Assembly (NCBI GenBank): GCA_963771465.1
Contig: CAVYTU010000017.1
Coordinates: 416,001-480,000 of the forward strand
Origin: an uncultured delta proteobacterium
Lineage (GTDB): Bacteria > Desulfobacterota > Binatia > UBA9968
Reading direction: 5' to 3'
Length of the DNA stretch: 64,000 nucleotides
The notes under the pieces were generated by a model. That model was not told the origin of the DNA. It saw only the letters and a program-made list of their open reading frames with translations, and ran no database searches. Every line of letters starts with the position of its first letter. Within the stretch, counting starts at the first letter, position 1. The translations under genes were made by a program, and so were the position numbers. Shown piece after piece: positions 1 to 64,000 of the stretch.

Positions 1-545
1 GTATTGTTAAAGTGAGCGGCAGCACAAGTGCGAGACCGCTTTTATTGCTCCCTTGAGCTGACTTTCCCCGGCGTTGGACTCTCATAACGATCTCCCATCG
101 TGCGTCAGTGCGAATTGATATTTTATCCCAGCAATACTAATACCAGACACCATTGGTGTCCGAATCGCTATTCAACGCTTGAAATTACAGTCTTAAATTA
201 GCGGTAGGTTGCTCAATGTAGTCGGGATATCGTTTAACCCGGCAACCAGCGTTTACGCCAAGTGTAAACAAAGTTATCGCGCGACTTCTCTTCATCAGTC
301 TCGATCGCCATCCTTCGGACATTTCACGAACCCCTACCATCATCTCATTTGCTTCATAGCGTTTGCCCAAGTGGCTGTCCAATAAATAATATTTATGACG
401 ACCGTCATTCGAAATTTTTAGGATGGTTGACGGCTGAAGCTTCTCTCAACTAGATTCCGACGCTGGATTCGGGTGTGGCGTGGTCTTTGCTTGTTACAGT
501 GCAGATTATCTGAGAATAGGAACGTTCATAGTTTGGAGGGAGCCG

Positions 546-1517
546 ATGACCTTACAGCAGTTCAGAATTTTTTCGGCGATTGCGAAGTTTGGCAATCTAA
601 CTAAGGCTGCGCTTGTACTGCGCACGAGCCAACCGGCTATCTCGCATCATATGAAACTTCTCAAGGATGGTTATGGCGAGATACTCTATATTCGCACGCC
701 TTTTGGGGTCGTGCTCACGCCGGCGGGCGAAGGATTGCTCGCTAAGATCGAGCCGATTCTAGAATTGGTCGGGAAGTTAAAGTCCAGCGCCGCACTGACT
801 ATGTTGCGCACGGCCGACCGCGATGTGTTGCGCGTCGGTGGTGTTGAGAGCGCTTCGACTCATTTACTGCCCGCTGCCTTGGCGCAATTCCGCGCGCGCC
901 ATCCCATTGTCGCCCTTGAGTTTCGCACCCGCACTTCGGATCTTCTCGAACGCATGGTCCTCAATACTTCGATGGATATAGCCGTAACTGCGCGCCAGTC
1001 GATCTCCCTGGATTTGCAATGCGAACCCTTGCGTCGTGAGAGAGTCGCGCTGTTTGTGCCGACTCGTCATAGGCTGGCGAATAGCAAAACTTTGCAGCTA
1101 CACGACGTGCTCGCCGAGCCGCTGATTCTGCGCGGCGGCCGAGGTGGCGGTGGTGTAACCGATCGCGCGTTGAATCAATTGCGAGACCGCGGTGTAGAAA
1201 TTCGCGTCGGCATGTACTGTGACGGACCGGCGGCGATCAAAGCGGCGGTGGCTCAAGGCATGGGCGTCGGCATGGTATTTGAGGAATCGCTCAAGGCCGA
1301 GGCTGCGGCTGGCAAGTTCAAAATTCTTAGAGTGCGTGGTCTGGAGCTAGAGGGGCATAGCTACATCGTTTATTCGAAGAGTCGACCGCTGTTGCCTTTG
1401 GCGCAGGAGTTTCTTGAAATATTGCGCGAGGAACGTGATGGCGTCGCTTTTAACGGCCGTTCAAAACGTTCAAATCGTTCAATCAGCGCTCGGTTCAAGC
1501 CGTATGAGATCCCCTGA
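546..1517 (+). CDS. LysR-family transcriptional regulator
   Basis: N-terminal HTH (MTLQQFRIF..GNLTKAA..L..SQPAIS..MK.L) and substrate domain (AIKAAVAQGMGVG). ATG at 546 follows GGAGG; ORF track starts at 480. Confidence 0.93.
   Translation: MTLQQFRIFSAIAKFGNLTKAALVLRTSQPAISHHMKLLKDGYGEILYIRTPFGVVLTPAGEGLLAKIEPILELVGKLKSSAALTMLRTADRDVLRVGGVESASTHLLPAALAQFRARHPIVALEFRTRTSDLLERMVLNTSMDIAVTARQSISLDLQCEPLRRERVALFVPTRHRLANSKTLQLHDVLAEPLILRGGRGGGGVTDRALNQLRDRGVEIRVGMYCDGPAAIKAAVAQGMGVGMVFEESLKAEAAAGKFKILRVRGLELEGHSYIVYSKSRPLLPLAQEFLEILREERDGVAFNGRSKRSNRSISARFKPYEIP
1458..1503 (+). repeat. GTTCAA-unit short tandem repeat inside the 3' end of the LysR ORF
   Basis: cgttcaaaa-cgttcaaat-cgttcaatc-agcgctc-ggttcaagc: four GTTCAA units. 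Confidence 0.7.
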
Positions 1518-1734
1518 CTTAGTCACGGAGAGCAGTAATCCGAATGGTAAATTGGTCCCAGCCGCCACGCTGGATGGTTCCAAGATCTTTAGCGTTGGTA
1601 GCAAGCAAAAAAGCACCGATTCTCTTCGCGGCTAACGCCAGGCGAGTCGGATAAAAACATTCGACGTGGCGCCTTTAAACAAATCAGCACCGAGGGTTGA
1701 TACCGCGCAGCTTGTTGGGGGGTAGTTCGATCCT

Positions 1735-3507
1735 TTATCTTCGCCGCCGCTGCGGTTTCACCCATGGGATCGCTTTGCCGAGTATTGTGCCCGGCCCGAC
1801 GAGGCTGGGCGTTTGTTTGTAACCCAAGGCTTTCAACCTATCCGTTGTCAGTTTCGTCAGCGCGCGGAAATTTGAGTTCTTGCCGCGCGTTCGGCCTTCG
1901 CGAAGAACTTTCGCCAGACTAAATGTAAACGCGCCATAGGAGTTAGCGCCGTCGCGGTACTCGTAGGAAAGCTCCTGCTCCTGGCATGCTTCGAAAATGA
2001 TCGGTAGATAGGCGCCCTTGTGGCGCAATGCTTTGCGCTGATTATCGTAGCGACGGTTGGGAAGACCTCGCAGTACGACGCCGCGACCGAGACGGTATGT
2101 GACGCCGTTGCGGCCCAAGTAGGCTTTGCCGATTGCAGACTGCTCCAACGATTGGTTGGGGGATTGAAGATCTCGGTCCTCCCACATGCCGAGCTCGATG
2201 TTCCAGCGCAAAGCGCGATGGCGAATATCGTCGGGCGGATTGATGCCGCGGGCGCGTGGACCGCCATCGCGCGTCATGCCGCCGGAGTGGCAACAATCGA
2301 AGATGGCGGCAAAACGGGCGTCATAGGGCAACTGGCTGTAGAAGGCGACAAACTGATTATCGATGATCGCGTGTTCTGGGCTCCAGTCGAAATCGTACGG
2401 CACCAGGCACTCGTCCATGCGGTCGACTTCTTCTTTGGCCCCATAGGCCGGAATCTGCGCGCCGTGCCCTGAAAAGAAAAACACGCGCTCGTCGCCGGCG
2501 CGCACGTCGTCGAGCAGCCAGTGCAGGCGCTCCAAGATATTCGCGGCTGTGGCACGATCATTCAGCAATACGCGAATATCCTCCGGCGGGAAGTTGCATT
2601 CCTGGAGCACCGAGCTCATCAGAAAAGTATCGTTGACGCAGCCCTCTAAACGAATTGCCGGGTTGGGGTAATCGTTGATGCCGACAAGCAGAGCACGGCG
2701 GTTGGCCGGCGCGGCGCTTGCTCGGGCCAAACGCATATCGCGACGAGTCAATGAGCGCGCCGGCCGCGCCGCGGCAATATCGAACCAGGCGCGCGCCTGA
2801 GTATTGGCGTGATTGAAATAATAAATCGGATCGTGATTGAGGATGTCGTTGGGTTTGTCGAACCGGGTATCGATCTGGGCAAACCTGACGTCGTTGAGTC
2901 TCAGTTTGGCCGTGAATACGCCGTCGTCGTCGTTGTACAAGTGATACCACATGCGCGCGTCGAGGGGCTCGATGCGGCCGGCGAAGCAATCGCGGACGAA
3001 GGGATTGGCTATTTGCGAGCCAAAAGTGAGCAGCGTCTTGTTGCCAAGCGCGCCCGGGTTTTGCCGAAAGGTGTCGTAGGAAAGCAGCGAACCCAGACTA
3101 TGCGCCGCGATCACGTGATAGTGCTTTTTCCCCATCATACCGAGCAGGCGGGTGCGCAGGGCGGCGCGCAGATTATCCTCTGAAGCCCATTGGGCAATCA
3201 TGCCGGCAGTCCAGCGAATCTGTTCGGGAAGATCGAAAATACCGCGGCTGGCGGGGATGAAATCGCCGATGCCGTGCGTCACGCCGCTGGCGAGAAGTTT
3301 AGCGAGGGCTTTGCCGTACGTCGCCGGGTTCCGTGGCGCGTGATCGAACAGATCATCGTATTTTAGAAAGTCACAGATGACTTCAGCGTGAGCATTCCAC
3401 CGTTTGAGGTTTTTTGTAATCGCGTCAGTCCAAGACGGCATAAGGGCCGGATCGACGTCACCGTGGCCGACGCCATGGACGCACAGGACACTAATTTGAC
3501 TTGGCAT
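1735..3507 (-). CDS. Alpha/beta-hydrolase fused to a caspase-family (C14, metacaspase-like) peptidase
   Basis: N-terminal VHGVG, AHSLGS nucleophile elbow, TFGSQ; C-terminal ALLVGINDY..LEGCVND, FSGHG (catalytic His), DCCHSGG (catalytic Cys). Confidence 0.88.
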   Translation of the reverse strand: MPSQISVLCVHGVGHGDVDPALMPSWTDAITKNLKRWNAHAEVICDFLKYDDLFDHAPRNPATYGKALAKLLASGVTHGIGDFIPASRGIFDLPEQIRWTAGMIAQWASEDNLRAALRTRLLGMMGKKHYHVIAAHSLGSLLSYDTFRQNPGALGNKTLLTFGSQIANPFVRDCFAGRIEPLDARMWYHLYNDDDGVFTAKLRLNDVRFAQIDTRFDKPNDILNHDPIYYFNHANTQARAWFDIAAARPARSLTRRDMRLARASAAPANRRALLVGINDYPNPAIRLEGCVNDTFLMSSVLQECNFPPEDIRVLLNDRATAANILERLHWLLDDVRAGDERVFFFSGHGAQIPAYGAKEEVDRMDECLVPYDFDWSPEHAIIDNQFVAFYSQLPYDARFAAIFDCCHSGGMTRDGGPRARGINPPDDIRHRALRWNIELGMWEDRDLQSPNQSLEQSAIGKAYLGRNGVTYRLGRGVVLRGLPNRRYDNQRKALRHKGAYLPIIFEACQEQELSYEYRDGANSYGAFTFSLAKVLREGRTRGKNSNFRALTKLTTDRLKALGYKQTPSLVGPGTILGKAIPWVKPQRRRR

Positions 3508-3584
3508 ACTTTTTCACCTCCAACGGACGCAGCCCATCGACATCGTCCGATATAAATCACGCTCGGAGTTAAATGGTCGGTGTC

Positions 3585-4397
3585 TTAGATAGCGAATGGT
3601 TTCTGCGCTTCGTAGGCGGAATTTGCCGCGCCGACGTAATAATAATTGGGCGTCTGCGTCGACGGCAGTAGCGAAACGATCTTGTCACGCAGCTTGCGAT
3701 AGTTACCGCTGAACTTGCCGCCATTCCAGACTTTCTTCAGCGTGCCCGTAAAGGCGCCGTTGTTGTCGCCGTCCATGGAAGTCTGATTATCCATGCAACC
3801 GGAGATTAACAGCACGCTGGCAGCGACTTTTATCTTTTCCGTGCCGCGGTTGTTTTTTTGGATGCTCTTATAAAGAGCGCTGTTGGCTTTCTCCACTGCT
3901 ACGCCGACGGTGCGGGGCATGGCGCGCGGACGCGGGCCGACTCCTAAGAACGGCGGGATGTCCCTCACCACCGTACCGCTGTGGCAACTGTCGGATAGAA
4001 CCAAAATGCGCACGCCGGCTTTGAATTTGGCCCACAGGTTGTAAAGTTCGTCATCGACGAGCTGGCGGTCGAATAGAACCCAAGTCTCGTCCATGCGGTC
4101 GTTATCCTTCTCGTCGCTGTTGGTATCGCGCACCTGTCCGCCGTGACCGGAATAAGTAAGAAAAAGCATATCGCCTTTGACGAGTTTCTTGCCGGCGTCC
4201 TGAATCGCTGCCATGACCGCCTCGGCGGTTGCTTGTCCATCGAGGAGCAACGTGTTGCCGATGAAGCCTTTTTTCTTGGCCAGAGCGCGCATGTCCTTGG
4301 CGTCGGCGATGCACGCGTTAAGCTCGCCGTCCCAGCCTTGATAATGTTTGGGATCGACGTGATTCAAACCGATATGCAAAGAAATCCCTTTTGCCAT
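3585..4397 (-). CDS. Caspase-family (C14, metacaspase-like) peptidase
   Basis: SLHIGLN..L.ACIADA, YSGHGGQ, SDSCHSGT, ISGC.D.Q.S.D..NGAFT motifs; GAGGAGG RBS. Confidence 0.92.
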   Translation of the reverse strand: MAKGISLHIGLNHVDPKHYQGWDGELNACIADAKDMRALAKKKGFIGNTLLLDGQATAEAVMAAIQDAGKKLVKGDMLFLTYSGHGGQVRDTNSDEKDNDRMDETWVLFDRQLVDDELYNLWAKFKAGVRILVLSDSCHSGTVVRDIPPFLGVGPRPRAMPRTVGVAVEKANSALYKSIQKNNRGTEKIKVAASVLLISGCMDNQTSMDGDNNGAFTGTLKKVWNGGKFSGNYRKLRDKIVSLLPSTQTPNYYYVGAANSAYEAQKPFAI

Positions 4398-4816
4398 GAA
4401 TGCCTCCTCATAAAACTGTTAGTGTAATGACTCGAACTGTAAAGGCGTGGCGATCCAGCTGTCAAGAAAATTTCGCGGTGAAGACGGTCTTCCTTATTTA
4501 GCATTGGCAAACATTTCCGCTTTTCTGCTAAATCTTCACATCACGGCTTCCAACTCTGTTTGTTAGCTGGGCGTTCTTTTGAGTTTCCTCGTCGACGTGA
4601 CCGACGCTGCTAAACGACTTCACCCTGTCGTCGTACATGCGGCTGACCAAAGGGCGATCCAATTTGGTGAATTCGTTGCGCCGATGACGTTGTTGCGATT
4701 CCGACCTGCGAGGCCGGTGCTTTTTGGCAGGATTAGCTGTCTCACCTTGTCCTAGTGGCGTCCCGAGTTGCTAGCGCGAGCCGCAATCGGTAAGCTTCCC
4801 AGGGTCTAGAGAAGGC

Positions 4817-5488
4817 TTGGTTTGCGAACAGGAAATTGAATTGAGAAGCTTCCGCAGAGTCAAATATCCGTGTCCGGTCTGCGCGGCGGCGCGCGAGTCT
4901 TGTTTGTGCGCGGCGCTGCCGAGGATTGAACTCGCCACCAAGATTTGTCTGGTGATTCATCATCGAGAGCTCACGCGCAGCAGCAATACCGGACTGCTTG
5001 CAGCTCGTGCGCTAGTCAATAGCGAGGTGCGGGTGCGCGGCGCGGACCGCGAGACTCTCGATCTCAAGAATATTGTGACGCCGCAGTATCGAACGTTTAT
5101 GCTCTATCCTTCTCGGGACGCTTTGGATTTGGATTATGCCTTGACGGTGAACGCCGCGCGTCCGATTCAACTGATTGTGCCAGACGGCACTTGGCGGCAA
5201 GCGCGGAAGCTTCACTTCCGCCATCCTGAGCTGAATGATGTCACACGCGTGAAGGTTAATGTCCCCGGCGACTCGGCTTATCAGCTGCGCGCGCAAAGCC
5301 AACCGGGACGGATGGCGACGCTGCAAGCGATCGCTCATGCGCTAGGAGTGATCGAAGGGGCATCGGTGCGAGATCAATTGATGAAGCTCTATCATGCCAA
5401 GATCGATCGCACACTCATCGGCCGCGGCATTTTGCCGCGGATAAAAGAGTTACCGCTAGGCGAGCCAGATGTCGCCGCCAAAGCGTGA
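4817..5488 (+). CDS. DTW-domain tRNA-uridine aminocarboxypropyltransferase (TapT/YfiP-like)
   Basis: CxxC..CLC zinc site, H..E...SNTG, LYP, DGTWRQA motif. Confidence 0.88.
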   Translation: MVCEQEIELRSFRRVKYPCPVCAAARESCLCAALPRIELATKICLVIHHRELTRSSNTGLLAARALVNSEVRVRGADRETLDLKNIVTPQYRTFMLYPSRDALDLDYALTVNAARPIQLIVPDGTWRQARKLHFRHPELNDVTRVKVNVPGDSAYQLRAQSQPGRMATLQAIAHALGVIEGASVRDQLMKLYHAKIDRTLIGRGILPRIKELPLGEPDVAAKA

Positions 5489-5587
5489 ATTGCTGAGCGT
5501 AAGTCGTCTTTAATAAATTATCCCAATATGTAATAGAGAGGCCGGGACGGAATTCCGACACTTTAATAAATCAAAAAGGAGTCAATC

Positions 5588-6496
5588 GTGGCGTTTCAAA
5601 AAATTGGCATTATGAGTATCGGCGAGATGGGGTTTCACTGGGCCAAGCTGCTCAAGAGCCACGGCGTGGACGTTTTGACCTATGACAAGGATCGCGGTGA
5701 AGTGAGCCGCAAGCGGGCGGAAAATGCCGGCGTGAGATCGGTTGCGTCGATGAACGCGCTCGTCAAGGAAGCGGAATTAATAGTGTCCATCGTCATACCG
5801 TTCGCGGCTAAGAAAGTCGCGGTGAAGGTTGCCAAGGCGGCGGCAAAAGTCGGACGGAAGGATCTCTTGTATCTCGACGCCAACGCGATCTCGCCGATGA
5901 CCGCGGATGCGATCGCATCGGTGTTGACGCCGGCGGGTGTCAATTTTGTCGACGGTTGCATCATCGGCGGAGCTTCGAAGATGGGTAAGGGGACGATGGT
6001 TTACGTTTCCGGGCCGGACGCGGCGCGCATGCAGGCGTTGGAAGCATTCAACATTCCCGTCAAGATTCTCGGCCCGCGCACCAATCAAGCATCGGCCTTC
6101 AAAGTTGTCTACGCTGGATTCACCAAAGGTTTGCAGGGACTTTTCTGCGAGTTGTTAATGGGCGCGCAAAAGTTCGGCATGCTGAACGAGATTCGCGCCC
6201 AATACGAAGACAGTTATCCCGGTCTGTTGGATAAAGTATCGGGAAGCATTATCGGTCTGCGCATTCACGCCGGGCGGCGCGCCGAGGAGATGGACGAGCT
6301 GAAGCGCACGTTCAATACCCACGGTTTGAATTCCTACATGGCGCCCGGGGCGCAAAAAGTTTTGCAGGCGATCGCTGCGCTCGATGTCGGTCAGGTTTCC
6401 GACAGCGGCGCGCGCCAGGGCGACCTGGCCGACACGTTAGAACTATTTTACGAAAAGGGGCTGTTGCAGATTGAATCGCCAGGTAAAAATCTTTAA
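5588..6496 (+). CDS. NAD(P)-dependent oxidoreductase, 6PGD/3-hydroxyisobutyrate dehydrogenase-like (DUF1932-type C-terminus)
   Basis: IGIMSIGEMG Rossmann start, LDANAISP, FVDGCIIG, ASAFKVVYAGFTKG, HAGRRAEEM. Confidence 0.85.
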   Translation: MAFQKIGIMSIGEMGFHWAKLLKSHGVDVLTYDKDRGEVSRKRAENAGVRSVASMNALVKEAELIVSIVIPFAAKKVAVKVAKAAAKVGRKDLLYLDANAISPMTADAIASVLTPAGVNFVDGCIIGGASKMGKGTMVYVSGPDAARMQALEAFNIPVKILGPRTNQASAFKVVYAGFTKGLQGLFCELLMGAQKFGMLNEIRAQYEDSYPGLLDKVSGSIIGLRIHAGRRAEEMDELKRTFNTHGLNSYMAPGAQKVLQAIAALDVGQVSDSGARQGDLADTLELFYEKGLLQIESPGKNL

Positions 6497-6564
6497 CCCC
6501 CTAGCCAGGCGGCGGCTTTCCTGGTATTGAGAGCGAATCTATAGATTCAGGGGGAACTCCAAAT

Positions 6565-8334
6565 ATGTCCAGAGTAGAAAAGAAACAACCGGAATACGGC
6601 TCGGATGTGGTGGTCGATTTGATGAAGGCGCACGACATCGAATACACCGCGTTCAATCCGGGCGCGACTTTCCGCGGCATCCACGATTCCATCGTCAACT
6701 ATGGCGGCAACTACAAGCCGGAAGTGATCTTTTGCCATCACGAAGAAATCTCGGTCGCCATCGCCCACGGCTACGCCAAGGCGAAGAACAAACCGATGAT
6801 CGCCATCGTCCACAACATGGTCGGTTTGCAGCACGCCAGCATGGCGATCTTCAACGCCTACATCGATCGCGTGCCGATGATGGTGCTAGGCGGCACTGGG
6901 CCGATGGTCACCAAGCGGCGCCGGCCGCGCATCGACTGGATTCACACGGCGCTCGTGCAAGGCAATCAGGTGCGCGATTACACCAAGTGGGACGATCAAC
7001 CTTACTCTCTCGCCGACGTGCCGGATTCTTTTATCCGCGGCTACCGCATTTCCACCACCGATCCGACAGCGCCGGTTTATATTAACTACGATGCCGATAT
7101 TCAAGAAGACGCGGTCAAGACCATGGTCGACGTGCCGGACGTGAGCCGCCACTCCAGACCGGCGCCGGCGCAGGCGAACCCGGAAGCATTGCGCCGCACG
7201 GCCGAGGCGTTGGTCAACGCGCAGACGCCGCTGATCGTCGCCGATATGCTCGGACGCAATCCCAAAGCTGTGGCATCCCTAATTGAGTTGGCTGAGTTGC
7301 TGGCGGTGCCGGTGGTCGACAAGGGCGCGCGCTTCAATTTCCCATCGGTGCATCCGTTGGATGTGACTGACGGCGCCCGCGAGATTCTCCAAAAGGCCGA
7401 TTTTATTTTGGCGCTCGATGTCGGCGACCTGTTCGGCGCGCTGACTACGGTGAGCAAGCAAACCCGCGAGAGCGAATATATCACAACCGCCGGAGTGAAA
7501 ATCGCCAGCATCTCGATGAACGACATGTTGGTGCATTCCTGGGCCAACGATTTCCAAGCGCTTCAGGCGATCGACATTCCGATGAGCGCCGATACGTCGA
7601 TTGCCGTGCCGGAACTGACCCGGCTCTGCCGGGAATTAATCGGCAACGACAGCAAGAAAAAATCGGTCATCGAGGCACGGCAAAAGGAATTGGCGGAGAA
7701 GCACAAAGCGCGGCGCGGCAAATGGCTCGCCGACGCCCAAGCGAAAGGCTCGCAGAAAGAAATTTCCACCGCGTGGCTGGCGCTGGAAGTCGGCGAAGCG
7801 ATCAGGCGCGAGGATTGGGTGTGTGTCAACGGCACATCCAACGGTTGGACGCGCCGGCTGTGGGATTTCAGCAAGGCGAATCAATCCCTCGGCGGCAGCG
7901 GCGGCGCCGGCTTGGGCTACGGTCCCGGCGCGGCGATCGGCGCGGCGTTAGCGCTCAAGGGTAGCGGCAAGCTCGCCGTGGCGATTCAGTCCGACGGCGA
8001 TATGCTGATGACATCGAGCGCGTTGTGGACGGCGGCGAAGCATCGCATTCCTTTACTCATGGTCATGCATAACAACCAGTCGTACTACAATTCGGAAGAG
8101 CACGGCATCGAAGTCGCCAAGTTCCGCAAACGCGATGTCGGCAACGCCGGCATCGGCACCCATGTCGACGATCCGGCGATCGACTTCGCGATGATGGCGA
8201 AATCCTTCGGTGTTAACGGCGAAGGGCCGATTGTCAATCCAGCCGACCTACGCGCGGCCATCGAGCGCGGCGTAAAGTACGTCAAAGAAAAGCAGTTGCC
8301 GTACTTGGTCGATGTCATCGCTGAGCCGCGTTAG
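6565..8334 (+). CDS. Thiamine pyrophosphate-dependent enzyme (acetolactate synthase/decarboxylase superfamily)
   Basis: NPGATFRG, HEEISVAIAHGYAKA, SDGD...MHNN TPP-binding motif. Confidence 0.92.
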   Translation: MSRVEKKQPEYGSDVVVDLMKAHDIEYTAFNPGATFRGIHDSIVNYGGNYKPEVIFCHHEEISVAIAHGYAKAKNKPMIAIVHNMVGLQHASMAIFNAYIDRVPMMVLGGTGPMVTKRRRPRIDWIHTALVQGNQVRDYTKWDDQPYSLADVPDSFIRGYRISTTDPTAPVYINYDADIQEDAVKTMVDVPDVSRHSRPAPAQANPEALRRTAEALVNAQTPLIVADMLGRNPKAVASLIELAELLAVPVVDKGARFNFPSVHPLDVTDGAREILQKADFILALDVGDLFGALTTVSKQTRESEYITTAGVKIASISMNDMLVHSWANDFQALQAIDIPMSADTSIAVPELTRLCRELIGNDSKKKSVIEARQKELAEKHKARRGKWLADAQAKGSQKEISTAWLALEVGEAIRREDWVCVNGTSNGWTRRLWDFSKANQSLGGSGGAGLGYGPGAAIGAALALKGSGKLAVAIQSDGDMLMTSSALWTAAKHRIPLLMVMHNNQSYYNSEEHGIEVAKFRKRDVGNAGIGTHVDDPAIDFAMMAKSFGVNGEGPIVNPADLRAAIERGVKYVKEKQLPYLVDVIAEPR

Positions 8335-8371
8335 AAGAGATGGCGATGAGCTTTAGGCAATAAGATTTCTC

Positions 8372-8426
8372 ACCACGAAGGATACGAAGGAAAGAAAAAC
8401 AATTCCGGATTCGTGTCCTTCGTGGT
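8372..8426. repeat. Intergenic inverted repeat (REP-like hairpin)
   Basis: ACCACGAAGGATACGAA ... TTCGTGTCCTTCGTGGT, 17-nt arms with one G-U pair. Confidence 0.7.
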
Positions 8427-8492
8427 TGATAAAAAAAGATTGGCGTCTGCTCAATGATTCGCAGCGAAGCATAACGCGCCACAATTCGCCCA

Positions 8493-9326
8493 TTGGCTAC
8501 CGATCCTTATCGCGAATTTCGTCAGGCTGCCGAACGACCGGAAGAACAAATCGATCTCGGTCGCGCGGCCCTGACGATCGCGCTGCCGGAGTATCCCGCA
8601 TTAGATTTTTCCGCCTATCTCGGCCGGATCAATGATTTGGCGCTGGAAGCCTGTGAGCGCGCCGGCGCCGACGCCGACGTGTTTCGTTCCATCGCGGCGC
8701 TCAACTTCGTTTTGTTTGCGCGCCATGGCTTTCGCGGCAACCGCGACGACTACTACGATCCCAAGAATAGCTTTCTCAACCAAGTGCTCGATCGCAAATG
8801 CGGCATCCCGATCACGCTTTCGGTGCTTTACATGGAAATTGCCGAGCGCCTCGGTCTTAGGATCAACGGCATCGGTTTTCCCGGGCACTTTATGGTGATG
8901 GTGCGAGCGGATAGCACCGACGTCGTCATCGACCCGTTCAACTCGGGCGACATCAAAACCGATGAAGAGCTGGCGGCCATGTTGCAACAACTGTACGGTG
9001 GCAAAGTGAATCTGCGCAGCGAATTTCTCGCGCCGGTGTCGAAGAAGCAAATTCTGACGCGCATGTTGACGAACCTAAAAGCGATCTACGCCAAAGCCAA
9101 CGACATGGTAAAAACTTTGGGAACGTTGGATCGCTTGCTGATTCTCGATCCAGGCTCGGCAGCCGACACCCGCGATCGCGGCGTGATCTATTCGCGGCTT
9201 GAATGTTACGGCCAGGCGAAGGACGATTTCGAGCGTTATCTTGAGCTCGCTCCCGACGCCGACGATGCCGCGGCGATACGCGAGCAGCTGGTCGAGCTCG
9301 CCAAGCAAGTGGTGTTGATTCACTGA
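8493..9326 (+). CDS. SirB1/YchA-like transglutaminase-core protein with C-terminal TPR
   Basis: GFRGN..DYYDPKNSFLNQVL..K.GIPITLS, GIGFPGHF, IDPFN, RDRG..Y. Confidence 0.9.
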   Translation: MATDPYREFRQAAERPEEQIDLGRAALTIALPEYPALDFSAYLGRINDLALEACERAGADADVFRSIAALNFVLFARHGFRGNRDDYYDPKNSFLNQVLDRKCGIPITLSVLYMEIAERLGLRINGIGFPGHFMVMVRADSTDVVIDPFNSGDIKTDEELAAMLQQLYGGKVNLRSEFLAPVSKKQILTRMLTNLKAIYAKANDMVKTLGTLDRLLILDPGSAADTRDRGVIYSRLECYGQAKDDFERYLELAPDADDAAAIREQLVELAKQVVLIH

Positions 9327-9359
9327 GAGACGGTAAAAATATTTGCAGCTCCCCTGCGC

Positions 9360-9908
9360 CTAGCGAAAGCTTGCTGGATCCTTGGACTCCCGCGGAAACC
9401 AGCCGCCAAGCCGGTGATAAGCTTTCAAGTAACTGATCTGCCCCTGGTTATTCATCGCATTCTCCAACACGCTGACGAGGCGTATGGCGACCGTTGGCAG
9501 CGGTTGATGCTGAGGTTCGTCGAGCTGACGCGCTAGATCCTCTGCAGTTAGCGTTTCGATATAGCGCTTCAATCGCTCATACGCGGCATCGTGATATTTC
9601 AAAAGCAGCTCCGGTGAGGCGCGGAATGCGCGCACTTGCTCGCGCGTGTGCGCCGCGGATCGGCCATAGTCGGCGGGATCAGGCGCCATGCCGAATCGAG
9701 CGGCCCATCCGTCGCCGATCCAAAGCTGCTGCCGGTCGGAAAGGTGCGACGCGTTGTGATCCATGACTCGGCTGAGCCGCCACGCAAGCCAACCTATGGA
9801 CGGATGCGGCTCCTGGACAAGCTCGGTCTCGGTGAGATCAGCCAATGTGCGGTGCAGCGATTGGTAGACCCGCGTGAACGCGTCCAACAATACATCAGTT
9901 TGTGCCAT
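9360..9908 (-). CDS. DinB/DUF664-family protein
   Basis: L..LT..EL...P..SIGWL.W, LWI.DGWA.RFG, GQISYL pattern; canonical metal His residues appear substituted. Confidence 0.75.
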   Translation of the reverse strand: MAQTDVLLDAFTRVYQSLHRTLADLTETELVQEPHPSIGWLAWRLSRVMDHNASHLSDRQQLWIGDGWAARFGMAPDPADYGRSAAHTREQVRAFRASPELLLKYHDAAYERLKRYIETLTAEDLARQLDEPQHQPLPTVAIRLVSVLENAMNNQGQISYLKAYHRLGGWFPRESKDPASFR

Positions 9909-10000
9909 TGCAAATCACCTTTCAGCTTCTGATTGTCAATCGGCTCTCAATATCATCAGGCATTGGTTATATCACGGTGCGCTTAGGCAAAGCTCAGCCT

Positions 10001-10561
10001 CTATGCTGGCACAAGGGCAGGCTCGCCGGGAGTTTCAAGCCCGTCACGTTCGCCGCGCCTCAGGTATTCGAAACTCGTAAAGGCGTTACGAATGCCGGCG
10101 ATCTCGCACACGGACCGTAGCAAATCGGACGCATACGTTACATTGGTGGCGTCTGCTAGGATTGACACCAGTCGCGCACGGTTCTCCGCATCACATACTT
10201 CCGCCAGCGCCTCGAGTTTGGTGGCTAGTTTGTCGCGTTCCTTGCCAGTCCGCTTTCGACCGACTCCGACCTTGAACCACGGCAGTTGTTTGCCATTACG
10301 AAAGAACATGAGGTAAAGGTCGTCTTCGTCCGACGATAGAAGGGGCAGTATAAGGCAATCGAGCTGGGCCGACAGCGTCTTCGATATCCGTTCCAACTCT
10401 GGCGTAAAGTTCGGGAATACCGCCAACCACTTATCAATTGGCTCTGTGACGTAGAACTGCAAACCAGCAGCCGCATTCGCCGCAGCGATTGACGCCAAAC
10501 ACGCGAGCGCTGTGTCACGGTCGGTCATCCGAAGTTGCAGCGATAAATAAAACGCACCCAT
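10001..10561 (-). CDS. Hypothetical protein
   Basis: 186-aa ATG-start ORF with plausible composition; no recognised motif. Confidence 0.6.
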   Translation of the reverse strand: MGAFYLSLQLRMTDRDTALACLASIAAANAAAGLQFYVTEPIDKWLAVFPNFTPELERISKTLSAQLDCLILPLLSSDEDDLYLMFFRNGKQLPWFKVGVGRKRTGKERDKLATKLEALAEVCDAENRARLVSILADATNVTYASDLLRSVCEIAGIRNAFTSFEYLRRGERDGLETPGEPALVPA

Positions 10562-10733
10562 TCGAGGAATCTCCCAGCAAAATTAGTGTTGCGGACAACT
10601 TGGAGTTGTCGAGCGCTGCCGTTGCCAATCACGATCGTCACCGAGCGCAACGCCTGAGCCGGCGGAACAACTCGCTTACCACAATCCGCATTGAAGCGCT
10701 TGTTGGTGGCCACTTGACCGCGGCAAGCAGCCG

Positions 10734-11025
10734 CTAGAGATCGGCGGCCAATTCACGCGTCAGTTGAGCGGCCGGCACTTCTTTGCATCCGCTGGCATTC
10801 TGCCCGCACCGGAGTGGCGAGAAATCGCCGGAGCCTTGGCTTTCAGCTTTGGCACGTAAAGGAGCGATGGCAGTCGTGGCTAAGGGAAAAGCGGGCGCCG
10901 CAATGCTGATCGGGCCAAGCTCTTTCATGATGCGGTTCATGATTCCGCGGGCGGGTCGGCCGGTGAAGAGGTTCGTGAGCGCCGTGTGGCAGGCAGTTCG
11001 CTCTTCAGCGCGGCACGATGCACTG
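10734..11025 (-). pseudogene. Nitronate monooxygenase (2-nitropropane dioxygenase family) C-terminal remnant
   Basis: TALTNLFTGRPARGIMNR..ELGP...AP.FPLA..A.APLR..AE..GSGDFSPL..GQ; frameshift near 10990 and no N-terminal part. Confidence 0.8.
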
Positions 11026-11450
11026 GGCTGGTGGTGGCGCCGAAGAGAATATCTTCGAGCCCCAGGCTCTCACTCGCGCCAGCAATTCAGCCGATGGCAA
11101 ACCAAAATGAAAACTTACTACAGCCGGCTTGAATTCGGCGAGCACATCGGCGGCTTCGGAACTGAAGGCTGCACGCCCCGGCCCGACGGATGATCGGTAG
11201 GTCTACGTCTACGAGTTGTTGCAAGGTCATGATTGGGATTCCGATTTGTTTCGCGCTCGGGGCACGAAGCCGCCATGGAGATTCTAAGGGTTAACTATTG
11301 GGTGCGATTTTTTCGCCGTCGTTGGCCGCATATCTGACAGAGAGGGCGAATTACCAGATTGGGTTGTGATAACTTGCTGGTTCGCAACGATGTCGGGCTT
11401 CACTAAACGAGTCATGCTGATCGCTGAGCGAATCAGCATGACGGTTTTTT

Positions 11451-13676
11451 TCAATGCGTGCCGAGTTTGGAGAATTCCCGGAAGGTGTTGGCGAAAGACG
11501 TGGTTAGGAAAAAATCCCGCGCCATGGCTCGGCCCCAGCGCAATGGGCGAATCGCCCATAACTTGAACTGTCGTAAGTTGCCCAGGCTCTCGCTCCAGAT
11601 GCGTTGAAGCTCTTGACGCGAATAGACCACACGATCGTTGATGGCGTCGTATTTGATCAGGCTAAGCTGAGCTTTCGACGGTAGCGAATCGCGTAGCCGG
11701 TTATAGGTGTCCTGCCACTCGTGAATGCGGTCGCTGAAACGAATGTTGTTTTGAATCTGCTGTATATCATCGAGCCATTTGCGCGTGGTCTCGGACTCGA
11801 CCAGCCGTAGTTCTTGGATGCTTTGGCGCAGGTGCTCCCATTGCTTTAAGAAGCGATTCAAATCGCCCCGGTTATAAAGGATCCGCGACGACAGATCGTC
11901 CAGCGGCGCGAGCAACGTTCTGGCCCGTTCAGGCAAGGTGTCCCTGGCGCTATTATAAATGTTTTGGATCTCGCCGATCCGTAACGCCTGCCAGATGTCA
12001 GATTGAGTTTTTTGGATTTGCTCCAGCCAGCGCTCTTCGGTCTCGCTTTTCTTGCGGGTTTGCAGCCAGACCTCTTCCATCTCTTTTAGAAACTTCGCCC
12101 ACGAGATCAACAGCGCGGCGATCTCTTTGGCGCGTTTCCAGTAATGCGCCGGGATCGCTTCGACCGCGTAGCCCGTTCGGCGCACCTTGCGGTCTTTCAA
12201 ACGGAAAAAGCCGGCGACCATCGGGTGCTGCTTCTCAATCAAGGCGGCGTTCTTATACCAGAAAAAGATCGACATTAGGTTCCAGTAATGTTTCGGACTG
12301 TCGGTCCACTTCGACAGCAACTTGATCATGTTCTCTTTGCTGTAGAAAGTTTTCCACGCTTCCTCGTAGGCTTCCGTCCATTCTTCGGCACTCATGAGTG
12401 GATGATTGATCGTCGGGTGGAAAGAGTCGCGCTTATTAAAATCCGGGTCCATCCAGTCGCCGCGTTTTTTCATTTCGCGGTGATCGTGCGAGCCGGGGAG
12501 CGGCGTGAGCATGAAAAAAGACGCTTGGTCCGGTTCCACTTCGTCCTTGAGGAACCGCATGTCTTCGGCGACTTGCTCTTTGGAGTCCCAGGGCAGGCCG
12601 ATGATGTAGCCGGTATGCACCAGCACTCCGGCGTCGTGCCATTCTTTAATGATGCCGCGATACTCTTCGACTTTATTTTGCTTTTTGTCCTCGGCTGCTA
12701 AGTTCTGCGGGTTGACGCTCTCCATGCCGATGAAAACTTGAGTGCAGCCTGCCTTAGCCGCGAGAGTGACAAAGTCTTTCGGCTTACGCGCCAGGTCGAC
12801 CTGCATCATGAAGGTTACGTCGAGTCCCTCTTCGCGCAGTTTGATGATTTCCTCGAACGTCTCGCGCCAGAGTTTCTTGCGCGCGAAGTTATCGTCGGTG
12901 AAGAAATAAAAGGACAAACCATTGTCGCGATAGTTGCGCCGCATCATGGTGGCGATGCTCTCGGGGCTGCGTTCGCGCATCTTGCGTCCCTGAACGTTGA
13001 TAATGGTGCAGAAGCTGCACGAGAACGGACAGCCGCGCGATGTGTCGGCGGTGGCAAAGCTTGGATAGGCGAAGTGCTCCATGGTTTTCGCGCTAGCTTT
13101 GGGCAGTGGCGCCGAGCCTATGTCGACCAAATTTTGCAGATCTTGGGCAAAGCTATAGAGCGGTTTTAGTTGACCGTGGAGGTAATCGGCGAGGATGCCG
13201 TCCCACTTACCTTCTACTTCGCCGGAAACCACGCAGATGCCTTCGTGAAACAATTCCTGGATGTCCGGCTCATCGACGCCGAGCATGTTGATCGTGCCGC
13301 TGGTGTGAAAGCCGCCGATGATGACGGTGATGTTTTCGGCCTTGAACTGTCTGGCCATGTCCAAGGCGCGCGGAAACTGATTGGTTTGTACGCCGACCAA
13401 ACAAACCAACAGCTTGGTGCCGTCTTGCTTGCTCCAGCGAATGATTTTTTTGACTGGGACTTTCTCAGCGGTCTCGTCGAAGGTGGTAACTTGGATGGGC
13501 AGCGTGCCGAACACGCGTCGCTCTCTGATATCTTCGGTGAGGCCGTGCAACACGTTGAGCGTATTGCTCGGCAACACACCTTTCCAAAATCGGATCAGGT
13601 AGCCATCGTCGTCGTACTTCGAGGGCTTGATCAATACGATGTGGAATTTATCGATGCGTTCCAGCGTCGCTACCAT
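11451..13676 (-). CDS. B12-binding-domain radical SAM protein with long helical C-terminal extension
   Basis: SRGCPFSCSFC cluster motif, FFTDDNF, FIGMES, YIIGLP.D, LTPLPGS; N-terminal PSKYDDDGY and IIGGFH. Confidence 0.9.
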   Translation of the reverse strand: MVATLERIDKFHIVLIKPSKYDDDGYLIRFWKGVLPSNTLNVLHGLTEDIRERRVFGTLPIQVTTFDETAEKVPVKKIIRWSKQDGTKLLVCLVGVQTNQFPRALDMARQFKAENITVIIGGFHTSGTINMLGVDEPDIQELFHEGICVVSGEVEGKWDGILADYLHGQLKPLYSFAQDLQNLVDIGSAPLPKASAKTMEHFAYPSFATADTSRGCPFSCSFCTIINVQGRKMRERSPESIATMMRRNYRDNGLSFYFFTDDNFARKKLWRETFEEIIKLREEGLDVTFMMQVDLARKPKDFVTLAAKAGCTQVFIGMESVNPQNLAAEDKKQNKVEEYRGIIKEWHDAGVLVHTGYIIGLPWDSKEQVAEDMRFLKDEVEPDQASFFMLTPLPGSHDHREMKKRGDWMDPDFNKRDSFHPTINHPLMSAEEWTEAYEEAWKTFYSKENMIKLLSKWTDSPKHYWNLMSIFFWYKNAALIEKQHPMVAGFFRLKDRKVRRTGYAVEAIPAHYWKRAKEIAALLISWAKFLKEMEEVWLQTRKKSETEERWLEQIQKTQSDIWQALRIGEIQNIYNSARDTLPERARTLLAPLDDLSSRILYNRGDLNRFLKQWEHLRQSIQELRLVESETTRKWLDDIQQIQNNIRFSDRIHEWQDTYNRLRDSLPSKAQLSLIKYDAINDRVVYSRQELQRIWSESLGNLRQFKLWAIRPLRWGRAMARDFFLTTSFANTFREFSKLGTH

Positions 13677-13760
13677 GGCATCCCTCCGCTAGCTTGCGTC
13701 CAGGCTTGTAAGTCGCGGCACCGTCTTTTATAAGTGAGGTGCGAGTTTTCAGCCCCGGCA

Positions 13761-13789
13761 AATCTAACAACCAGGGTTATCCGTGTCAA
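13761..13789 (-). promoter_or_regulatory. Putative sigma70 promoter for the radical SAM gene
   Basis: Minus strand TTGACA-17 nt-TAGATT. Confidence 0.55.
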
Positions 13790-13840
13790 GTAAGAAATTC
13801 AAATAAGTTCTTAATCTAACTGCGGAATTTTGCAGTTTCA

Positions 13841-14530
13841 ATGATCCAATTCGAGCACGTCGGGAAAACCTATCCACCTAACTATCGCGCTCTTTGCGAT
13901 ATCAATCTCGAAATTGACCGCGGCGAGTTTGTTTACCTAGTCGGCGCTAGCGGCGCGGGTAAATCGACGTTTCTCAAGCTGCTGTTTTGCGCTGAGGAAC
14001 CGAGCGCGGGAGAAATTCGCCTCAACGGAGAGAACATCGGCAAACTCAAAAGGCGCGGCGTCGCCGCGCTCCGGCGAAAAATCGGCTTGGTGTTCCAAGA
14101 GTTCAAACTGTTAACCAACTTAACGGTTGTCGATAACGTCGCTCTAGCGGCCGAGGTGACCGGCGCGTCGCAAAAAGATAGCCGAAGCAAAGCGGTAAGT
14201 CTTCTCCGGGAATTGGGAATCGACCACCGCCACCATGACATGCCGTTGGCGCTTTCGGGCGGCGAGCAGCAGCGCGTCGCCATCGCCCGGGCGCTGATTA
14301 ACGATCCGATCTTGGTTCTTGCCGATGAGCCGACGGGTAATCTCGACGCCGCAGTCGCCGACGAGACCATGCGGCTATTTGCCAAGATTCGCGCGCGCGG
14401 CGCGACGATCATTCTGGCGACCCACGATCTTAAACTGGTTAACCGCTACGGCACGCGCGTCATCTCGTTGCGGCACGGTGAATTAGTCGACGACCTCAGC
14501 CGGGTCGACGCCGGAGACGGCGCTCAGTGA
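13841..14530 (+). CDS. ftsE: Cell division ATP-binding protein FtsE
   Basis: GASGAGKST Walker [24 protein letters not shown]; upstream of ftsX and envC. Confidence 0.93.
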
Positions 14531-15429
14531 AATTGTCGCTGCTTGGTTTCACTCTGCGGTGGGTTGGCAACAGTCTGCGTCGACTTATTTGGAGTTATGT
14601 GCTGGCGACGGCGACAATGGCGGTGGCGCTATTTGTCTTCGGCGCGTTCTTGCTTTTGCAATCCAATTTGGACCAATTGCTCAGACAATGGAGCGAGCAG
14701 ATTCAGATAACTATTTACTTGAATAAAGAGTTGGTCGCGGCAGACATCGAAAGCTTGCGTCAGCGCTTAGCGAGCCTGCCTGAGGTGGCTGGGGTACGCT
14801 ATACTAGTTCGGAGCAGGCTTGGCGTGAGTTTCAGGGCGCTTTGGGCAAGCAGTCCGCGCTGCTCGACGGCTTACCGCGCGACCTTTTACCGGCTTCTTT
14901 CGACATCGCGCTTAAGCCGGCCCATCGTGACGAGCCGGTCGTGGAGGAACTCGCTGAGCGCCTGCGCAAAGAAAAAGCGATTACCAGCGTTGAATACCCA
15001 AAAGAGTGGGTCGAACGGTTGGCGATGATCGTGCTCGCGGTCCAATCGGCCAAATGGATTTTTGGCGGCCTGATGTTTGTGGTGACTTTTGTCATTGTCA
15101 GCGGTACGGTTAAGCTAGCGCTGGTGGCGCGCCGGGATGAGATCGAGATCATGCAGTTGGTCGGTGCCAGCGAAGAATTGATTCAAGCGCCGTTCGTGAT
15201 TGACGGTATGATTCAGGGACTTACCGGCGGCGTGATTTCGATCGCCGCACTGTGGGGCGTGTTTGCGCTGGTACGGAGCGAAATGCCGACCTTGGCCGTT
15301 TTCCTGGCGCCACGCGCCGAACCGCAGTTTTTGGACGGCGGGACTATTTTGCTCGTTATAGCGATGGGCTTGTTATTGGGAGCGTCGGGTAGTTTATTTT
15401 CGCTTAGGAGATTTATCCAGACATGGTAG
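14527..15429 (+). CDS. ftsX: Cell division permease FtsX
   Basis: 4-TM layout, LLPASF, RRDEIEIMQLVGAS...I..PF..DG. Confidence 0.92.
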   Translation: MKLSLLGFTLRWVGNSLRRLIWSYVLATATMAVALFVFGAFLLLQSNLDQLLRQWSEQIQITIYLNKELVAADIESLRQRLASLPEVAGVRYTSSEQAWREFQGALGKQSALLDGLPRDLLPASFDIALKPAHRDEPVVEELAERLRKEKAITSVEYPKEWVERLAMIVLAVQSAKWIFGGLMFVVTFVIVSGTVKLALVARRDEIEIMQLVGASEELIQAPFVIDGMIQGLTGGVISIAALWGVFALVRSEMPTLAVFLAPRAEPQFLDGGTILLVIAMGLLLGASGSLFSLRRFIQTW

Positions 15430-16577
15430 TGGTTAGGCGGCGCAAACTGAAGTCGAGCTTGGTTTGGTTGGCGGCGCTACCGTGGCTCGTAGGCGCAGCC
15501 GCGGTCGATCGCGATCTCGAAGGCATCAGGAAAAAAATCGACAGCGAAAAAAAAGAACTGTCCGAGCTCAAGGCGAAGGAAGGCTCGGTACGCCAATCAT
15601 TGGGCAAGATCGAAAGCGACCTCAAACAGCGCAGCCGCGAGCTCAAAACCGCCAGCGCCAAGTTGACCCTGCTCGGGCGTGAAGTCGAAAATAAGCGAGC
15701 CGAAGCCGCACGGCTCGACCGCACCCTTACCGAGCGCCAGGATGTGCTTTCTAAGCGTGCTCTAGCGCTCTATCGTTGGCAGCGCGGCGGCAGTGTATTG
15801 GCGTTGCTTCACGGCGCAGAATCGTTGCGCGAATTGACGCAACGCAAGCATTACCTTCAAGTCGCGCTTTCATTCGATCAAGACTTGCTCGCGCAAATGC
15901 GCCAAGAAAGCGAACGGCAAGCGGTCGTGCGCCGAGAGCTGGCGGACAAACACGCTGAGTTGGAAAACCAGAAGCAGGTGCTCGGCGCGGCCCAAGAAGC
16001 TGTGCGTCAGGAGGCCGAGAAGAAAAAAGTCTTGCTCGCTAGCCTGGGCCAGGAAAAAGCAGTGCGCCAGCGCGCGCTCCGCGATATGGAAGCAGCGGCG
16101 CAGCGTTTGGCGCGCATGCTCAACGATCTGTCGCGCCGCGCTGTGGTGAAACCGGGCGATCCGCCGCCGCCGGCGTCCACTGGACGCGGTCTTGACCCGG
16201 AGCGTGGCCGCCTTGAGTGGCCGGTCCGAGGCGACGTAAGCGCCCCGTACGGCAAATTCAAACACCCGGAGTTCGCCGCCGAGATCGTCCGCAAAGGTAT
16301 CGATATCGATGCGCCGGCGGGCGATGCGGTCAAGGCGGTGGAGCGCGGCCGGGTTGCCTATGCCGACCCATTTGCCGGCTACGGTAACATGATCATCGTC
16401 GACCATGGCGAGCGCTTTTATACGGTGTACGGCCATTTGGCCCAGCTACTGAAGAAAAAAGGCGACGAGGTGCGCCGCGGTGAACCGCTGGGCCGGGTCG
16501 GCGAGGGCGATATTTATTTTGAAATGCGCAAGGATGGCCACTCTGTGGACCCCCTCGCCTGGCTGATGAAGCAATAG
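15423..16577 (+). CDS. envC: Murein hydrolase activator EnvC (coiled coil + degenerate M23)
   Basis: Long coiled coil, LEWPVRG, GIDI.AP.G, GYGNMIIVDHG, YFEMRK. Confidence 0.88.
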   Translation: MVVVRRRKLKSSLVWLAALPWLVGAAAVDRDLEGIRKKIDSEKKELSELKAKEGSVRQSLGKIESDLKQRSRELKTASAKLTLLGREVENKRAEAARLDRTLTERQDVLSKRALALYRWQRGGSVLALLHGAESLRELTQRKHYLQVALSFDQDLLAQMRQESERQAVVRRELADKHAELENQKQVLGAAQEAVRQEAEKKKVLLASLGQEKAVRQRALRDMEAAAQRLARMLNDLSRRAVVKPGDPPPPASTGRGLDPERGRLEWPVRGDVSAPYGKFKHPEFAAEIVRKGIDIDAPAGDAVKAVERGRVAYADPFAGYGNMIIVDHGERFYTVYGHLAQLLKKKGDEVRRGEPLGRVGEGDIYFEMRKDGHSVDPLAWLMKQ

Positions 16578-16641
16578 CTTTTGTTGGATTGTTGGGTTAG
16601 ACTTATCTGGTCGATGTTCTTAAGCGACAAGGAGATGCGCG

Positions 16642-18003
16642 ATGCGAATCGTACGTAGACATGGCACCCCGTTACTTTTATTGATCGTCGGCATGGCATT
16701 AGGCTTTTTTCTGTCGGGCCATTGGGTACCGAACGTCGCCGCCGTTGGGCGGCAGGATTATGAAAGCCTCGAGGCGTTCAGCAATATACTTTCAATCGTC
16801 AAGAAGAACTATGTCGAGGACATAGAGACCAAAACTCTTGTCAATGGCGCGATTAATGGCATGCTCACTTCCCTCGACCCGCATAGCGCCTATCTGACGC
16901 CGGAACTCTACAAAGACTTGCAAAGCGATACTCAAGGTCGCTTTGGCGGTTTGGGCATTGAGATCACCGTCAAGGGCGGAATCTTAACCGTCGTTTCGCC
17001 CATCGAAGATACGCCTGCGGCCAAGGCCGGCATCAAACCGGGCGATCAGATTTTTAAGATAGAAGACGAATTCACCAAAGACATGTCGCTGGTCGACGCG
17101 GTCAAAAAAATGCGCGGCCTCAGGGGCACCAAGATCAATCTGACGATCCGCCGTGAAGGGGCCAACGAGTTAATAGATTTTACCTTGGTGCGCGATGTCA
17201 TTCGCGTGCAGAGCGTTCGCAGTCGCACTCTCGAGCCAGGCTATGGTTACGTTCGTCTTGCCCAGTTTCAGGAGCGTAGCGACCGCGATCTCCAGAGGGC
17301 ACTGGAAAAAATAGTCGCGGAAAAGAGCGGCCTGAAAGGGTTAGTGCTCGATCTCAGAAACAATCCGGGCGGCCTGCTGACCCAAGCGGTCAGAGTTTCG
17401 GATATGTTTTTGGACTCCGGCCTGATCGTTTATACCGAAGGCCGCATCGAGGCGCAAAAGCAAAAATACTTCGCCCAGAAAGATAACACCTCGCAGGAGT
17501 ATCCAATCGTTGTCCTGGTCAACGGCGGCAGCGCTAGCGCCTCGGAAATCGTCGCCGGCGCATTACAGGACCATAAGCGCGCAGTCGTGCTCGGCACGAA
17601 AACTTTCGGTAAAGGATCGGTGCAAACCATTTTGCCGCTGGATGACAATTCGGCGTTGCGCCTAACCACGGCGCGTTACTTTACGCCCAAGGGTCGTTCG
17701 ATTCAGGCCACGGGCATCGTGCCGGATATCATTGTCGAGGCAGTGGCGACGCAAGATGGCAAACCCGACGAACGCAAACGGTCGGGGCTGCGCGAAGAGA
17801 ACTTGCCGGGCCACCTGTCTAACCCGCAGCAGAATGGTAACTCGCAGCAAGAGCAGATCGACCGGGAGAAAGAAAAGCAGATCCCGACCACCGCCCCCAC
17901 CGGCGATGAAACCATCGACAATGATCAGCAGCTCAAGCGCGCTCTCGACTTGCTCAAGAGCTGGGACGTTTTTAAGCTAGTGGTGCAGAAAAAAGCCGCG
18001 TGA
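16642..18003 (+). CDS. ctpA: Carboxyl-terminal processing protease, S41 family
   Basis: LDPHSAY, FGGLGIEI PDZ, LDLRNNPGGLL, SASASEIVAGALQD, TFGKGSVQ. Confidence 0.95.
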   Translation: MRIVRRHGTPLLLLIVGMALGFFLSGHWVPNVAAVGRQDYESLEAFSNILSIVKKNYVEDIETKTLVNGAINGMLTSLDPHSAYLTPELYKDLQSDTQGRFGGLGIEITVKGGILTVVSPIEDTPAAKAGIKPGDQIFKIEDEFTKDMSLVDAVKKMRGLRGTKINLTIRREGANELIDFTLVRDVIRVQSVRSRTLEPGYGYVRLAQFQERSDRDLQRALEKIVAEKSGLKGLVLDLRNNPGGLLTQAVRVSDMFLDSGLIVYTEGRIEAQKQKYFAQKDNTSQEYPIVVLVNGGSASASEIVAGALQDHKRAVVLGTKTFGKGSVQTILPLDDNSALRLTTARYFTPKGRSIQATGIVPDIIVEAVATQDGKPDERKRSGLREENLPGHLSNPQQNGNSQQEQIDREKEKQIPTTAPTGDETIDNDQQLKRALDLLKSWDVFKLVVQKKAA

Positions 18004-18031
18004 GATTTTATCTACTGTTCGTTCACCACCC

Positions 18032-18061
18032 AAAAAAGCCCTCCACTAGGAGGGCTTTTTT
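18032..18061. terminator. Bidirectional rho-independent terminator
   Basis: AAAAAA-GCCCTCC-ACTA-GGAGGGC-TTTTTT between convergent genes. Confidence 0.9.
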
Positions 18062-18138
18062 AGTTAAGCCGTAGGGCGCCGAGACCAGGAATAATGAAGA
18101 CCCTATTTGCTGAGCGCTGGGCCTTAGGTAATAAAACT

Positions 18139-18534
18139 TTAGGTCTCTTTGGCAAACGATAATTCCCAGCGGTTGCCGTCGGGGTCGAAGACGTTGATCG
18201 AGTAATTATCCGTGCCGCGGTGCGGGCGTATTTTTTCCACCATAGCGCCGTTGTCCTGCAGCGCTTTCAGCGCTTGGTCTTTTTCTTGCCAAGGAATATT
18301 GAGTGTGTGGTGCGGGTCGGCCGCGCGCGGTCCTTTCGAAGCGTCAAAGATGTGCACTTCAAAATTGCCCAGGCGCACGTCGACTTCTTTAACTTGGCCT
18401 GCTTTGAGTTGCTCTTCCGTCGGCTCGACAGTTTTGACGATCTTGCCACCGACAATCTTGGTATAGAATTGCACCGATTTGTTAAGGTCCTTGGCGCTCA
18501 TGGCGAAAGTTCTGATGCCTTTGATTTCGAACAT
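18139..18534 (-). CDS. VOC (glyoxalase-like) family protein
   Basis: DLNKSVQFY..IVG, H.TL, FDPDGNRWEL. Confidence 0.88.
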   Translation of the reverse strand: MFEIKGIRTFAMSAKDLNKSVQFYTKIVGGKIVKTVEPTEEQLKAGQVKEVDVRLGNFEVHIFDASKGPRAADPHHTLNIPWQEKDQALKALQDNGAMVEKIRPHRGTDNYSINVFDPDGNRWELSFAKET

Positions 18535-18604
18535 GGGGACCTCCTTGATTACGATCTCACGTTATTAGCGGCAAGTAGTGGGTGTCAAATAATGGCGTCA
18601 CAGT

Positions 18605-19636
18605 TTATTGCTCCATGAGCGTCTTTACCCGCGCCACTACTTCCGGCGGCTGCGACATCACTTGTCTGGCCAGTGCTTCAAGCTCTTCACCGGTCGACGG
18701 CGTGATGTCGAAATTTTTTCGTTTAGCTTCGGTCAAGAGATCGGGATCCTTCATGGTCTTTAGAAATGCGTCGCGCAGGACTCTCGTGCGCTCCGCAGGG
18801 ACTCCTGGTGGCGCGACAATCGGACGGCCGAAATCAGTCGCGGCGAGCACCATCGGTACCAAGCGGCGCTCTGATTCAGAGGTTTTATGCTCGTCCATGA
18901 GTTCGCGAAGAGTGGGCACATCCGCCAATCGCGGATCTCGTGTTTGGCCGGTCTGCATCAAAATACGCGCGAAACTCTTCTTGCGCCAGGTGTGGTACGG
19001 TTCACGGGAATGATAGGCTTGAATGGTGAAAGCGCGACAGTGCAGCTCGCCCCGCTCAACGGCCAGATCGATCTCGCCTCCTCCCTGGTAGCCCGCAACG
19101 ATGGTAAATTTAGTACCCAGCGTTTCTTCCAACAATTTTGGCATGTAGCTGCCTGAGGTGCCGGCTCCGGTGGAACCGCATTTGGGCGGTTCTTTAGCTT
19201 TTCGAACGTCGGCCAAGCTTTTGTACGGCAGATCGGCGCGCATGTAGAGAAGGTAATCCGATTTGTCTGAACTGCCGATCCAGGTGAACTTAACCCAATC
19301 GTACCTCACTTCTTTTTGTTTCAAGAGCTGGTTGAAATAGATCGACGGCTGAATCGCGCCAATCGTTAGCCCGTCGGGCTTAGAAACGTTATACAAATAA
19401 TTGGTGCCGATAATCGATCCCGCGCCCGGCATATTTTGTACGATGAAGTTGGGATTGCCGGGAATATGTTTGCCCATGAATTGCGCCATGAGACGGGCGT
19501 AAAGATCGTAAGCGCTGCCGGCGCTGGCGGCAGCGATGACGGTGATCGTCTTGCCTTGATAGAATGGGTTCTGCGCAAATAATTCCGCGCTCCAGAGAAG
19601 CATCCCGGCTAATAGCAGATTTGTCTTCATACGCAT
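18605..19636 (-). CDS. Bug/TctC-family tripartite tricarboxylate transporter substrate-binding protein
   Basis: Signal peptide, FYQGKTITVI, D.YARL...HIPGNP..IVQNMPGAG, PDGLTI, GYQGG. Confidence 0.9.
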   Translation of the reverse strand: MRMKTNLLLAGMLLWSAELFAQNPFYQGKTITVIAAASAGSAYDLYARLMAQFMGKHIPGNPNFIVQNMPGAGSIIGTNYLYNVSKPDGLTIGAIQPSIYFNQLLKQKEVRYDWVKFTWIGSSDKSDYLLYMRADLPYKSLADVRKAKEPPKCGSTGAGTSGSYMPKLLEETLGTKFTIVAGYQGGGEIDLAVERGELHCRAFTIQAYHSREPYHTWRKKSFARILMQTGQTRDPRLADVPTLRELMDEHKTSESERRLVPMVLAATDFGRPIVAPPGVPAERTRVLRDAFLKTMKDPDLLTEAKRKNFDITPSTGEELEALARQVMSQPPEVVARVKTLMEQ

Positions 19637-19647
19637 CTATTCTCAGA

Positions 19648-20763
19648 TCAATTCAATCCGTAAAACCGCTTCGGATTCTTGCTCATGATTTGTTCAGCCA
19701 GTCCCTCAGATAAATCCTCTCGCGTTTGCATCGTCTGCACCAGCACCTTTTCTTCCGCCGGATCGTTGTGGCCGTAGTCGGAGCCGATAAGTAAATTATC
19801 TGCGCCGATGTATTCGGCCAAGTAGGGAATGTCTTCGTCGGCTTCGCAGGCGACATAGATGCGATAGTCGCGGAAAAGATCCTTGCATGACGCGTGTTTC
19901 CAGCGCGCGTTGGGAAAGCTTGGGCGTGGGCGGGCGGAACGTTTCAGATGATGATAGAGAAACGGCACCCAGCTGGCCGAGACCTCCAGGAAGCCAAATT
20001 TCAAGGCTGGGAACTTTTCCGGAATCTCGCCGGCGACGAGATCGCGGAATCCAATGATCGGCGGCAGATGTGAAGCCGCGAAGGTGCCGTTCAATTCCAG
20101 ATCGAAAAAATCGAGCAGGTGCCGGCAGCTCTGTCCGGTGTGGATACAGATGGGCAGGCCGAGCTTTTCAGCTTCGGCGTAGATGGGAAAGAAGTGCGGA
20201 TTGTTGAGCGTCAGCGAGCCGACGATGCCGCTGAAGAAGATTCCCACCGCGCCGTTCTGCTTGGCTTCGTGCATTTGCTTGATCGATTCATCAATAGATT
20301 TTAACGGCAGAACCGTTACCCACCGGAGTCGATTGTTGGAGTTGCGATAAACCTCGCCAAGGAACTTGTTGTAAGCGCCGCACAATGCAATTTCTAAGTT
20401 CACATCGTCGGTAATGTGGATGAGAAAAAGTGTCGGGTAGATCACTTGAGTTTCGACGCCGGCTTTGTCCATGTCGGCGAGACGGGCAGCGACGTCGGTA
20501 ATCTCGCGGCAGCCGAGGCTGATATCGGTTCTTCCCGCTTCGCGCTTCGATGCCGTCGGCGTGATAATCCGAAAGCCGCCTTTGCCCGACGCTTTGGGAA
20601 AAATGTTGCCGTCGATGAGCCACAGGACGTTGAAATCGCGATAGAGCGTGTCATCCGGCGCCGAGACCATCACCGGCCGGCGCTGATACATGCTCGGATC
20701 AAAATATTTCCACATGCTCTCGGACTCGGCGATGTGAGTGTCGGCGTCGATGATGCCCGGCAT
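19648..20763 (-). CDS. Amidohydrolase_2 family protein
   Basis: IDADTH, QVIYPT, PICIH, FLE, GSDYGHND, NP.RFY. Confidence 0.92.
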   Translation of the reverse strand: MPGIIDADTHIAESESMWKYFDPSMYQRRPVMVSAPDDTLYRDFNVLWLIDGNIFPKASGKGGFRIITPTASKREAGRTDISLGCREITDVAARLADMDKAGVETQVIYPTLFLIHITDDVNLEIALCGAYNKFLGEVYRNSNNRLRWVTVLPLKSIDESIKQMHEAKQNGAVGIFFSGIVGSLTLNNPHFFPIYAEAEKLGLPICIHTGQSCRHLLDFFDLELNGTFAASHLPPIIGFRDLVAGEIPEKFPALKFGFLEVSASWVPFLYHHLKRSARPRPSFPNARWKHASCKDLFRDYRIYVACEADEDIPYLAEYIGADNLLIGSDYGHNDPAEEKVLVQTMQTREDLSEGLAEQIMSKNPKRFYGLN

Positions 20764-20955
20764 ATTCAGTCTCCTTAAAACTGCGTGAAGCTCGGAAGTC
20801 TAGCTCCCTGAGTGGGTGGCTTAACACTGGCCCGCGCGCGCTGTCAATGTCGCGCTGATGCGCTTTCGCCACAGACTACGTTGACAGCTGGAAGCGAATC
20901 GGAATATACGCCATCTAGTGCGGCGCTCTATTTATCGCTAACAGGAGGCTGAATT

Positions 20956-22611
20956 ATGTTAGGTGGTCACGCAGTAGCTCAGTGTCTTCGCAACGAAGGC
21001 GTGAAATATGTTTTCAGCGTGCCGGGAGAAAGCTACATCGCTGTCGTCGATGGATTAGTTAATCATCCCGAGATCAAGCTCATCGCCAATCGTCAGGAGG
21101 GCTGCGCGGCGTTCATGGCGGAAGGTTACGCCAAAGCGACGCGCCAAGTCGGTGTCTGCATCGTCACGCGCGGCCCCGGCGCGACCAATGCGAGCATTGC
21201 GGTCCACAGTGCCAAGTACGATTCCGTGCCGCTGGTTCTTTTGGTCGGCCAAGTAGGACGCGCCGCTCGCGGCCGGGAAGCCGGCCAAGAAATCGACTAC
21301 ACGCATTTCTTCGGTTCCATCGCCAAATGGGTCATTGAGATCAACGATCCAAAACAAATTCCGCAGATCATATCCCGCGCGTTTCATCTGGCGCGCTCGG
21401 GACGGCCGGGGCCGGTGGTGGTTTCGCTGCCGCGCGATGTGATCGAGGAGAACGTCGACATCACGATGATCGATCCCTATCAAGTGGTGCGTCCGAGTCC
21501 CGACCCGGCGGCGATGGAAAGTTTGGTCGGACGGATCAACGCGGCGCGCAAGCCGGTTTTGCTCGTCGGTTCCGGCACGCAGTATGCCGGCGCGTGGCGA
21601 GAGGTGATCGAATTCGCGGAGAAGTTTCAGGTCCCTGTGCTGACAGCTTATAAACGCCAAGATGCCTTTCCCAACAGTCACCCCAACTATGCCGGTAATC
21701 TTGCCAACGCCAATCGCGGGACGCGCGCGTTGGCGACGGACGAGACTGACTTGCTCGTGGTACTCGGCTGCCGGCTCAATCAGCCGACCACCGGCGGGTT
21801 TGCCTTTCCCAAGCCCGGCCAGTCTTTTATTCAGATCGACGCAGACGAGACCTACATTGGCCAGAACTCGCGGCCGGAAATCGGCATCGTCGCCGACGCC
21901 AAGCAGGCGCTGCGCATCGCGCTGAAACATTCCGGTCCGCGGCCCAACGAGAGCCGTGCCTCATGGATCGCCGAGTTGCACGTCAAGCAGAAGGATTACG
22001 CGAGTCCTAAGGAATGTCCGACCCGGCGCGTCTCCATGGAACGGGTCATGAAGGATCTCAAGTCGGCCTTGCCGCCCAACGCGATCACGACCACGGACGC
22101 CGGCAGTTTCGGCCAATGGCACCAACGCTATCTCGAATTTGAGCAGCCCAACTCCTATATCTCGCCGACGCTAGGATGCATGGGACCGGGCGTTCCTTCC
22201 GCCGTCGGCGCGAAATTCGCGTATCCCGATCGAGTGGTCGTGTCGCACTCAGGCGACGGCGGCTTTCTCATGACCGGTCAGGAGCTGGCGACGGCGAAAC
22301 AGTATGGCGCCAACATCATCGCCATCGTTTACAACAACCAAGGTTTCAACACGATTCGCATGCATCAGGAGGCGCAGTATCCCGGCCGGCAGTACGGCAT
22401 CGCACTAGAAAATCCCGACTTCGCCGCCATGGGAGAAGCCTACGGCGCGCTCGGTTTGAAGGTCACGCGTGATGAAGAGTTCCTACCAGCATTCAAACGC
22501 GCGCTGGCCGCCGATCGCTCGGCGCTGATCGAAGTCGAGACCGACTACGAATTCGTCACGCCGACGGTAAAGCTTGCGGATTTAGCCGGCAAGAAACTGG
22601 CGGGGGATTGA
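20956..22611 (+). CDS. Thiamine pyrophosphate-dependent enzyme (IlvB-like)
   Basis: VPGESY, RQEG.AAFMAEGYAK, TRGPGATN, SGRPGPV, GDGGFLM...YNN. Confidence 0.93.
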   Translation: MLGGHAVAQCLRNEGVKYVFSVPGESYIAVVDGLVNHPEIKLIANRQEGCAAFMAEGYAKATRQVGVCIVTRGPGATNASIAVHSAKYDSVPLVLLVGQVGRAARGREAGQEIDYTHFFGSIAKWVIEINDPKQIPQIISRAFHLARSGRPGPVVVSLPRDVIEENVDITMIDPYQVVRPSPDPAAMESLVGRINAARKPVLLVGSGTQYAGAWREVIEFAEKFQVPVLTAYKRQDAFPNSHPNYAGNLANANRGTRALATDETDLLVVLGCRLNQPTTGGFAFPKPGQSFIQIDADETYIGQNSRPEIGIVADAKQALRIALKHSGPRPNESRASWIAELHVKQKDYASPKECPTRRVSMERVMKDLKSALPPNAITTTDAGSFGQWHQRYLEFEQPNSYISPTLGCMGPGVPSAVGAKFAYPDRVVVSHSGDGGFLMTGQELATAKQYGANIIAIVYNNQGFNTIRMHQEAQYPGRQYGIALENPDFAAMGEAYGALGLKVTRDEEFLPAFKRALAADRSALIEVETDYEFVTPTVKLADLAGKKLAGD

Positions 22612-22734
22612 CCGTCGCAAGGCGGAGAAAGCGGAATGGCCGTTAAATTTATTCGAAGCGAGGAGATATTGACCGAGGGAAGACTTTGATCACCGAGACA
22701 ACAAACCTGACCTGCCGAAAAGGAGGATCGAGAA

Positions 22735-23781
22735 ATGAAGATCGTTCGATTGATCGTCTTGGTTCTTTCACTGCCGCCATTTGCCGCGGTAGCGCAAACG
22801 AAAAAGCCGGCGTCCATCGCCGAGCTGGCGGGTTACCTCGGCTCCGATCGCGAGCAAGTGCTTTACGCCGGCGCGAAGGCCGAGGGCAAGGTTGTCTGGT
22901 ACACTTCACTCGCGGGTGGGTCGTACAAAGAGATCGCCGAAGTTTTCGAGAAAAAATATTCCGGCGTGAAGGTCGAGTCGTTTCGAGCCTCGGGGAGCGA
23001 ATTGACCGTCAAATTGGAGGAAGAGACCAAAGCCCGTCGCTATATCGCTGACGCCATTGAAACGACCGAAGGCAACCTTATGTTCATGCGCGACGGCAAA
23101 TTACTCAGGCCGTACAGTTCCCCACATCTAAAATCCTACCCTGATGACGCCAAAGAGCCGGCGGGAAAAGGTCTCTATTATTGGGCGCTGGCGAGAGAGT
23201 CTTATATCGGCTTCATGTACAACAAGACACTTGTTCAGAAAGGGATTTTACCGAAGAACTTCGACACACTGCTTAATCCCGAGCTCAAAGGCCGGATGGG
23301 CATCAGTGTCGGCGAGACCAGCGGCAAAATCCTCGGCGCAATGATCCGCAGCAAAGGCGAGGAGTTTGTCAAAAAGTTAAAATCCCAGGAGATCAGACTT
23401 TACTCCATCGACGCGCCGGCGCTGGTCAATGTGATCGCGTCTGGAGAGATCGTCGCTTCGCCGGCGATCTTTCAAACCCATACGCTGCTCGCGGCGTCAA
23501 AAGGCGCGCCGCTGGAGTGGGTGCCGATGGATTTGGTGCCGACCAACGTGGGCAGCGCCGCGGTGGCGGCCAATCCGCCCCATCCTCATGGCGCGTTGCT
23601 GATGGCTGACTTCTTGTTGAGTCCGGACGGGCAAGCCGTGCTCGAAAAATATTACTACGGCAGCGCGACCAAGGAACACGGATTCAAAAAATGGCGTCCT
23701 GAACGTGGCTTGACGACCGACAACTACGAAAAAGAGCTGCTTCGTTGGGAAAAACTTTTGAAGGAGATCACGCGGAAATGA
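22735..23781 (+). CDS. ABC transporter extracellular solute-binding protein (Fe3+/thiamine-like class)
   Basis: Signal peptide, AKAEGKVVWYTS, YNK.LV, PHPHGA.L..DF.LS.DGQ. Confidence 0.88.
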   Translation: MKIVRLIVLVLSLPPFAAVAQTKKPASIAELAGYLGSDREQVLYAGAKAEGKVVWYTSLAGGSYKEIAEVFEKKYSGVKVESFRASGSELTVKLEEETKARRYIADAIETTEGNLMFMRDGKLLRPYSSPHLKSYPDDAKEPAGKGLYYWALARESYIGFMYNKTLVQKGILPKNFDTLLNPELKGRMGISVGETSGKILGAMIRSKGEEFVKKLKSQEIRLYSIDAPALVNVIASGEIVASPAIFQTHTLLAASKGAPLEWVPMDLVPTNVGSAAVAANPPHPHGALLMADFLLSPDGQAVLEKYYYGSATKEHGFKKWRPERGLTTDNYEKELLRWEKLLKEITRK

Positions 23782-23787
23782 GGGAAG

Positions 23788-23875
23788 AAAGGATTGGAGT
23801 GATGGAGTATCGGAATGTTGGATTGCTGGGTCCGGCAACATCACTCCAATACTCCACCACTCCAGTACTCCGTTC
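23788..23875. repeat. Octamer-unit intergenic palindrome (GGAGTRNT / ACTCCA units)
   Basis: ttggagtgat-ggagtatc-ggaatgtt-ggattgct followed by catcactcca-atactcca-ccactcca-gtactcc. Confidence 0.75.
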
Positions 23876-23981
23876 CGTTATAGAGGGGATCATGATGAAC
23901 GGCATGTCGGGCCCTTGTGGCTCTTTAAAATTCACTAGAAGCGTAATAAGGATTTAATAACGTTTCTGACGTAAGGAGAAT

Positions 23982-25076
23982 TTGGCGGTGAGAATTATCG
24001 ACGCTGACACGCATATCGACGAAACCGACGCGACTTGGGAATATATCAAGGGCAACGATCTACAATACAAACCGTCGACGGCTTTTCCTGCCAATCCCGA
24101 TCCTAAACTGCCACCGGCGCGCTACTGGGTGATCGACGGCAAGCGGCAAATCCGTTTCATTCGCAGCGACAAAGATTCAGGCACGACCGTGGACACGCGG
24201 GAGCTGCTCGATGTCAAAGCCCGGCTCAAGCATATGGACGAGCTCGGCACCGACATACAGGTCATCTACCCCACTTTGTTCTTGATGGAGGCCACCGATA
24301 AGCCGGAGATCAACACGGCGATGCGCCGCAGTTATAACCGTTGGTTGGGTGAGCGCTGTATGGAGTCAGGCGGCAGGCTGCGCTGGGTGTGCATGCCGCC
24401 GCTGCAAAACATGGATGCGACGGTGGAAGAGCTGACATGGTCCAAAGAACATGGCGCCTGCGGCGTGCTTAAAAAAGGCGACCGGGAAGCGGGCAAGTAT
24501 CCAGCCGATCCATACTTCGACCAGCTTTATGCCGAAGCGGAGAAGCTTGATCTGCCAATCTGCTTACACACCGGTTCCGGTATCCCAGATTTTTCACCGG
24601 CGCGGGAATTTTCCCATGGCCAATTCATGCGTACCAAAGCCGCCGCAATCAACGGCGTGCTGGGTCTCATCGTGCACAAGATTCCGGATCGGTTCCCCAA
24701 GCTTCGCATCGGTTGCATCGAAGCCGGGTCCATGTGGACGCCATTCGTCGCCTATGATCTACGCCGGCAGCAACTAAGACAGCAGGGACGCGAGGCGGTT
24801 GGCGTACTCGGAATTCCGGAGCTAAAAATCGCTGGCAACGTGTTTCGGGACAATCGAATCTACGTCACTTGCCAAGTCGACGAGGACTTGCCCTATATTA
24901 TCAAAACCGTCGGCGAAGATAACTTGATGGTCGGTTCCGACTACACGCACCGCGATCCGTCGATGGAACTGGAGTTCCGCAAAGTCCTGCAAGAACGCGC
25001 CGACAAAGGCGAGATTCCGCACGGGGTGATTCAGAAAATTCTCTACGATAATCCGAAAACGTTTTACGCGCTGTGA
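23982..25076 (+). CDS. Amidohydrolase_2 family protein
   Basis: IDADTH, QVIYPT, PICLH, GSDYTH.D, ILYDNP..FY. Confidence 0.92.
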   Translation: MAVRIIDADTHIDETDATWEYIKGNDLQYKPSTAFPANPDPKLPPARYWVIDGKRQIRFIRSDKDSGTTVDTRELLDVKARLKHMDELGTDIQVIYPTLFLMEATDKPEINTAMRRSYNRWLGERCMESGGRLRWVCMPPLQNMDATVEELTWSKEHGACGVLKKGDREAGKYPADPYFDQLYAEAEKLDLPICLHTGSGIPDFSPAREFSHGQFMRTKAAAINGVLGLIVHKIPDRFPKLRIGCIEAGSMWTPFVAYDLRRQQLRQQGREAVGVLGIPELKIAGNVFRDNRIYVTCQVDEDLPYIIKTVGEDNLMVGSDYTHRDPSMELEFRKVLQERADKGEIPHGVIQKILYDNPKTFYAL

Positions 25077-25151
25077 GAGCGTAGATTGCATTGGCAGGTT
25101 CAGTTGCGGTCGTTTATAGTAACGACAAATTAGCTAGGAAGGGGACATTAG

Positions 25152-25703
25152 ATGATTGTTCTCAGTCCGGAAGGAAAGGCGCAGACTTCGGCGGCGAAAG
25201 TCGCTGGGTTGCCGCAGTTCACCGATCTTCGAGGCAAGGTTCTTGGTCTGCTCGATAACAGCAAGCCCAATGCCGACAAGCTGGCGGAGCGTTTCGCCGA
25301 ATTGCTGAAAGAAAAGTACGGCGTTGCCAGCGTGATCACGCGGCGCAAGCTAACGGCACAGCAGGGCGCGCCCAAACAGTACCTCGATGAGTTGGCGGCT
25401 CAGGCGGATATCGTCTTGAGCGGACTGGGCGATTGAGGATCGTGCACGTCGTGGAGTGTCCACGACTCAATCGAGATTCAAAAGCGCGGCCGCTTCGCGG
25501 TCACGCTCATCACCCACGCCTTCGATGCGCTGGCGAAATCCGAGAAGGAAGCCTTCGGCGCGCCGGATCATCCGGTACTGATCGTGCAGCACCCGATCGG
25601 CACGGTGAAAGTGGAAGAAGTGAAAAAGCGCGCCGATGCGGCGTTCGATAAATTGGTGAACATTCTGCTTGCTCCCAAAGCGGCGCGCGCGAAAGTCGCC
25701 TAG
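25152..25703 (+). CDS. UGSC-family selenoprotein (in-frame TGA 25434-25436 as Sec95; 183 aa)
   Basis: Frame continues through TGA: ..LSGLGD-U-GSCTSWSVHDSIEIQKRG..HPIG..AKVA to TAG at 25701-25703; UxxC motif; hairpin right after the TGA; paralog with the same TGA at 41947. Confidence 0.9.
25434..25466 (+). promoter_or_regulatory. Putative bacterial SECIS element
   Basis: TGA-GGATCGTGCAC-GTCGTGGA-GTG-TCCACGAC: perfect 8-bp stem, apical GU at positions 23-24 counting the U of UGA as 1. Confidence 0.82.
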
Positions 25704-25787
25704 TAAAATCGGTTTTGAGTTTCGGGTTTCGAGTTAGCTAGGAGATTCGAAGCCTGAGTTTTTTCGTTTAATGCCTCGCCCTGGTTT

Positions 25788-25870
25788 CGTCATGCCGGTG
25801 AAAACCGGCATCCAGATTCGGCTTTGAGGTAAACACGAAATACCTGGATCCCGCGTGTGCGGGAATGACG
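25788..25870. repeat. REP-like composite palindrome (CGTCATGCCGG..CCGGCATCCAG ... CTGGATCCCGC..GCGGGAATGACG)
   Basis: Two internal hairpins plus complementary termini; related copy at 36221-36297. Confidence 0.75.
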
Positions 25871-25913
25871 GAATGCGACCCGACTCGTCGGTAATTTTTG
25901 AAGGGTAGGAATT

Positions 25914-26966
25914 ATGGCAACGGCAGCATTGCAAGCGGAACGGTTTGAGATCCCAGATGACCTCTGGGAGGCGCAGGCTTTTTTCGAGGAGAAGGGCTGG
26001 TCGGATGGGCTGCCGATCATTCCGCCGACTGAAGATCGAGTCGCCAGGATGCTGGCGGCGACCAAGCGTAAGCCGGAAGAAGCCATCGGCGCCGTCCCGC
26101 CGCGCTGGGCGCAGGCGACCGTGGAAAAAATCGCCATCAACGCGGTGATGGCCGGCTGCAAACCGGAATATATGCCGACGTTGATCGCCTGCGTCGAAGC
26201 GATTACCGATCCGAAACTGAATCTCTACGCTCTGCAGGCGACCACTGGCGGGCCGGCGGTGATGATCATCGTCAACGGCCCGATCCGCAAGCAATTGGAC
26301 GTCAACGGCGGTTCTAACGCATTGGGCGAAGGTTGGCGCGCCAACGCGACCATCGGCCGCTTCGTGCAATTGATTAAGCGCAACATCGGCGGCTCGTATC
26401 CGGGGACTACGTGCAAGGCGACGCTGGGCTGGCCGGGAAAATATTCCATCTGCGTCGGCGAGAACGAAGAGGCGAGCCCATGGGCGCCGCTCCATGTCGA
26501 GCGCGGTTTCAAAGCAGATCAGAGCACGGTGACGGCGATCAGCGCGGATGCCTCCGTGCGCGCGTCCGATTTGGATAGCTCCAAGGCTGAAGGCGTGCTC
26601 ATCAACTTTGCGCAGAAAATGGAAGGACCGTCGGGGCCGGAAGCGATCATGGTGATCTGTCCGGAACATGCGAAGATCATCGCCGGTGATGGCTTCAGCA
26701 AGAAAGACGTGCAGAAATTCATCTGGGAACGCGCTGCTTACCGCATGAAAGACTTGCCCGACGAAACTTTTGCCCAGCGCGTCAAGCGCCGTTCGGATTT
26801 GAATCTTACCCGCGACAGCATCATCCCGGTGACTGACAAGCCGGAAGATATTCTTGTCGTCGTCGCCGGCGGCGATGGCTCGCAGTCGCAATATATTCAC
26901 GTCTGGGGACAGAGCACGCCGGAAGGCGGCTCGACGCGCAGTGTCACGAAAGTCATCCGGGATTGA
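25914..26966 (+). CDS. Conserved hypothetical protein, UGSC-partner (DGLPxxPPT family), copy 1
   Basis: GWSDGLPIIPPT, EKIAINAVMAGC, RANATIGR, WPGKY, GENEE.SPW.P.HVE.GF; paralogous to 42385-43449. Confidence 0.85.
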   Translation: MATAALQAERFEIPDDLWEAQAFFEEKGWSDGLPIIPPTEDRVARMLAATKRKPEEAIGAVPPRWAQATVEKIAINAVMAGCKPEYMPTLIACVEAITDPKLNLYALQATTGGPAVMIIVNGPIRKQLDVNGGSNALGEGWRANATIGRFVQLIKRNIGGSYPGTTCKATLGWPGKYSICVGENEEASPWAPLHVERGFKADQSTVTAISADASVRASDLDSSKAEGVLINFAQKMEGPSGPEAIMVICPEHAKIIAGDGFSKKDVQKFIWERAAYRMKDLPDETFAQRVKRRSDLNLTRDSIIPVTDKPEDILVVVAGGDGSQSQYIHVWGQSTPEGGSTRSVTKVIRD

Positions 26967-27091
26967 AGTTCCAATCGTTCAGGTAAACAATTCCAGGTCG
27001 CTCAGGAATAAATGGAGTGCGAAATCAAGCTAGTGCCTCATAAGAACTGGACGAGAATTCGGTTTGACACGGTGAGAACAGGAGATAACCA

Positions 27092-28045
27092 ATGAAAAGA
27101 CGTTTTCTTGATTTTGTCGAGCTGGCTCCCAGAAGCCAGAAACCGCGCGCAAAGGGTCTCAGCACATTTGGTGACCGGGGCTATCCCCTCGATTGGATTC
27201 GCGGCATGCTCGATGCCTACGGCGACTACATCGACGTCGTCAAATTCACTCCCACATGCCTTCTCGTTCCGTGGGACGACATCGAGAAAAAGGTTAAACT
27301 CTACCGCTCGCACAACGTCGGCGTTGGCAGTGACGATCCAATATTTGCAATTTCCTATTTGCAGGGTAAGGCTGAGGAACTTCTGCGAACACTGCGCGAA
27401 GTTGGATTTACCCATGTGCAGGTCGATACACGTCACGTGGAGACGCCTAACCCCGATGCGGCAAAGAAGGCCGATGAGGACGAACAACGGTACTATGCGC
27501 TGGCTCGTGAATTGAACCTAAAAATCATGGGTGAAATTGGTAAGAAATGGCCCAAGGGCGACCGGATGCGTGCGGGGAAAGGCTCCGTGGATGTTCAAGC
27601 ATCTGTGTCCGATACCAAGCGATTGTTGGCGTTGGGCTGCGAACATGTCTACCTGGAAAGTCGCGTGATTCGCGATGCCATTGGCGACTACGGCGAACGG
27701 CAGGAAGGAACCCGGCAGATAACTGAAATCGTCGAGGCGGTCGGCAGCGAAAAGCTCTTTATCGAAATTTCCGGTCAAATTCCGTTTGACACGCGCCAAT
27801 GCCATCGTTTTTGGGCGGTCAGGAATTTCGGCCCCGAAGTCAACATGGGCGGTGGCGGATCGATCGAGGAGGCTCGCTACGTCGAGGCGATTCGCCGGGG
27901 CATCACGTTCGTTGGCGGCGTGGGCCGGTCGTCGAGCAAATTGTGGATCAAGTCGCTTGCCAACCACGGCGGGAAAGCCGCCGCCGAATGGTGGAAAGAA
28001 GAGTACGAGCTTGATCCATCTTTGATTTCGGCAAGCAAAATTTGA
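27092..28045 (+). CDS. Divergent phosphosulfolactate synthase (ComA)-family protein
   Basis: KPRxxGL...DRG, YIDVVKF, EIGKK, V.LESR, FGPEVN, EAIRRG; several canonical ComA motifs altered. Confidence 0.72.
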   Translation: MKRRFLDFVELAPRSQKPRAKGLSTFGDRGYPLDWIRGMLDAYGDYIDVVKFTPTCLLVPWDDIEKKVKLYRSHNVGVGSDDPIFAISYLQGKAEELLRTLREVGFTHVQVDTRHVETPNPDAAKKADEDEQRYYALARELNLKIMGEIGKKWPKGDRMRAGKGSVDVQASVSDTKRLLALGCEHVYLESRVIRDAIGDYGERQEGTRQITEIVEAVGSEKLFIEISGQIPFDTRQCHRFWAVRNFGPEVNMGGGGSIEEARYVEAIRRGITFVGGVGRSSSKLWIKSLANHGGKAAAEWWKEEYELDPSLISASKI

Positions 28046-28111
28046 GTGAATTACAATTTTTCACCGGCAGACTTGCGGGTTGCTAATAAGATAGAAAGCA
28101 GCGTGAGATAT

Positions 28112-29164
28112 ATGAATGCCAATTTCAACCATCGGGCGCTGAGAATCGGTCCTGCCTGTTACCATGCGCTCCACCTGACGGTTCTTACTGCGGCTCATGA
28201 AATGAATTTTCTCTACGACGAGGGGCTACAGGACGAAGCGGGAACACAACACTACGAAATAGTTCCTCATGGGTTGGCGCCGTTTGGCTTCGAAAGGACA
28301 ACTCTGGTTCAGGCGATGAAAGATAAGGCGGTTGATATCGCGACCGACGTGCAGCCGCGAACCGCCCTGTATCTGAGCAGCCAGGGGGAAGATTGCTGCG
28401 TGATCGCGGGCTGGCGCAACAACCGGGGACGGACTTTGGTGGCCAAACGTGAAGTCGAGACGCTCAAAGATCTGCGCGGAAAACGAATCGGCATCAGCGA
28501 TGTCGGTGACAACCATCATCTCTTGCTTACCTATTGGCTAAGGCAAGCAGGGCTTGATCCGGAATCTCAAGTGCAGTGGGTTACCGGAATCGGTCCGGAA
28601 TCCAGACTCACGAGTCTCGTTGAAGGAAGGGTCGATGCTGGACTGGTCACCCATGGCGGCGATCATAGCACCGAACTCCAGAAAGCCGGACTTGCGGTGC
28701 TTCAGGATTTTTCTTTGGCCTACCCGAACGGCCGGCCCGACCGCGTCATCGTCTCGTCGAATCGAGTGATCGAGGAGCGTCGCGATGAAGTTAAAGCCTT
28801 CCTGCGCGCCATTCTTAGAGTTTACTGGTTTGTCCGCGACGTGCGGAACTTTTTCTACTTCCAGAACCTGGAGCGACGACTACGACGGGAGAGCCCAAAC
28901 CATTTCGAACAGGTTCGGCCGGTTCATGCAAAATCACCCGAGTGGATGGAAAAACATCAAGCGTATCCCGTCGACGGGCTAGCAACCGGGCTCGAGGAGT
29001 ACGCCAAAGAAATGGTCGCCCTGGGAGACGTAAAGAAAATAGATCTGGAGAAGGTTATTAGACAAGACTTGATGCGCGAAGCCTTCCAAGAGTTATCGGT
29101 GTGCGACGAGATTAGGCCAGATCTTGAACGAGCCCAGGACGTGGTAAGACGTATCGGCTATTAG
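28112..29164 (+). CDS. SsuA/THI5(NMT1)-like binding-fold protein without signal peptide
   Basis: LKDLRGKRIGIS, L..AGLDP...V, L..GRVDAG, VKAFLRA; ATG at 28112 (ORF track starts at GTG 28046). Confidence 0.78.
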   Translation: MNANFNHRALRIGPACYHALHLTVLTAAHEMNFLYDEGLQDEAGTQHYEIVPHGLAPFGFERTTLVQAMKDKAVDIATDVQPRTALYLSSQGEDCCVIAGWRNNRGRTLVAKREVETLKDLRGKRIGISDVGDNHHLLLTYWLRQAGLDPESQVQWVTGIGPESRLTSLVEGRVDAGLVTHGGDHSTELQKAGLAVLQDFSLAYPNGRPDRVIVSSNRVIEERRDEVKAFLRAILRVYWFVRDVRNFFYFQNLERRLRRESPNHFEQVRPVHAKSPEWMEKHQAYPVDGLATGLEEYAKEMVALGDVKKIDLEKVIRQDLMREAFQELSVCDEIRPDLERAQDVVRRIGY

Positions 29165-29258
29165 AAGAATCCAGGCAAATCTTTTGCGCAAGCAAGACTT
29201 CTCAATCGATTCTCCTCCGGTCAATAGTGATAGGCCCTAACCGCCGACGAGGTGCGAT

Positions 29259-30386
29259 ATGAAGAGTGACTTTATTAAGGTTGCCCTTTTGTGGATTAGC
29301 TTGGGTATATGGCAATCCGTGCCGGCCGCTACTGTGAATTCGCCTCTCGCTAAAGCCAAGAGCGAAGCCGAAGCGAAGGGCTATATTTTCTATACCAGCC
29401 ACGATCAAATAGTTTCTGAGGCAAAAAAAGAGCAGAAGCTCAAGGTCATGACCGGATTGGATCCGGAATCGATCAAAGCGATGGCGAGCGCGTTCAAAAA
29501 AAAATACCCCTTTATCAATTTGAACGCGGAGGAGGCACAGGGAATCGCCGAACATCAAAGGATTATCCTCGAACTCAAAGCCGGCATGAACAAGGAGTGG
29601 GATGTCATCTCGATGGCCAACGATTTGTATAACGAGTATATGCCCTACCAGAAAAAGTTCGATATTCTGGGAATGGCCGAACACGGCGTGCTGCAAATCC
29701 ATCCCAAAATGATCAACCCGCAAAACCGCAACGTCGCGGCGTTGACGGCCAATATACAAGTGGGAGTAGCGTTCAATAAAAATGTAATATCTCCGGAAAA
29801 AGCGCCCAACACCTGGGAGGATTATCTTAAGGCCGAATTCAAAGGAAAGAAATTCGTTGCCGATATCAGACCTACGGAAATAGCGGCCCTCGTGCCTGCA
29901 TGGGGACTGGAAAAGACAGTGGACTATGCCCGTAAACTGGCAGCCCAACAACCGGTATGGGTGCGCGGCGCGAGTCGAGGGCTGGTGAGCGTGGTTGCCG
30001 GTGAGTATCCCATGTTCATCGGCAATAACTATAAAACCATCAGAAGAGCGCAGCAGAAAGATCGCGCCGGGGTTCTGCAATACAAATTCATGGAACCGAT
30101 CCCGGTCCGTCCTAGTGAGTCTGTCGGGGTAATCGTCACAAGTGGCAATCCCCATGCCGCGTTATTATGGATTGAATTCGTAGCTACAGCGGAAGGTCAG
30201 AAAATTCTCGATGACTTTGATCCGTTCGGCGCCTCGATTTACGCCCCGGGCTCGATTCAAGGCCAGGAGATAAAGGGCAAGAAAGTATCCGTGGTGGATT
30301 GGGAGCATTATACGAAACTCGGCGAATATCAGGACAAGATAGTCGCTGCCTACGGCTTTCCCAAAGCCGATCCAAGTACTAAGTAG
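29259..30386 (+). CDS. ABC transporter extracellular solute-binding protein
   Basis: Signal peptide, AKKE..L, FKKKYPFI, P.TWED.L...FKGK, NPHAALLWIEF....EGQ. Confidence 0.87.
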   Translation: MKSDFIKVALLWISLGIWQSVPAATVNSPLAKAKSEAEAKGYIFYTSHDQIVSEAKKEQKLKVMTGLDPESIKAMASAFKKKYPFINLNAEEAQGIAEHQRIILELKAGMNKEWDVISMANDLYNEYMPYQKKFDILGMAEHGVLQIHPKMINPQNRNVAALTANIQVGVAFNKNVISPEKAPNTWEDYLKAEFKGKKFVADIRPTEIAALVPAWGLEKTVDYARKLAAQQPVWVRGASRGLVSVVAGEYPMFIGNNYKTIRRAQQKDRAGVLQYKFMEPIPVRPSESVGVIVTSGNPHAALLWIEFVATAEGQKILDDFDPFGASIYAPGSIQGQEIKGKKVSVVDWEHYTKLGEYQDKIVAAYGFPKADPSTK

Positions 30387-30411
30387 AAAGCCGGCAAACA
30401 GCGGAGCGAAA

Positions 30412-31272
30412 ATGATTTTGGTTTTGCGTGCGCCCTCGATGAGCGGTTTGCCGTTTTATGTGGCGGAGGATCTCGGATTTTTTGAAAAAGAAGGCGTCAA
30501 GGTTCACTGTATCCATTCGCACGATCCGAAGCGAAGAATCGTCCAACTCTTGGTAGAGGGTGAAATTGCCTTCTACACTTCGATAAGCGCGGTCGTCGAC
30601 GCCGTGACTCAAGGAGTCAAGGTCAAGGCGTTATGCGCGACGAGCAATTCAAAATATCCCTGCGCCGCTAGAGATGACATCCATACTTTTGCCGATCTAA
30701 AGAACAAAAAAGTCATGGTCGGTGGCGGCAGATCGCGCAACGAAGTTTTGTGGTTGTGCCGACACTACGATTGGCAGCCGGATCGTGACCTTGACGTGAT
30801 TTCCGGCGATCTCGCTTCTCGTGCGAAAGCTTTCACCGATCCGACCTTTTCCGCGGTGTTCGGGCGCCCTCAGTACCTGGCTTGGTTAAAGAAAGGTGGA
30901 TTTCATCTGTTGCCCTATCCGGACAAGGACGATGCGTGGCCTGAAGGGTGCCTAGCAACTAGCCAAGCGCTCATCGATGACAAGCCGGACGTTGTGCAAA
31001 AAGCTGTCAACGCGGTCGTAGCGGCCACCGAGTATGCGAGGACCCACAAGGACGAGGCTATTGCTGTTGCGATGAAGCATGTTGGCTATCTCGGCAAAGA
31101 GGCGGTCGAAGGTAATTACGACGTACTCCGTGAATGGTATTCGAGCGATATCAGCGAAACCGCCATCGCTCACATTGTCGAGGTTCTCGAGCTCAAAACC
31201 GCGGGCCGATCGACAAAGCTGGAGGATTTTGCCGACCTTTCGTTCTTGATGCGAACACGGCGAAGCTCGTAA
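30412..31272 (+). CDS. SsuA/THI5(NMT1)-like binding-fold protein without signal peptide
   Basis: LPFYVA.DLGFFEKEG, DLK.KKV, PDVVQK.V.A, DLSFL. Confidence 0.8.
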   Translation: MILVLRAPSMSGLPFYVAEDLGFFEKEGVKVHCIHSHDPKRRIVQLLVEGEIAFYTSISAVVDAVTQGVKVKALCATSNSKYPCAARDDIHTFADLKNKKVMVGGGRSRNEVLWLCRHYDWQPDRDLDVISGDLASRAKAFTDPTFSAVFGRPQYLAWLKKGGFHLLPYPDKDDAWPEGCLATSQALIDDKPDVVQKAVNAVVAATEYARTHKDEAIAVAMKHVGYLGKEAVEGNYDVLREWYSSDISETAIAHIVEVLELKTAGRSTKLEDFADLSFLMRTRRSS

Positions 31273-31437
31273 TGACGAAATATGATCGCTTTGAATAGCC
31301 ACAGGCGATCGTCAGGTTATTAGCAGCATCCCCACCGGCCATTTTTTTCTTTTTACGTTTGACTCGATCACGTTGACGGGTTCTAAAGTTTCTGATTATG
31401 GTGATCTCAGCTAATTCTAACTAAGGAGGACGCGTAC

Positions 31438-31836
31438 ATGGCGCAGATCAAACACATCGCGATCAGTTCGGACGACACCCAAAAGCTGGCTCGTTTCTAT
31501 CAGGAGGTTTTTGGCTTTCGGCCTTCTCGTCCAACGCCGGAGGGACTAAAGACCATTTATCTAACCGACGGCCACGTGGAGTTGACCATTCTAGAGAACA
31601 CGAACCAGCAGAATAGTAACGGCTTGCACCATTTCGGTATCCAGACCGACGATCTGGAAGACACGGTGCGCCGTATCGAAAAGCTCCAACCGGGAAAGTC
31701 GGTTGTCAGGCCGGAATCCAACGCCGCGGAACAAGCCTGGCTCTCGGACGCGGCAGGGAACCATATCTATCTTTCGGTTAATGGTAGGCTCGATTATCAG
31801 CCGATGGAAAAGTATGCCAATCGCAAGAAAAAATGA
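31438..31836 (+). CDS. VOC family protein
   Basis: IKHIAI..D..KLARFY.EVFG, LTDG, GLHHFG.Q.DD; AGGAGG RBS. Confidence 0.88.
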   Translation: MAQIKHIAISSDDTQKLARFYQEVFGFRPSRPTPEGLKTIYLTDGHVELTILENTNQQNSNGLHHFGIQTDDLEDTVRRIEKLQPGKSVVRPESNAAEQAWLSDAAGNHIYLSVNGRLDYQPMEKYANRKKK

Positions 31837-31909
31837 TTGATCGCCTAGGTATCAGTGTTGGCACTGCAAATCTAAAGAGGCGCTCATTGAACAACGAAAG
31901 GAACCGCTC

Positions 31910-32308
31910 ATGAACCAGCTCAGACATTTGGCCATACGAACCGAGGAGCCCGAGAAACTCGTCGCTTTTTATAAAGAAGCCTTTGGCTTTCGCGAAGTCA
32001 ACGAAGGTATGCCACCCGCGCCACTTCAGGAAAGCAGAAGTTTTCATTTGACCGACGGTTATTTCGAACTGGCCATTTTGGGCAACGTGCCCAACCAGAG
32101 TCCAAACGGTTTGTATCACTTCGGCATCAAAGTAGAGGACATGGATGAGACGGCTCGCAAGTTGGAAAGCTTTCAGAAGCATGTCCAGCGCAGGCCGGCA
32201 GATACGTCCTTTGCGGAATTGCGCGTGTCGGATATCGATGGAAATCTCATGGATCTTTCGGTGCACGGTTTCCTGTCATATCAACCCGTGAAATCGGCCA
32301 AGGATTAG
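31910..32308 (+). CDS. VOC family protein (tandem paralog)
   Basis: LRHLAI..E.PEKL..FY.E.FG, LTDG, GLYHFG, D.DGN..DLS. Confidence 0.9.
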   Translation: MNQLRHLAIRTEEPEKLVAFYKEAFGFREVNEGMPPAPLQESRSFHLTDGYFELAILGNVPNQSPNGLYHFGIKVEDMDETARKLESFQKHVQRRPADTSFAELRVSDIDGNLMDLSVHGFLSYQPVKSAKD

Positions 32309-32313
32309 ATGAA

Positions 32314-33498
32314 ATGATGATGCGGTGGTTGCCTGCGGGGTTGTCCAAGATGGGATTTCTTGTTCTGCGTAAGCTGTCAGTCTACGCGCTAGTCCTGCTG
32401 AGTCTCATGACGGCGCCAATTATCCCGGCCGCCGTAGCCGCGGAAAAGCCTGGCTGGCAAGCCGAGTGGGACAAAGCCATCGCCGGCGCTAAGAAAGAAG
32501 GTGCGGTGTATTTGTGGGGTGATATGGAGATTACGCACCCCGATATCGTGGCGGCCTTCACCAAAGAATTTCCATTCATAAAACCGATCACGGTAACCGG
32601 ACGGGTGGGCGACCTGACGATGCGTATTTTGTCGGAGCGCAGAGCGGGGAAATATTTGGCCGACGTTTATAGCGGCGTCATGGGCGGCGCGGCGTTCTAT
32701 GAATTTTACCGCACCGGCGTTCTAGATTCGGTCAAATCCATATTTGTTCTTCCGGAAGTGGCGGATGAATCCAAGTGGCTTGGCGGCAAGCATCATTATG
32801 TCGACCCCGACACCCAACAAATTATTCTTTATGAAGGAAATGTCGCGGGCACGAGCATCTTTTACAACACCGAGTCGGTCAAGCCCAACGACTTCAGCTC
32901 TTACTGGGATATCCTCGACCCGAAGTGGAAAGGCAAGATCGCTATGTTCGAGCGGGTCGGCTCCGGATTCCCGAGTCTGACGCCGGTCTATTATAACTCC
33001 CGTCTCGGCCCCGATTTCATCAAGCGACTGTTGGGCGAGATGAACGTAACGATTTCACGCGACCGCCGCCAAGCAACTGACTGGTTGGGAACCGGCAAGG
33101 TTGTTCTGTGCGTCGGTTGCGCCGATGTGGAGCACGCGAGCCGAGACGGCATACCGGTGGGTGAGTTGGACCGCAAGCACCTTAAGGAGGCCGGCAATAA
33201 TATCGGCCTCAATGGCAACAGCGGGCTTGCGCTGATCGGCAAGCCGGCGCATCCCAATGCGGCCAAGGTGTTTGTCAATTGGTTTCTCTCTCGTAGAGGG
33301 CAGTCGGTTTGGCAGGAAGTGATGAACACCAAGGTCGAAGAACCGTCAAACTCGATGAGAATCGATATCCCGAAGGACAAGGTTCTTGCCGCCGCACGTC
33401 GCGACGAAAAGGTGAAATATACTGTCACCGGCTTCCTGGATCCTGAGCCTCCTACCAAACTCATCGACGAACTTTTGGGCAGGAAAAAGGCGAAATAA
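32314..33498 (+). CDS. ABC transporter extracellular solute-binding protein
   Basis: Signal peptide, EWDK..AGAKKEG, ERRAGKY.AD, LDPKWKGKI, HPNAAKVFVNWFLS..GQ; start codon uncertain. Confidence 0.88.
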   Translation: MMMRWLPAGLSKMGFLVLRKLSVYALVLLSLMTAPIIPAAVAAEKPGWQAEWDKAIAGAKKEGAVYLWGDMEITHPDIVAAFTKEFPFIKPITVTGRVGDLTMRILSERRAGKYLADVYSGVMGGAAFYEFYRTGVLDSVKSIFVLPEVADESKWLGGKHHYVDPDTQQIILYEGNVAGTSIFYNTESVKPNDFSSYWDILDPKWKGKIAMFERVGSGFPSLTPVYYNSRLGPDFIKRLLGEMNVTISRDRRQATDWLGTGKVVLCVGCADVEHASRDGIPVGELDRKHLKEAGNNIGLNGNSGLALIGKPAHPNAAKVFVNWFLSRRGQSVWQEVMNTKVEEPSNSMRIDIPKDKVLAAARRDEKVKYTVTGFLDPEPPTKLIDELLGRKKAK

Positions 33499-33840
33499 TT
33501 AGCGCTTCATCCGACGACCATACGGCTTCGATTTCTCGACTTGTCTTCCTTGCAGATTCCTTCTCGTCCTTGTTCTGTGTGAATCGCGTGTGAATTCGCA
33601 CTTGAAGTGGAGAACCGACCCATCAGTCTTTCCTAAAGACCAATCGAGCCGATTTGCTATACTTCCATGCCTGACGGGAGCTCCCGAGACGTGCCAAAAA
33701 TGGCATCTGCAATCAGGCTTTTTATTGACCCACCGACTGTAGTATAAATTTCTCAAGTAGATGCGCAGAGGATTTCGTCATGATGGTCGATTACGTTGTC
33801 CATGCGGAGTGACTAAACGGCAGATCATAGGAGTAAAACC

Positions 33841-35115
33841 ATGAGCAAATTTGTTGTGACGTTTATCGTGGGAGTTTATTTCTTGATGATGGCTACGGTG
33901 GCGCAGAGCGGCCAAGCGGCGATACAGCTGCCCGAGGGGAACGGTAAAGAGTTGGTCCAGGGGATGTGCACAGCGTGTCATGAGCTGAACCTGATTACCC
34001 GGAGCTCCGGATACAGTCGCGAAGCATGGCGGGAATTGATCGGCACGATGATCAATTTATCCGGCACTCCCGCCCAGGACACGATTACGCAGTATCTAGC
34101 GACCCATTTCCCGGCGAATGATCAACTTAAGCCCACTCTGGTGCGCGGTGAAGCGTCAATTACATTTCGCGAATGGACGGTTCCCACGCCCGGCCAGCGA
34201 GCGCGCGATCCAGTGCAGACGCCGGACGGTTCGATTTGGTGGGCCGGTCAGTATGGCAATATCGTAGGCAAGATCAACCCAAAGACTGGGGAAATGGTGG
34301 AATACACGCTGCCGGATAAAGCCTTGCCACATAGCATTACGCCGGATCGTGACGGAAACATTTGGTACACTGGCAACGGCAACGGCACCATGGGCAAACT
34401 CGATCCGCGCACCGGCATGATCACTGAATACAAAATGCCCGACCCTGCGGCGAAGGATCCACACACTGCGATCTTCGATTCCAAAGGAACGTTATGGTTC
34501 ACTTTGCAGGTAAGCAACATGATCGGCCGCTTGGTGCCGTCGACCGGCGAGATCAAATTGATTACCTCACCGCGAAAAGAGTCCCGTCCTTATGGCATCA
34601 AGCAGGCAGCGGACGGATCGTTATGGGTTGCCTGCAATGGTAGTAATTGTTTGCTTAAGATCGATCCCGAGTCGATGGCGGTGCGGGAATTCAATTTGCC
34701 GGAAAAAACAACCGTGCGCCGGCTCGACATCGCCGGCGACGGCATGATCTGGTACGTCAACTCCGCTCTAGGCCGGCTCGGTCGATTGGATCCCAAAACC
34801 GGCCAATATAAAGAGTGGCCATCGCCGAGCGGATCGAAGTCGCATCCCTACGCGATCGCTGTCGTCGATGGAATCGTCTGGTACAACGAATCAGGACAGC
34901 GTCCGGATGCCCTGGTGCGCTTCGATCCGGCGAACGAGAGATTTCAAAGTTGGCCGATCGCGTCGGGAAATATTTATGCGGGTATCTTGAGGCACATGCG
35001 GCCGACGCCGGACGGAAATCTGTTGATCCACCAGACCAGTACCAACCGGATTATTCTAGTTACGCTGAAACCGAACCGGCCCGCCACGGCAAGCGGTAAA
35101 CCCAGCGGAGGGTGA
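33841..35115 (+). CDS. Exported cytochrome c domain fused to Vgb-like (virginiamycin B lyase) beta-propeller
   Basis: Signal peptide, LPEG.GKELV..CTACH heme motif, repeated DG.IW / G.LDP.TG blades. Confidence 0.88.
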   Translation: MSKFVVTFIVGVYFLMMATVAQSGQAAIQLPEGNGKELVQGMCTACHELNLITRSSGYSREAWRELIGTMINLSGTPAQDTITQYLATHFPANDQLKPTLVRGEASITFREWTVPTPGQRARDPVQTPDGSIWWAGQYGNIVGKINPKTGEMVEYTLPDKALPHSITPDRDGNIWYTGNGNGTMGKLDPRTGMITEYKMPDPAAKDPHTAIFDSKGTLWFTLQVSNMIGRLVPSTGEIKLITSPRKESRPYGIKQAADGSLWVACNGSNCLLKIDPESMAVREFNLPEKTTVRRLDIAGDGMIWYVNSALGRLGRLDPKTGQYKEWPSPSGSKSHPYAIAVVDGIVWYNESGQRPDALVRFDPANERFQSWPIASGNIYAGILRHMRPTPDGNLLIHQTSTNRIILVTLKPNRPATASGKPSGG

Positions 35116-35142
35116 TTGCATAACAGGCAGCGGGGGAGATTG

Positions 35143-36138
35143 ATGTTGAGAGTAAAAAAATTGGCGCTTTGTTTTGCGTTCATAATTACTTTCACCGCTG
35201 TGGCGCAGGGTCAAAGCCTGCCCAAAGTCCGCGCCGCCTACACATCCATCGGCATCCAATTCGATCCGGTTTACATCATGAAGGAACTCGAGCTGCCGCG
35301 GAAATACGGCGTCGATGCCGAAATTCTTTTTGTTCCGGTGAGCTCGCGGGCGGTTCAGGCGGCACTGGCCGGCGAGATTCAGTTCATCACCAGCGCCGGC
35401 GTCGCCAACATCAACGCTAACATGAGCGGCGCCGACTTCGTCGGGCTGACGGCGACGCTCAATACTTTTGTGTTCAAGATCATCGCCAGTCCGGAGATCA
35501 AAAAGCCTGAAATGTTAAAGGGCAAGAAGGTCGGCATTTCGCGGCTCGGCGGCGCCAGCGATTTTTCCATCCGCTACGCGCTGACGCGCTGGGGCTTGGT
35601 TCCCGATAAAGACGTCGCGATTATCCAGGTGGGCGGCGAGCAGGAAGAGTTTTTGGCGCTGCAAAACAAGGCGGTGGATGCCGTCGTTTTATCCGAGCCC
35701 TTCGCGTCGCTAGCGATGCGGTCGGGCGCCGCCGTGCTCGCCGATTTGAGTCAGCTTGGCGTGGCTTATTCGATGCATGGTTTCGGCGCGCGAAAAAGTT
35801 TTATTCAGACAAATCGGGACGTCGTCATCCGATTCATGAAAGCGTATCTCGAGGGCATCTATGTCTTTAAAACGAACAAAGAGCTTGCGCTGAACATCCT
35901 AAAAAAATATACCCGGGTCGATGATCTGTCCCTGGTGCAAGTGTCCTATGACGAAATGTCCCAGAGATTGATCCGTAGAACTCCCCACCCGGACCGCGAA
36001 GGCATTCAAACCATCATCGATCAACTGGCCAAGACTCGCCCGCAAATGAAAAATCTCAACCCCGGTGACTTCATCGATGCGTCGATCTTAAAAGAAATCG
36101 AGGACAGCGGCTTCATTAAAAAGTTATATGGAAATTAG
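35143..36138 (+). CDS. SsuA/NMT1-type ABC substrate-binding protein
   Basis: Signal peptide, LKGKKVGISR.G, GL.PDKDV.I.Q.G, RFMKA..EGI, F.D.S.L.EIE.SGFI; ATG after GGGGAG. Confidence 0.9.
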   Translation: MLRVKKLALCFAFIITFTAVAQGQSLPKVRAAYTSIGIQFDPVYIMKELELPRKYGVDAEILFVPVSSRAVQAALAGEIQFITSAGVANINANMSGADFVGLTATLNTFVFKIIASPEIKKPEMLKGKKVGISRLGGASDFSIRYALTRWGLVPDKDVAIIQVGGEQEEFLALQNKAVDAVVLSEPFASLAMRSGAAVLADLSQLGVAYSMHGFGARKSFIQTNRDVVIRFMKAYLEGIYVFKTNKELALNILKKYTRVDDLSLVQVSYDEMSQRLIRRTPHPDREGIQTIIDQLAKTRPQMKNLNPGDFIDASILKEIEDSGFIKKLYGN

Positions 36139-36167
36139 CGGCACAGTTCCGAGGAGTAATGAACAAT

Positions 36168-36297
36168 CCCGCAGCAAGCTGCGGGGTATCAGAAGGACGC
36201 GACGCGAAATCTTCCAACGGCGTCACCCCCGAATGTTTTATCGGGGGTCCACTCCCGGACCCGCCTGGATTCCCGCTTAAAGCATGCGGGAATGATG
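36168..36297. repeat. Cluster of palindromic repeats
   Basis: CCCGCAGC-AA-GCTGCGGG hairpin (36168-36185) and REP-like CGTCACCCCCGA..TCGGGGGTCC..CTGGATTCCCGC..GCGGGAATGA (36221-36297). Confidence 0.7.
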
Positions 36298-36354
36298 GAC
36301 TTCAGATAGGCGATTAACTTTTCGCAGCGAGCGGCGGCAATCGACGCACAGCGA

Positions 36355-36438
36355 TTGAATATAGTCATCGATGCCGATGCTCACGTGGAAGAATCCGACG
36401 CGATGTTCAGCCTCGATGCTATAAAACGATGCTCATAA
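36355..36438 (+). pseudogene. Amidohydrolase N-terminal remnant
   Basis: Translates IVIDADAHVEESDAMF then stops after 27 codons; resembles the start of the amidohydrolases at 20763 and 23982. Confidence 0.6.
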
Positions 36439-36451
36439 TGGCAGAACACTG

Positions 36452-37304
36452 ATGAACGAGAGCATTGCTTCGACTCGGGTGGACGACCCGATGGTTCCGG
36501 TACCTATCCCGGTGCAGGTGCTGGCCAAGGAGGGGATGGCCGAGCTTCTTCAATACGCGTCTTGGCTATTGGGATACGGGCGGCAGCGGAGAGCCGGTGG
36601 TGTTCCTTCATCCAGCGTCAGGTAGCGCGCTGGTCTGGCTGTACCAGCAGCCTGTTTTCGCGAAAGCCGGCCATCGTGTCATCGCCTATTCGCGCCGCAA
36701 CTATTACAACTCAGACTCGGCGCCCGAGGAGAATCCGGGAACCGGAACGGAGGATCTGCAGAGTCTGATCGAATTCCTCGGCCTCGATCAGTTTCATATC
36801 GTGAGCTCAGCCGCCGGCGGCAGCGTCGCGGCCGACTACGCGCTGTGCCATCCGGAGCGTTTGCTTAGCCTCACGGTGTCCAGTAACAACCTTGCGGCTA
36901 CGAAAGGCTACATCGCCGAAGCCGCCGAAAGGGTCAAACTCAAAGAGTGGGACGATTTGCCGCGTTGGTTTCGCGAGCTCGGGCCTTCCTATCGCGGAGT
37001 CAACCCCGAAGGCGTCGCGAAATGGACCGAACTCAACCACAAATCAGAGACCGGAAGAGGTGCTCGGCAAAAGTTGGTGAATGTTGTGACGCCGGAGAAG
37101 CTGGAAATACTCAAGGTTCGGATGTTGCTCATGACCGGCGCAGCCGATATGTTCACTCCGCCTTCTATTATGCGGATGATCGCGCGCCATGTTCCCAATA
37201 ACGAAGTTGTGATCGTGCCGGAGTGCGGTCATTCTCCCTATTGGGAACAACCCGAGTTCTTTAACCGTACCGTGCTCGGATTCATCGGCCGAAATTCGAA
37301 ATAG
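36452..37304 (+). CDS. Alpha/beta hydrolase with apparent frameshift near 36545-36552
   Basis: ATG 36452 frame gives MNES..PVPIPVQV.AKEGMAEL; adjacent frame continues TRLGYWDTGG.GEPVVFLH, SSAAGG, CGHSPYWE.P..FN. Confidence 0.75.
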
Positions 37305-37436
37305 ACTCGCGGTAAACAATTCGTAATCCTTGTCGCCACAGAGGCGCGGAGTATATGCAGGTCTAATCCCATAACTCCTCGACAGTGAACGATCCGAATT
37401 CAAGTTTCCCTCTTTGAAATTTCTCAGGAGATCGCC

Positions 37437-38511
37437 ATGAAAAAAAGATTTTTCACTACCGTAATTTCGCTCGTGGTTTTCACATGGGCCATCGGCGGCA
37501 ACGCCAACGTCTGCGCAGGAGACCGCCGGCCAGATTTTGGCGAAACTTGAAAAACTTTCGGCCGAAAACCGGCAGAAAGTTCTGGTCGAGAACGCCAGGA
37601 ATGAGAAAGAAGTCACATTTTATAGCTCGCTTCAGACCGTCGATGCGGATATCTACGTGAAGGCGTTTAACAAGCGCTATCCGTTTATCAAGGTCAACAT
37701 CTACCGGATCTCCGGGCAGAAACAGGTGATCATGATCCAATCGGAGTTTAACGCCGGCAGGCATGCCTTCGATGTTACCAACGCTTCAGCCGCACAAGCT
37801 TTTGGAATCAAAAAGACCGGTGCATTGGACCCTTACCAGAGTCCCCAACGGCAATACTTTTCCACCGCACACAAGGATAAGGAAGGATACTTCACTCCGA
37901 CTTATATCGTTCCGGTGGTGCTTGGCTACAACACCAACATGGTCAAGCGCAATGAAGCGCCCAAACGCTATGAAGACCTGCTGGAGCCCAGATGGAAGAG
38001 CAATATGATTTTGGACATCGAGGAGTTTCCCTGGTTTGCCGTGATGCTTAAGCACTATGGCCGGGAAAAAGGTTTGGACTACATGAGGCGGCTGGCCAAA
38101 CAGGAGATCATGATGGGCCGAGGGCGCACGACCCAGGCGCAACTGATCAGCGCCGGGCGAGCGAGCCATCGGCATAGCGCTCAATAGCTCTTCCGTGCTC
38201 GACTTCAAAACTCGCGCGCGCCACTCGATTGGACCATTCTCGATCCTTACTATGCCAAACCCAATATGCTGATGTTTGCGCGCCACGCGCCCCATCCGCA
38301 CGCGGCGGCGCTATTGATCGACTGGACGCTCTCCGAGGAAGGACAGTCTCTACTGGCAAGCTTAGATTATGTGGTGGCCCGCAAGGGCGTGAAACAAAGT
38401 GTACCGGCCCTATTGGAAAAGGAGAGCTTTCTCGCCGATCCCGACTTTATTGGTCCGATCCTGGAGGACGTCGGCAGAGACTTTCGCAGCGTATTCACCG
38501 GCGGTCGTTAG
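37437..38511 (+). pseudogene. ABC solute-binding protein gene with three apparent indels
   Basis: RBS+ATG 37437 signal peptide is out of frame with the body (shift ~37500); +1 shift ~38155 and -1 shift ~38215 bracket a TAG; C-terminus APHPHAAALLIDW.LSEEGQ intact. Confidence 0.78.
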
Positions 38512-38513
38512 AC

Positions 38514-38923
38514 TGACGCTCCACGGCGGATCCGCCTGGACAGCGCTTCGACCTTTAACTGGCGGTCTGAACTCAGAGCGAAAGAGGGTCTTAGTCGAAA
38601 CCATTTTGTCGTGTCTCGACGAATCAGTATCATTCGCTGAAACAGAGAAAGCTATCGAGACAAAATCAAACCTCAACTACGAAGCCCTAGAAATGATCGC
38701 TTCGTCACTTTGTCTGGACATTGATTGCTTAATTGGTTGGAAATCGCATCTAAACGTTCTGGTACACCTCCGAAATAACATTGCACACGGATCGCGACCA
38801 ACTTCTTTGACCTTTTCGGATTTCGATCAGAATGCGTCCATCACGTTACAGCTGATGGAAAACTTTGAAAACGTTCTTGTTAACGCTTTGATGACAAAAT
38901 CGTATTTCGCGCACGCGGCTTAA
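38514..38923 (+). pseudogene. HEPN RNase (MAE_28990/MAE_18760-like) C-terminal fragment
   Basis: TKSNL and LV.LRNNIAHG (RxxxxH) motifs; no credible start codon or RBS; more AT-rich than flanks by eye. Confidence 0.7.
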
Positions 38924-39107
38924 GTAGGTTTGTCTGACGGCTCTCGCAAGGGCCAACGATTTTAACAATCTTAATCAGAGCACGGATCACTTTCACGACT
39001 AGGGGGGATTAGAGTCAGGCGTGGAAACATTGCAACTTCGCTCGTTTCGTTCGGAATGAATCTGTCCACCTCCCTGCCGGAAGAAGCTTCGCCTTTGCTC
39101 CTTGCTC

Positions 39108-40199
39108 TCAGGGCGACTTCAGGATCTCCTTGATGCGCAGCCTTACCCTTTCGCCTTCCTTGGCAGTGAAATTCCAATCGTCGGCATCGAAGTAGTTCAC
39201 ACCTGGACGTGGAACGACTCGACGATCCAGAAACGACTCGTCGACATCATTGCGGAGGGTTGCGGCGCTGTAACCACGCGAATAGATTTCCAGCCCTTCC
39301 TTGGATACCAGCCAGTTGGCGAATACCTGCGCAGCGTAGGGGTGGGGAGCTTTGTTCGCGACGCTCAACAGCCAAGGGGATGAGCCAACGAAGGCTCGCA
39401 TGTCGGACAGGTCGAAGATGTCCAAAATCTTGAAGCCTTCTTGGCGCAGCCGATCCGAATCCTCGGTACGGCAAGTTAGGCAGATGGGGTAAGTACCGCG
39501 CCCTAGCCAATCCGCGGCCTGTCTCCGTTCGCGGGAGACGATCGGTTTCTGATCAATGTAGAGTTTTTTGAAAAACTCCTCGCCAAGCTGGAGGTAGAAA
39601 AGCGCCGCTTGCGCCGCTGGTCGCCCGGTAGACGTTGGATCCTCAGTTGTAATCTTCCCTCGCCACTTGGGACTCAAGAGATCCTTTGCCGAGCCGATCT
39701 CCTCAGGCTTGACATACTCGGCATTGATCGGGAAGAACTCTCTAGTCTTATTGAACACGCGCAGGACATATCTTTCTTCGGGGTCGACGAACCAGAGATT
39801 TCGCCTTTTCCATTTTGTCGGATCCACGACTTCCGGGAGAACGAGCAGGGGCCTTAGCGGAGCAATCGCTTTCTCTGCGTAAAGAACTTTGGCCGTGGTA
39901 TCGGGACCGAACAAAAAGACATCAAACGAATGGATTCCGGCCGAGCGCTCAGTGGCAACCCGGCTGGCAAGGTCACCCGATCGCCCAGCGAGATATTCAA
40001 CGGCAATGCCGAAGCGGGCCATAAACTTGGGCATGATCTGATTTCGAAACGTCGCATCAGGAGAACCCGCGACGACCACCCGGCCTTCATTCTTGGCGGC
40101 CGCAAGGATTTGATTCCAATCCTTTGGCTTATCTTTCTCCTGCGCCCAGCAAGAAAACGCCACTCCGATAAGCATCATCAATACGATAACGATTTTCAT
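39108..40199 (-). CDS. ABC transporter extracellular solute-binding protein
   Basis: Signal peptide, W..ILAAAKNEG.V, LL.PKWRGKI, APHP.AA.VF.NWL.SKEG. Confidence 0.88.
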   Translation of the reverse strand: MKIVIVLMMLIGVAFSCWAQEKDKPKDWNQILAAAKNEGRVVVAGSPDATFRNQIMPKFMARFGIAVEYLAGRSGDLASRVATERSAGIHSFDVFLFGPDTTAKVLYAEKAIAPLRPLLVLPEVVDPTKWKRRNLWFVDPEERYVLRVFNKTREFFPINAEYVKPEEIGSAKDLLSPKWRGKITTEDPTSTGRPAAQAALFYLQLGEEFFKKLYIDQKPIVSRERRQAADWLGRGTYPICLTCRTEDSDRLRQEGFKILDIFDLSDMRAFVGSSPWLLSVANKAPHPYAAQVFANWLVSKEGLEIYSRGYSAATLRNDVDESFLDRRVVPRPGVNYFDADDWNFTAKEGERVRLRIKEILKSP

Positions 40200-40280
40200 A
40201 TTATTATAGCTCTCGATTTTCGCGGCCTGGGCAAATTTTATCAGCGGCCTTTGCCTCTAGTTACCGGCGCTTAGGATATT

Positions 40281-40353
40281 CTCGCGCCAAGACGCCGAGC
40301 ACGCAAAGTTCGGATACGTTTTTTTCTTGGCGCTTTTTGCACCTTTGCGCGAG
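40281..40353. repeat. Intergenic imperfect inverted repeat
   Basis: CTCGCGCCAAGACGCC..GCAAAG ... CTTGGCGC..CTTTGCGCGAG. Confidence 0.6.
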
Positions 40354-40384
40354 TCACTCCGATTTGCTTGGGGCTTTTGCCACA

Positions 40385-41317
40385 CTAGGCTTTACGAAGA
40401 TATAGTTGCTCAAAGAACCCTTCCTTTTCTATCTCCGCGAGGAGGCTTTCATCGATAAAATCCGCTGCCTTCTTGCGGCGGAGAAAAGAGTGATCCGGAG
40501 CTAATTCCTGAATGGCAATTTCCAACCCCTTGGTTAAAGGAACAGGTTTTTCTGGTAAGACCCCCTGGACATAGTCCTCAAACTTAGTATCCATACCGGT
40601 GGCAAAATCTTCGAGAAGATACTTTTCGAAGACGGCATCGGTGAACTCCTTATGGCTCTTAGCGAAAGCGGTAGCCTCAATTATCGCCCTGAGGAAGTTC
40701 TTTGCAGCATCGCGGTTCCTTGCGAGCCAGTCCCGCCTCATCAGGACATCGGCTGCCGTAATGGCGAGACCTGAATTAATGAAGTCCACCAGGAGGCTAA
40801 CCTCTTTTCCTGCCTTGCGCAGGTCCTTCAATTTACCGCGATTGGAGAGGCTGGCCGATACCTTCCCCTCCAACATCCATTGCACGCCGAGGGCGTGGTG
40901 GTCGCCACTAGACACAATCTCCACATCAGTCTCCGGGTCGAGTCCCAGGTGCGCGAGAACGACCCGAGTGGAAACGTCAGGCCCTGTTCCTGGGCGCGCC
41001 GTCCAGATCTTCTTTCCCTTTAGCTCCTGCGGCGATTGGATCTCTGGCCGGGCTAAAAATATGAAATGATTGGCGGCTAAACTGGCGACAAAGACTAGAT
41101 CGGCGCCCTCGGCCAAGGCGTCAATCGCAGCCCGGAATCCCACCACACCGATATCGATTTTTTTGGAGATCACCTCTTCGACGGTTTGCCCGCGAGCGTC
41201 ACTCCGCAACGCGACTTCCAGCCCGTGCTTTTCGAACATCTTGGATTCTTGAGCGACCCAGAGGGGAAACTTATTGTCCCGAATCGGGTAATATCCTACT
41301 CGAAGTTTTTGCTGCAT
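40385..41317 (-). CDS. SsuA/THI5(NMT1)-like binding-fold protein without signal peptide
   Basis: LRVGY, PLWVA.E..MFEKHGLEV, ELKGKKI, GLDPE.DV, FIDESLL.EIEKEGF. Confidence 0.85.
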   Translation of the reverse strand: MQQKLRVGYYPIRDNKFPLWVAQESKMFEKHGLEVALRSDARGQTVEEVISKKIDIGVVGFRAAIDALAEGADLVFVASLAANHFIFLARPEIQSPQELKGKKIWTARPGTGPDVSTRVVLAHLGLDPETDVEIVSSGDHHALGVQWMLEGKVSASLSNRGKLKDLRKAGKEVSLLVDFINSGLAITAADVLMRRDWLARNRDAAKNFLRAIIEATAFAKSHKEFTDAVFEKYLLEDFATGMDTKFEDYVQGVLPEKPVPLTKGLEIAIQELAPDHSFLRRKKAADFIDESLLAEIEKEGFFEQLYLRKA

Positions 41318-41389
41318 AAGCTCTCCTTTCTGTACGCTAACGCGCTCCCGCGGCTTTACTTTGTTGGCGGCAGTCAGCGGGCGCGAATA

Positions 41390-41500
41390 TCAGCACTCAA
41401 AACCGGTCGGGAAAAAATTCTGGCGACAATGATCCGCGAACAATTTCCACATCGCTTCGGATTCGGCCACATGTGTGTCGGCGTCGATGATTGGCTGCAT
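41390..41500 (-). pseudogene. Amidohydrolase N-terminal remnant
   Basis: AGGAGG RBS then MQPIIDADTHVAESEAMWKLF (closely matches the start of 19648-20763), stop after 36 aa. Confidence 0.7.
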
Positions 41501-41661
41501 GTTGAACCTCCTGCGTACGCTTGGCTGGTTATAACTATTTACCCCTTCCATAGTTTATAGCGCGACCCTGGATAAACCTACAATGCCAATCAGTTGCAGC
41601 ATCAGCCGCACTTCGCCTATAAAGGTGATGTTCGCAGCTATTGCCAAGGAGGTTTTAATTG

Positions 41662-42228
41662 ATGGCGACGCTCAAATTTCTCGATCCGCGCGCGGCGGTG
41701 AATCCGAAAGACCTGCCGTTGGTGCCGGGGCTCGACACGCTGGAAGGTAAAGTCATCGGAATCATCGATAACGGCCAGTCGAACTCGACGGATATGTTCA
41801 AAGAGCTGGCCAAGCTGATCGAAGCAAAATATCACGCCAAGGAAGTTCTGTTCCGCACCAAGCCATCGCATATGCAGGGCGCGCCGAAACCGATCATGGA
41901 GGAGTTACTCAGCCGGTGTGACGCCGTCATCACTGGTTTAGGCGCTTGAGGATCGTGCACGTCGTGGAGTGTCCACGACGCCATCGAACTGCAAAAGAAA
42001 GGCAAGCCGACGGTGACGCTGTGCCAGTCGATCTTCATGGCGCTGGCGCGCACGGAAGCAAAGTTTTTCGGCTTGGCGACATTGCCATTAGTCGAAATCC
42101 CGCATCATCCGAGCGGCGGCGCGAGGGAAGGGGAGCATCGCGCGGACGCAGAGGGGGCGATTGATCTGGTTGACGAGAAATTGACGCTGGGATCGGCAGC
42201 GAGTTTGAAGCAGGCAAAGGCGGGGTGA
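41662..42228 (+). CDS. UGSC-family selenoprotein, copy 2 (in-frame TGA 41947-41949 as Sec96; 188 aa)
   Basis: AGGAGG RBS; ..ITGLGA-U-GSCTSWSVHDAIELQKKGKPTV.. continues in frame into the 42013-42228 ORF; hairpin after the TGA. Confidence 0.9.
41947..41980 (+). promoter_or_regulatory. Putative bacterial SECIS element
   Basis: TGA-GGATCGTGCA-CGTCGTGGA-GTG-TCCACGACG: 9-bp stem; first 33 nt identical to 25434-25466. Confidence 0.82.
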
Positions 42229-42384
42229 CTTCAATCTAAAGTCACCTTTTGAGATCCATAATTAAGTTTGAAAAGCACCCCCTTCCTTAGTCCTTCCCCG
42301 CAAGGGGGAAGGAAAGCGAACATGAAGATGGGACTTTCAAAACAAATTTGATGCTTATCACAGCATCGGGAATGTGCATTTGTC

Positions 42385-43449
42385 ATGAACCTCACCTCAA
42401 ACCTGATCGAAGTCGAAGATAGTTGGGAAGCGGTTAACGATTGGTTCTTGAAAGAGAAGCTGAGCGATGGCTTGCCGATCGTGCCGCCGACGGCGGAGCG
42501 GGTCGAAAAGATGCTCGGCGCGACCACGCGGGATCCGGCTGAAGTCATCGGACCGATTCCTCCCAAGTGGGCGCCTTGTTCGGTTGAAAAAATCGCCATC
42601 AACGCGGTGATGGCCGGTTGTTTGCCGGAATATTTACCGGTGATCATCGCCGCGGTCGAAGCGATTTGCGAACCGCGCTTCAATCTCTACGGCGTGCAGG
42701 CGACTACGGGCTACGTTGGTCCCGCGCTGCTGCTCAATGGACCGATTCGAAAGGAATTGAACGTCAACTGCGACTCGGGCGTTTTCGGCCCCGGCTTTCG
42801 TTCCAACGCGACCATCGGCCGGGCGATTCGCTTGATTCTCATCACCGTGGGCGGCGGTTATCCCGGCGATACGGATCGCTCGACGTTCGGCTGGCCGGGC
42901 AAGTACACGATGTGCTTCGGCGAGAACCAGGAGAAGAGTCCGTGGGAACCGTATCACGTCGAGTTCGGCTTCAGGCCGGAAGAGAGCACGGTGACCACGT
43001 TCGGCATTAATGGCTTCTTACCGATACACACCGCCGGCAATCGCGGCGAGCAGGCGCTGTCTTCTCTGGCCGAAGTGATCAAGATGCATCACGGCGTGAG
43101 TCATCTCGACGTCGGCAGTTTCGGCGGCGGCACGCCACTGATCGCCCTGGGTATCGAAGACGCCGAGATCATGGCGCGCGACGGCATCACCAAGAAGCAA
43201 GTCAAGGATTATCTCTGGGAACACGCGTCGATGAAGTTTTCGGAAATCCCGGCACGGCGCAAGGGACACAAGTCCGACGACGAACTGATGCGCGAATCGA
43301 TCAACCTGACGCCGGATGGCGTGGTTCATCTGTCCACCAAGGCTGAAGACATCATGGTCATCGTTATCGGCGGCAAACATCGCCATTCCGTATTCCTGCC
43401 GATGTGGACGGGACGCAATACGTTATGCGCGATCAAACCGATTCGCTGA
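42385..43449 (+). CDS. Conserved hypothetical protein, UGSC-partner (DGLPxxPPT family), copy 2
   Basis: SDGLPIVPPT, EKIAINAVMAGC, RSNATIGR, WPGKY, GENQE.SPW.P.HVE.GF. Confidence 0.85.
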   Translation: MNLTSNLIEVEDSWEAVNDWFLKEKLSDGLPIVPPTAERVEKMLGATTRDPAEVIGPIPPKWAPCSVEKIAINAVMAGCLPEYLPVIIAAVEAICEPRFNLYGVQATTGYVGPALLLNGPIRKELNVNCDSGVFGPGFRSNATIGRAIRLILITVGGGYPGDTDRSTFGWPGKYTMCFGENQEKSPWEPYHVEFGFRPEESTVTTFGINGFLPIHTAGNRGEQALSSLAEVIKMHHGVSHLDVGSFGGGTPLIALGIEDAEIMARDGITKKQVKDYLWEHASMKFSEIPARRKGHKSDDELMRESINLTPDGVVHLSTKAEDIMVIVIGGKHRHSVFLPMWTGRNTLCAIKPIR

Positions 43450-43508
43450 AGAGTTGGCATGATGGATTGTTGGGTCTCCGGTCAATGAAGATCGAGGATG
43501 GAGGATTG

Positions 43509-44492
43509 ATGGTCGCGCGGGCAGCGACAATTTTCATGCTAGCGATTGGGTTCGCGACTCCTTGCTGGGCTCAGGAGAAATTTCGTTTTCCCATCGGAGA
43601 GTCTTCGAAGACGTTGAGCTACGGGCCGCTGTGGGTGGCGGCGAAGATGGGGTTCTTTGAAAAGGAAGGTTTGGATGTTCCCATCGTCACGATGCGCGGC
43701 TCGCCGCTTACGATCCAGGCGCTGACGGCGGATTCGATTTACGTCGCCAACGCGACAGTGGACACGCTGATCAGCGCCTACGAGCGCGGCGCGGATATCA
43801 CGATGATCGGCGGTCTGATCAATGGACTTGGCCTGAGCATGATCGGCGGCAAACTGTACAAGACTTACGCCGATTTGCGCGGCACGACGATCGGTACGCA
43901 GACGCTGACTTCCGGCACGGGGTTCGCGTTGCGCTTGGTTTTGAAAGTTCACGGCATGGAATATCCGCGCGACTACAAGCTGCTCAACATCGGCGGCGCT
44001 TCGGACCGCTATCAAGCTTTGACATCCGGGCAGATTTCTTCCGCACCCGTCGGCGTGCCGCTCGATCTCGTCGCCAAGCAGCAAGGTTTTAACGTCATCG
44101 GCTATTTCGCCGACGATCAGCCAAACTTTCAGTTCAATACCTATATCGTCAAGCGCGCTTGGGCGGAGAAGAATCGGCCGCTGGTCGTGCGCTTCATGAA
44201 GGCGATGGTATCGACCATGCGCTGGATGGCGGACAACCGCGATGCGGCTTGCGTCTATCTGTCGAAGGAGATGGCGATCAGTGTGGAACACTGCCGATAT
44301 GCATCCGATTACAACTGGAATAGCCGCATCTGGGATCGTAACGCCGATCTCAACATCGAAGGCGTGCGCACATTGATTAGAATCACCGCGGAGCAAGGCA
44401 TACTCAAAGAACCGCTACCGCAGCCGTCCAAGTACATCGACCAAAGTTATTTGAAGCAGGCGTGGGCGGAGATTGATAAAATTAAAAAGTAA
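43509..44492 (+). CDS. SsuA/NMT1-type ABC substrate-binding protein
   Basis: Signal peptide after GGAGG, YGPLWVA.KMGFFEKEGLDV, YPRDYKLL, RFMKA; paralog of 51097-52065. Confidence 0.88.
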   Translation: MVARAATIFMLAIGFATPCWAQEKFRFPIGESSKTLSYGPLWVAAKMGFFEKEGLDVPIVTMRGSPLTIQALTADSIYVANATVDTLISAYERGADITMIGGLINGLGLSMIGGKLYKTYADLRGTTIGTQTLTSGTGFALRLVLKVHGMEYPRDYKLLNIGGASDRYQALTSGQISSAPVGVPLDLVAKQQGFNVIGYFADDQPNFQFNTYIVKRAWAEKNRPLVVRFMKAMVSTMRWMADNRDAACVYLSKEMAISVEHCRYASDYNWNSRIWDRNADLNIEGVRTLIRITAEQGILKEPLPQPSKYIDQSYLKQAWAEIDKIKK

Positions 44493-44515
44493 AATTTAAA
44501 AAGGCAAAAATCGGC

Positions 44516-45523
44516 ATGGCTATGATTACGCGCTTATTCATTGGTTGTAGCTTCGTTTTGCTTGCGCTGTCGGCATTGGCGCTCCGATCCGATGCGCAGG
44601 ACAAAATTAGCATGGGGCTGAGCTCGGTCAGCGGCCTGCACGCTGCGGTTTGGGTGGCGGAGACTAGAGGACTTTTTCGTAAACATGGGATTGAGGCCGA
44701 GGTGATCGTGACCGGTCAGGGCGGCACCGCGGGCATCAGCGCGTTGCTCGCCAATGACATCCAAATGGTGAACTCGGCGGGCGACGTCTTGGTTGCTGCA
44801 GCGTTGCGCGGCGGCGATACAGTAATGGTTGCCAGCGTCGTCAACAAAGGGTTGCAAAGACTCGTCACAAAGCCGGATATAAAGACGCCGACAGATCTCA
44901 AAGGAAAGAGAGTCGGTGTCACCCGCATCGGCGCGGTTTCTCATTCCGTTCTGCTCATGATGCTGCAGCGTTGGAAGATGACCGTGAATGATATTCAGGT
45001 CCTGCAACTCGGGTCGTCGCCGAATATGCTGGCGAGTCTCGACAAAGGCGGTATCGAGGGAGGCGTACTGACGATTCCGTCGATGTTCGTCGCCGAGGAT
45101 CGTGGCTATCGAGTGTTGCTCGATATGGCGGATACCGACATTTTCTATCTGCACACGATGGTAGCGACGACTCGTCAGTACATCAAGAATAATCGCGATA
45201 AGGTTTTGAGATTTCTCAGGGGATATGTGGAAGGGATCGCATTCGTGAAACAGAACAAGAAGGAGAGCTTGGACATCGTTAAGAAAAAACTTCGAATCGG
45301 ACCTGAGCAGGAACGAAACCTCGAGCGCTCTCTGGATCTACTGATTGCAAAATATTATGAGAACATCCCGTATCCGTCGATGCGCGGCGTCGAAACCGTG
45401 CTCGGCTTCATCGAGAAGGACAACCCGAAAGCCAAGACAGCCGATCCGAAATCGTTCGTCGACGACAGTTTGCTGCGCGAGATTGAAGCCAGCGGTTTTA
45501 TCAAGAAGCTCTACGACCGTTAG
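44516..45523 (+). CDS. SsuA/NMT1-type ABC substrate-binding protein
   Basis: Signal peptide, WVA...GLFRKHG, DLKGKRVGVTR.G, FVDDSLLREIE.SGFI. Confidence 0.9.
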   Translation: MAMITRLFIGCSFVLLALSALALRSDAQDKISMGLSSVSGLHAAVWVAETRGLFRKHGIEAEVIVTGQGGTAGISALLANDIQMVNSAGDVLVAAALRGGDTVMVASVVNKGLQRLVTKPDIKTPTDLKGKRVGVTRIGAVSHSVLLMMLQRWKMTVNDIQVLQLGSSPNMLASLDKGGIEGGVLTIPSMFVAEDRGYRVLLDMADTDIFYLHTMVATTRQYIKNNRDKVLRFLRGYVEGIAFVKQNKKESLDIVKKKLRIGPEQERNLERSLDLLIAKYYENIPYPSMRGVETVLGFIEKDNPKAKTADPKSFVDDSLLREIEASGFIKKLYDR

Positions 45524-45797
45524 CAATTAAATCGCCACTGATCATCGCTATCGCAGCCGTGGTCAATATTTCGTCAGTATGCGGCGATGATCGAGGCTTG
45601 GGACGTCGTCGCCATCTGCTTTAATACCTTCGCTAAAGTCTCCGCCACTCTTCAGCCAGCCACGATCCGTTTGGCAGTACATTTTTGTCGCGAGATTGTT
45701 TCGTCTGAGACTTAGCGCGGCATAAATTCCCCAGAATGGACCGAGGCAAATCCCTGCAGTCCTTGTCACAACGAATAACTCCGTTGTCAGAGAAGGA

Positions 45798-46070
45798 ATC
45801 TCAGTCCGGGATTAACTTTGGATCCTTCTCGCCACTCGGAAATGGCAAGAGCGCGATGAAATATTCGATCGGTTCCATCAAGTGGATGGTTCCGGAACGC
45901 GCAGCTTCGAAGGCGTTGGTTTGGGGCTCTATATCGTCAAGTCGTTCAGCGCAATGCTGGGCGGTCAAGTATGGGTGGAAAGCGTTGTCGGTAAAGGCTC
46001 TTCGTTCATCGTAAAGTTGCCCCTGCAATTCGCACCCTCGGGAAGCATTACGCTTCATCCCTACCGCTGA
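45798..46070 (+). pseudogene. Sensor histidine kinase HATPase_c C-terminal remnant
   Basis: ISVRD(stop)..[24 protein letters not shown].....LGG.V.VES..GKGS.F.V.LP; upstream domains absent. Confidence 0.8.
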
Positions 46071-46314
46071 ATTGATCGCCATGCCGATCAGTCCTTGTTA
46101 AGTCCGTAACTCCGACGATTCTCCCTAGCTGGCTAGGATAGTTTTCGCAGTACTTCAGCTTCACACCATAGGTTGTTTTTTATTGGAGTAGGCATTCCAA
46201 CCTTCGGCTCTGCTTACCACCGGCGTGAGTGCGTAGCGAATCATCCACTTCCCTTGACAATTCCTCGCTGGCTCGAATAAGTAGTGACTAAATTTACCAA
46301 GGAGGCATCGAAAC

Positions 46315-47154
46315 ATGGCTGCAACATTATGGAAAGAGTATAAGACCGTGAGAGTCGAAAAAGAGGATGGGACGACTTGGTGTATTCTCAATCGTCCGGA
46401 GAAGAGAAACGCCATGAACCCGCAGCTGCACTACGACATGCTCGAAGCCTTGACCGAGTTGGAGGTCGATAAGGAGACCCAGGTGTTGGTCATAACCGGC
46501 GCCGGGCCGAGCTGGTGTGCCGGACAGGATCTGCGCGAATATTTTCGCGGCACCGACAACAATCCATTGGAACGGCGCAAGGCGAGCTGGGCGTCGCAAG
46601 AATGGCGCTGGCGCCGGCTCTTCTGGTTTCCCAAGCCGACCATCGCCATGGTCAACGGCTTTTGCTTCGGCGGTGCGTTTACTCCACTGATCGCTTGCGA
46701 CTTCGCCATCGCCGCAGAAGACGCGGTCTTCGGTTTGAGCGAAGTTAACTGGGGAATCTTTCCCGGTGGATTGGTGAGCCGCGTGCTGGCCGACGCCATG
46801 TGTTACCGCGATGCCATGTGGTGCATCATGACCGGCGATCCGTTCGACGGAAAAAAAGCCGCTGAAATGAGGCTGATCAACTACGCCGTGCCGAAAGACA
46901 AGCTACGCGCCGAGACCATTGCTCTTGCCGACAAGCTAAAAAAGAAAAACCCGGCTGTGTTGCGCGCTGCCAAGGAAGTCTACAAAAACTGCCGTACGAT
47001 GGATTACGGACAAGCCGAAGATTATATGTCCGCCAAAGGAACCGCGCTTCGTCTCACCGACCCGGAAAAGGGCCGCGAGACCGGCATGGAACAGTTCCTC
47101 GATAAGAAGACCTACCGTCCGGGCTTGGGCGAGTATAATCGGGACGCGAAGTAG
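46315..47154 (+). CDS. p-Hydroxycinnamoyl/feruloyl-CoA hydratase-lyase-like crotonase
   Basis: LNRPEKRNAM, W.AG.DL.EYFR, KPTIAMVNG.CFGG, FGLSE.NWGI.PGG, QFLD.K..RPGL..Y. Confidence 0.88.
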   Translation: MAATLWKEYKTVRVEKEDGTTWCILNRPEKRNAMNPQLHYDMLEALTELEVDKETQVLVITGAGPSWCAGQDLREYFRGTDNNPLERRKASWASQEWRWRRLFWFPKPTIAMVNGFCFGGAFTPLIACDFAIAAEDAVFGLSEVNWGIFPGGLVSRVLADAMCYRDAMWCIMTGDPFDGKKAAEMRLINYAVPKDKLRAETIALADKLKKKNPAVLRAAKEVYKNCRTMDYGQAEDYMSAKGTALRLTDPEKGRETGMEQFLDKKTYRPGLGEYNRDAK

Positions 47155-47159
47155 CAGGG

Positions 47160-47238
47160 TGGAAGTTAGAGGTCGGAGATCGAAGGTCAGAAGTCAGAGT
47201 GCTAGGCTCTTTCCGACCTCCGACTTCTGATTTCTGGT
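47160..47238. repeat. Heptamer-unit intergenic palindrome (GAGGTCG/GAAGTCA ... CCGACCT/CTGATTT)
   Basis: Degenerate 7-nt units followed by their reverse complements. Confidence 0.7.
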
Positions 47239-47245
47239 TTGAACC

Positions 47246-48409
47246 ATGGATTTCAATCTCCCTGAAGAGCTGCAAATCTTAAAGGGCACGGTGCGCAAGT
47301 TCGTCGACCGTGAGCTGATTCCGCTGGAGCGAGAATGCCGGCCGGAAGGCGAGGACATGCCGGAGCAGTTTATCAAGCCGCTCCAGGAGAAAGCCAAAGC
47401 GATTGGTCTGTGGCTGTTAGATGTCCCACAGGAATACGGCGGCGCGGGCCTCGATCTGATGAGCCGTTGCGTGATCATGGAAGAAGTCGCGCGCACCATC
47501 GCAATCCCGTTTCGCTATGCGCCGATCTTCGGGCCGGAAGTGCGGCCGGTGCTGTTTCACTGTAATGACGAGCAGAAAAAACGTTTCTTGCAACCCGTCA
47601 TTGACGGCAAGATGCGCATCTGTTTCGCCCAGACCGAGCCCGACGCTGGCAGCGATCCCGCAGGGATGAAAACTCGCGCGGTCAAAGACGGCGACCACTA
47701 TATTATCAACGGCACCAAACGTTTCATCACCGGCGCGAAGACCGCCGATTATGCCCAGGTGATTGCCGTCACCGATCCGGAAAAAGGCGCCCGCGGCGGT
47801 GTCAGCTGTTTTATGGTGAGCATGAAGGCGCCCGGTGTCACCCTCGAAAGATTGTGGCCGACGATGATGGGCGACACGCCGGGGCAAATTCACTTCGACA
47901 ACGTCCGAGTGGCAGCTGCCGACATGATTGGCGGCGAAGGCCAGGGATTTGCTATCGCGCAAAAATGGATCGAAGAAGGGCGCGTGCGCGGCCACGGGGC
48001 GCGGCCGGTGGGCATCGCCTCGCGCGCGCTCGACATGATGATCGAGTATTCCAAAGTGCGCATAACTTTCGGCCAGCCGTTGGCCAATCGCCAGGCGATT
48101 CAGTTCATGATTGCCGACTCAGCGATGGAGCTGCATGCCTGCCGGCTGATGGTTTACGAGTGCGCTTGGCGGCATGACCGCGGCGAAGATATCCGCCAGC
48201 TTTCTTACATGACAAAAATCCAGTGCGCCGAGATGGCGGGGCGCGTAGTCGACCGCTCGATCCAAGTCCACGGCGGACTGGGACTCATGCGTGAGTTGCC
48301 ATTAGAGTGGTGGTATCGCCAGGTACGGAGCATCCGCATCACCGAAGGCACACCGGAAGTTTTGCGCTGGCGTTTGGCGCAGCATATTATTCGCAATCAT
48401 AAGGGGTGA
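47246..48409 (+). CDS. Acyl-CoA dehydrogenase
   Basis: P.EYGG.G, TEPDAGSD, INGTK.FIT, R..FG..L...QAIQF, Q.HGG.G, RI.EGT.E. Confidence 0.95.
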   Translation: MDFNLPEELQILKGTVRKFVDRELIPLERECRPEGEDMPEQFIKPLQEKAKAIGLWLLDVPQEYGGAGLDLMSRCVIMEEVARTIAIPFRYAPIFGPEVRPVLFHCNDEQKKRFLQPVIDGKMRICFAQTEPDAGSDPAGMKTRAVKDGDHYIINGTKRFITGAKTADYAQVIAVTDPEKGARGGVSCFMVSMKAPGVTLERLWPTMMGDTPGQIHFDNVRVAAADMIGGEGQGFAIAQKWIEEGRVRGHGARPVGIASRALDMMIEYSKVRITFGQPLANRQAIQFMIADSAMELHACRLMVYECAWRHDRGEDIRQLSYMTKIQCAEMAGRVVDRSIQVHGGLGLMRELPLEWWYRQVRSIRITEGTPEVLRWRLAQHIIRNHKG

Positions 48410-48414
48410 AAGAA

Positions 48415-48484
48415 GGGTCGAGGATAGAGGATCGAGGATGGAAGATAGCATTTTTCTCTCCTCCATCTTCCATCCTCGATCCTT
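48415..48484. repeat. Heptamer-unit intergenic palindrome (GAGGATC/GAGGATG ... CATCCTC)
   Basis: gaggata-gaggatc-gaggatg-gaagata ... ctccatc-ttccatc-ctcgatc; a half copy at ~43486-43510. Confidence 0.7.
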
Positions 48485-48514
48485 TTGTGTAGACGAATGT
48501 CGATTTAAGGCACA

Positions 48515-49723
48515 ATGAACAATTCCACTGACGCAATCTCTCTACTCCCCGGCAACCGCGTCCTCGACCTTAGCTCGTCCATGGGGTCGTTTTGCGGCAA
48601 GGTGCTGCACGATCTGGGTATGGAAGTTATCAAGATCGAGCCGCCGGGCGGCGACGCCGGCCGGTCGGAACCGCCGTTCGCCAAAGGCCATGCGCATCGA
48701 GAGGGAAGTTTGCGCTTTGCTTATCTCAATGCGGGTAAAAAAAGCATCACGCTCGATATCACAAAAGATCGCGGGCGAAAGATTTTTCTCGACCTCGTGG
48801 CGAAGTCCGATATCGTCCTCGAAACCTGTGAGCCTGGTTATCTCACCGCGCATAATCTCGGTTGGGAGCAACTGCTGGAACAGCAACGCAAGCTGATTTT
48901 GGTTTCACTCACCGGTTTCGGTCAGGACGGTCCTTATGCGCATTACAAAGCGCCGGATATCGTCGGCAACGCCATGGGCGCCTTGCTCTACATCAGCGGC
49001 GATCCGGCGATGACGCCGTGCAATCCGCCGGAAACCCAAGCCTATTACTACGCGAGTTTGTTTGCGTGCTATGGCACCATGCTGGCGCTCTGGCAACGCG
49101 AGAGCCGCGGCATCGGCGCGTGGATCGATGCCTCGATGCAGGCGAGCATGGCGCTGCACGAACATGTGGCTTTCAACTACGCGGCTGAAAAGCGAGTGAT
49201 GAAACGCGCCGGCAGCCAGCATCAGCACAATGCGCCGGCAAATCTCTTCCAGTGCAAAAACGGCTGGATCGCACTATTTGTCACCCAAACGCACTGGCCC
49301 CTGTTACTCCAGGTTTGGGACAATCACGATGTCGAGCTCGACGATCCCAAGTGGGTGAATAGCAATTTGCGCCGGCAGAAGGCGGACTACATCAACGCCC
49401 AAGTAACCTCGTTCACCATGCGCTACATGAAAGAGGAACTGGCGGAGCTGATGCAAAAGCACGGCATCCCTGGCCTGCCGGTCAATTCGCCGTCGGATTT
49501 CATGAAAGACCCGCATATCCAAGCGCGCGGTTTTTTCAGCGAGGTGACCCATCCGGTGCTCGGAACTTTTGCCGCTCCGGGCAACTTCTTCATGGTGGAT
49601 GGCAAACGCACCGGTCCGTCGCCCGCGCCGCTGATCGGACAGCATAATTACGAAGTGCTCTGTGGCGAATTGGGGCTCGGCGCCGATGAAATTGCGGCGC
49701 TGACGGCGGAGAAAATAATTTAA
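48515..49723 (+). CDS. Family III (CaiB/BaiF) CoA-transferase subunit
   Basis: RVLDLS, VIKIEPP.GD, YLNAGKKSITLD, SLTGFGQDGP, DPH..ARG, P..G.HN; no Asp at the usual catalytic position (QAYYYAS). Confidence 0.92.
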   Translation: MNNSTDAISLLPGNRVLDLSSSMGSFCGKVLHDLGMEVIKIEPPGGDAGRSEPPFAKGHAHREGSLRFAYLNAGKKSITLDITKDRGRKIFLDLVAKSDIVLETCEPGYLTAHNLGWEQLLEQQRKLILVSLTGFGQDGPYAHYKAPDIVGNAMGALLYISGDPAMTPCNPPETQAYYYASLFACYGTMLALWQRESRGIGAWIDASMQASMALHEHVAFNYAAEKRVMKRAGSQHQHNAPANLFQCKNGWIALFVTQTHWPLLLQVWDNHDVELDDPKWVNSNLRRQKADYINAQVTSFTMRYMKEELAELMQKHGIPGLPVNSPSDFMKDPHIQARGFFSEVTHPVLGTFAAPGNFFMVDGKRTGPSPAPLIGQHNYEVLCGELGLGADEIAALTAEKII

Positions 49724-49736
49724 GAAAATTTATACT

Positions 49737-49832
49737 TGAAAATGGAAAATGAAAATTAGATCTGGTTTAGATTAGAAAGCTCAGATAGTTCTTCCGAAAT
49801 TTTCAATTATCCATTATCAATTTTCAATTAAT
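49737..49832. repeat. AT-rich heptamer-unit palindrome (TGAAAAT ... ATTTTCA)
   Basis: tgaaaa-tggaaaa-tgaaaatt ... aattttc-aattatc-cattatc-aattttc-aatt. Confidence 0.65.
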
Positions 49833-49839
49833 TCGAACC

Positions 49840-51054
49840 ATGGAAAAAGTAAATCAAATTCTCAATGGTGTCCGCGTCCTCGCTTTCACCACCGGCTATG
49901 CCGGGCCTTACGCCGGCAGGTTGCTGGCGAACTACGGCGCGGAGGTGATCAAGATCGAGTCGCGCAAGGGCGGACTCGATACATTTCGCCATTACGGCCA
50001 GCATAAGGACATCGATGAGGCGCCGCGCTTTATCGAGTGCAATCTCGGCGTGCGCTCGATGGCGATCAATTTAAAGCATCCGACCGGCGCTCGCTTGGTC
50101 CGCGAGCTCGCCGGCAAGTCGGATGCGATTCTGCAAAATTTTCGTCCCAGAGTGCTGGATAAATTGGGATTAGGCGACGATGAGTTGAGAAAAACTAATC
50201 CTAAGCTTGTGATTGTGAAGTTGCCCGGTTTCGGCACCGAAGGACCGAAGAGCAGTTACGGCACTTGGGGCTTTAACTTGACGGCGTTTTCCGGAATTAC
50301 CTATCTCTGGAATCACCCCGAGCAGGATCGGCCGATCGGCAGCCAAGGTGTCTATCCCGATCATTTGGGATTCGTTTTGGGGCCCACGGTGATGATCGCG
50401 GCGTTACTCAACAGCCGGCGCTCCGGCAAGGGCGTTACCATCGATCTGGCGCAGATTGAAGGCACTGCGGCGGTTCTAGGCACGACCTATCTGGAAACCT
50501 CAGTAAACGGCGACGATCCCAAACCCAAGGGCAATCATTACGCATTGGCCGCGCCGCACGGCTGCTACCCTTGCCAGGGTGAAGATCGCTGGTGTGTCAT
50601 CTCGGTGCGCGATCAAGAGGAATGGCGGAGCTTTTGTCGTGTCATTGGCCGAGCGGAACTCGTCAGCGACGGGCGATTTACAAGTCTTCAGTCGCGCATA
50701 GAAAACCGCGCGGAGCTCGATGGTATCGTGAAAGCATGGACCGAGGCGCGTGCGCCGGAAGAAGTCATGACGCGCTGCCAAGCCGCAGGCGTGCCGGCGA
50801 GCGTCGTACAAACCGGCGCCGATTTACTGCGAGATCCCCAGTTGCGCCATCGCAATTATTTCTCGCCGTTTACCGAATCGCTCATCGGTCCGTTTGAAAT
50901 CCCGCGCAGCGGTTTTGTCTTCAAAGGCGTGGCCGAAGACCCGCTCAGCTTGCCGGCGCGGTTCGGCTCGGACAACGAACAAATTCTCGGCGAACTTTTG
51001 GGCTACGATAAAGTCACCATCGAACAGTGGCGCCAGGAAGAAGTGCTGACCTAA
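49840..51054 (+). CDS. Family III (CaiB/BaiF) CoA-transferase subunit
   Basis: L.GVRVL, AGP..G.LLA..GAEVIKIE, NFRP.VL.KLGL, YPD (catalytic Asp position), APHG.Y.C.G.DRW. Confidence 0.93.
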   Translation: MEKVNQILNGVRVLAFTTGYAGPYAGRLLANYGAEVIKIESRKGGLDTFRHYGQHKDIDEAPRFIECNLGVRSMAINLKHPTGARLVRELAGKSDAILQNFRPRVLDKLGLGDDELRKTNPKLVIVKLPGFGTEGPKSSYGTWGFNLTAFSGITYLWNHPEQDRPIGSQGVYPDHLGFVLGPTVMIAALLNSRRSGKGVTIDLAQIEGTAAVLGTTYLETSVNGDDPKPKGNHYALAAPHGCYPCQGEDRWCVISVRDQEEWRSFCRVIGRAELVSDGRFTSLQSRIENRAELDGIVKAWTEARAPEEVMTRCQAAGVPASVVQTGADLLRDPQLRHRNYFSPFTESLIGPFEIPRSGFVFKGVAEDPLSLPARFGSDNEQILGELLGYDKVTIEQWRQEEVLT

Positions 51055-51096
51055 AACTTACTAACCGCCGTTCTGAATCCATCCGGAGGAGAAACT

Positions 51097-52065
51097 ATGT
51101 CTAGCCGGCTCTCTTCCATCACGATCATCCTAGCCCTGTTTTTTCAATACAGCGTTGCGCATGGGCAGGAAAGAATTAAGCTGCGTGTCAGCTCAGCGGC
51201 TAAGACGCTTGGCTACGGTCCGCTTTGGATCGCGTCTAAAATGGGTTTCTTCGCGCGCGAGGGGTTAGATGTCGATCTGGTCGTCATTCGCGCCTCGGAC
51301 GTCGGTATTCAAGCGTTGGCAGGCGGGTCGCTTGAAATTGCCGGCAGCGCTGCCGACGCGCCCATCGCGGCGATCGAGAAAGGACTCGATCTAGTGATCG
51401 TCGGTGGGATCATCAATGGATTAACGCAATCGATCATGGCGGCCAAGAAGTTCAAAGCCTACGGCGATCTACGTGGCGCGACCTTTGGCGCCATCAGTCT
51501 AACTTCCGGCGTCACCTTTGCGCTGCGGCAAGTGCTGAAAGTGAAAGGGCTCGAGTATCCGCGCGACTACAAACTGCTGGTCATCGGCGGCACGCCGCAA
51601 ACCTTCGCGGCCTTGACCGCCGGCGCGATTGACGCCGCGGCATTGTCGCTGCCGGTTAATTACGCCGCGGAAGAGCAAGGGTTTAACGAGATCGGCCGGT
51701 TCGTCGACGTCATTCCCAACTATCAACTGGCTGCATTATCGGCCAAGCGGTCGTGGGCCGAGAGGAACCGCGGCGTCCTGGTGCGCGTGATGAAAGCGAT
51801 GGCGCAAACCATGCGTTGGATGCATCAGAATAAAGAACCGGCGGTGGACTATCTCGCCAAAGAGATGAACCTCAAGCGCGAGCATGCCCGGCGCGGTTGG
51901 GAATTCTATACCGCCAGCAAAATGTGGCATCCCGACGGTGATCTCAACCTCGACGGCCTCCAAGTGGTTACGCAAATTTATTGGGAGCAAACTCAATCCA
52001 AAGGCGCGGTGCCGAGCGCGGCGAAGTATGTCGATCAGAATTATCTCCGCGAAGCGCTTAAGTAG
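51097..52065 (+). CDS. SsuA/NMT1-type ABC substrate-binding protein
   Basis: Signal peptide, KTLGYGPLWIASKMGFF.REGLDV, YPRDYKLL. Confidence 0.9.
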   Translation: MSSRLSSITIILALFFQYSVAHGQERIKLRVSSAAKTLGYGPLWIASKMGFFAREGLDVDLVVIRASDVGIQALAGGSLEIAGSAADAPIAAIEKGLDLVIVGGIINGLTQSIMAAKKFKAYGDLRGATFGAISLTSGVTFALRQVLKVKGLEYPRDYKLLVIGGTPQTFAALTAGAIDAAALSLPVNYAAEEQGFNEIGRFVDVIPNYQLAALSAKRSWAERNRGVLVRVMKAMAQTMRWMHQNKEPAVDYLAKEMNLKREHARRGWEFYTASKMWHPDGDLNLDGLQVVTQIYWEQTQSKGAVPSAAKYVDQNYLREALK

Positions 52066-52211
52066 TTGACGACGGGCTACAGTTCGGGCTAAGTGCGGGT
52101 GCAGCTCGGTTCTCCTGTGCAATGGCGGTTGGCGCCGCATGGAGTGCGGCGCGTTGCGCCGGCTTACGTCAAAGTCGGCAACTCTCTGAGAAAGGCAACC
52201 TGGGTAAATTA

Positions 52212-52574
52212 ATGGACGGACAATCCGTGGAGCGCTTGATGGATATCATCCTGCAGATGAAAATCAATCTGGCGCATATCAATGAAACGTTGCATCAGCA
52301 AACTTACGAGATTCGCCAGCAGCTCGGCGCGGTATACGAGGATGAAAAGAAATCCTTGGACCGCTGTCTTGCGGGCATCGATGAGAAGCTCAAAGAGTGC
52401 GCGGTCTCGATTGACGATTACCGTCAGCTCCACGCGACCCTGAGCGGCATGCGCGCCAAGCTCGTTCAACTCGGCGGCGATCCAAGTTTTTTGCCGGATG
52501 CGATGCCGGCGGAGTCCATCGACAGCGTGCTCGCCTGGCGCATTCATGACCTTAAAGAACAGGGTAAGCTCTAA
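52212..52574 (+). CDS. Hypothetical helical/coiled-coil protein
   Basis: 120-aa ORF from ATG 52212 with heptad-like pattern. Confidence 0.65.
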   Translation: MDGQSVERLMDIILQMKINLAHINETLHQQTYEIRQQLGAVYEDEKKSLDRCLAGIDEKLKECAVSIDDYRQLHATLSGMRAKLVQLGGDPSFLPDAMPAESIDSVLAWRIHDLKEQGKL

Positions 52575-52732
52575 GCCTTCAAGCCGCACGAGTTCACTTG
52601 ATCCATAGTTCCACGCAGCGGGCAACCCGATCGCCATCTCGGCGAGAAATTGTCGACAACGTGGTGTCAACTTTTCCCCAGTTTCCAGCCCGTCCGTAAA
52701 ATTGTGGCAAGCCTGGCTGCTTTCATGTTAAA

Positions 52733-53422
52733 TTGTTAATGCTAGTTACCGTCAAAGTGAAACCTTCCGAATCTACTTCCCACGATTACGCCTGGGCCAG
52801 AGAACGCATGGTCCAGGAGCAGATTATTGGCCGTGGCATCGGCGATGCGCGGGTCATCGCGGCGATGCGAAAAATGTCGCGCCACCTTTTTGTCGATCCT
52901 GGTTTGGTTAACCGCGCTTATGACGACAGTGCATTGCCCATCGGTGACAAACAGACGCTCTCGCAACCCTACATGGCGGCGCGCATGACCGAAGCGCTCC
53001 GGCTCACGGGTACGGAAAAGGTATTAGAGGTCGGCACCGGCTCCGGCTACCAGACCGCGCTGCTGGCGGAAATTTGTTTCAATGTATTTTCCGTCGAGAA
53101 ACTGCGCCCTCTGTCGCGCAATGCGCGCACCTTGCTGGACCGACTGGGATATCAAAACATTGCGCTCCATGTTGGCGATGGGACCATCGGCTGGTCCGAA
53201 CATGCACCCTATGACGCAATCATTGTCACGGCGGGGGCGCCTCATACGCCCAAACCGCTGCTCGATCAGCTTTCGGTCGGGGGCCGGTTGGTCATACCGA
53301 TCGGCGATGAGCAGACCCAAACTCTCATCCGCGTTACCCGTACGCGCACGAGTTTCAAGGAAGAACAACTGGGCGAATGCAAGTTCGTCAGGCTGTTGGG
53401 CAAATACGGTTGGCGGGAATAG
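52733..53422 (+). CDS. pcm: Protein-L-isoaspartate O-methyltransferase
   Basis: R..MV..QI..RGI, AY.D..LPIG..QT.SQPY, VLEVGTGSGYQ, APYDAI.VTA; start uncertain. Confidence 0.95.
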   Translation: MLMLVTVKVKPSESTSHDYAWARERMVQEQIIGRGIGDARVIAAMRKMSRHLFVDPGLVNRAYDDSALPIGDKQTLSQPYMAARMTEALRLTGTEKVLEVGTGSGYQTALLAEICFNVFSVEKLRPLSRNARTLLDRLGYQNIALHVGDGTIGWSEHAPYDAIIVTAGAPHTPKPLLDQLSVGGRLVIPIGDEQTQTLIRVTRTRTSFKEEQLGECKFVRLLGKYGWRE

Positions 53423-53514
53423 ATTCGGTTTTGGCTTTTCGAGCTTCGAATCGGTGCGGACTTGATCGCCCAATCTTTGGGCGCACTGGCTATTCTTGTC
53501 GTAGCCAAAACTCC

Positions 53515-54267
53515 ATGAATTCGCCGATTGGATTTGCCGGCATCGGCTTCGCAGTAATCTTGCTCGCTGGCTGCGGCGCGAAATCCGTTAGTCTGCCGCA
53601 GGGATCGGCGAGAGGCGCCACGGGCGTTTATCATGCGGTTAGAGCTGGCGAGAATTTGTTCCGCATCGGTAAAGCGTACGATGTGCCGTTTGAAGAACTG
53701 GCGCGGCTTAACGGAATCCGCGACGCGAGTCAAATAAGCGTCGGGCAAAAAATTTTTATTCCCGGTGCGACGCGCCCGTTGCCGGTGGGAACGATCACAC
53801 CCACCGATGCCGTCGCGCCGTCACGCGCCGCGCCGCTAGCTCAGGAGCCGAACGGTGATCAGTTTCTTTGGCCGGTCAGCGGCGCAATCAATTCCGGCTA
53901 CGGCGCGCGCGGCGCTAGTTTTCACGATGGTATCGATATCGCTGCAGCCGAGGGAACGCCGATCTACGCGGTGGAGCGGGGCGAGGTCGTCTACAGCGAT
54001 CAATTGCGCGGCTACGGCAACATGGTGATCATCCGCCACGCCGGCGCAATCGCTTCGGTTTACGCCCATAACCAAATCAATTTAGTGCGCGACGGCCAGC
54101 AGGTGGCGAAGGGCGAGGTTATCGCCAAGGTTGGCAGCACCGGCCGAGTGACCGGACCGCATTTGCATTTTGAAATCCGCAAGAACAATGCGGCGCAAGA
54201 TCCGTTACGCTATCTACCGCAGTTGTGCTGCGTTCCGGCTTCCGATACTGTTACCCCGAAAGATTGA
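53515..54267 (+). CDS. nlpD: LysM + M23 peptidase lipoprotein (NlpD-like)
   Basis: Lipobox LLAGC, LysM (H.V..GENLFRI), HDGIDI, YAHN, HLHFEIR; follows pcm. Confidence 0.85.
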   Translation: MNSPIGFAGIGFAVILLAGCGAKSVSLPQGSARGATGVYHAVRAGENLFRIGKAYDVPFEELARLNGIRDASQISVGQKIFIPGATRPLPVGTITPTDAVAPSRAAPLAQEPNGDQFLWPVSGAINSGYGARGASFHDGIDIAAAEGTPIYAVERGEVVYSDQLRGYGNMVIIRHAGAIASVYAHNQINLVRDGQQVAKGEVIAKVGSTGRVTGPHLHFEIRKNNAAQDPLRYLPQLCCVPASDTVTPKD

Positions 54268-54297
54268 GAGTCCGACGAGTAAAGAGAACATTTAGAG

Positions 54298-55446
54298 ATG
54301 AAAGAGTTAGCAAAAATTAGAAATGATGTCGTCGGTAGTCTGCTCCGGCCGGCAGCGTTGAAACAAGCGCGAGTGCGCTACGACGAAGGCAAAATTAGCC
54401 TTGACGAGTTGCGCCAGATCGAAGATCAAAACATTCGCGACGCGGTGCAGCTACAAGAATCGATCGGCTTATCCGTCGTGACCGATGGCGAGTATCGGCG
54501 CTTGAACTTTCAAGATAGTTTCGGCGAATCGGTGGCCGGTTTTGACGCTGGCAAACCAAGCCTTCATTTCTACGAGAAACGGGTCGAAGGCAGCAGCCCG
54601 CTCCAGCGCTGGGAGATTCCCGACCAAGGCGAACAGAAAGGCACGGCGGTGGCGCAGCGCCGGCCGGCCGCTCAGAAGATCAGCCTGGCGCGCAACGTGC
54701 CCGCGGACGAGTTCCAGTTCCTGAAACAAGTCGCGCACCATCCCGGCAAAGTCGCGCTCATCGGCCCGGATCGAATTTCCCAGCGCTTCGACTGGCAGAA
54801 TTCTAAAAATATCTATACCGGACTCGACGACTTCGTCGCCGATGTGGTCAAAGTCGAGCGCGAAATCATCCGCGGCTTGGTCGACGCCGGTTGCCGCTAC
54901 GTGCAGATCGACGCGCCGGGGTATACGGCCTATGTCGATCCGCCGTCCTTGGCGGCGATGCGTGACCGCGGCGAAGATCCGAAAGAAAATTTCACCCGGT
55001 CGTTAAAGGCCGATAACGCTACGCTCGCGGGCTTCGACGACGTGACTTTCGGCATTCATCTTTGCCGCGGCAATCAGCGCAGCATGTGGCATCGTGAGGG
55101 CACCTACGACGACATCGCCGAGCGCTTGCTGAACGAGCTTAACTACGACCGATTTCTGTTCGAGTACGACACGCCGCGCGCCGGCGGTTTTGAGCCGTTG
55201 CGTTTCTTGCCCAAGGGTAAAGTGATCGTTCTCGGACTCGTCAGCACGAAGGTGCCGCAGTTGGAAACGGTGGACGATCTCAAACGGCGCATCGATCAAG
55301 CGGCAAAGTTCGCGCCGCTCGAGCAAATCGCGATCAGCCCGCAGTGCGGTTTTTCTTCCGACGTGGTCGGCAACTTGATCAGCGACGACGATCAAAAGCG
55401 CAAGCTTGAGTTGGTCGTCGAAACCGCGCGCCAGGTTTGGGGCTGA
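54298..55446 (+). CDS. Cobalamin-independent methionine synthase II family protein (single-domain)
   Basis: VGSLLRP, TDGEYRR, HLCRGN, FEYD..R.GGF.PL, LGLVSTK, ISPQCGF. Confidence 0.9.
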   Translation: MKELAKIRNDVVGSLLRPAALKQARVRYDEGKISLDELRQIEDQNIRDAVQLQESIGLSVVTDGEYRRLNFQDSFGESVAGFDAGKPSLHFYEKRVEGSSPLQRWEIPDQGEQKGTAVAQRRPAAQKISLARNVPADEFQFLKQVAHHPGKVALIGPDRISQRFDWQNSKNIYTGLDDFVADVVKVEREIIRGLVDAGCRYVQIDAPGYTAYVDPPSLAAMRDRGEDPKENFTRSLKADNATLAGFDDVTFGIHLCRGNQRSMWHREGTYDDIAERLLNELNYDRFLFEYDTPRAGGFEPLRFLPKGKVIVLGLVSTKVPQLETVDDLKRRIDQAAKFAPLEQIAISPQCGFSSDVVGNLISDDDQKRKLELVVETARQVWG

Positions 55447-55520
55447 GCTTCGCTTTGCGAAGATTTACGAATTCCAGATTCAAAATTTCAAATTTCAGAT
55501 TGCCGAGTTTCGAGAGGTGA

Positions 55521-56063
55521 GTGAGCATGGGCGATGATATTGCCAGCATCAGGAGCGCGATTCGCGAGATTCCAGATTTTCCCAAGCCGGGGATTGTATT
55601 TAAAGACATTACGCCGTTGCTCGGCGACGGCCGATTGTTTGCCAAGACCATTGATCTTATGGCGGCGCGTTATCGCGGACAGAAGATCGATACCGTGCTC
55701 GGGATCGAGTCCCGTGGTTTTATCGTCGGCGCGGCATTAGCTTACAAATTGGGTGCGGGCTTCAGCGTCGTGCGTAAGCCGGGCAAGTTGCCTTATGAGA
55801 CCCATAGCGCGAGCTACGAATTGGAGTATGGCAAGGACACACTGGAAATTCACATTGACGCTATACCACCCAAGGCACGGGTGATCATTGCCGACGATCT
55901 CATCGCCACCGGCGGCACGGCAAAGGCGACCGCCGAGCTGGTGTCGAAGCTCGGCGGCACGGTCGTCGAATGCGCCTTTGTCATCGAACTGTCATTTCTC
56001 AACGGGCGGCAGAAACTCTCGCCTCATCCAGTCTATTCCGTGCTCCAATATGACTGCGAATAG
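55521..56063 (+). CDS. apt: Adenine phosphoribosyltransferase
   Basis: [44 protein letters not shown]. Confidence 0.97.
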
Positions 56064-56100
56064 CGCGGCGAGAGGTCGCGTTTACTGGCGTTGCGATTCC

Positions 56101-56128
56101 TTGACATCCCCCGACATTCGACTATAAG
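56101..56128 (+). promoter_or_regulatory. Putative sigma70 promoter upstream of nuoI-like/thiC
   Basis: TTGACA-16 nt-TATAAG. Confidence 0.5.
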
Positions 56129-56221
56129 TTGAAGTCAGCTAGAGCATGGACACCCAATCGCGGCCGCCGGTTGTTTCACGATGGCGCCGTGCCACGATCA
56201 CCGCAAACTAAGGAAAATTTG

Positions 56222-56791
56222 ATGAAGCGTATCGAAGAAATGTCACTCTGGGAACGGCTCTATTTCCCGGAAGTTTTTCGCGGTTTGATGGTCACCGGCT
56301 ACCGCTTTTGGCGTAATCTCGCGGTGCACAGCTTGCAAAAATTTGGCCTGGCTCGAGAAAAGTCAGCATCGATTACCGTGCAGTATCCTGAAGAACGCTG
56401 GCCTTATCCTGATACCTATCGCGGCCGCCATCGTTTGACGCTCAAAGATGACGGCGCGGTGCAGTGTACCGCCTGTTTTCTCTGTGCCACCGCGTGTCCC
56501 GCGGACTGTATTTACATCGAAGCGGGCGAGTATGCTGACAAGTCGGTGGAGAAGTTTCCCATCCGCTATGAAATCGACACCTTGCGCTGTGTCTATTGCG
56601 GCTTTTGCGTCGAAGCTTGTCCGTGCGACGCGATTCGCATGGACTCCGGCACCCACCCGGGCAATCTCGGGTTCAGCCGCAAAGAGTTTGTCGAAACCAA
56701 AGAAGTATTGATGGAGCGTTCCAAGGAGTTGGCCGAGAAGGGTAAAGAGGGATTGTACGAAAGCTACGTCAAACCTTACCGTCACGTCTAA
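56222..56791 (+). CDS. nuoI: NADH-quinone oxidoreductase subunit I-like 2x[4Fe-4S] protein
   Basis: T.QYPEE, RGRH.L, CTACFLCATACP, CVYCGFCVEACP.DAI. Confidence 0.85.
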   Translation: MKRIEEMSLWERLYFPEVFRGLMVTGYRFWRNLAVHSLQKFGLAREKSASITVQYPEERWPYPDTYRGRHRLTLKDDGAVQCTACFLCATACPADCIYIEAGEYADKSVEKFPIRYEIDTLRCVYCGFCVEACPCDAIRMDSGTHPGNLGFSRKEFVETKEVLMERSKELAEKGKEGLYESYVKPYRHV

Positions 56792-56821
56792 ACAGTTTGG
56801 CGCTCACCAAGCCGAGCCTGA

Positions 56822-58792
<1,971 letters not shown>

Positions 58793-58893
58793 AAATTTAG
58801 CATACAATTCGTATTCAAACTGGCCGCCTCGCGCGGCCAGTTTTGTTTCTAGCTCTCAGTTCATCTCTGGTGCGCGTAATTACTGATCGCTCC

Positions 58894-59400
58894 ATGCGCA
58901 TTCTGCTTTACGGTTTTGGCCCTTACCGCGAGTTCCGCGATAACATCACTGCGCGGATCATTAAATCATTACCGCGCCGTACCGGGGTCAAGAAATTAAT
59001 TTTTTCGGTGCGCTTTCAGCGCCGGCAATTTATCGACGCGCTCAATCGCTATCGGCCGGACGTCGTGCTTGGATTGGGGCAAAGTTCACGTAAACGAATC
59101 GAGGTTGAAAGCCGCGCGATCAATCGTCGCCGCGGGGGTCAATCGGAACGGGCGCGGCCGATTTTGAAAGACAAGCCCAAGTCCTTGCCAACATCGTTAC
59201 CGATTCATGCCGGCCGTTGGGCCGGGATCTCTATTAACGCCGGCGACTATGTCTGCAACTATTCGATGTTTGTCCTGTTAGAGGAGATTGACCGTCGGCA
59301 GTTGAGAACGCGCTTCGGCTTCGTTCATATTCCGCACGATTACGATCAGCGAAAGGCCATCGAGTACGTGCAGAGAATTCTCCAGCAGTGTCAACCTTGA
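58894..59400 (+). CDS. pcp: Pyroglutamyl-peptidase I (C15) family
   Basis: ILL.GFGP, PD.VLGLGQ, E..A.N, S.NAGDYVCN, GFVHIP. Confidence 0.85.
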   Translation: MRILLYGFGPYREFRDNITARIIKSLPRRTGVKKLIFSVRFQRRQFIDALNRYRPDVVLGLGQSSRKRIEVESRAINRRRGGQSERARPILKDKPKSLPTSLPIHAGRWAGISINAGDYVCNYSMFVLLEEIDRRQLRTRFGFVHIPHDYDQRKAIEYVQRILQQCQP

Positions 59401-59485
59401 TCTTTGGACTCGATCTAACCGAGCCATTTGGAACTTAACCGTTGATTTGTTAGTCTCGCGAAAATTCGGATCCACGAGAGCAAAC

Positions 59486-60076
<591 letters not shown>

Positions 60077-60144
60077 CCTTGACCACCAAGCATCGTCCAA
60101 AGCAAACGTGGCGCGCCGGCGCGTGGTTGTCGTCGCGGCGTTCG

Positions 60145-61014
60145 TCAGCTTGTCAACCGCCGTAACGCTTCGCTGTACTTATCCTGAGTTTTCTTGACGA
60201 TCTCCAGCGGTAATGCCGGCGGCGGCGATTTCATGTCCCAGGGTAGACTCAGCAGGTAATCGCGCACGAACTGCTTGTCGAAGCTGTCGGGTGACTTGCC
60301 GGGTTTGTAACTGTCCATCGGCCAGAAACGGGAAGAGTCGGGAGTCAGCACTTCGTCGATCAAGAGAATGTCATTGCCTTCCATGCCGAACTCAAATTTG
60401 GTGTCGGCGATGATGATGCCTTTCTTCTCGCCGAGTTCGCGGGCGCGTTGATAGATTGCCACGGTCGCGTCGCGCATTTTCGTGGCGAGAGTCTTGCCCA
60501 CTTTCCCGACCATTTGATCAAACGTGATGTTGACGTCGTGGGCGCCGACTGGGGCTTTGGTCGACGGGGTAAAAATTGGCTCGTCGAGTCGAGCCGCTTC
60601 GACCAACCCTTTTGGCAAGGATATGCCGCACAGCGATCCAGTCTGTTGATAATCTTTCCAGCCCGAGCCGGCGAGGTAGCCGCGCACGATACATTCCACC
60701 GGCGCCGGCGTGCTTTTCTTGACCAGCATGCTGCGCCCTTCCAGATTGGCTTTGTGCGGCTGACAGGCGCTGGGAAACTCTTCGACTCGGGTCGTGATCA
60801 AATGATTGGGAACGAGGTCTTTTATGATCGCGAACCAGAATTCGGACATCTGCGTTAGTATCTTTCCTTTGTCAGGAATGAGAGTCGGCAAGATGACGTC
60901 GAATGCGGAGATACGGTCGCTGGCAACGAGCAGGAGTTTGTCGTCCAAGTCATAGATGTCGCGAACCTTGCCGCGACTAAACAGTTTCAAACCTGAAAGC
61001 GTTTGATCAGCCAT
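60145..61014 (-). CDS. purC: Phosphoribosylaminoimidazole-succinocarboxamide synthase
   Basis: [60 protein letters not shown]. Confidence 0.98.
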
Positions 61015-61309
61015 GTGAGAACCTTTCCTAGCAGGTGGAATTAGATGATCGGTTGCCAGTGGAATTTGCGGTGGGCCCCGATGCGAAATCTATCCAGACC
61101 ATATCGATGATTCTGTGTCAATTGGCATCGATAGCGTTTCCCGATTTGCTCGTGAACCCAACTTATGGCGGTGGTTGAAAACTTATCGATATCGAGGTCG
61201 TTTTAGGGATATCGGTTTCGGGTGATTGAGATCCTCTAGACATACGTTCCCGCAGCGAAAAGCTTCGCTTCTTTCTGAAGACGCAGCGGTCAACGCGAAC
61301 GAATTCGCC

Positions 61310-61468
61310 TTAGAATTTATGTGTGGCCTTGCCGATCAGCGCGATTCCCGCAAGCAGCCCTATCGACGCGAACAGGGCCAGTCCAGGCGCTTCGCGAATT
61401 TGGTATAGACCAACGGCACCCAAGATGATGAGGCCCACTCCGGCGATCATATAAGTCGTCGTGTTCAT
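61310..61468 (-). CDS. Small two-helix membrane protein (52 aa)
   Basis: GGGAGG RBS, ATG 61468; MNTTTYMIAGVGLIILGAVGLYQIREAPGLALFASIGLLAGIALIGKATHKF has two hydrophobic segments. Confidence 0.7.
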   Translation of the reverse strand: MNTTTYMIAGVGLIILGAVGLYQIREAPGLALFASIGLLAGIALIGKATHKF

Positions 61469-61516
61469 GTCCAGTACCTCCCTTATTGACCAACGCCTTT
61501 GACTAGAGCTTGAGCC

Positions 61517-61558
61517 AAAAAAAAGACCGACCGGAAACCTAAATTTCCCGGGTCGGCC
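61517..61558 (-). terminator. Rho-independent terminator within a leader (attenuator candidate)
   Basis: Minus strand GGCCGACC-CG-GGAAAT-TTAG-GTTTCC-GGTCGGTC-T8. Confidence 0.8.
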
Positions 61559-61621
61559 CATTTCCCAACTGGTTGGATTGAATTTCAATCCGACCCTTCG
61601 GGAGATCGTCAGACTGCGCCA

Positions 61622-61650
61622 CTTATAGAAACGACGCGATGGATTGTCAA
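61622..61650 (-). promoter_or_regulatory. Putative sigma70 promoter overlapping the DUF2294 stop codon
   Basis: Minus strand TTGACA-17 nt-TATAAG. Confidence 0.65.
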
Positions 61651-62024
61651 GAGTCCCTTTTGCGCGCGAGGGTTTTCTCGAGGTTGTTTTCCAGGGCGAA
61701 GACAAAGACCCGTTCGCCGGATTCGGTGCTGATGTCGGTGTACAGATCGAGAATTTTCGTGCCGGTGATATCGCCAACGACCTGATACAAAAGCGGGCGC
61801 GCTTTGTCGATCAGAGTCGCGCGCATTTTTTTGACCAACTCTTTGCCGTCGATCGACTTTGTCAATTGTTCTTCCGCCGGGGTCAAAACACCTTTGAGAC
61901 GAACAACAACCAAATCTTCGACGATATGGACGCGCGTTTCTTTCGGGCCGCGGCCCATGTAGTCGATCTCGAATTGAACGATGGCGCAGCTAATTTCGGC
62001 TTCGATTTCGCCTTTGGTTTTCAT
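61647..62024 (-). CDS. DUF2294 (MpsC-like) protein
   Basis: MKTKGEIEAEIS.AI..FE..YMGRGP, RLKGVLTPAE..L, G..LVK.MR..L, TDIST.SGER..VF. Confidence 0.88.
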   Translation of the reverse strand: MKTKGEIEAEISCAIVQFEIDYMGRGPKETRVHIVEDLVVVRLKGVLTPAEEQLTKSIDGKELVKKMRATLIDKARPLLYQVVGDITGTKILDLYTDISTESGERVFVFALENNLEKTLARKRDS

Positions 62025-62064
62025 GGCCAAGCGGGAAATGAGCACACGCCGTGTGACGCCAGGA

Positions 62065-62418
62065 TCAATGCTGCAGAAGTTCTTTGACTTCAGCTTCGTT
62101 AAAGCCGGTTAGTTTCTTTCTCCCCTGGATGATCACGGGACGCCTTAATAGATTCGCGTCCTTGAGCATGAGCTTGATCGCCTCTTCTTTTGCCGGCGGC
62201 TTTTGCTTCATATTCTTTTCCCGATAGAGCGACGTGCGGGTGTTGAGAAACGACTCTATCGGGCTGTCGCCGATCAGCTCGCGCAACTCTTTTTCCGTAA
62301 ACGGATTCTTGCCGTACTCCCGTTCTTCAAGGTCGACTTTTTTTGATTGCAAGAAACTTCTTGCTTTACGGCAAGTCGTTCAGCTCGCTTTGTAGAAGAA
62401 ACGAATCTTGTCAGCCAT
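62065..62418 (-). CDS. ArsC/Spx-family selenoprotein (in-frame TGA 62382-62380 as Sec13; 117 aa)
   Basis: AGGAG RBS + ATG 62418: MADKIRFFYKAS-U-TTCRKARSFL..K.P.T..EL..LLRRPV...GFN; TGA sits at the first Cys of the family CxxC-RKA motif. Confidence 0.88.
62349..62382 (-). promoter_or_regulatory. Putative bacterial SECIS element
   Basis: TGA-15 nt-GCAAGA-AGTT-TCTTGC hairpin with apical GU at positions 26-27; a competing CTTGC/GCAAG pairing is also possible. Confidence 0.6.
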
Positions 62419-62475
62419 GGGAAAACTCCTAGAGTGTTGGAGTGGCGGGTTTTTGCCTAATGCTCCAATCCCTTC

Positions 62476-63858
62476 TTACTTGAAGTACTTCGCGACGCGT
62501 TCGAATGCAGCGGGTTCGACTTCGTTACGAACCGGCCATTCACTCTTCATTTTCAACGGGATCGTCGCATCGATGATCGCGACGGTGTCGCCGAGCCAGC
62601 CGCGGAAGCTCTGGACTTCGCGGATGATCTCGATGTCTTTGTCCCAGTGCACGCGGGTCGCCACGGCCCACATCACTTCGCGCTCGTTAAACACGTCGAT
62701 ATCTTCATCGACGATCACCGCGAGTTTCAAGTTCGGCATTTCGACGAACGCCTGCATGCCGGCTTTGTTGGGTTCGTTTTCGAATTCCTTCTTGATCGAA
62801 ATATAGCAGATGCAACGGCCGCAGCCCGAGGCCGCGAGATGGATGCCCGTGATGCCGGGAACATTCTTCTTGATGACGTTGTAAGTGCTGCCTTCTTTGG
62901 GAATGCTGCCGAGATTCCAATGATCCATATGGCCGGGCCAGAAGTCTTCGACGATACCGCCGCGCCGATGAGTAATCGCGGTGACTTCGATGACCGGCAC
63001 GTCCATTTTCGGTTGGGCGTAACCGAGAATCTCGCCGAAGGGGTTCTGCGATTGGCGCACGCCGGGGAGTATCTCGCCTTCAATGATAACTTCGGCATCG
63101 GCCGGTACCATGAATTTATCGCCCCAGGTTGTTGATGGTGTAAGCCGCAGCGGCTCTTTGAGGAACGCCGACGCGGTCAGGTAATCGTTGTTACCCATCG
63201 CCGTCATGGCGCAGGAAGAAAGATAAAACGCGGGGTGGTGGCCCAGGATGACGATCACAGGCGCGCGCAAATTTTTCTCCTCGTACTCGCAAGCCATCGC
63301 TTCCAAGTGATGATGCTTGTGCGCCGAGAAGCTCATATGTTTGGGATCGTGAAATTTATTTTTAGTGAACGTGATGTCGTAGAAGTCGGCGTTCAGGCCC
63401 TTCATGGCGCAGGTCATGGTATGGTATGGACCGGCGTCGCCTTGTTGGTGCATCGGCATCGGTAGAACGCGCAAATCGGCCTTGTCCCCCGTGAGCACGA
63501 CTTCTTTGACCGGCGCTTTTTCCGGCGCGATGACTTCGAGCTTGCCTTGCTGTTGTTCGAGCTTGGCGACTTCGAGGCTCACGTCCATGGGCGACTTGAT
63601 GTCGCCCATGTCGAGAGAGTCGGCGACGTACTGGCGCGACACCCACGGATTGTAGAACATCGGGAAATCGGATTTCTTGCCGTTTAGCGCCGGAACGTTT
63701 TCGAATAGCACCATCTTCGGTTCGTTGCGCATGTCGAGATGTTTGAGATAGGCAACGGTCTCGTAATTGTTCGCGTCGATGAAGTTTCTCTCACGGATCA
63801 CGGCGCCTTCGCGGGTGGCGCCTTCCTTGGCTATAAAACTAGGTAAATCTTTGGCCAT
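62476..63858 (-). CDS. UbiD-family (prFMN-dependent) decarboxylase
   Basis: DL..FI, VLFENV, APVKEV, DL..LP, D.GPY, VPADAEVIIEG, PFGE..GY, VIVDEDIDVFN..EVMWAVATR. Confidence 0.9.
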   Translation of the reverse strand: MAKDLPSFIAKEGATREGAVIRERNFIDANNYETVAYLKHLDMRNEPKMVLFENVPALNGKKSDFPMFYNPWVSRQYVADSLDMGDIKSPMDVSLEVAKLEQQQGKLEVIAPEKAPVKEVVLTGDKADLRVLPMPMHQQGDAGPYHTMTCAMKGLNADFYDITFTKNKFHDPKHMSFSAHKHHHLEAMACEYEEKNLRAPVIVILGHHPAFYLSSCAMTAMGNNDYLTASAFLKEPLRLTPSTTWGDKFMVPADAEVIIEGEILPGVRQSQNPFGEILGYAQPKMDVPVIEVTAITHRRGGIVEDFWPGHMDHWNLGSIPKEGSTYNVIKKNVPGITGIHLAASGCGRCICYISIKKEFENEPNKAGMQAFVEMPNLKLAVIVDEDIDVFNEREVMWAVATRVHWDKDIEIIREVQSFRGWLGDTVAIIDATIPLKMKSEWPVRNEVEPAAFERVAKYFK

Positions 63859-64000
63859 GAAGGGTCTCCTTTAAATCGCGATTAAAAAAATTTTATTCAC
63901 TCTTACTTAGTCGAATCACTAGATGAGTTCAAGGGAGTTAGCTCCTGATGAGGCCCGTGAGCGCGCGCCATTTGTGGCGCCAACCGGAGTGACAAAGCAA

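Follow-up and report, generated by a model that had tools for sequence, protein, structure and literature searches.

A conserved, terminator-containing leader RNA linked to DUF2294 (MpsC) genes in a soil Binatia lineage and in other phyla, and its possible role as a transcription attenuator

On the minus strand of the window (the whole stretch of 64,000 nucleotides analysed here), directly downstream of a DUF2294 (MpsC) gene, lies a real, conserved structured RNA with covariation and an intrinsic terminator, and this RNA is a member of a leader-RNA family that is widespread, uncatalogued and linked to DUF2294. We interpret the element with moderate confidence as a cis-acting transcription attenuator; the DUF2294 protein would be its most likely operator, and the signal is probably related to inorganic carbon.

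The DUF2294 gene (61647-62024, minus strand) encodes 125 residues from the ATG at 62024 and matches Pfam family PF10057 with an E-value of 6.3e-36, which agrees with the identity proposed for it in an earlier note on this DNA. Its TGA stop codon (61649-61647) falls within the hexamer TTGACA (61645-61650), which together with TATAAG (61622-61627), placed after a 17-nt spacer, makes up a predicted minus-strand promoter read from the sequence. Both hexamers named in that note are present and conserved, the -10 position being occupied in relatives by TATAAA, TAGCAT or TAAGGT. A simple feature scan listed the inner stem of the terminator and missed the promoter, because its rule requires T as the last base of the -10 hexamer. 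The predicted leader RNA of about 100 nt extends from 61616 to 61517, with a predicted start at about 61616-61614. It opens with a conserved 5' tail (CAGUCUGACGAU, 61605-61616, minus strand), the 5' strand of a proposed antiterminator helix that we call P0, and continues into the P1 rod hairpin (61560-61606, minus strand), whose tip is variable and which in the minimum free energy (MFE) fold is interrupted by a tandem A-G/A-G internal loop. The pairing of P1 consists of UCCCGA/UUGGGA, GGU/ACC and GGAUUGA/UCAAUCC, between 61603 and 61563, the tip comprising 7 bp. The intrinsic terminator (61517-61559, minus strand) is a two-tiered, G+C-rich stem (61559-61524) with a 9-bp outer stem (GGGCCGACC/GGUCGGUCU) and an inner stem, followed by a run of eight T (61524-61517), and its 5' arm (61559-61551) doubles as the 3' strand of P0.

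The first gene behind the leader in the window (61310-61468, minus strand, ATG at 61468) encodes a 52-aa protein with two hydrophobic segments and is preceded by a ribosome-binding site (AAGGGAGG, 61476-61483, minus strand), which is likewise read from the sequence and is kept in relatives. This small membrane-protein gene is real, as had been claimed: 26 homologous clusters share 69-98% identity with it, 25 of them being exactly 52 aa long. None of these clusters is named, and a Pfam search matched no family to the protein.

Other genes of the neighborhood can be described briefly. A beta-carbonic anhydrase gene (59447-60076, Pfam E-value 2.9e-52) is located on the plus strand, the opposite strand, where the earlier note had put it. 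Upstream of DUF2294, an ArsC/Spx-family gene (62065-62417, minus strand) carries an in-frame TGA at 62379-62381 and reads MADKIRFFYKAS-TGA-TTCRKA, the TGA occupying the expected site of the first cysteine of the redox motif. A hairpin (CUUGCCGUAAAGCAAG, 62375-62360) follows 4 nt past this TGA, and the mechanically called open reading frames (ORFs) of relatives likewise start just past the same point; judged by these features, the gene probably encodes a selenocysteine-containing ArsC-like protein. Upstream of purC (60145-61014), a block TTGACAC...GATATGGTCTGGATAGA at about 61090-61125 (minus strand), whose hexamer spacing is unlike that of a standard promoter, is kept in loci L014-L016.

The leader region is more stable than chance, with an MFE of -58.1 kcal/mol that 1 of 200 shuffled sequences equals (z = -3.05). 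Using an alignment of 14 sequences, we found that 87.7% of the cells pair, against 81.3% in shuffles (0 of 500 reaching the observed value), with both sides changed in 14 pairs. Among 46 copies aligned with MAFFT, P1 and the terminator pair in 92.0% of the cells (0 of 500 shuffles) and 13 pairs are changed on both sides, 10 of the 14 P1 pairs being among those changed, whereas controls in which the register was slid pair in only 19-48% of the cells. Over the family and other-phylum alignments taken together, the true register pairs in 70-92% of the cells, against the same 19-48% for the slid controls. The terminator helix is paired in 97.1% of the cells across the 46 sequences. Individual P1 pairs of this alignment illustrate the exchanges: pair 18-61 is GC in 24 copies, AU in 16 and GU in 6, pair 24-55 is UA in 27 and CG in 14, and pair 26-53 occurs as four pair types. 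In the tail, bases G7, G10 and A11 show no or almost no variation. All parts of the leader that had been described from the window alone, namely a length of about 100 nt, a nested hairpin and a T8 terminator ahead of the ribosome-binding site, are present.

The 5' tail can pair with the 5' arm of the terminator, forming P0, by which P1 is lengthened to a rod. In the window the P0 pairs are G3-C65, U4-A64, C5-G63, G7-C61 and C9-G59. In the family alignment (n = 46) pair 4-75 is UA in 43 of 46 copies, 7-72 is GC in 45 and 11-68 is AU in 43, while pair 5-74 alternates between UG (24) and CG (19). In one copy (L069:5161) the tail, the 5' arm and the 3' arm are all altered jointly (A3, U76, A102). 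P0 is nevertheless weak in the host family, U6 being mismatched with C73 and G10 with R69 in 44 of 46 copies each, which we count against an attenuator. Folding of the leader of the window with the terminator blocked gives the rod as the best structure, at -32.1 kcal/mol versus -42.7 kcal/mol for the terminator form; the terminator form being the more stable, termination is expected as the default. When transcripts ending short of the terminator's 3' arm were folded, pairing between tail and arm appeared in 36 of 46 sequences and in 631 of 920 with shuffled tails, and since shuffled tails pair almost as often, this folding-energy test adds no support for P0. The pairs of the window, the family counts and the other-phylum counts all place the 5' arm of the intrinsic terminator in the basal helix of the rod.

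In the attenuation mechanism that we propose, a sigma-70-type promoter overlapping the stop codon of DUF2294 would initiate the leader of about 100 nt, whose stronger terminator hairpin would form by default and end transcription before the ribosome-binding site of the 52-aa gene. Alternatively, the 5' tail and P1 could extend into the long irregular rod, the basal helix P0 of which takes the 5' arm of the terminator, and an effector stabilizing this rod would allow read-through. The most likely effector would be the DUF2294 protein encoded upstream, acting as a signal-dependent RNA-binding antiterminator.

Using BLAST and a protein search over 40 relatives, we found the element in 9 of the 24 genomes of the genus, always directly behind DUF2294; five of the genus copies precede the 52-aa gene, two precede a 34-aa single-segment gene located behind an additional conserved unit, and one carries a deletion. 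In locus L014 (genome G021) the region from the terminator loop through into the 34-aa gene is deleted. Covariance models (R1, then R2) were built from the host family, and revealed extra copies behind a DUF2294 paralog and ahead of a 283-aa ABC permease. The order-wide search matched 41 of 123 genomes, 40 of them among the 90 genomes of the host family, a tally that counts the window's own genome; the second family of the order gave 0 of 5 and the third a single weak match in 28, the unpublished genomes G093 and G005 being included in the order tallies. A phylum-wide sample of 150 other genomes, searched with stricter filters, returned only three weak matches (E > 1e-4), and because the stricter filters missed true copies in G080 and G087, which were recovered once the filters were off, this sample is no proof of absence. 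The sequencing runs that contain this stretch come from soil, rhizosphere and groundwater.

The layout of the copies is regular. Of the 50 copies listed, 36 begin about 31 nt past the stop codon of DUF2294, usually with the stop inside the -35 hexamer, which substantiates the proposed tie between the leader and its neighbor, and 45 have TTGAC[N] at a constant distance upstream. Tandem units occur in 15 of 47 arrays, the second unit lying 3-12 nt behind the first, a distance that leaves no space for a second promoter; the array in the window is a single unit. The second unit is a diverged hairpin plus terminator with the consensus CGGUAGGCC...GGCAGGCCAGCU...AGCUGGCCUUUUU, and was seen in L015, L016, L029-L032, L060, L063 (for example L063:1858-1952) and others. 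The nearest ORF of at least 100 aa is on the same strand in 39 of the 47 arrays, five more have a small same-strand ORF below this size cut, and in the remaining three there is a contig end or no ORF was called. A co-directional gene thus follows closely in every informative array, and the leader probably gates the genes that follow it.

The host-family genes found behind the element encode the membrane proteins of 52 aa and 32-34 aa, a Crp-like regulator, an ABC permease that resembles TauC/SsuC/NrtB with scores under the curated cut-offs and, in loci that have no DUF2294 upstream, TctC-like binding proteins. There is no explicit CO2 function among them, which we count against the inorganic-carbon reading. 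The 32-34-aa protein, which has a single segment, begins MGKWEP... and ends in a run of lysines, recurs in some genomes as the product of the first gene after the element (L015:1717 onward in the oriented sequence, L016, L026 and L065). A second type of DUF2294, 22-28% identical to the first (L018:2155-2508, L062:3525-3905, L058:4399-4782 and L069:397-819), has an element of its own upstream and TerC, HtpX-like or Tmemb_14 genes as neighbors. Placed in this way, the second type would itself be regulated by the RNA instead of standing ahead of it.

The DUF2294 gene of the window is the only one in its genome, and a Pfam search with the 132-aa ORF gave PF10057 only. An AlphaFold2 (AF2) model of the protein (pLDDT 92.3) shows the order helix-strand-strand-helix-helix-strand-strand. 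A search of the sequence against solved structures returned nothing at E-values up to 1, and the fold matches of the model were weak and mixed: H-NOX (Foldseek E-value 8e-3), FtsK (VIA Z 6.9, rmsd 3.4, 86 aligned residues), TRAPP/Bet3 (Z 5.9), V4R (Z 4.9) and YslB (Z 4.5). That H-NOX, V4R and Bet3 recur among the matches of this predicted structure hints at best at a fold that binds small molecules. The fold searches revealed no clear structural relative and no recognizable RNA-binding fold, which we count against the protein as effector. A study on Staphylococcus aureus reports that deletion of mpsC produced no phenotype, mpsC being dispensable for MpsAB activity, and that mpsA is down-regulated at 5% CO2 (PMC6689103). 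The dispensability of mpsC fits a non-structural, possibly regulatory role for MpsC.

In the 90 genomes of the host family DUF2294 is present in 42 and the RNA in 40, largely the same genomes; these are plain counts, since the genomes are related to one another. The exceptions fall on both sides. The RNA occurs apart from an intact DUF2294 in G003 (88% complete; loci L013/L021), where only the last 20 or so codons of DUF2294 are left and the element and small gene are kept, and no DUF2294 was found with it in G077 (99% complete, a weak copy of 31.8 bits), G066 (at a contig edge) and G005 (a weak copy), all of which we count against an attenuator operated by DUF2294. Conversely, DUF2294 lacks the RNA in G020 (L079), where a deletion starting at the 3' end of DUF2294 has removed the element and the start of the 52-aa gene, and by genome search also in G064 (contig end), G080, G087 and two genomes with weak DUF2294 matches.

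A search with the DUF2294 alignment returned 80 loci, of which 49 were from other phyla. Applied to these 49 loci, the host-family model R2 yielded 33 matches with E < 1e-3 (one locus contributing two) and a best score of 59.9 bits, in loci labelled Nitrospirota, Planctomycetia, Omnitrophota, Elusimicrobia, Firestonebacteria, KSB1 and others. A further two copies emerged with the filters off, raising the number to 35, and 32 of these 35 lie 6-175 nt past the stop codon of DUF2294, many with TTGAC-type hexamers between this stop and the element. In the 33 copies, 142 cells are changed on both sides compared with 60.6 in shuffles (0 of 500). Their P0 helix contains two invariant G-C pairs, followed by one pair that is UA in 11, CG in 10 and UG in 5 copies and another that is UA in 13, CG in 4 and UG in 3. 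Their internal loop is a 3x3 AAG/AAG loop flanked by G-C pairs, in which G10.A58 is found in 32 of 32 copies and A8.G60 and A9.A59 are common. The loop sequence is GGAAGAY/RUAAGCC in these copies versus UGACGAU/AUGGGCC or UGCAGAU/AUAGGCC in the host family; the first of these, UGACGAU/AUGGGCC, is that of the window, where G7, G10, A11, U12, U57, C61 and C62 are kept, A9 is replaced by C, and A58 and A59 by G. The two groups also differ in that a frequent diverged second unit was noted on the host-family side only, and in the genes that are gated, which in the host family are those of the small membrane protein, the ABC permease and the TctC-like proteins. In L149, from a metagenome-assembled genome labelled Nitrospirae, a single DUF2294 gene lies between two elements (785-871 and 1998-2086) and is followed by a NuoL-like gene.

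Among 26 proteins encoded downstream of the other-phylum copies, six are NuoL-like (MpsA/DabB-like), nine are PEPCK, two are SbtA, two are hexapeptide proteins closest to gamma-CA/CcmM, two are Usp, two are M48 peptidases, two are MpsC and one is of the DksA type. The gating of DabB/MpsA-like, SbtA, PEPCK and gamma-CA-like genes in other phyla points to an inorganic-carbon signal. The CO2/bicarbonate theme suggested by the earlier note is therefore in keeping with the genes of other phyla; the downstream genes of the host family carry no explicit CO2 label. More broadly, and only tentatively, DUF2294/MpsC might constitute a new family of signal-gated RNA-binding antiterminators and form, with the rod-terminator RNA, a switch spread over many phyla, which would turn on genes for inorganic-carbon uptake and carboxylation (DabAB/MpsAB-like, SbtA, PEPCK and gamma-CA-like; here the ABC permease and small membrane proteins) according to CO2/bicarbonate status.

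Searching Rfam 15 with positions 58000-64000 of the window at E-values up to 10, we obtained only SorY (E-value 0.91), which covers the terminator alone; eight host-family loci gave no relevant match at E-values up to 5, and ten other-phylum loci matched no family at E-values up to 1 except a tRNA. These results agree with the earlier note, which did not recognize the leader as a named riboswitch class, and the Na+ and Li+ ion riboswitches, like any other Rfam 15 family, are rejected as identities of the element by the lack of a covariance-model match. A literature search over sources other than subscription journals found no paper that describes the leader RNA or assigns DUF2294 a regulatory function.

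The element could instead be a true riboswitch, with the conserved internal loop of the rod as the direct binding site for an ion or small molecule (for example a bicarbonate-related one or Na+) and with DUF2294 merely co-located. Such an RNA would account for the strict conservation of the 3x3 loop and its G-C flanks, G10.A58 included, and the combination of tandem units with a basal helix overlapping the terminator is the architecture of ON riboswitches; the copies accompanied by a truncated DUF2294 (G003) or by none that was found (G077) also favor it. We nevertheless regard a riboswitch as unlikely, because DUF2294 almost always lies upstream of the promoter and outside the control of the RNA, unlike the predicted regulon of a riboswitch, and because few unpaired bases of the RNA are conserved, the molecule being a simple rod that matches no Rfam family, ion riboswitches included.

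Metatranscriptome contigs bear on whether the RNA could be an independent trans-acting small RNA, whose gene, with its own promoter and terminator, would lie between DUF2294 and the small gene. The data are contigs from four runs of four studies, which cover the region, carry no information on ends, strand or levels and may include carried-over DNA, and stretches without contig cover carry no meaning. Two contigs join the DUF2294 coding region to the element (61532-61722, which stops in the terminator, and 61608-61758). A third covers just 61498-61640, starting inside the promoter spacer, 24 nt upstream of the predicted start, with a depth of 13.4 versus 3.7-4.0 for its neighbors, although contig depth cannot rank regions. 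As contigs run in from upstream, some RNA, or contaminating DNA, enters the element from that side. A small RNA gene would be consistent with the short third contig, with the promoter-like hexamers kept at a fixed distance and with a strong terminator, which would release an RNA of about 100 nt. However, the tandem second units have no promoter space, a co-directional gene is always close behind, a fourth contig (61220-61553) bridges the terminator and the small ORF, and the conserved single strands have their pairing partners inside the same RNA, so that we consider this explanation improbable.

The antiterminator drawn by the earlier note was a different helix, in which GGGUCGG of the P1 5' arm (GGGTCGG, 61596-61590) pairs with CCGACCC of the terminator (61556-61550). 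The complementarity itself is confirmed, being perfect over 7 nt in the window, and 5-6 of its pairs remain in most class-1 relatives. Its conservation is not: substitutions at alignment columns 24, 26 and 27, in the 5' arm of P1, are compensated inside P1, through pairs 24-55 and 26-53, and are not followed by the terminator arm, whose CCGAC is invariant, while class-2 copies read GGGCUGCC, a clash of C with A against that arm. By sequence comparison, the GGGTCGG/CCGACCC antiterminator is present in the window and not conserved, and a switch built on it is improbable; the conserved alternative is P0. The least convincing explanation, which we think very improbable, takes the element as only the terminator of the DUF2294 mRNA with a stabilizing 3' hairpin and no regulatory role, as the contigs running from DUF2294 into the terminator and the lack of any other terminator for DUF2294 would allow, but which is at odds with a tail and loop sequence conserved across phyla, with conserved promoter hexamers and tandem units, and with copies that have no DUF2294 upstream and precede TctC-like genes and the second DUF2294 type.

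Little is known about CO2/bicarbonate sensing and the control of inorganic-carbon uptake in non-photosynthetic bacteria, and DUF2294/MpsC is a protein family to which no function is assigned. An RNA switch coupled to DUF2294 in Nitrospirota, Planctomycetota, Omnitrophota, Elusimicrobiota and this soil lineage would make both questions testable, and would add a new family of leader RNAs and possibly a new class of antiterminator proteins.

The DUF2294-operated attenuator that we favor has parallels among known systems. In the hut operon of Bacillus subtilis, the ligand-activated HutP protein binds the terminator RNA between hutP and hutH, prevents termination and so gates the downstream genes, and there too a small regulator gene is directly followed by a terminator-containing RNA. 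HutP recognizes spaced UAG triplets, whereas the element of the window is a paired rod with a single UAG in 61616-61517, which does not fit a HutP-type target, and a predicted promoter intervenes here between the regulator gene and the RNA. Proteins of the BglG/LicT/SacY/GlcT family stabilize an imperfect hairpin, the RAT, of about 30 nt, the base of which overlaps with a terminator's 5' arm. This overlap is shared by the element, although its rod is about 65 nt long, and the layout of L149 is reminiscent of bglG between two terminators. DUF2294 does not fit a regulator of the BglG/LicT family, as the CAT and PRD domains are absent and Pfam gives only PF10057; the fold matches listed for the DUF2294 model are weak and of kinds other than HutP or CAT domains, which speaks neither for nor against these folds. 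In transcriptional ON riboswitches, among them the adenine riboswitch of pbuE and the rod-shaped ion riboswitches of the DUF1646 (Na+) and nhaA-I (Li+) motifs, a basal helix competes with an intrinsic terminator. The element differs from these in being tied to a protein gene outside its control and in matching no Rfam 15 family, and it shares with them the competition between basal helix and terminator, the tandem arrangements and the gated transporters.
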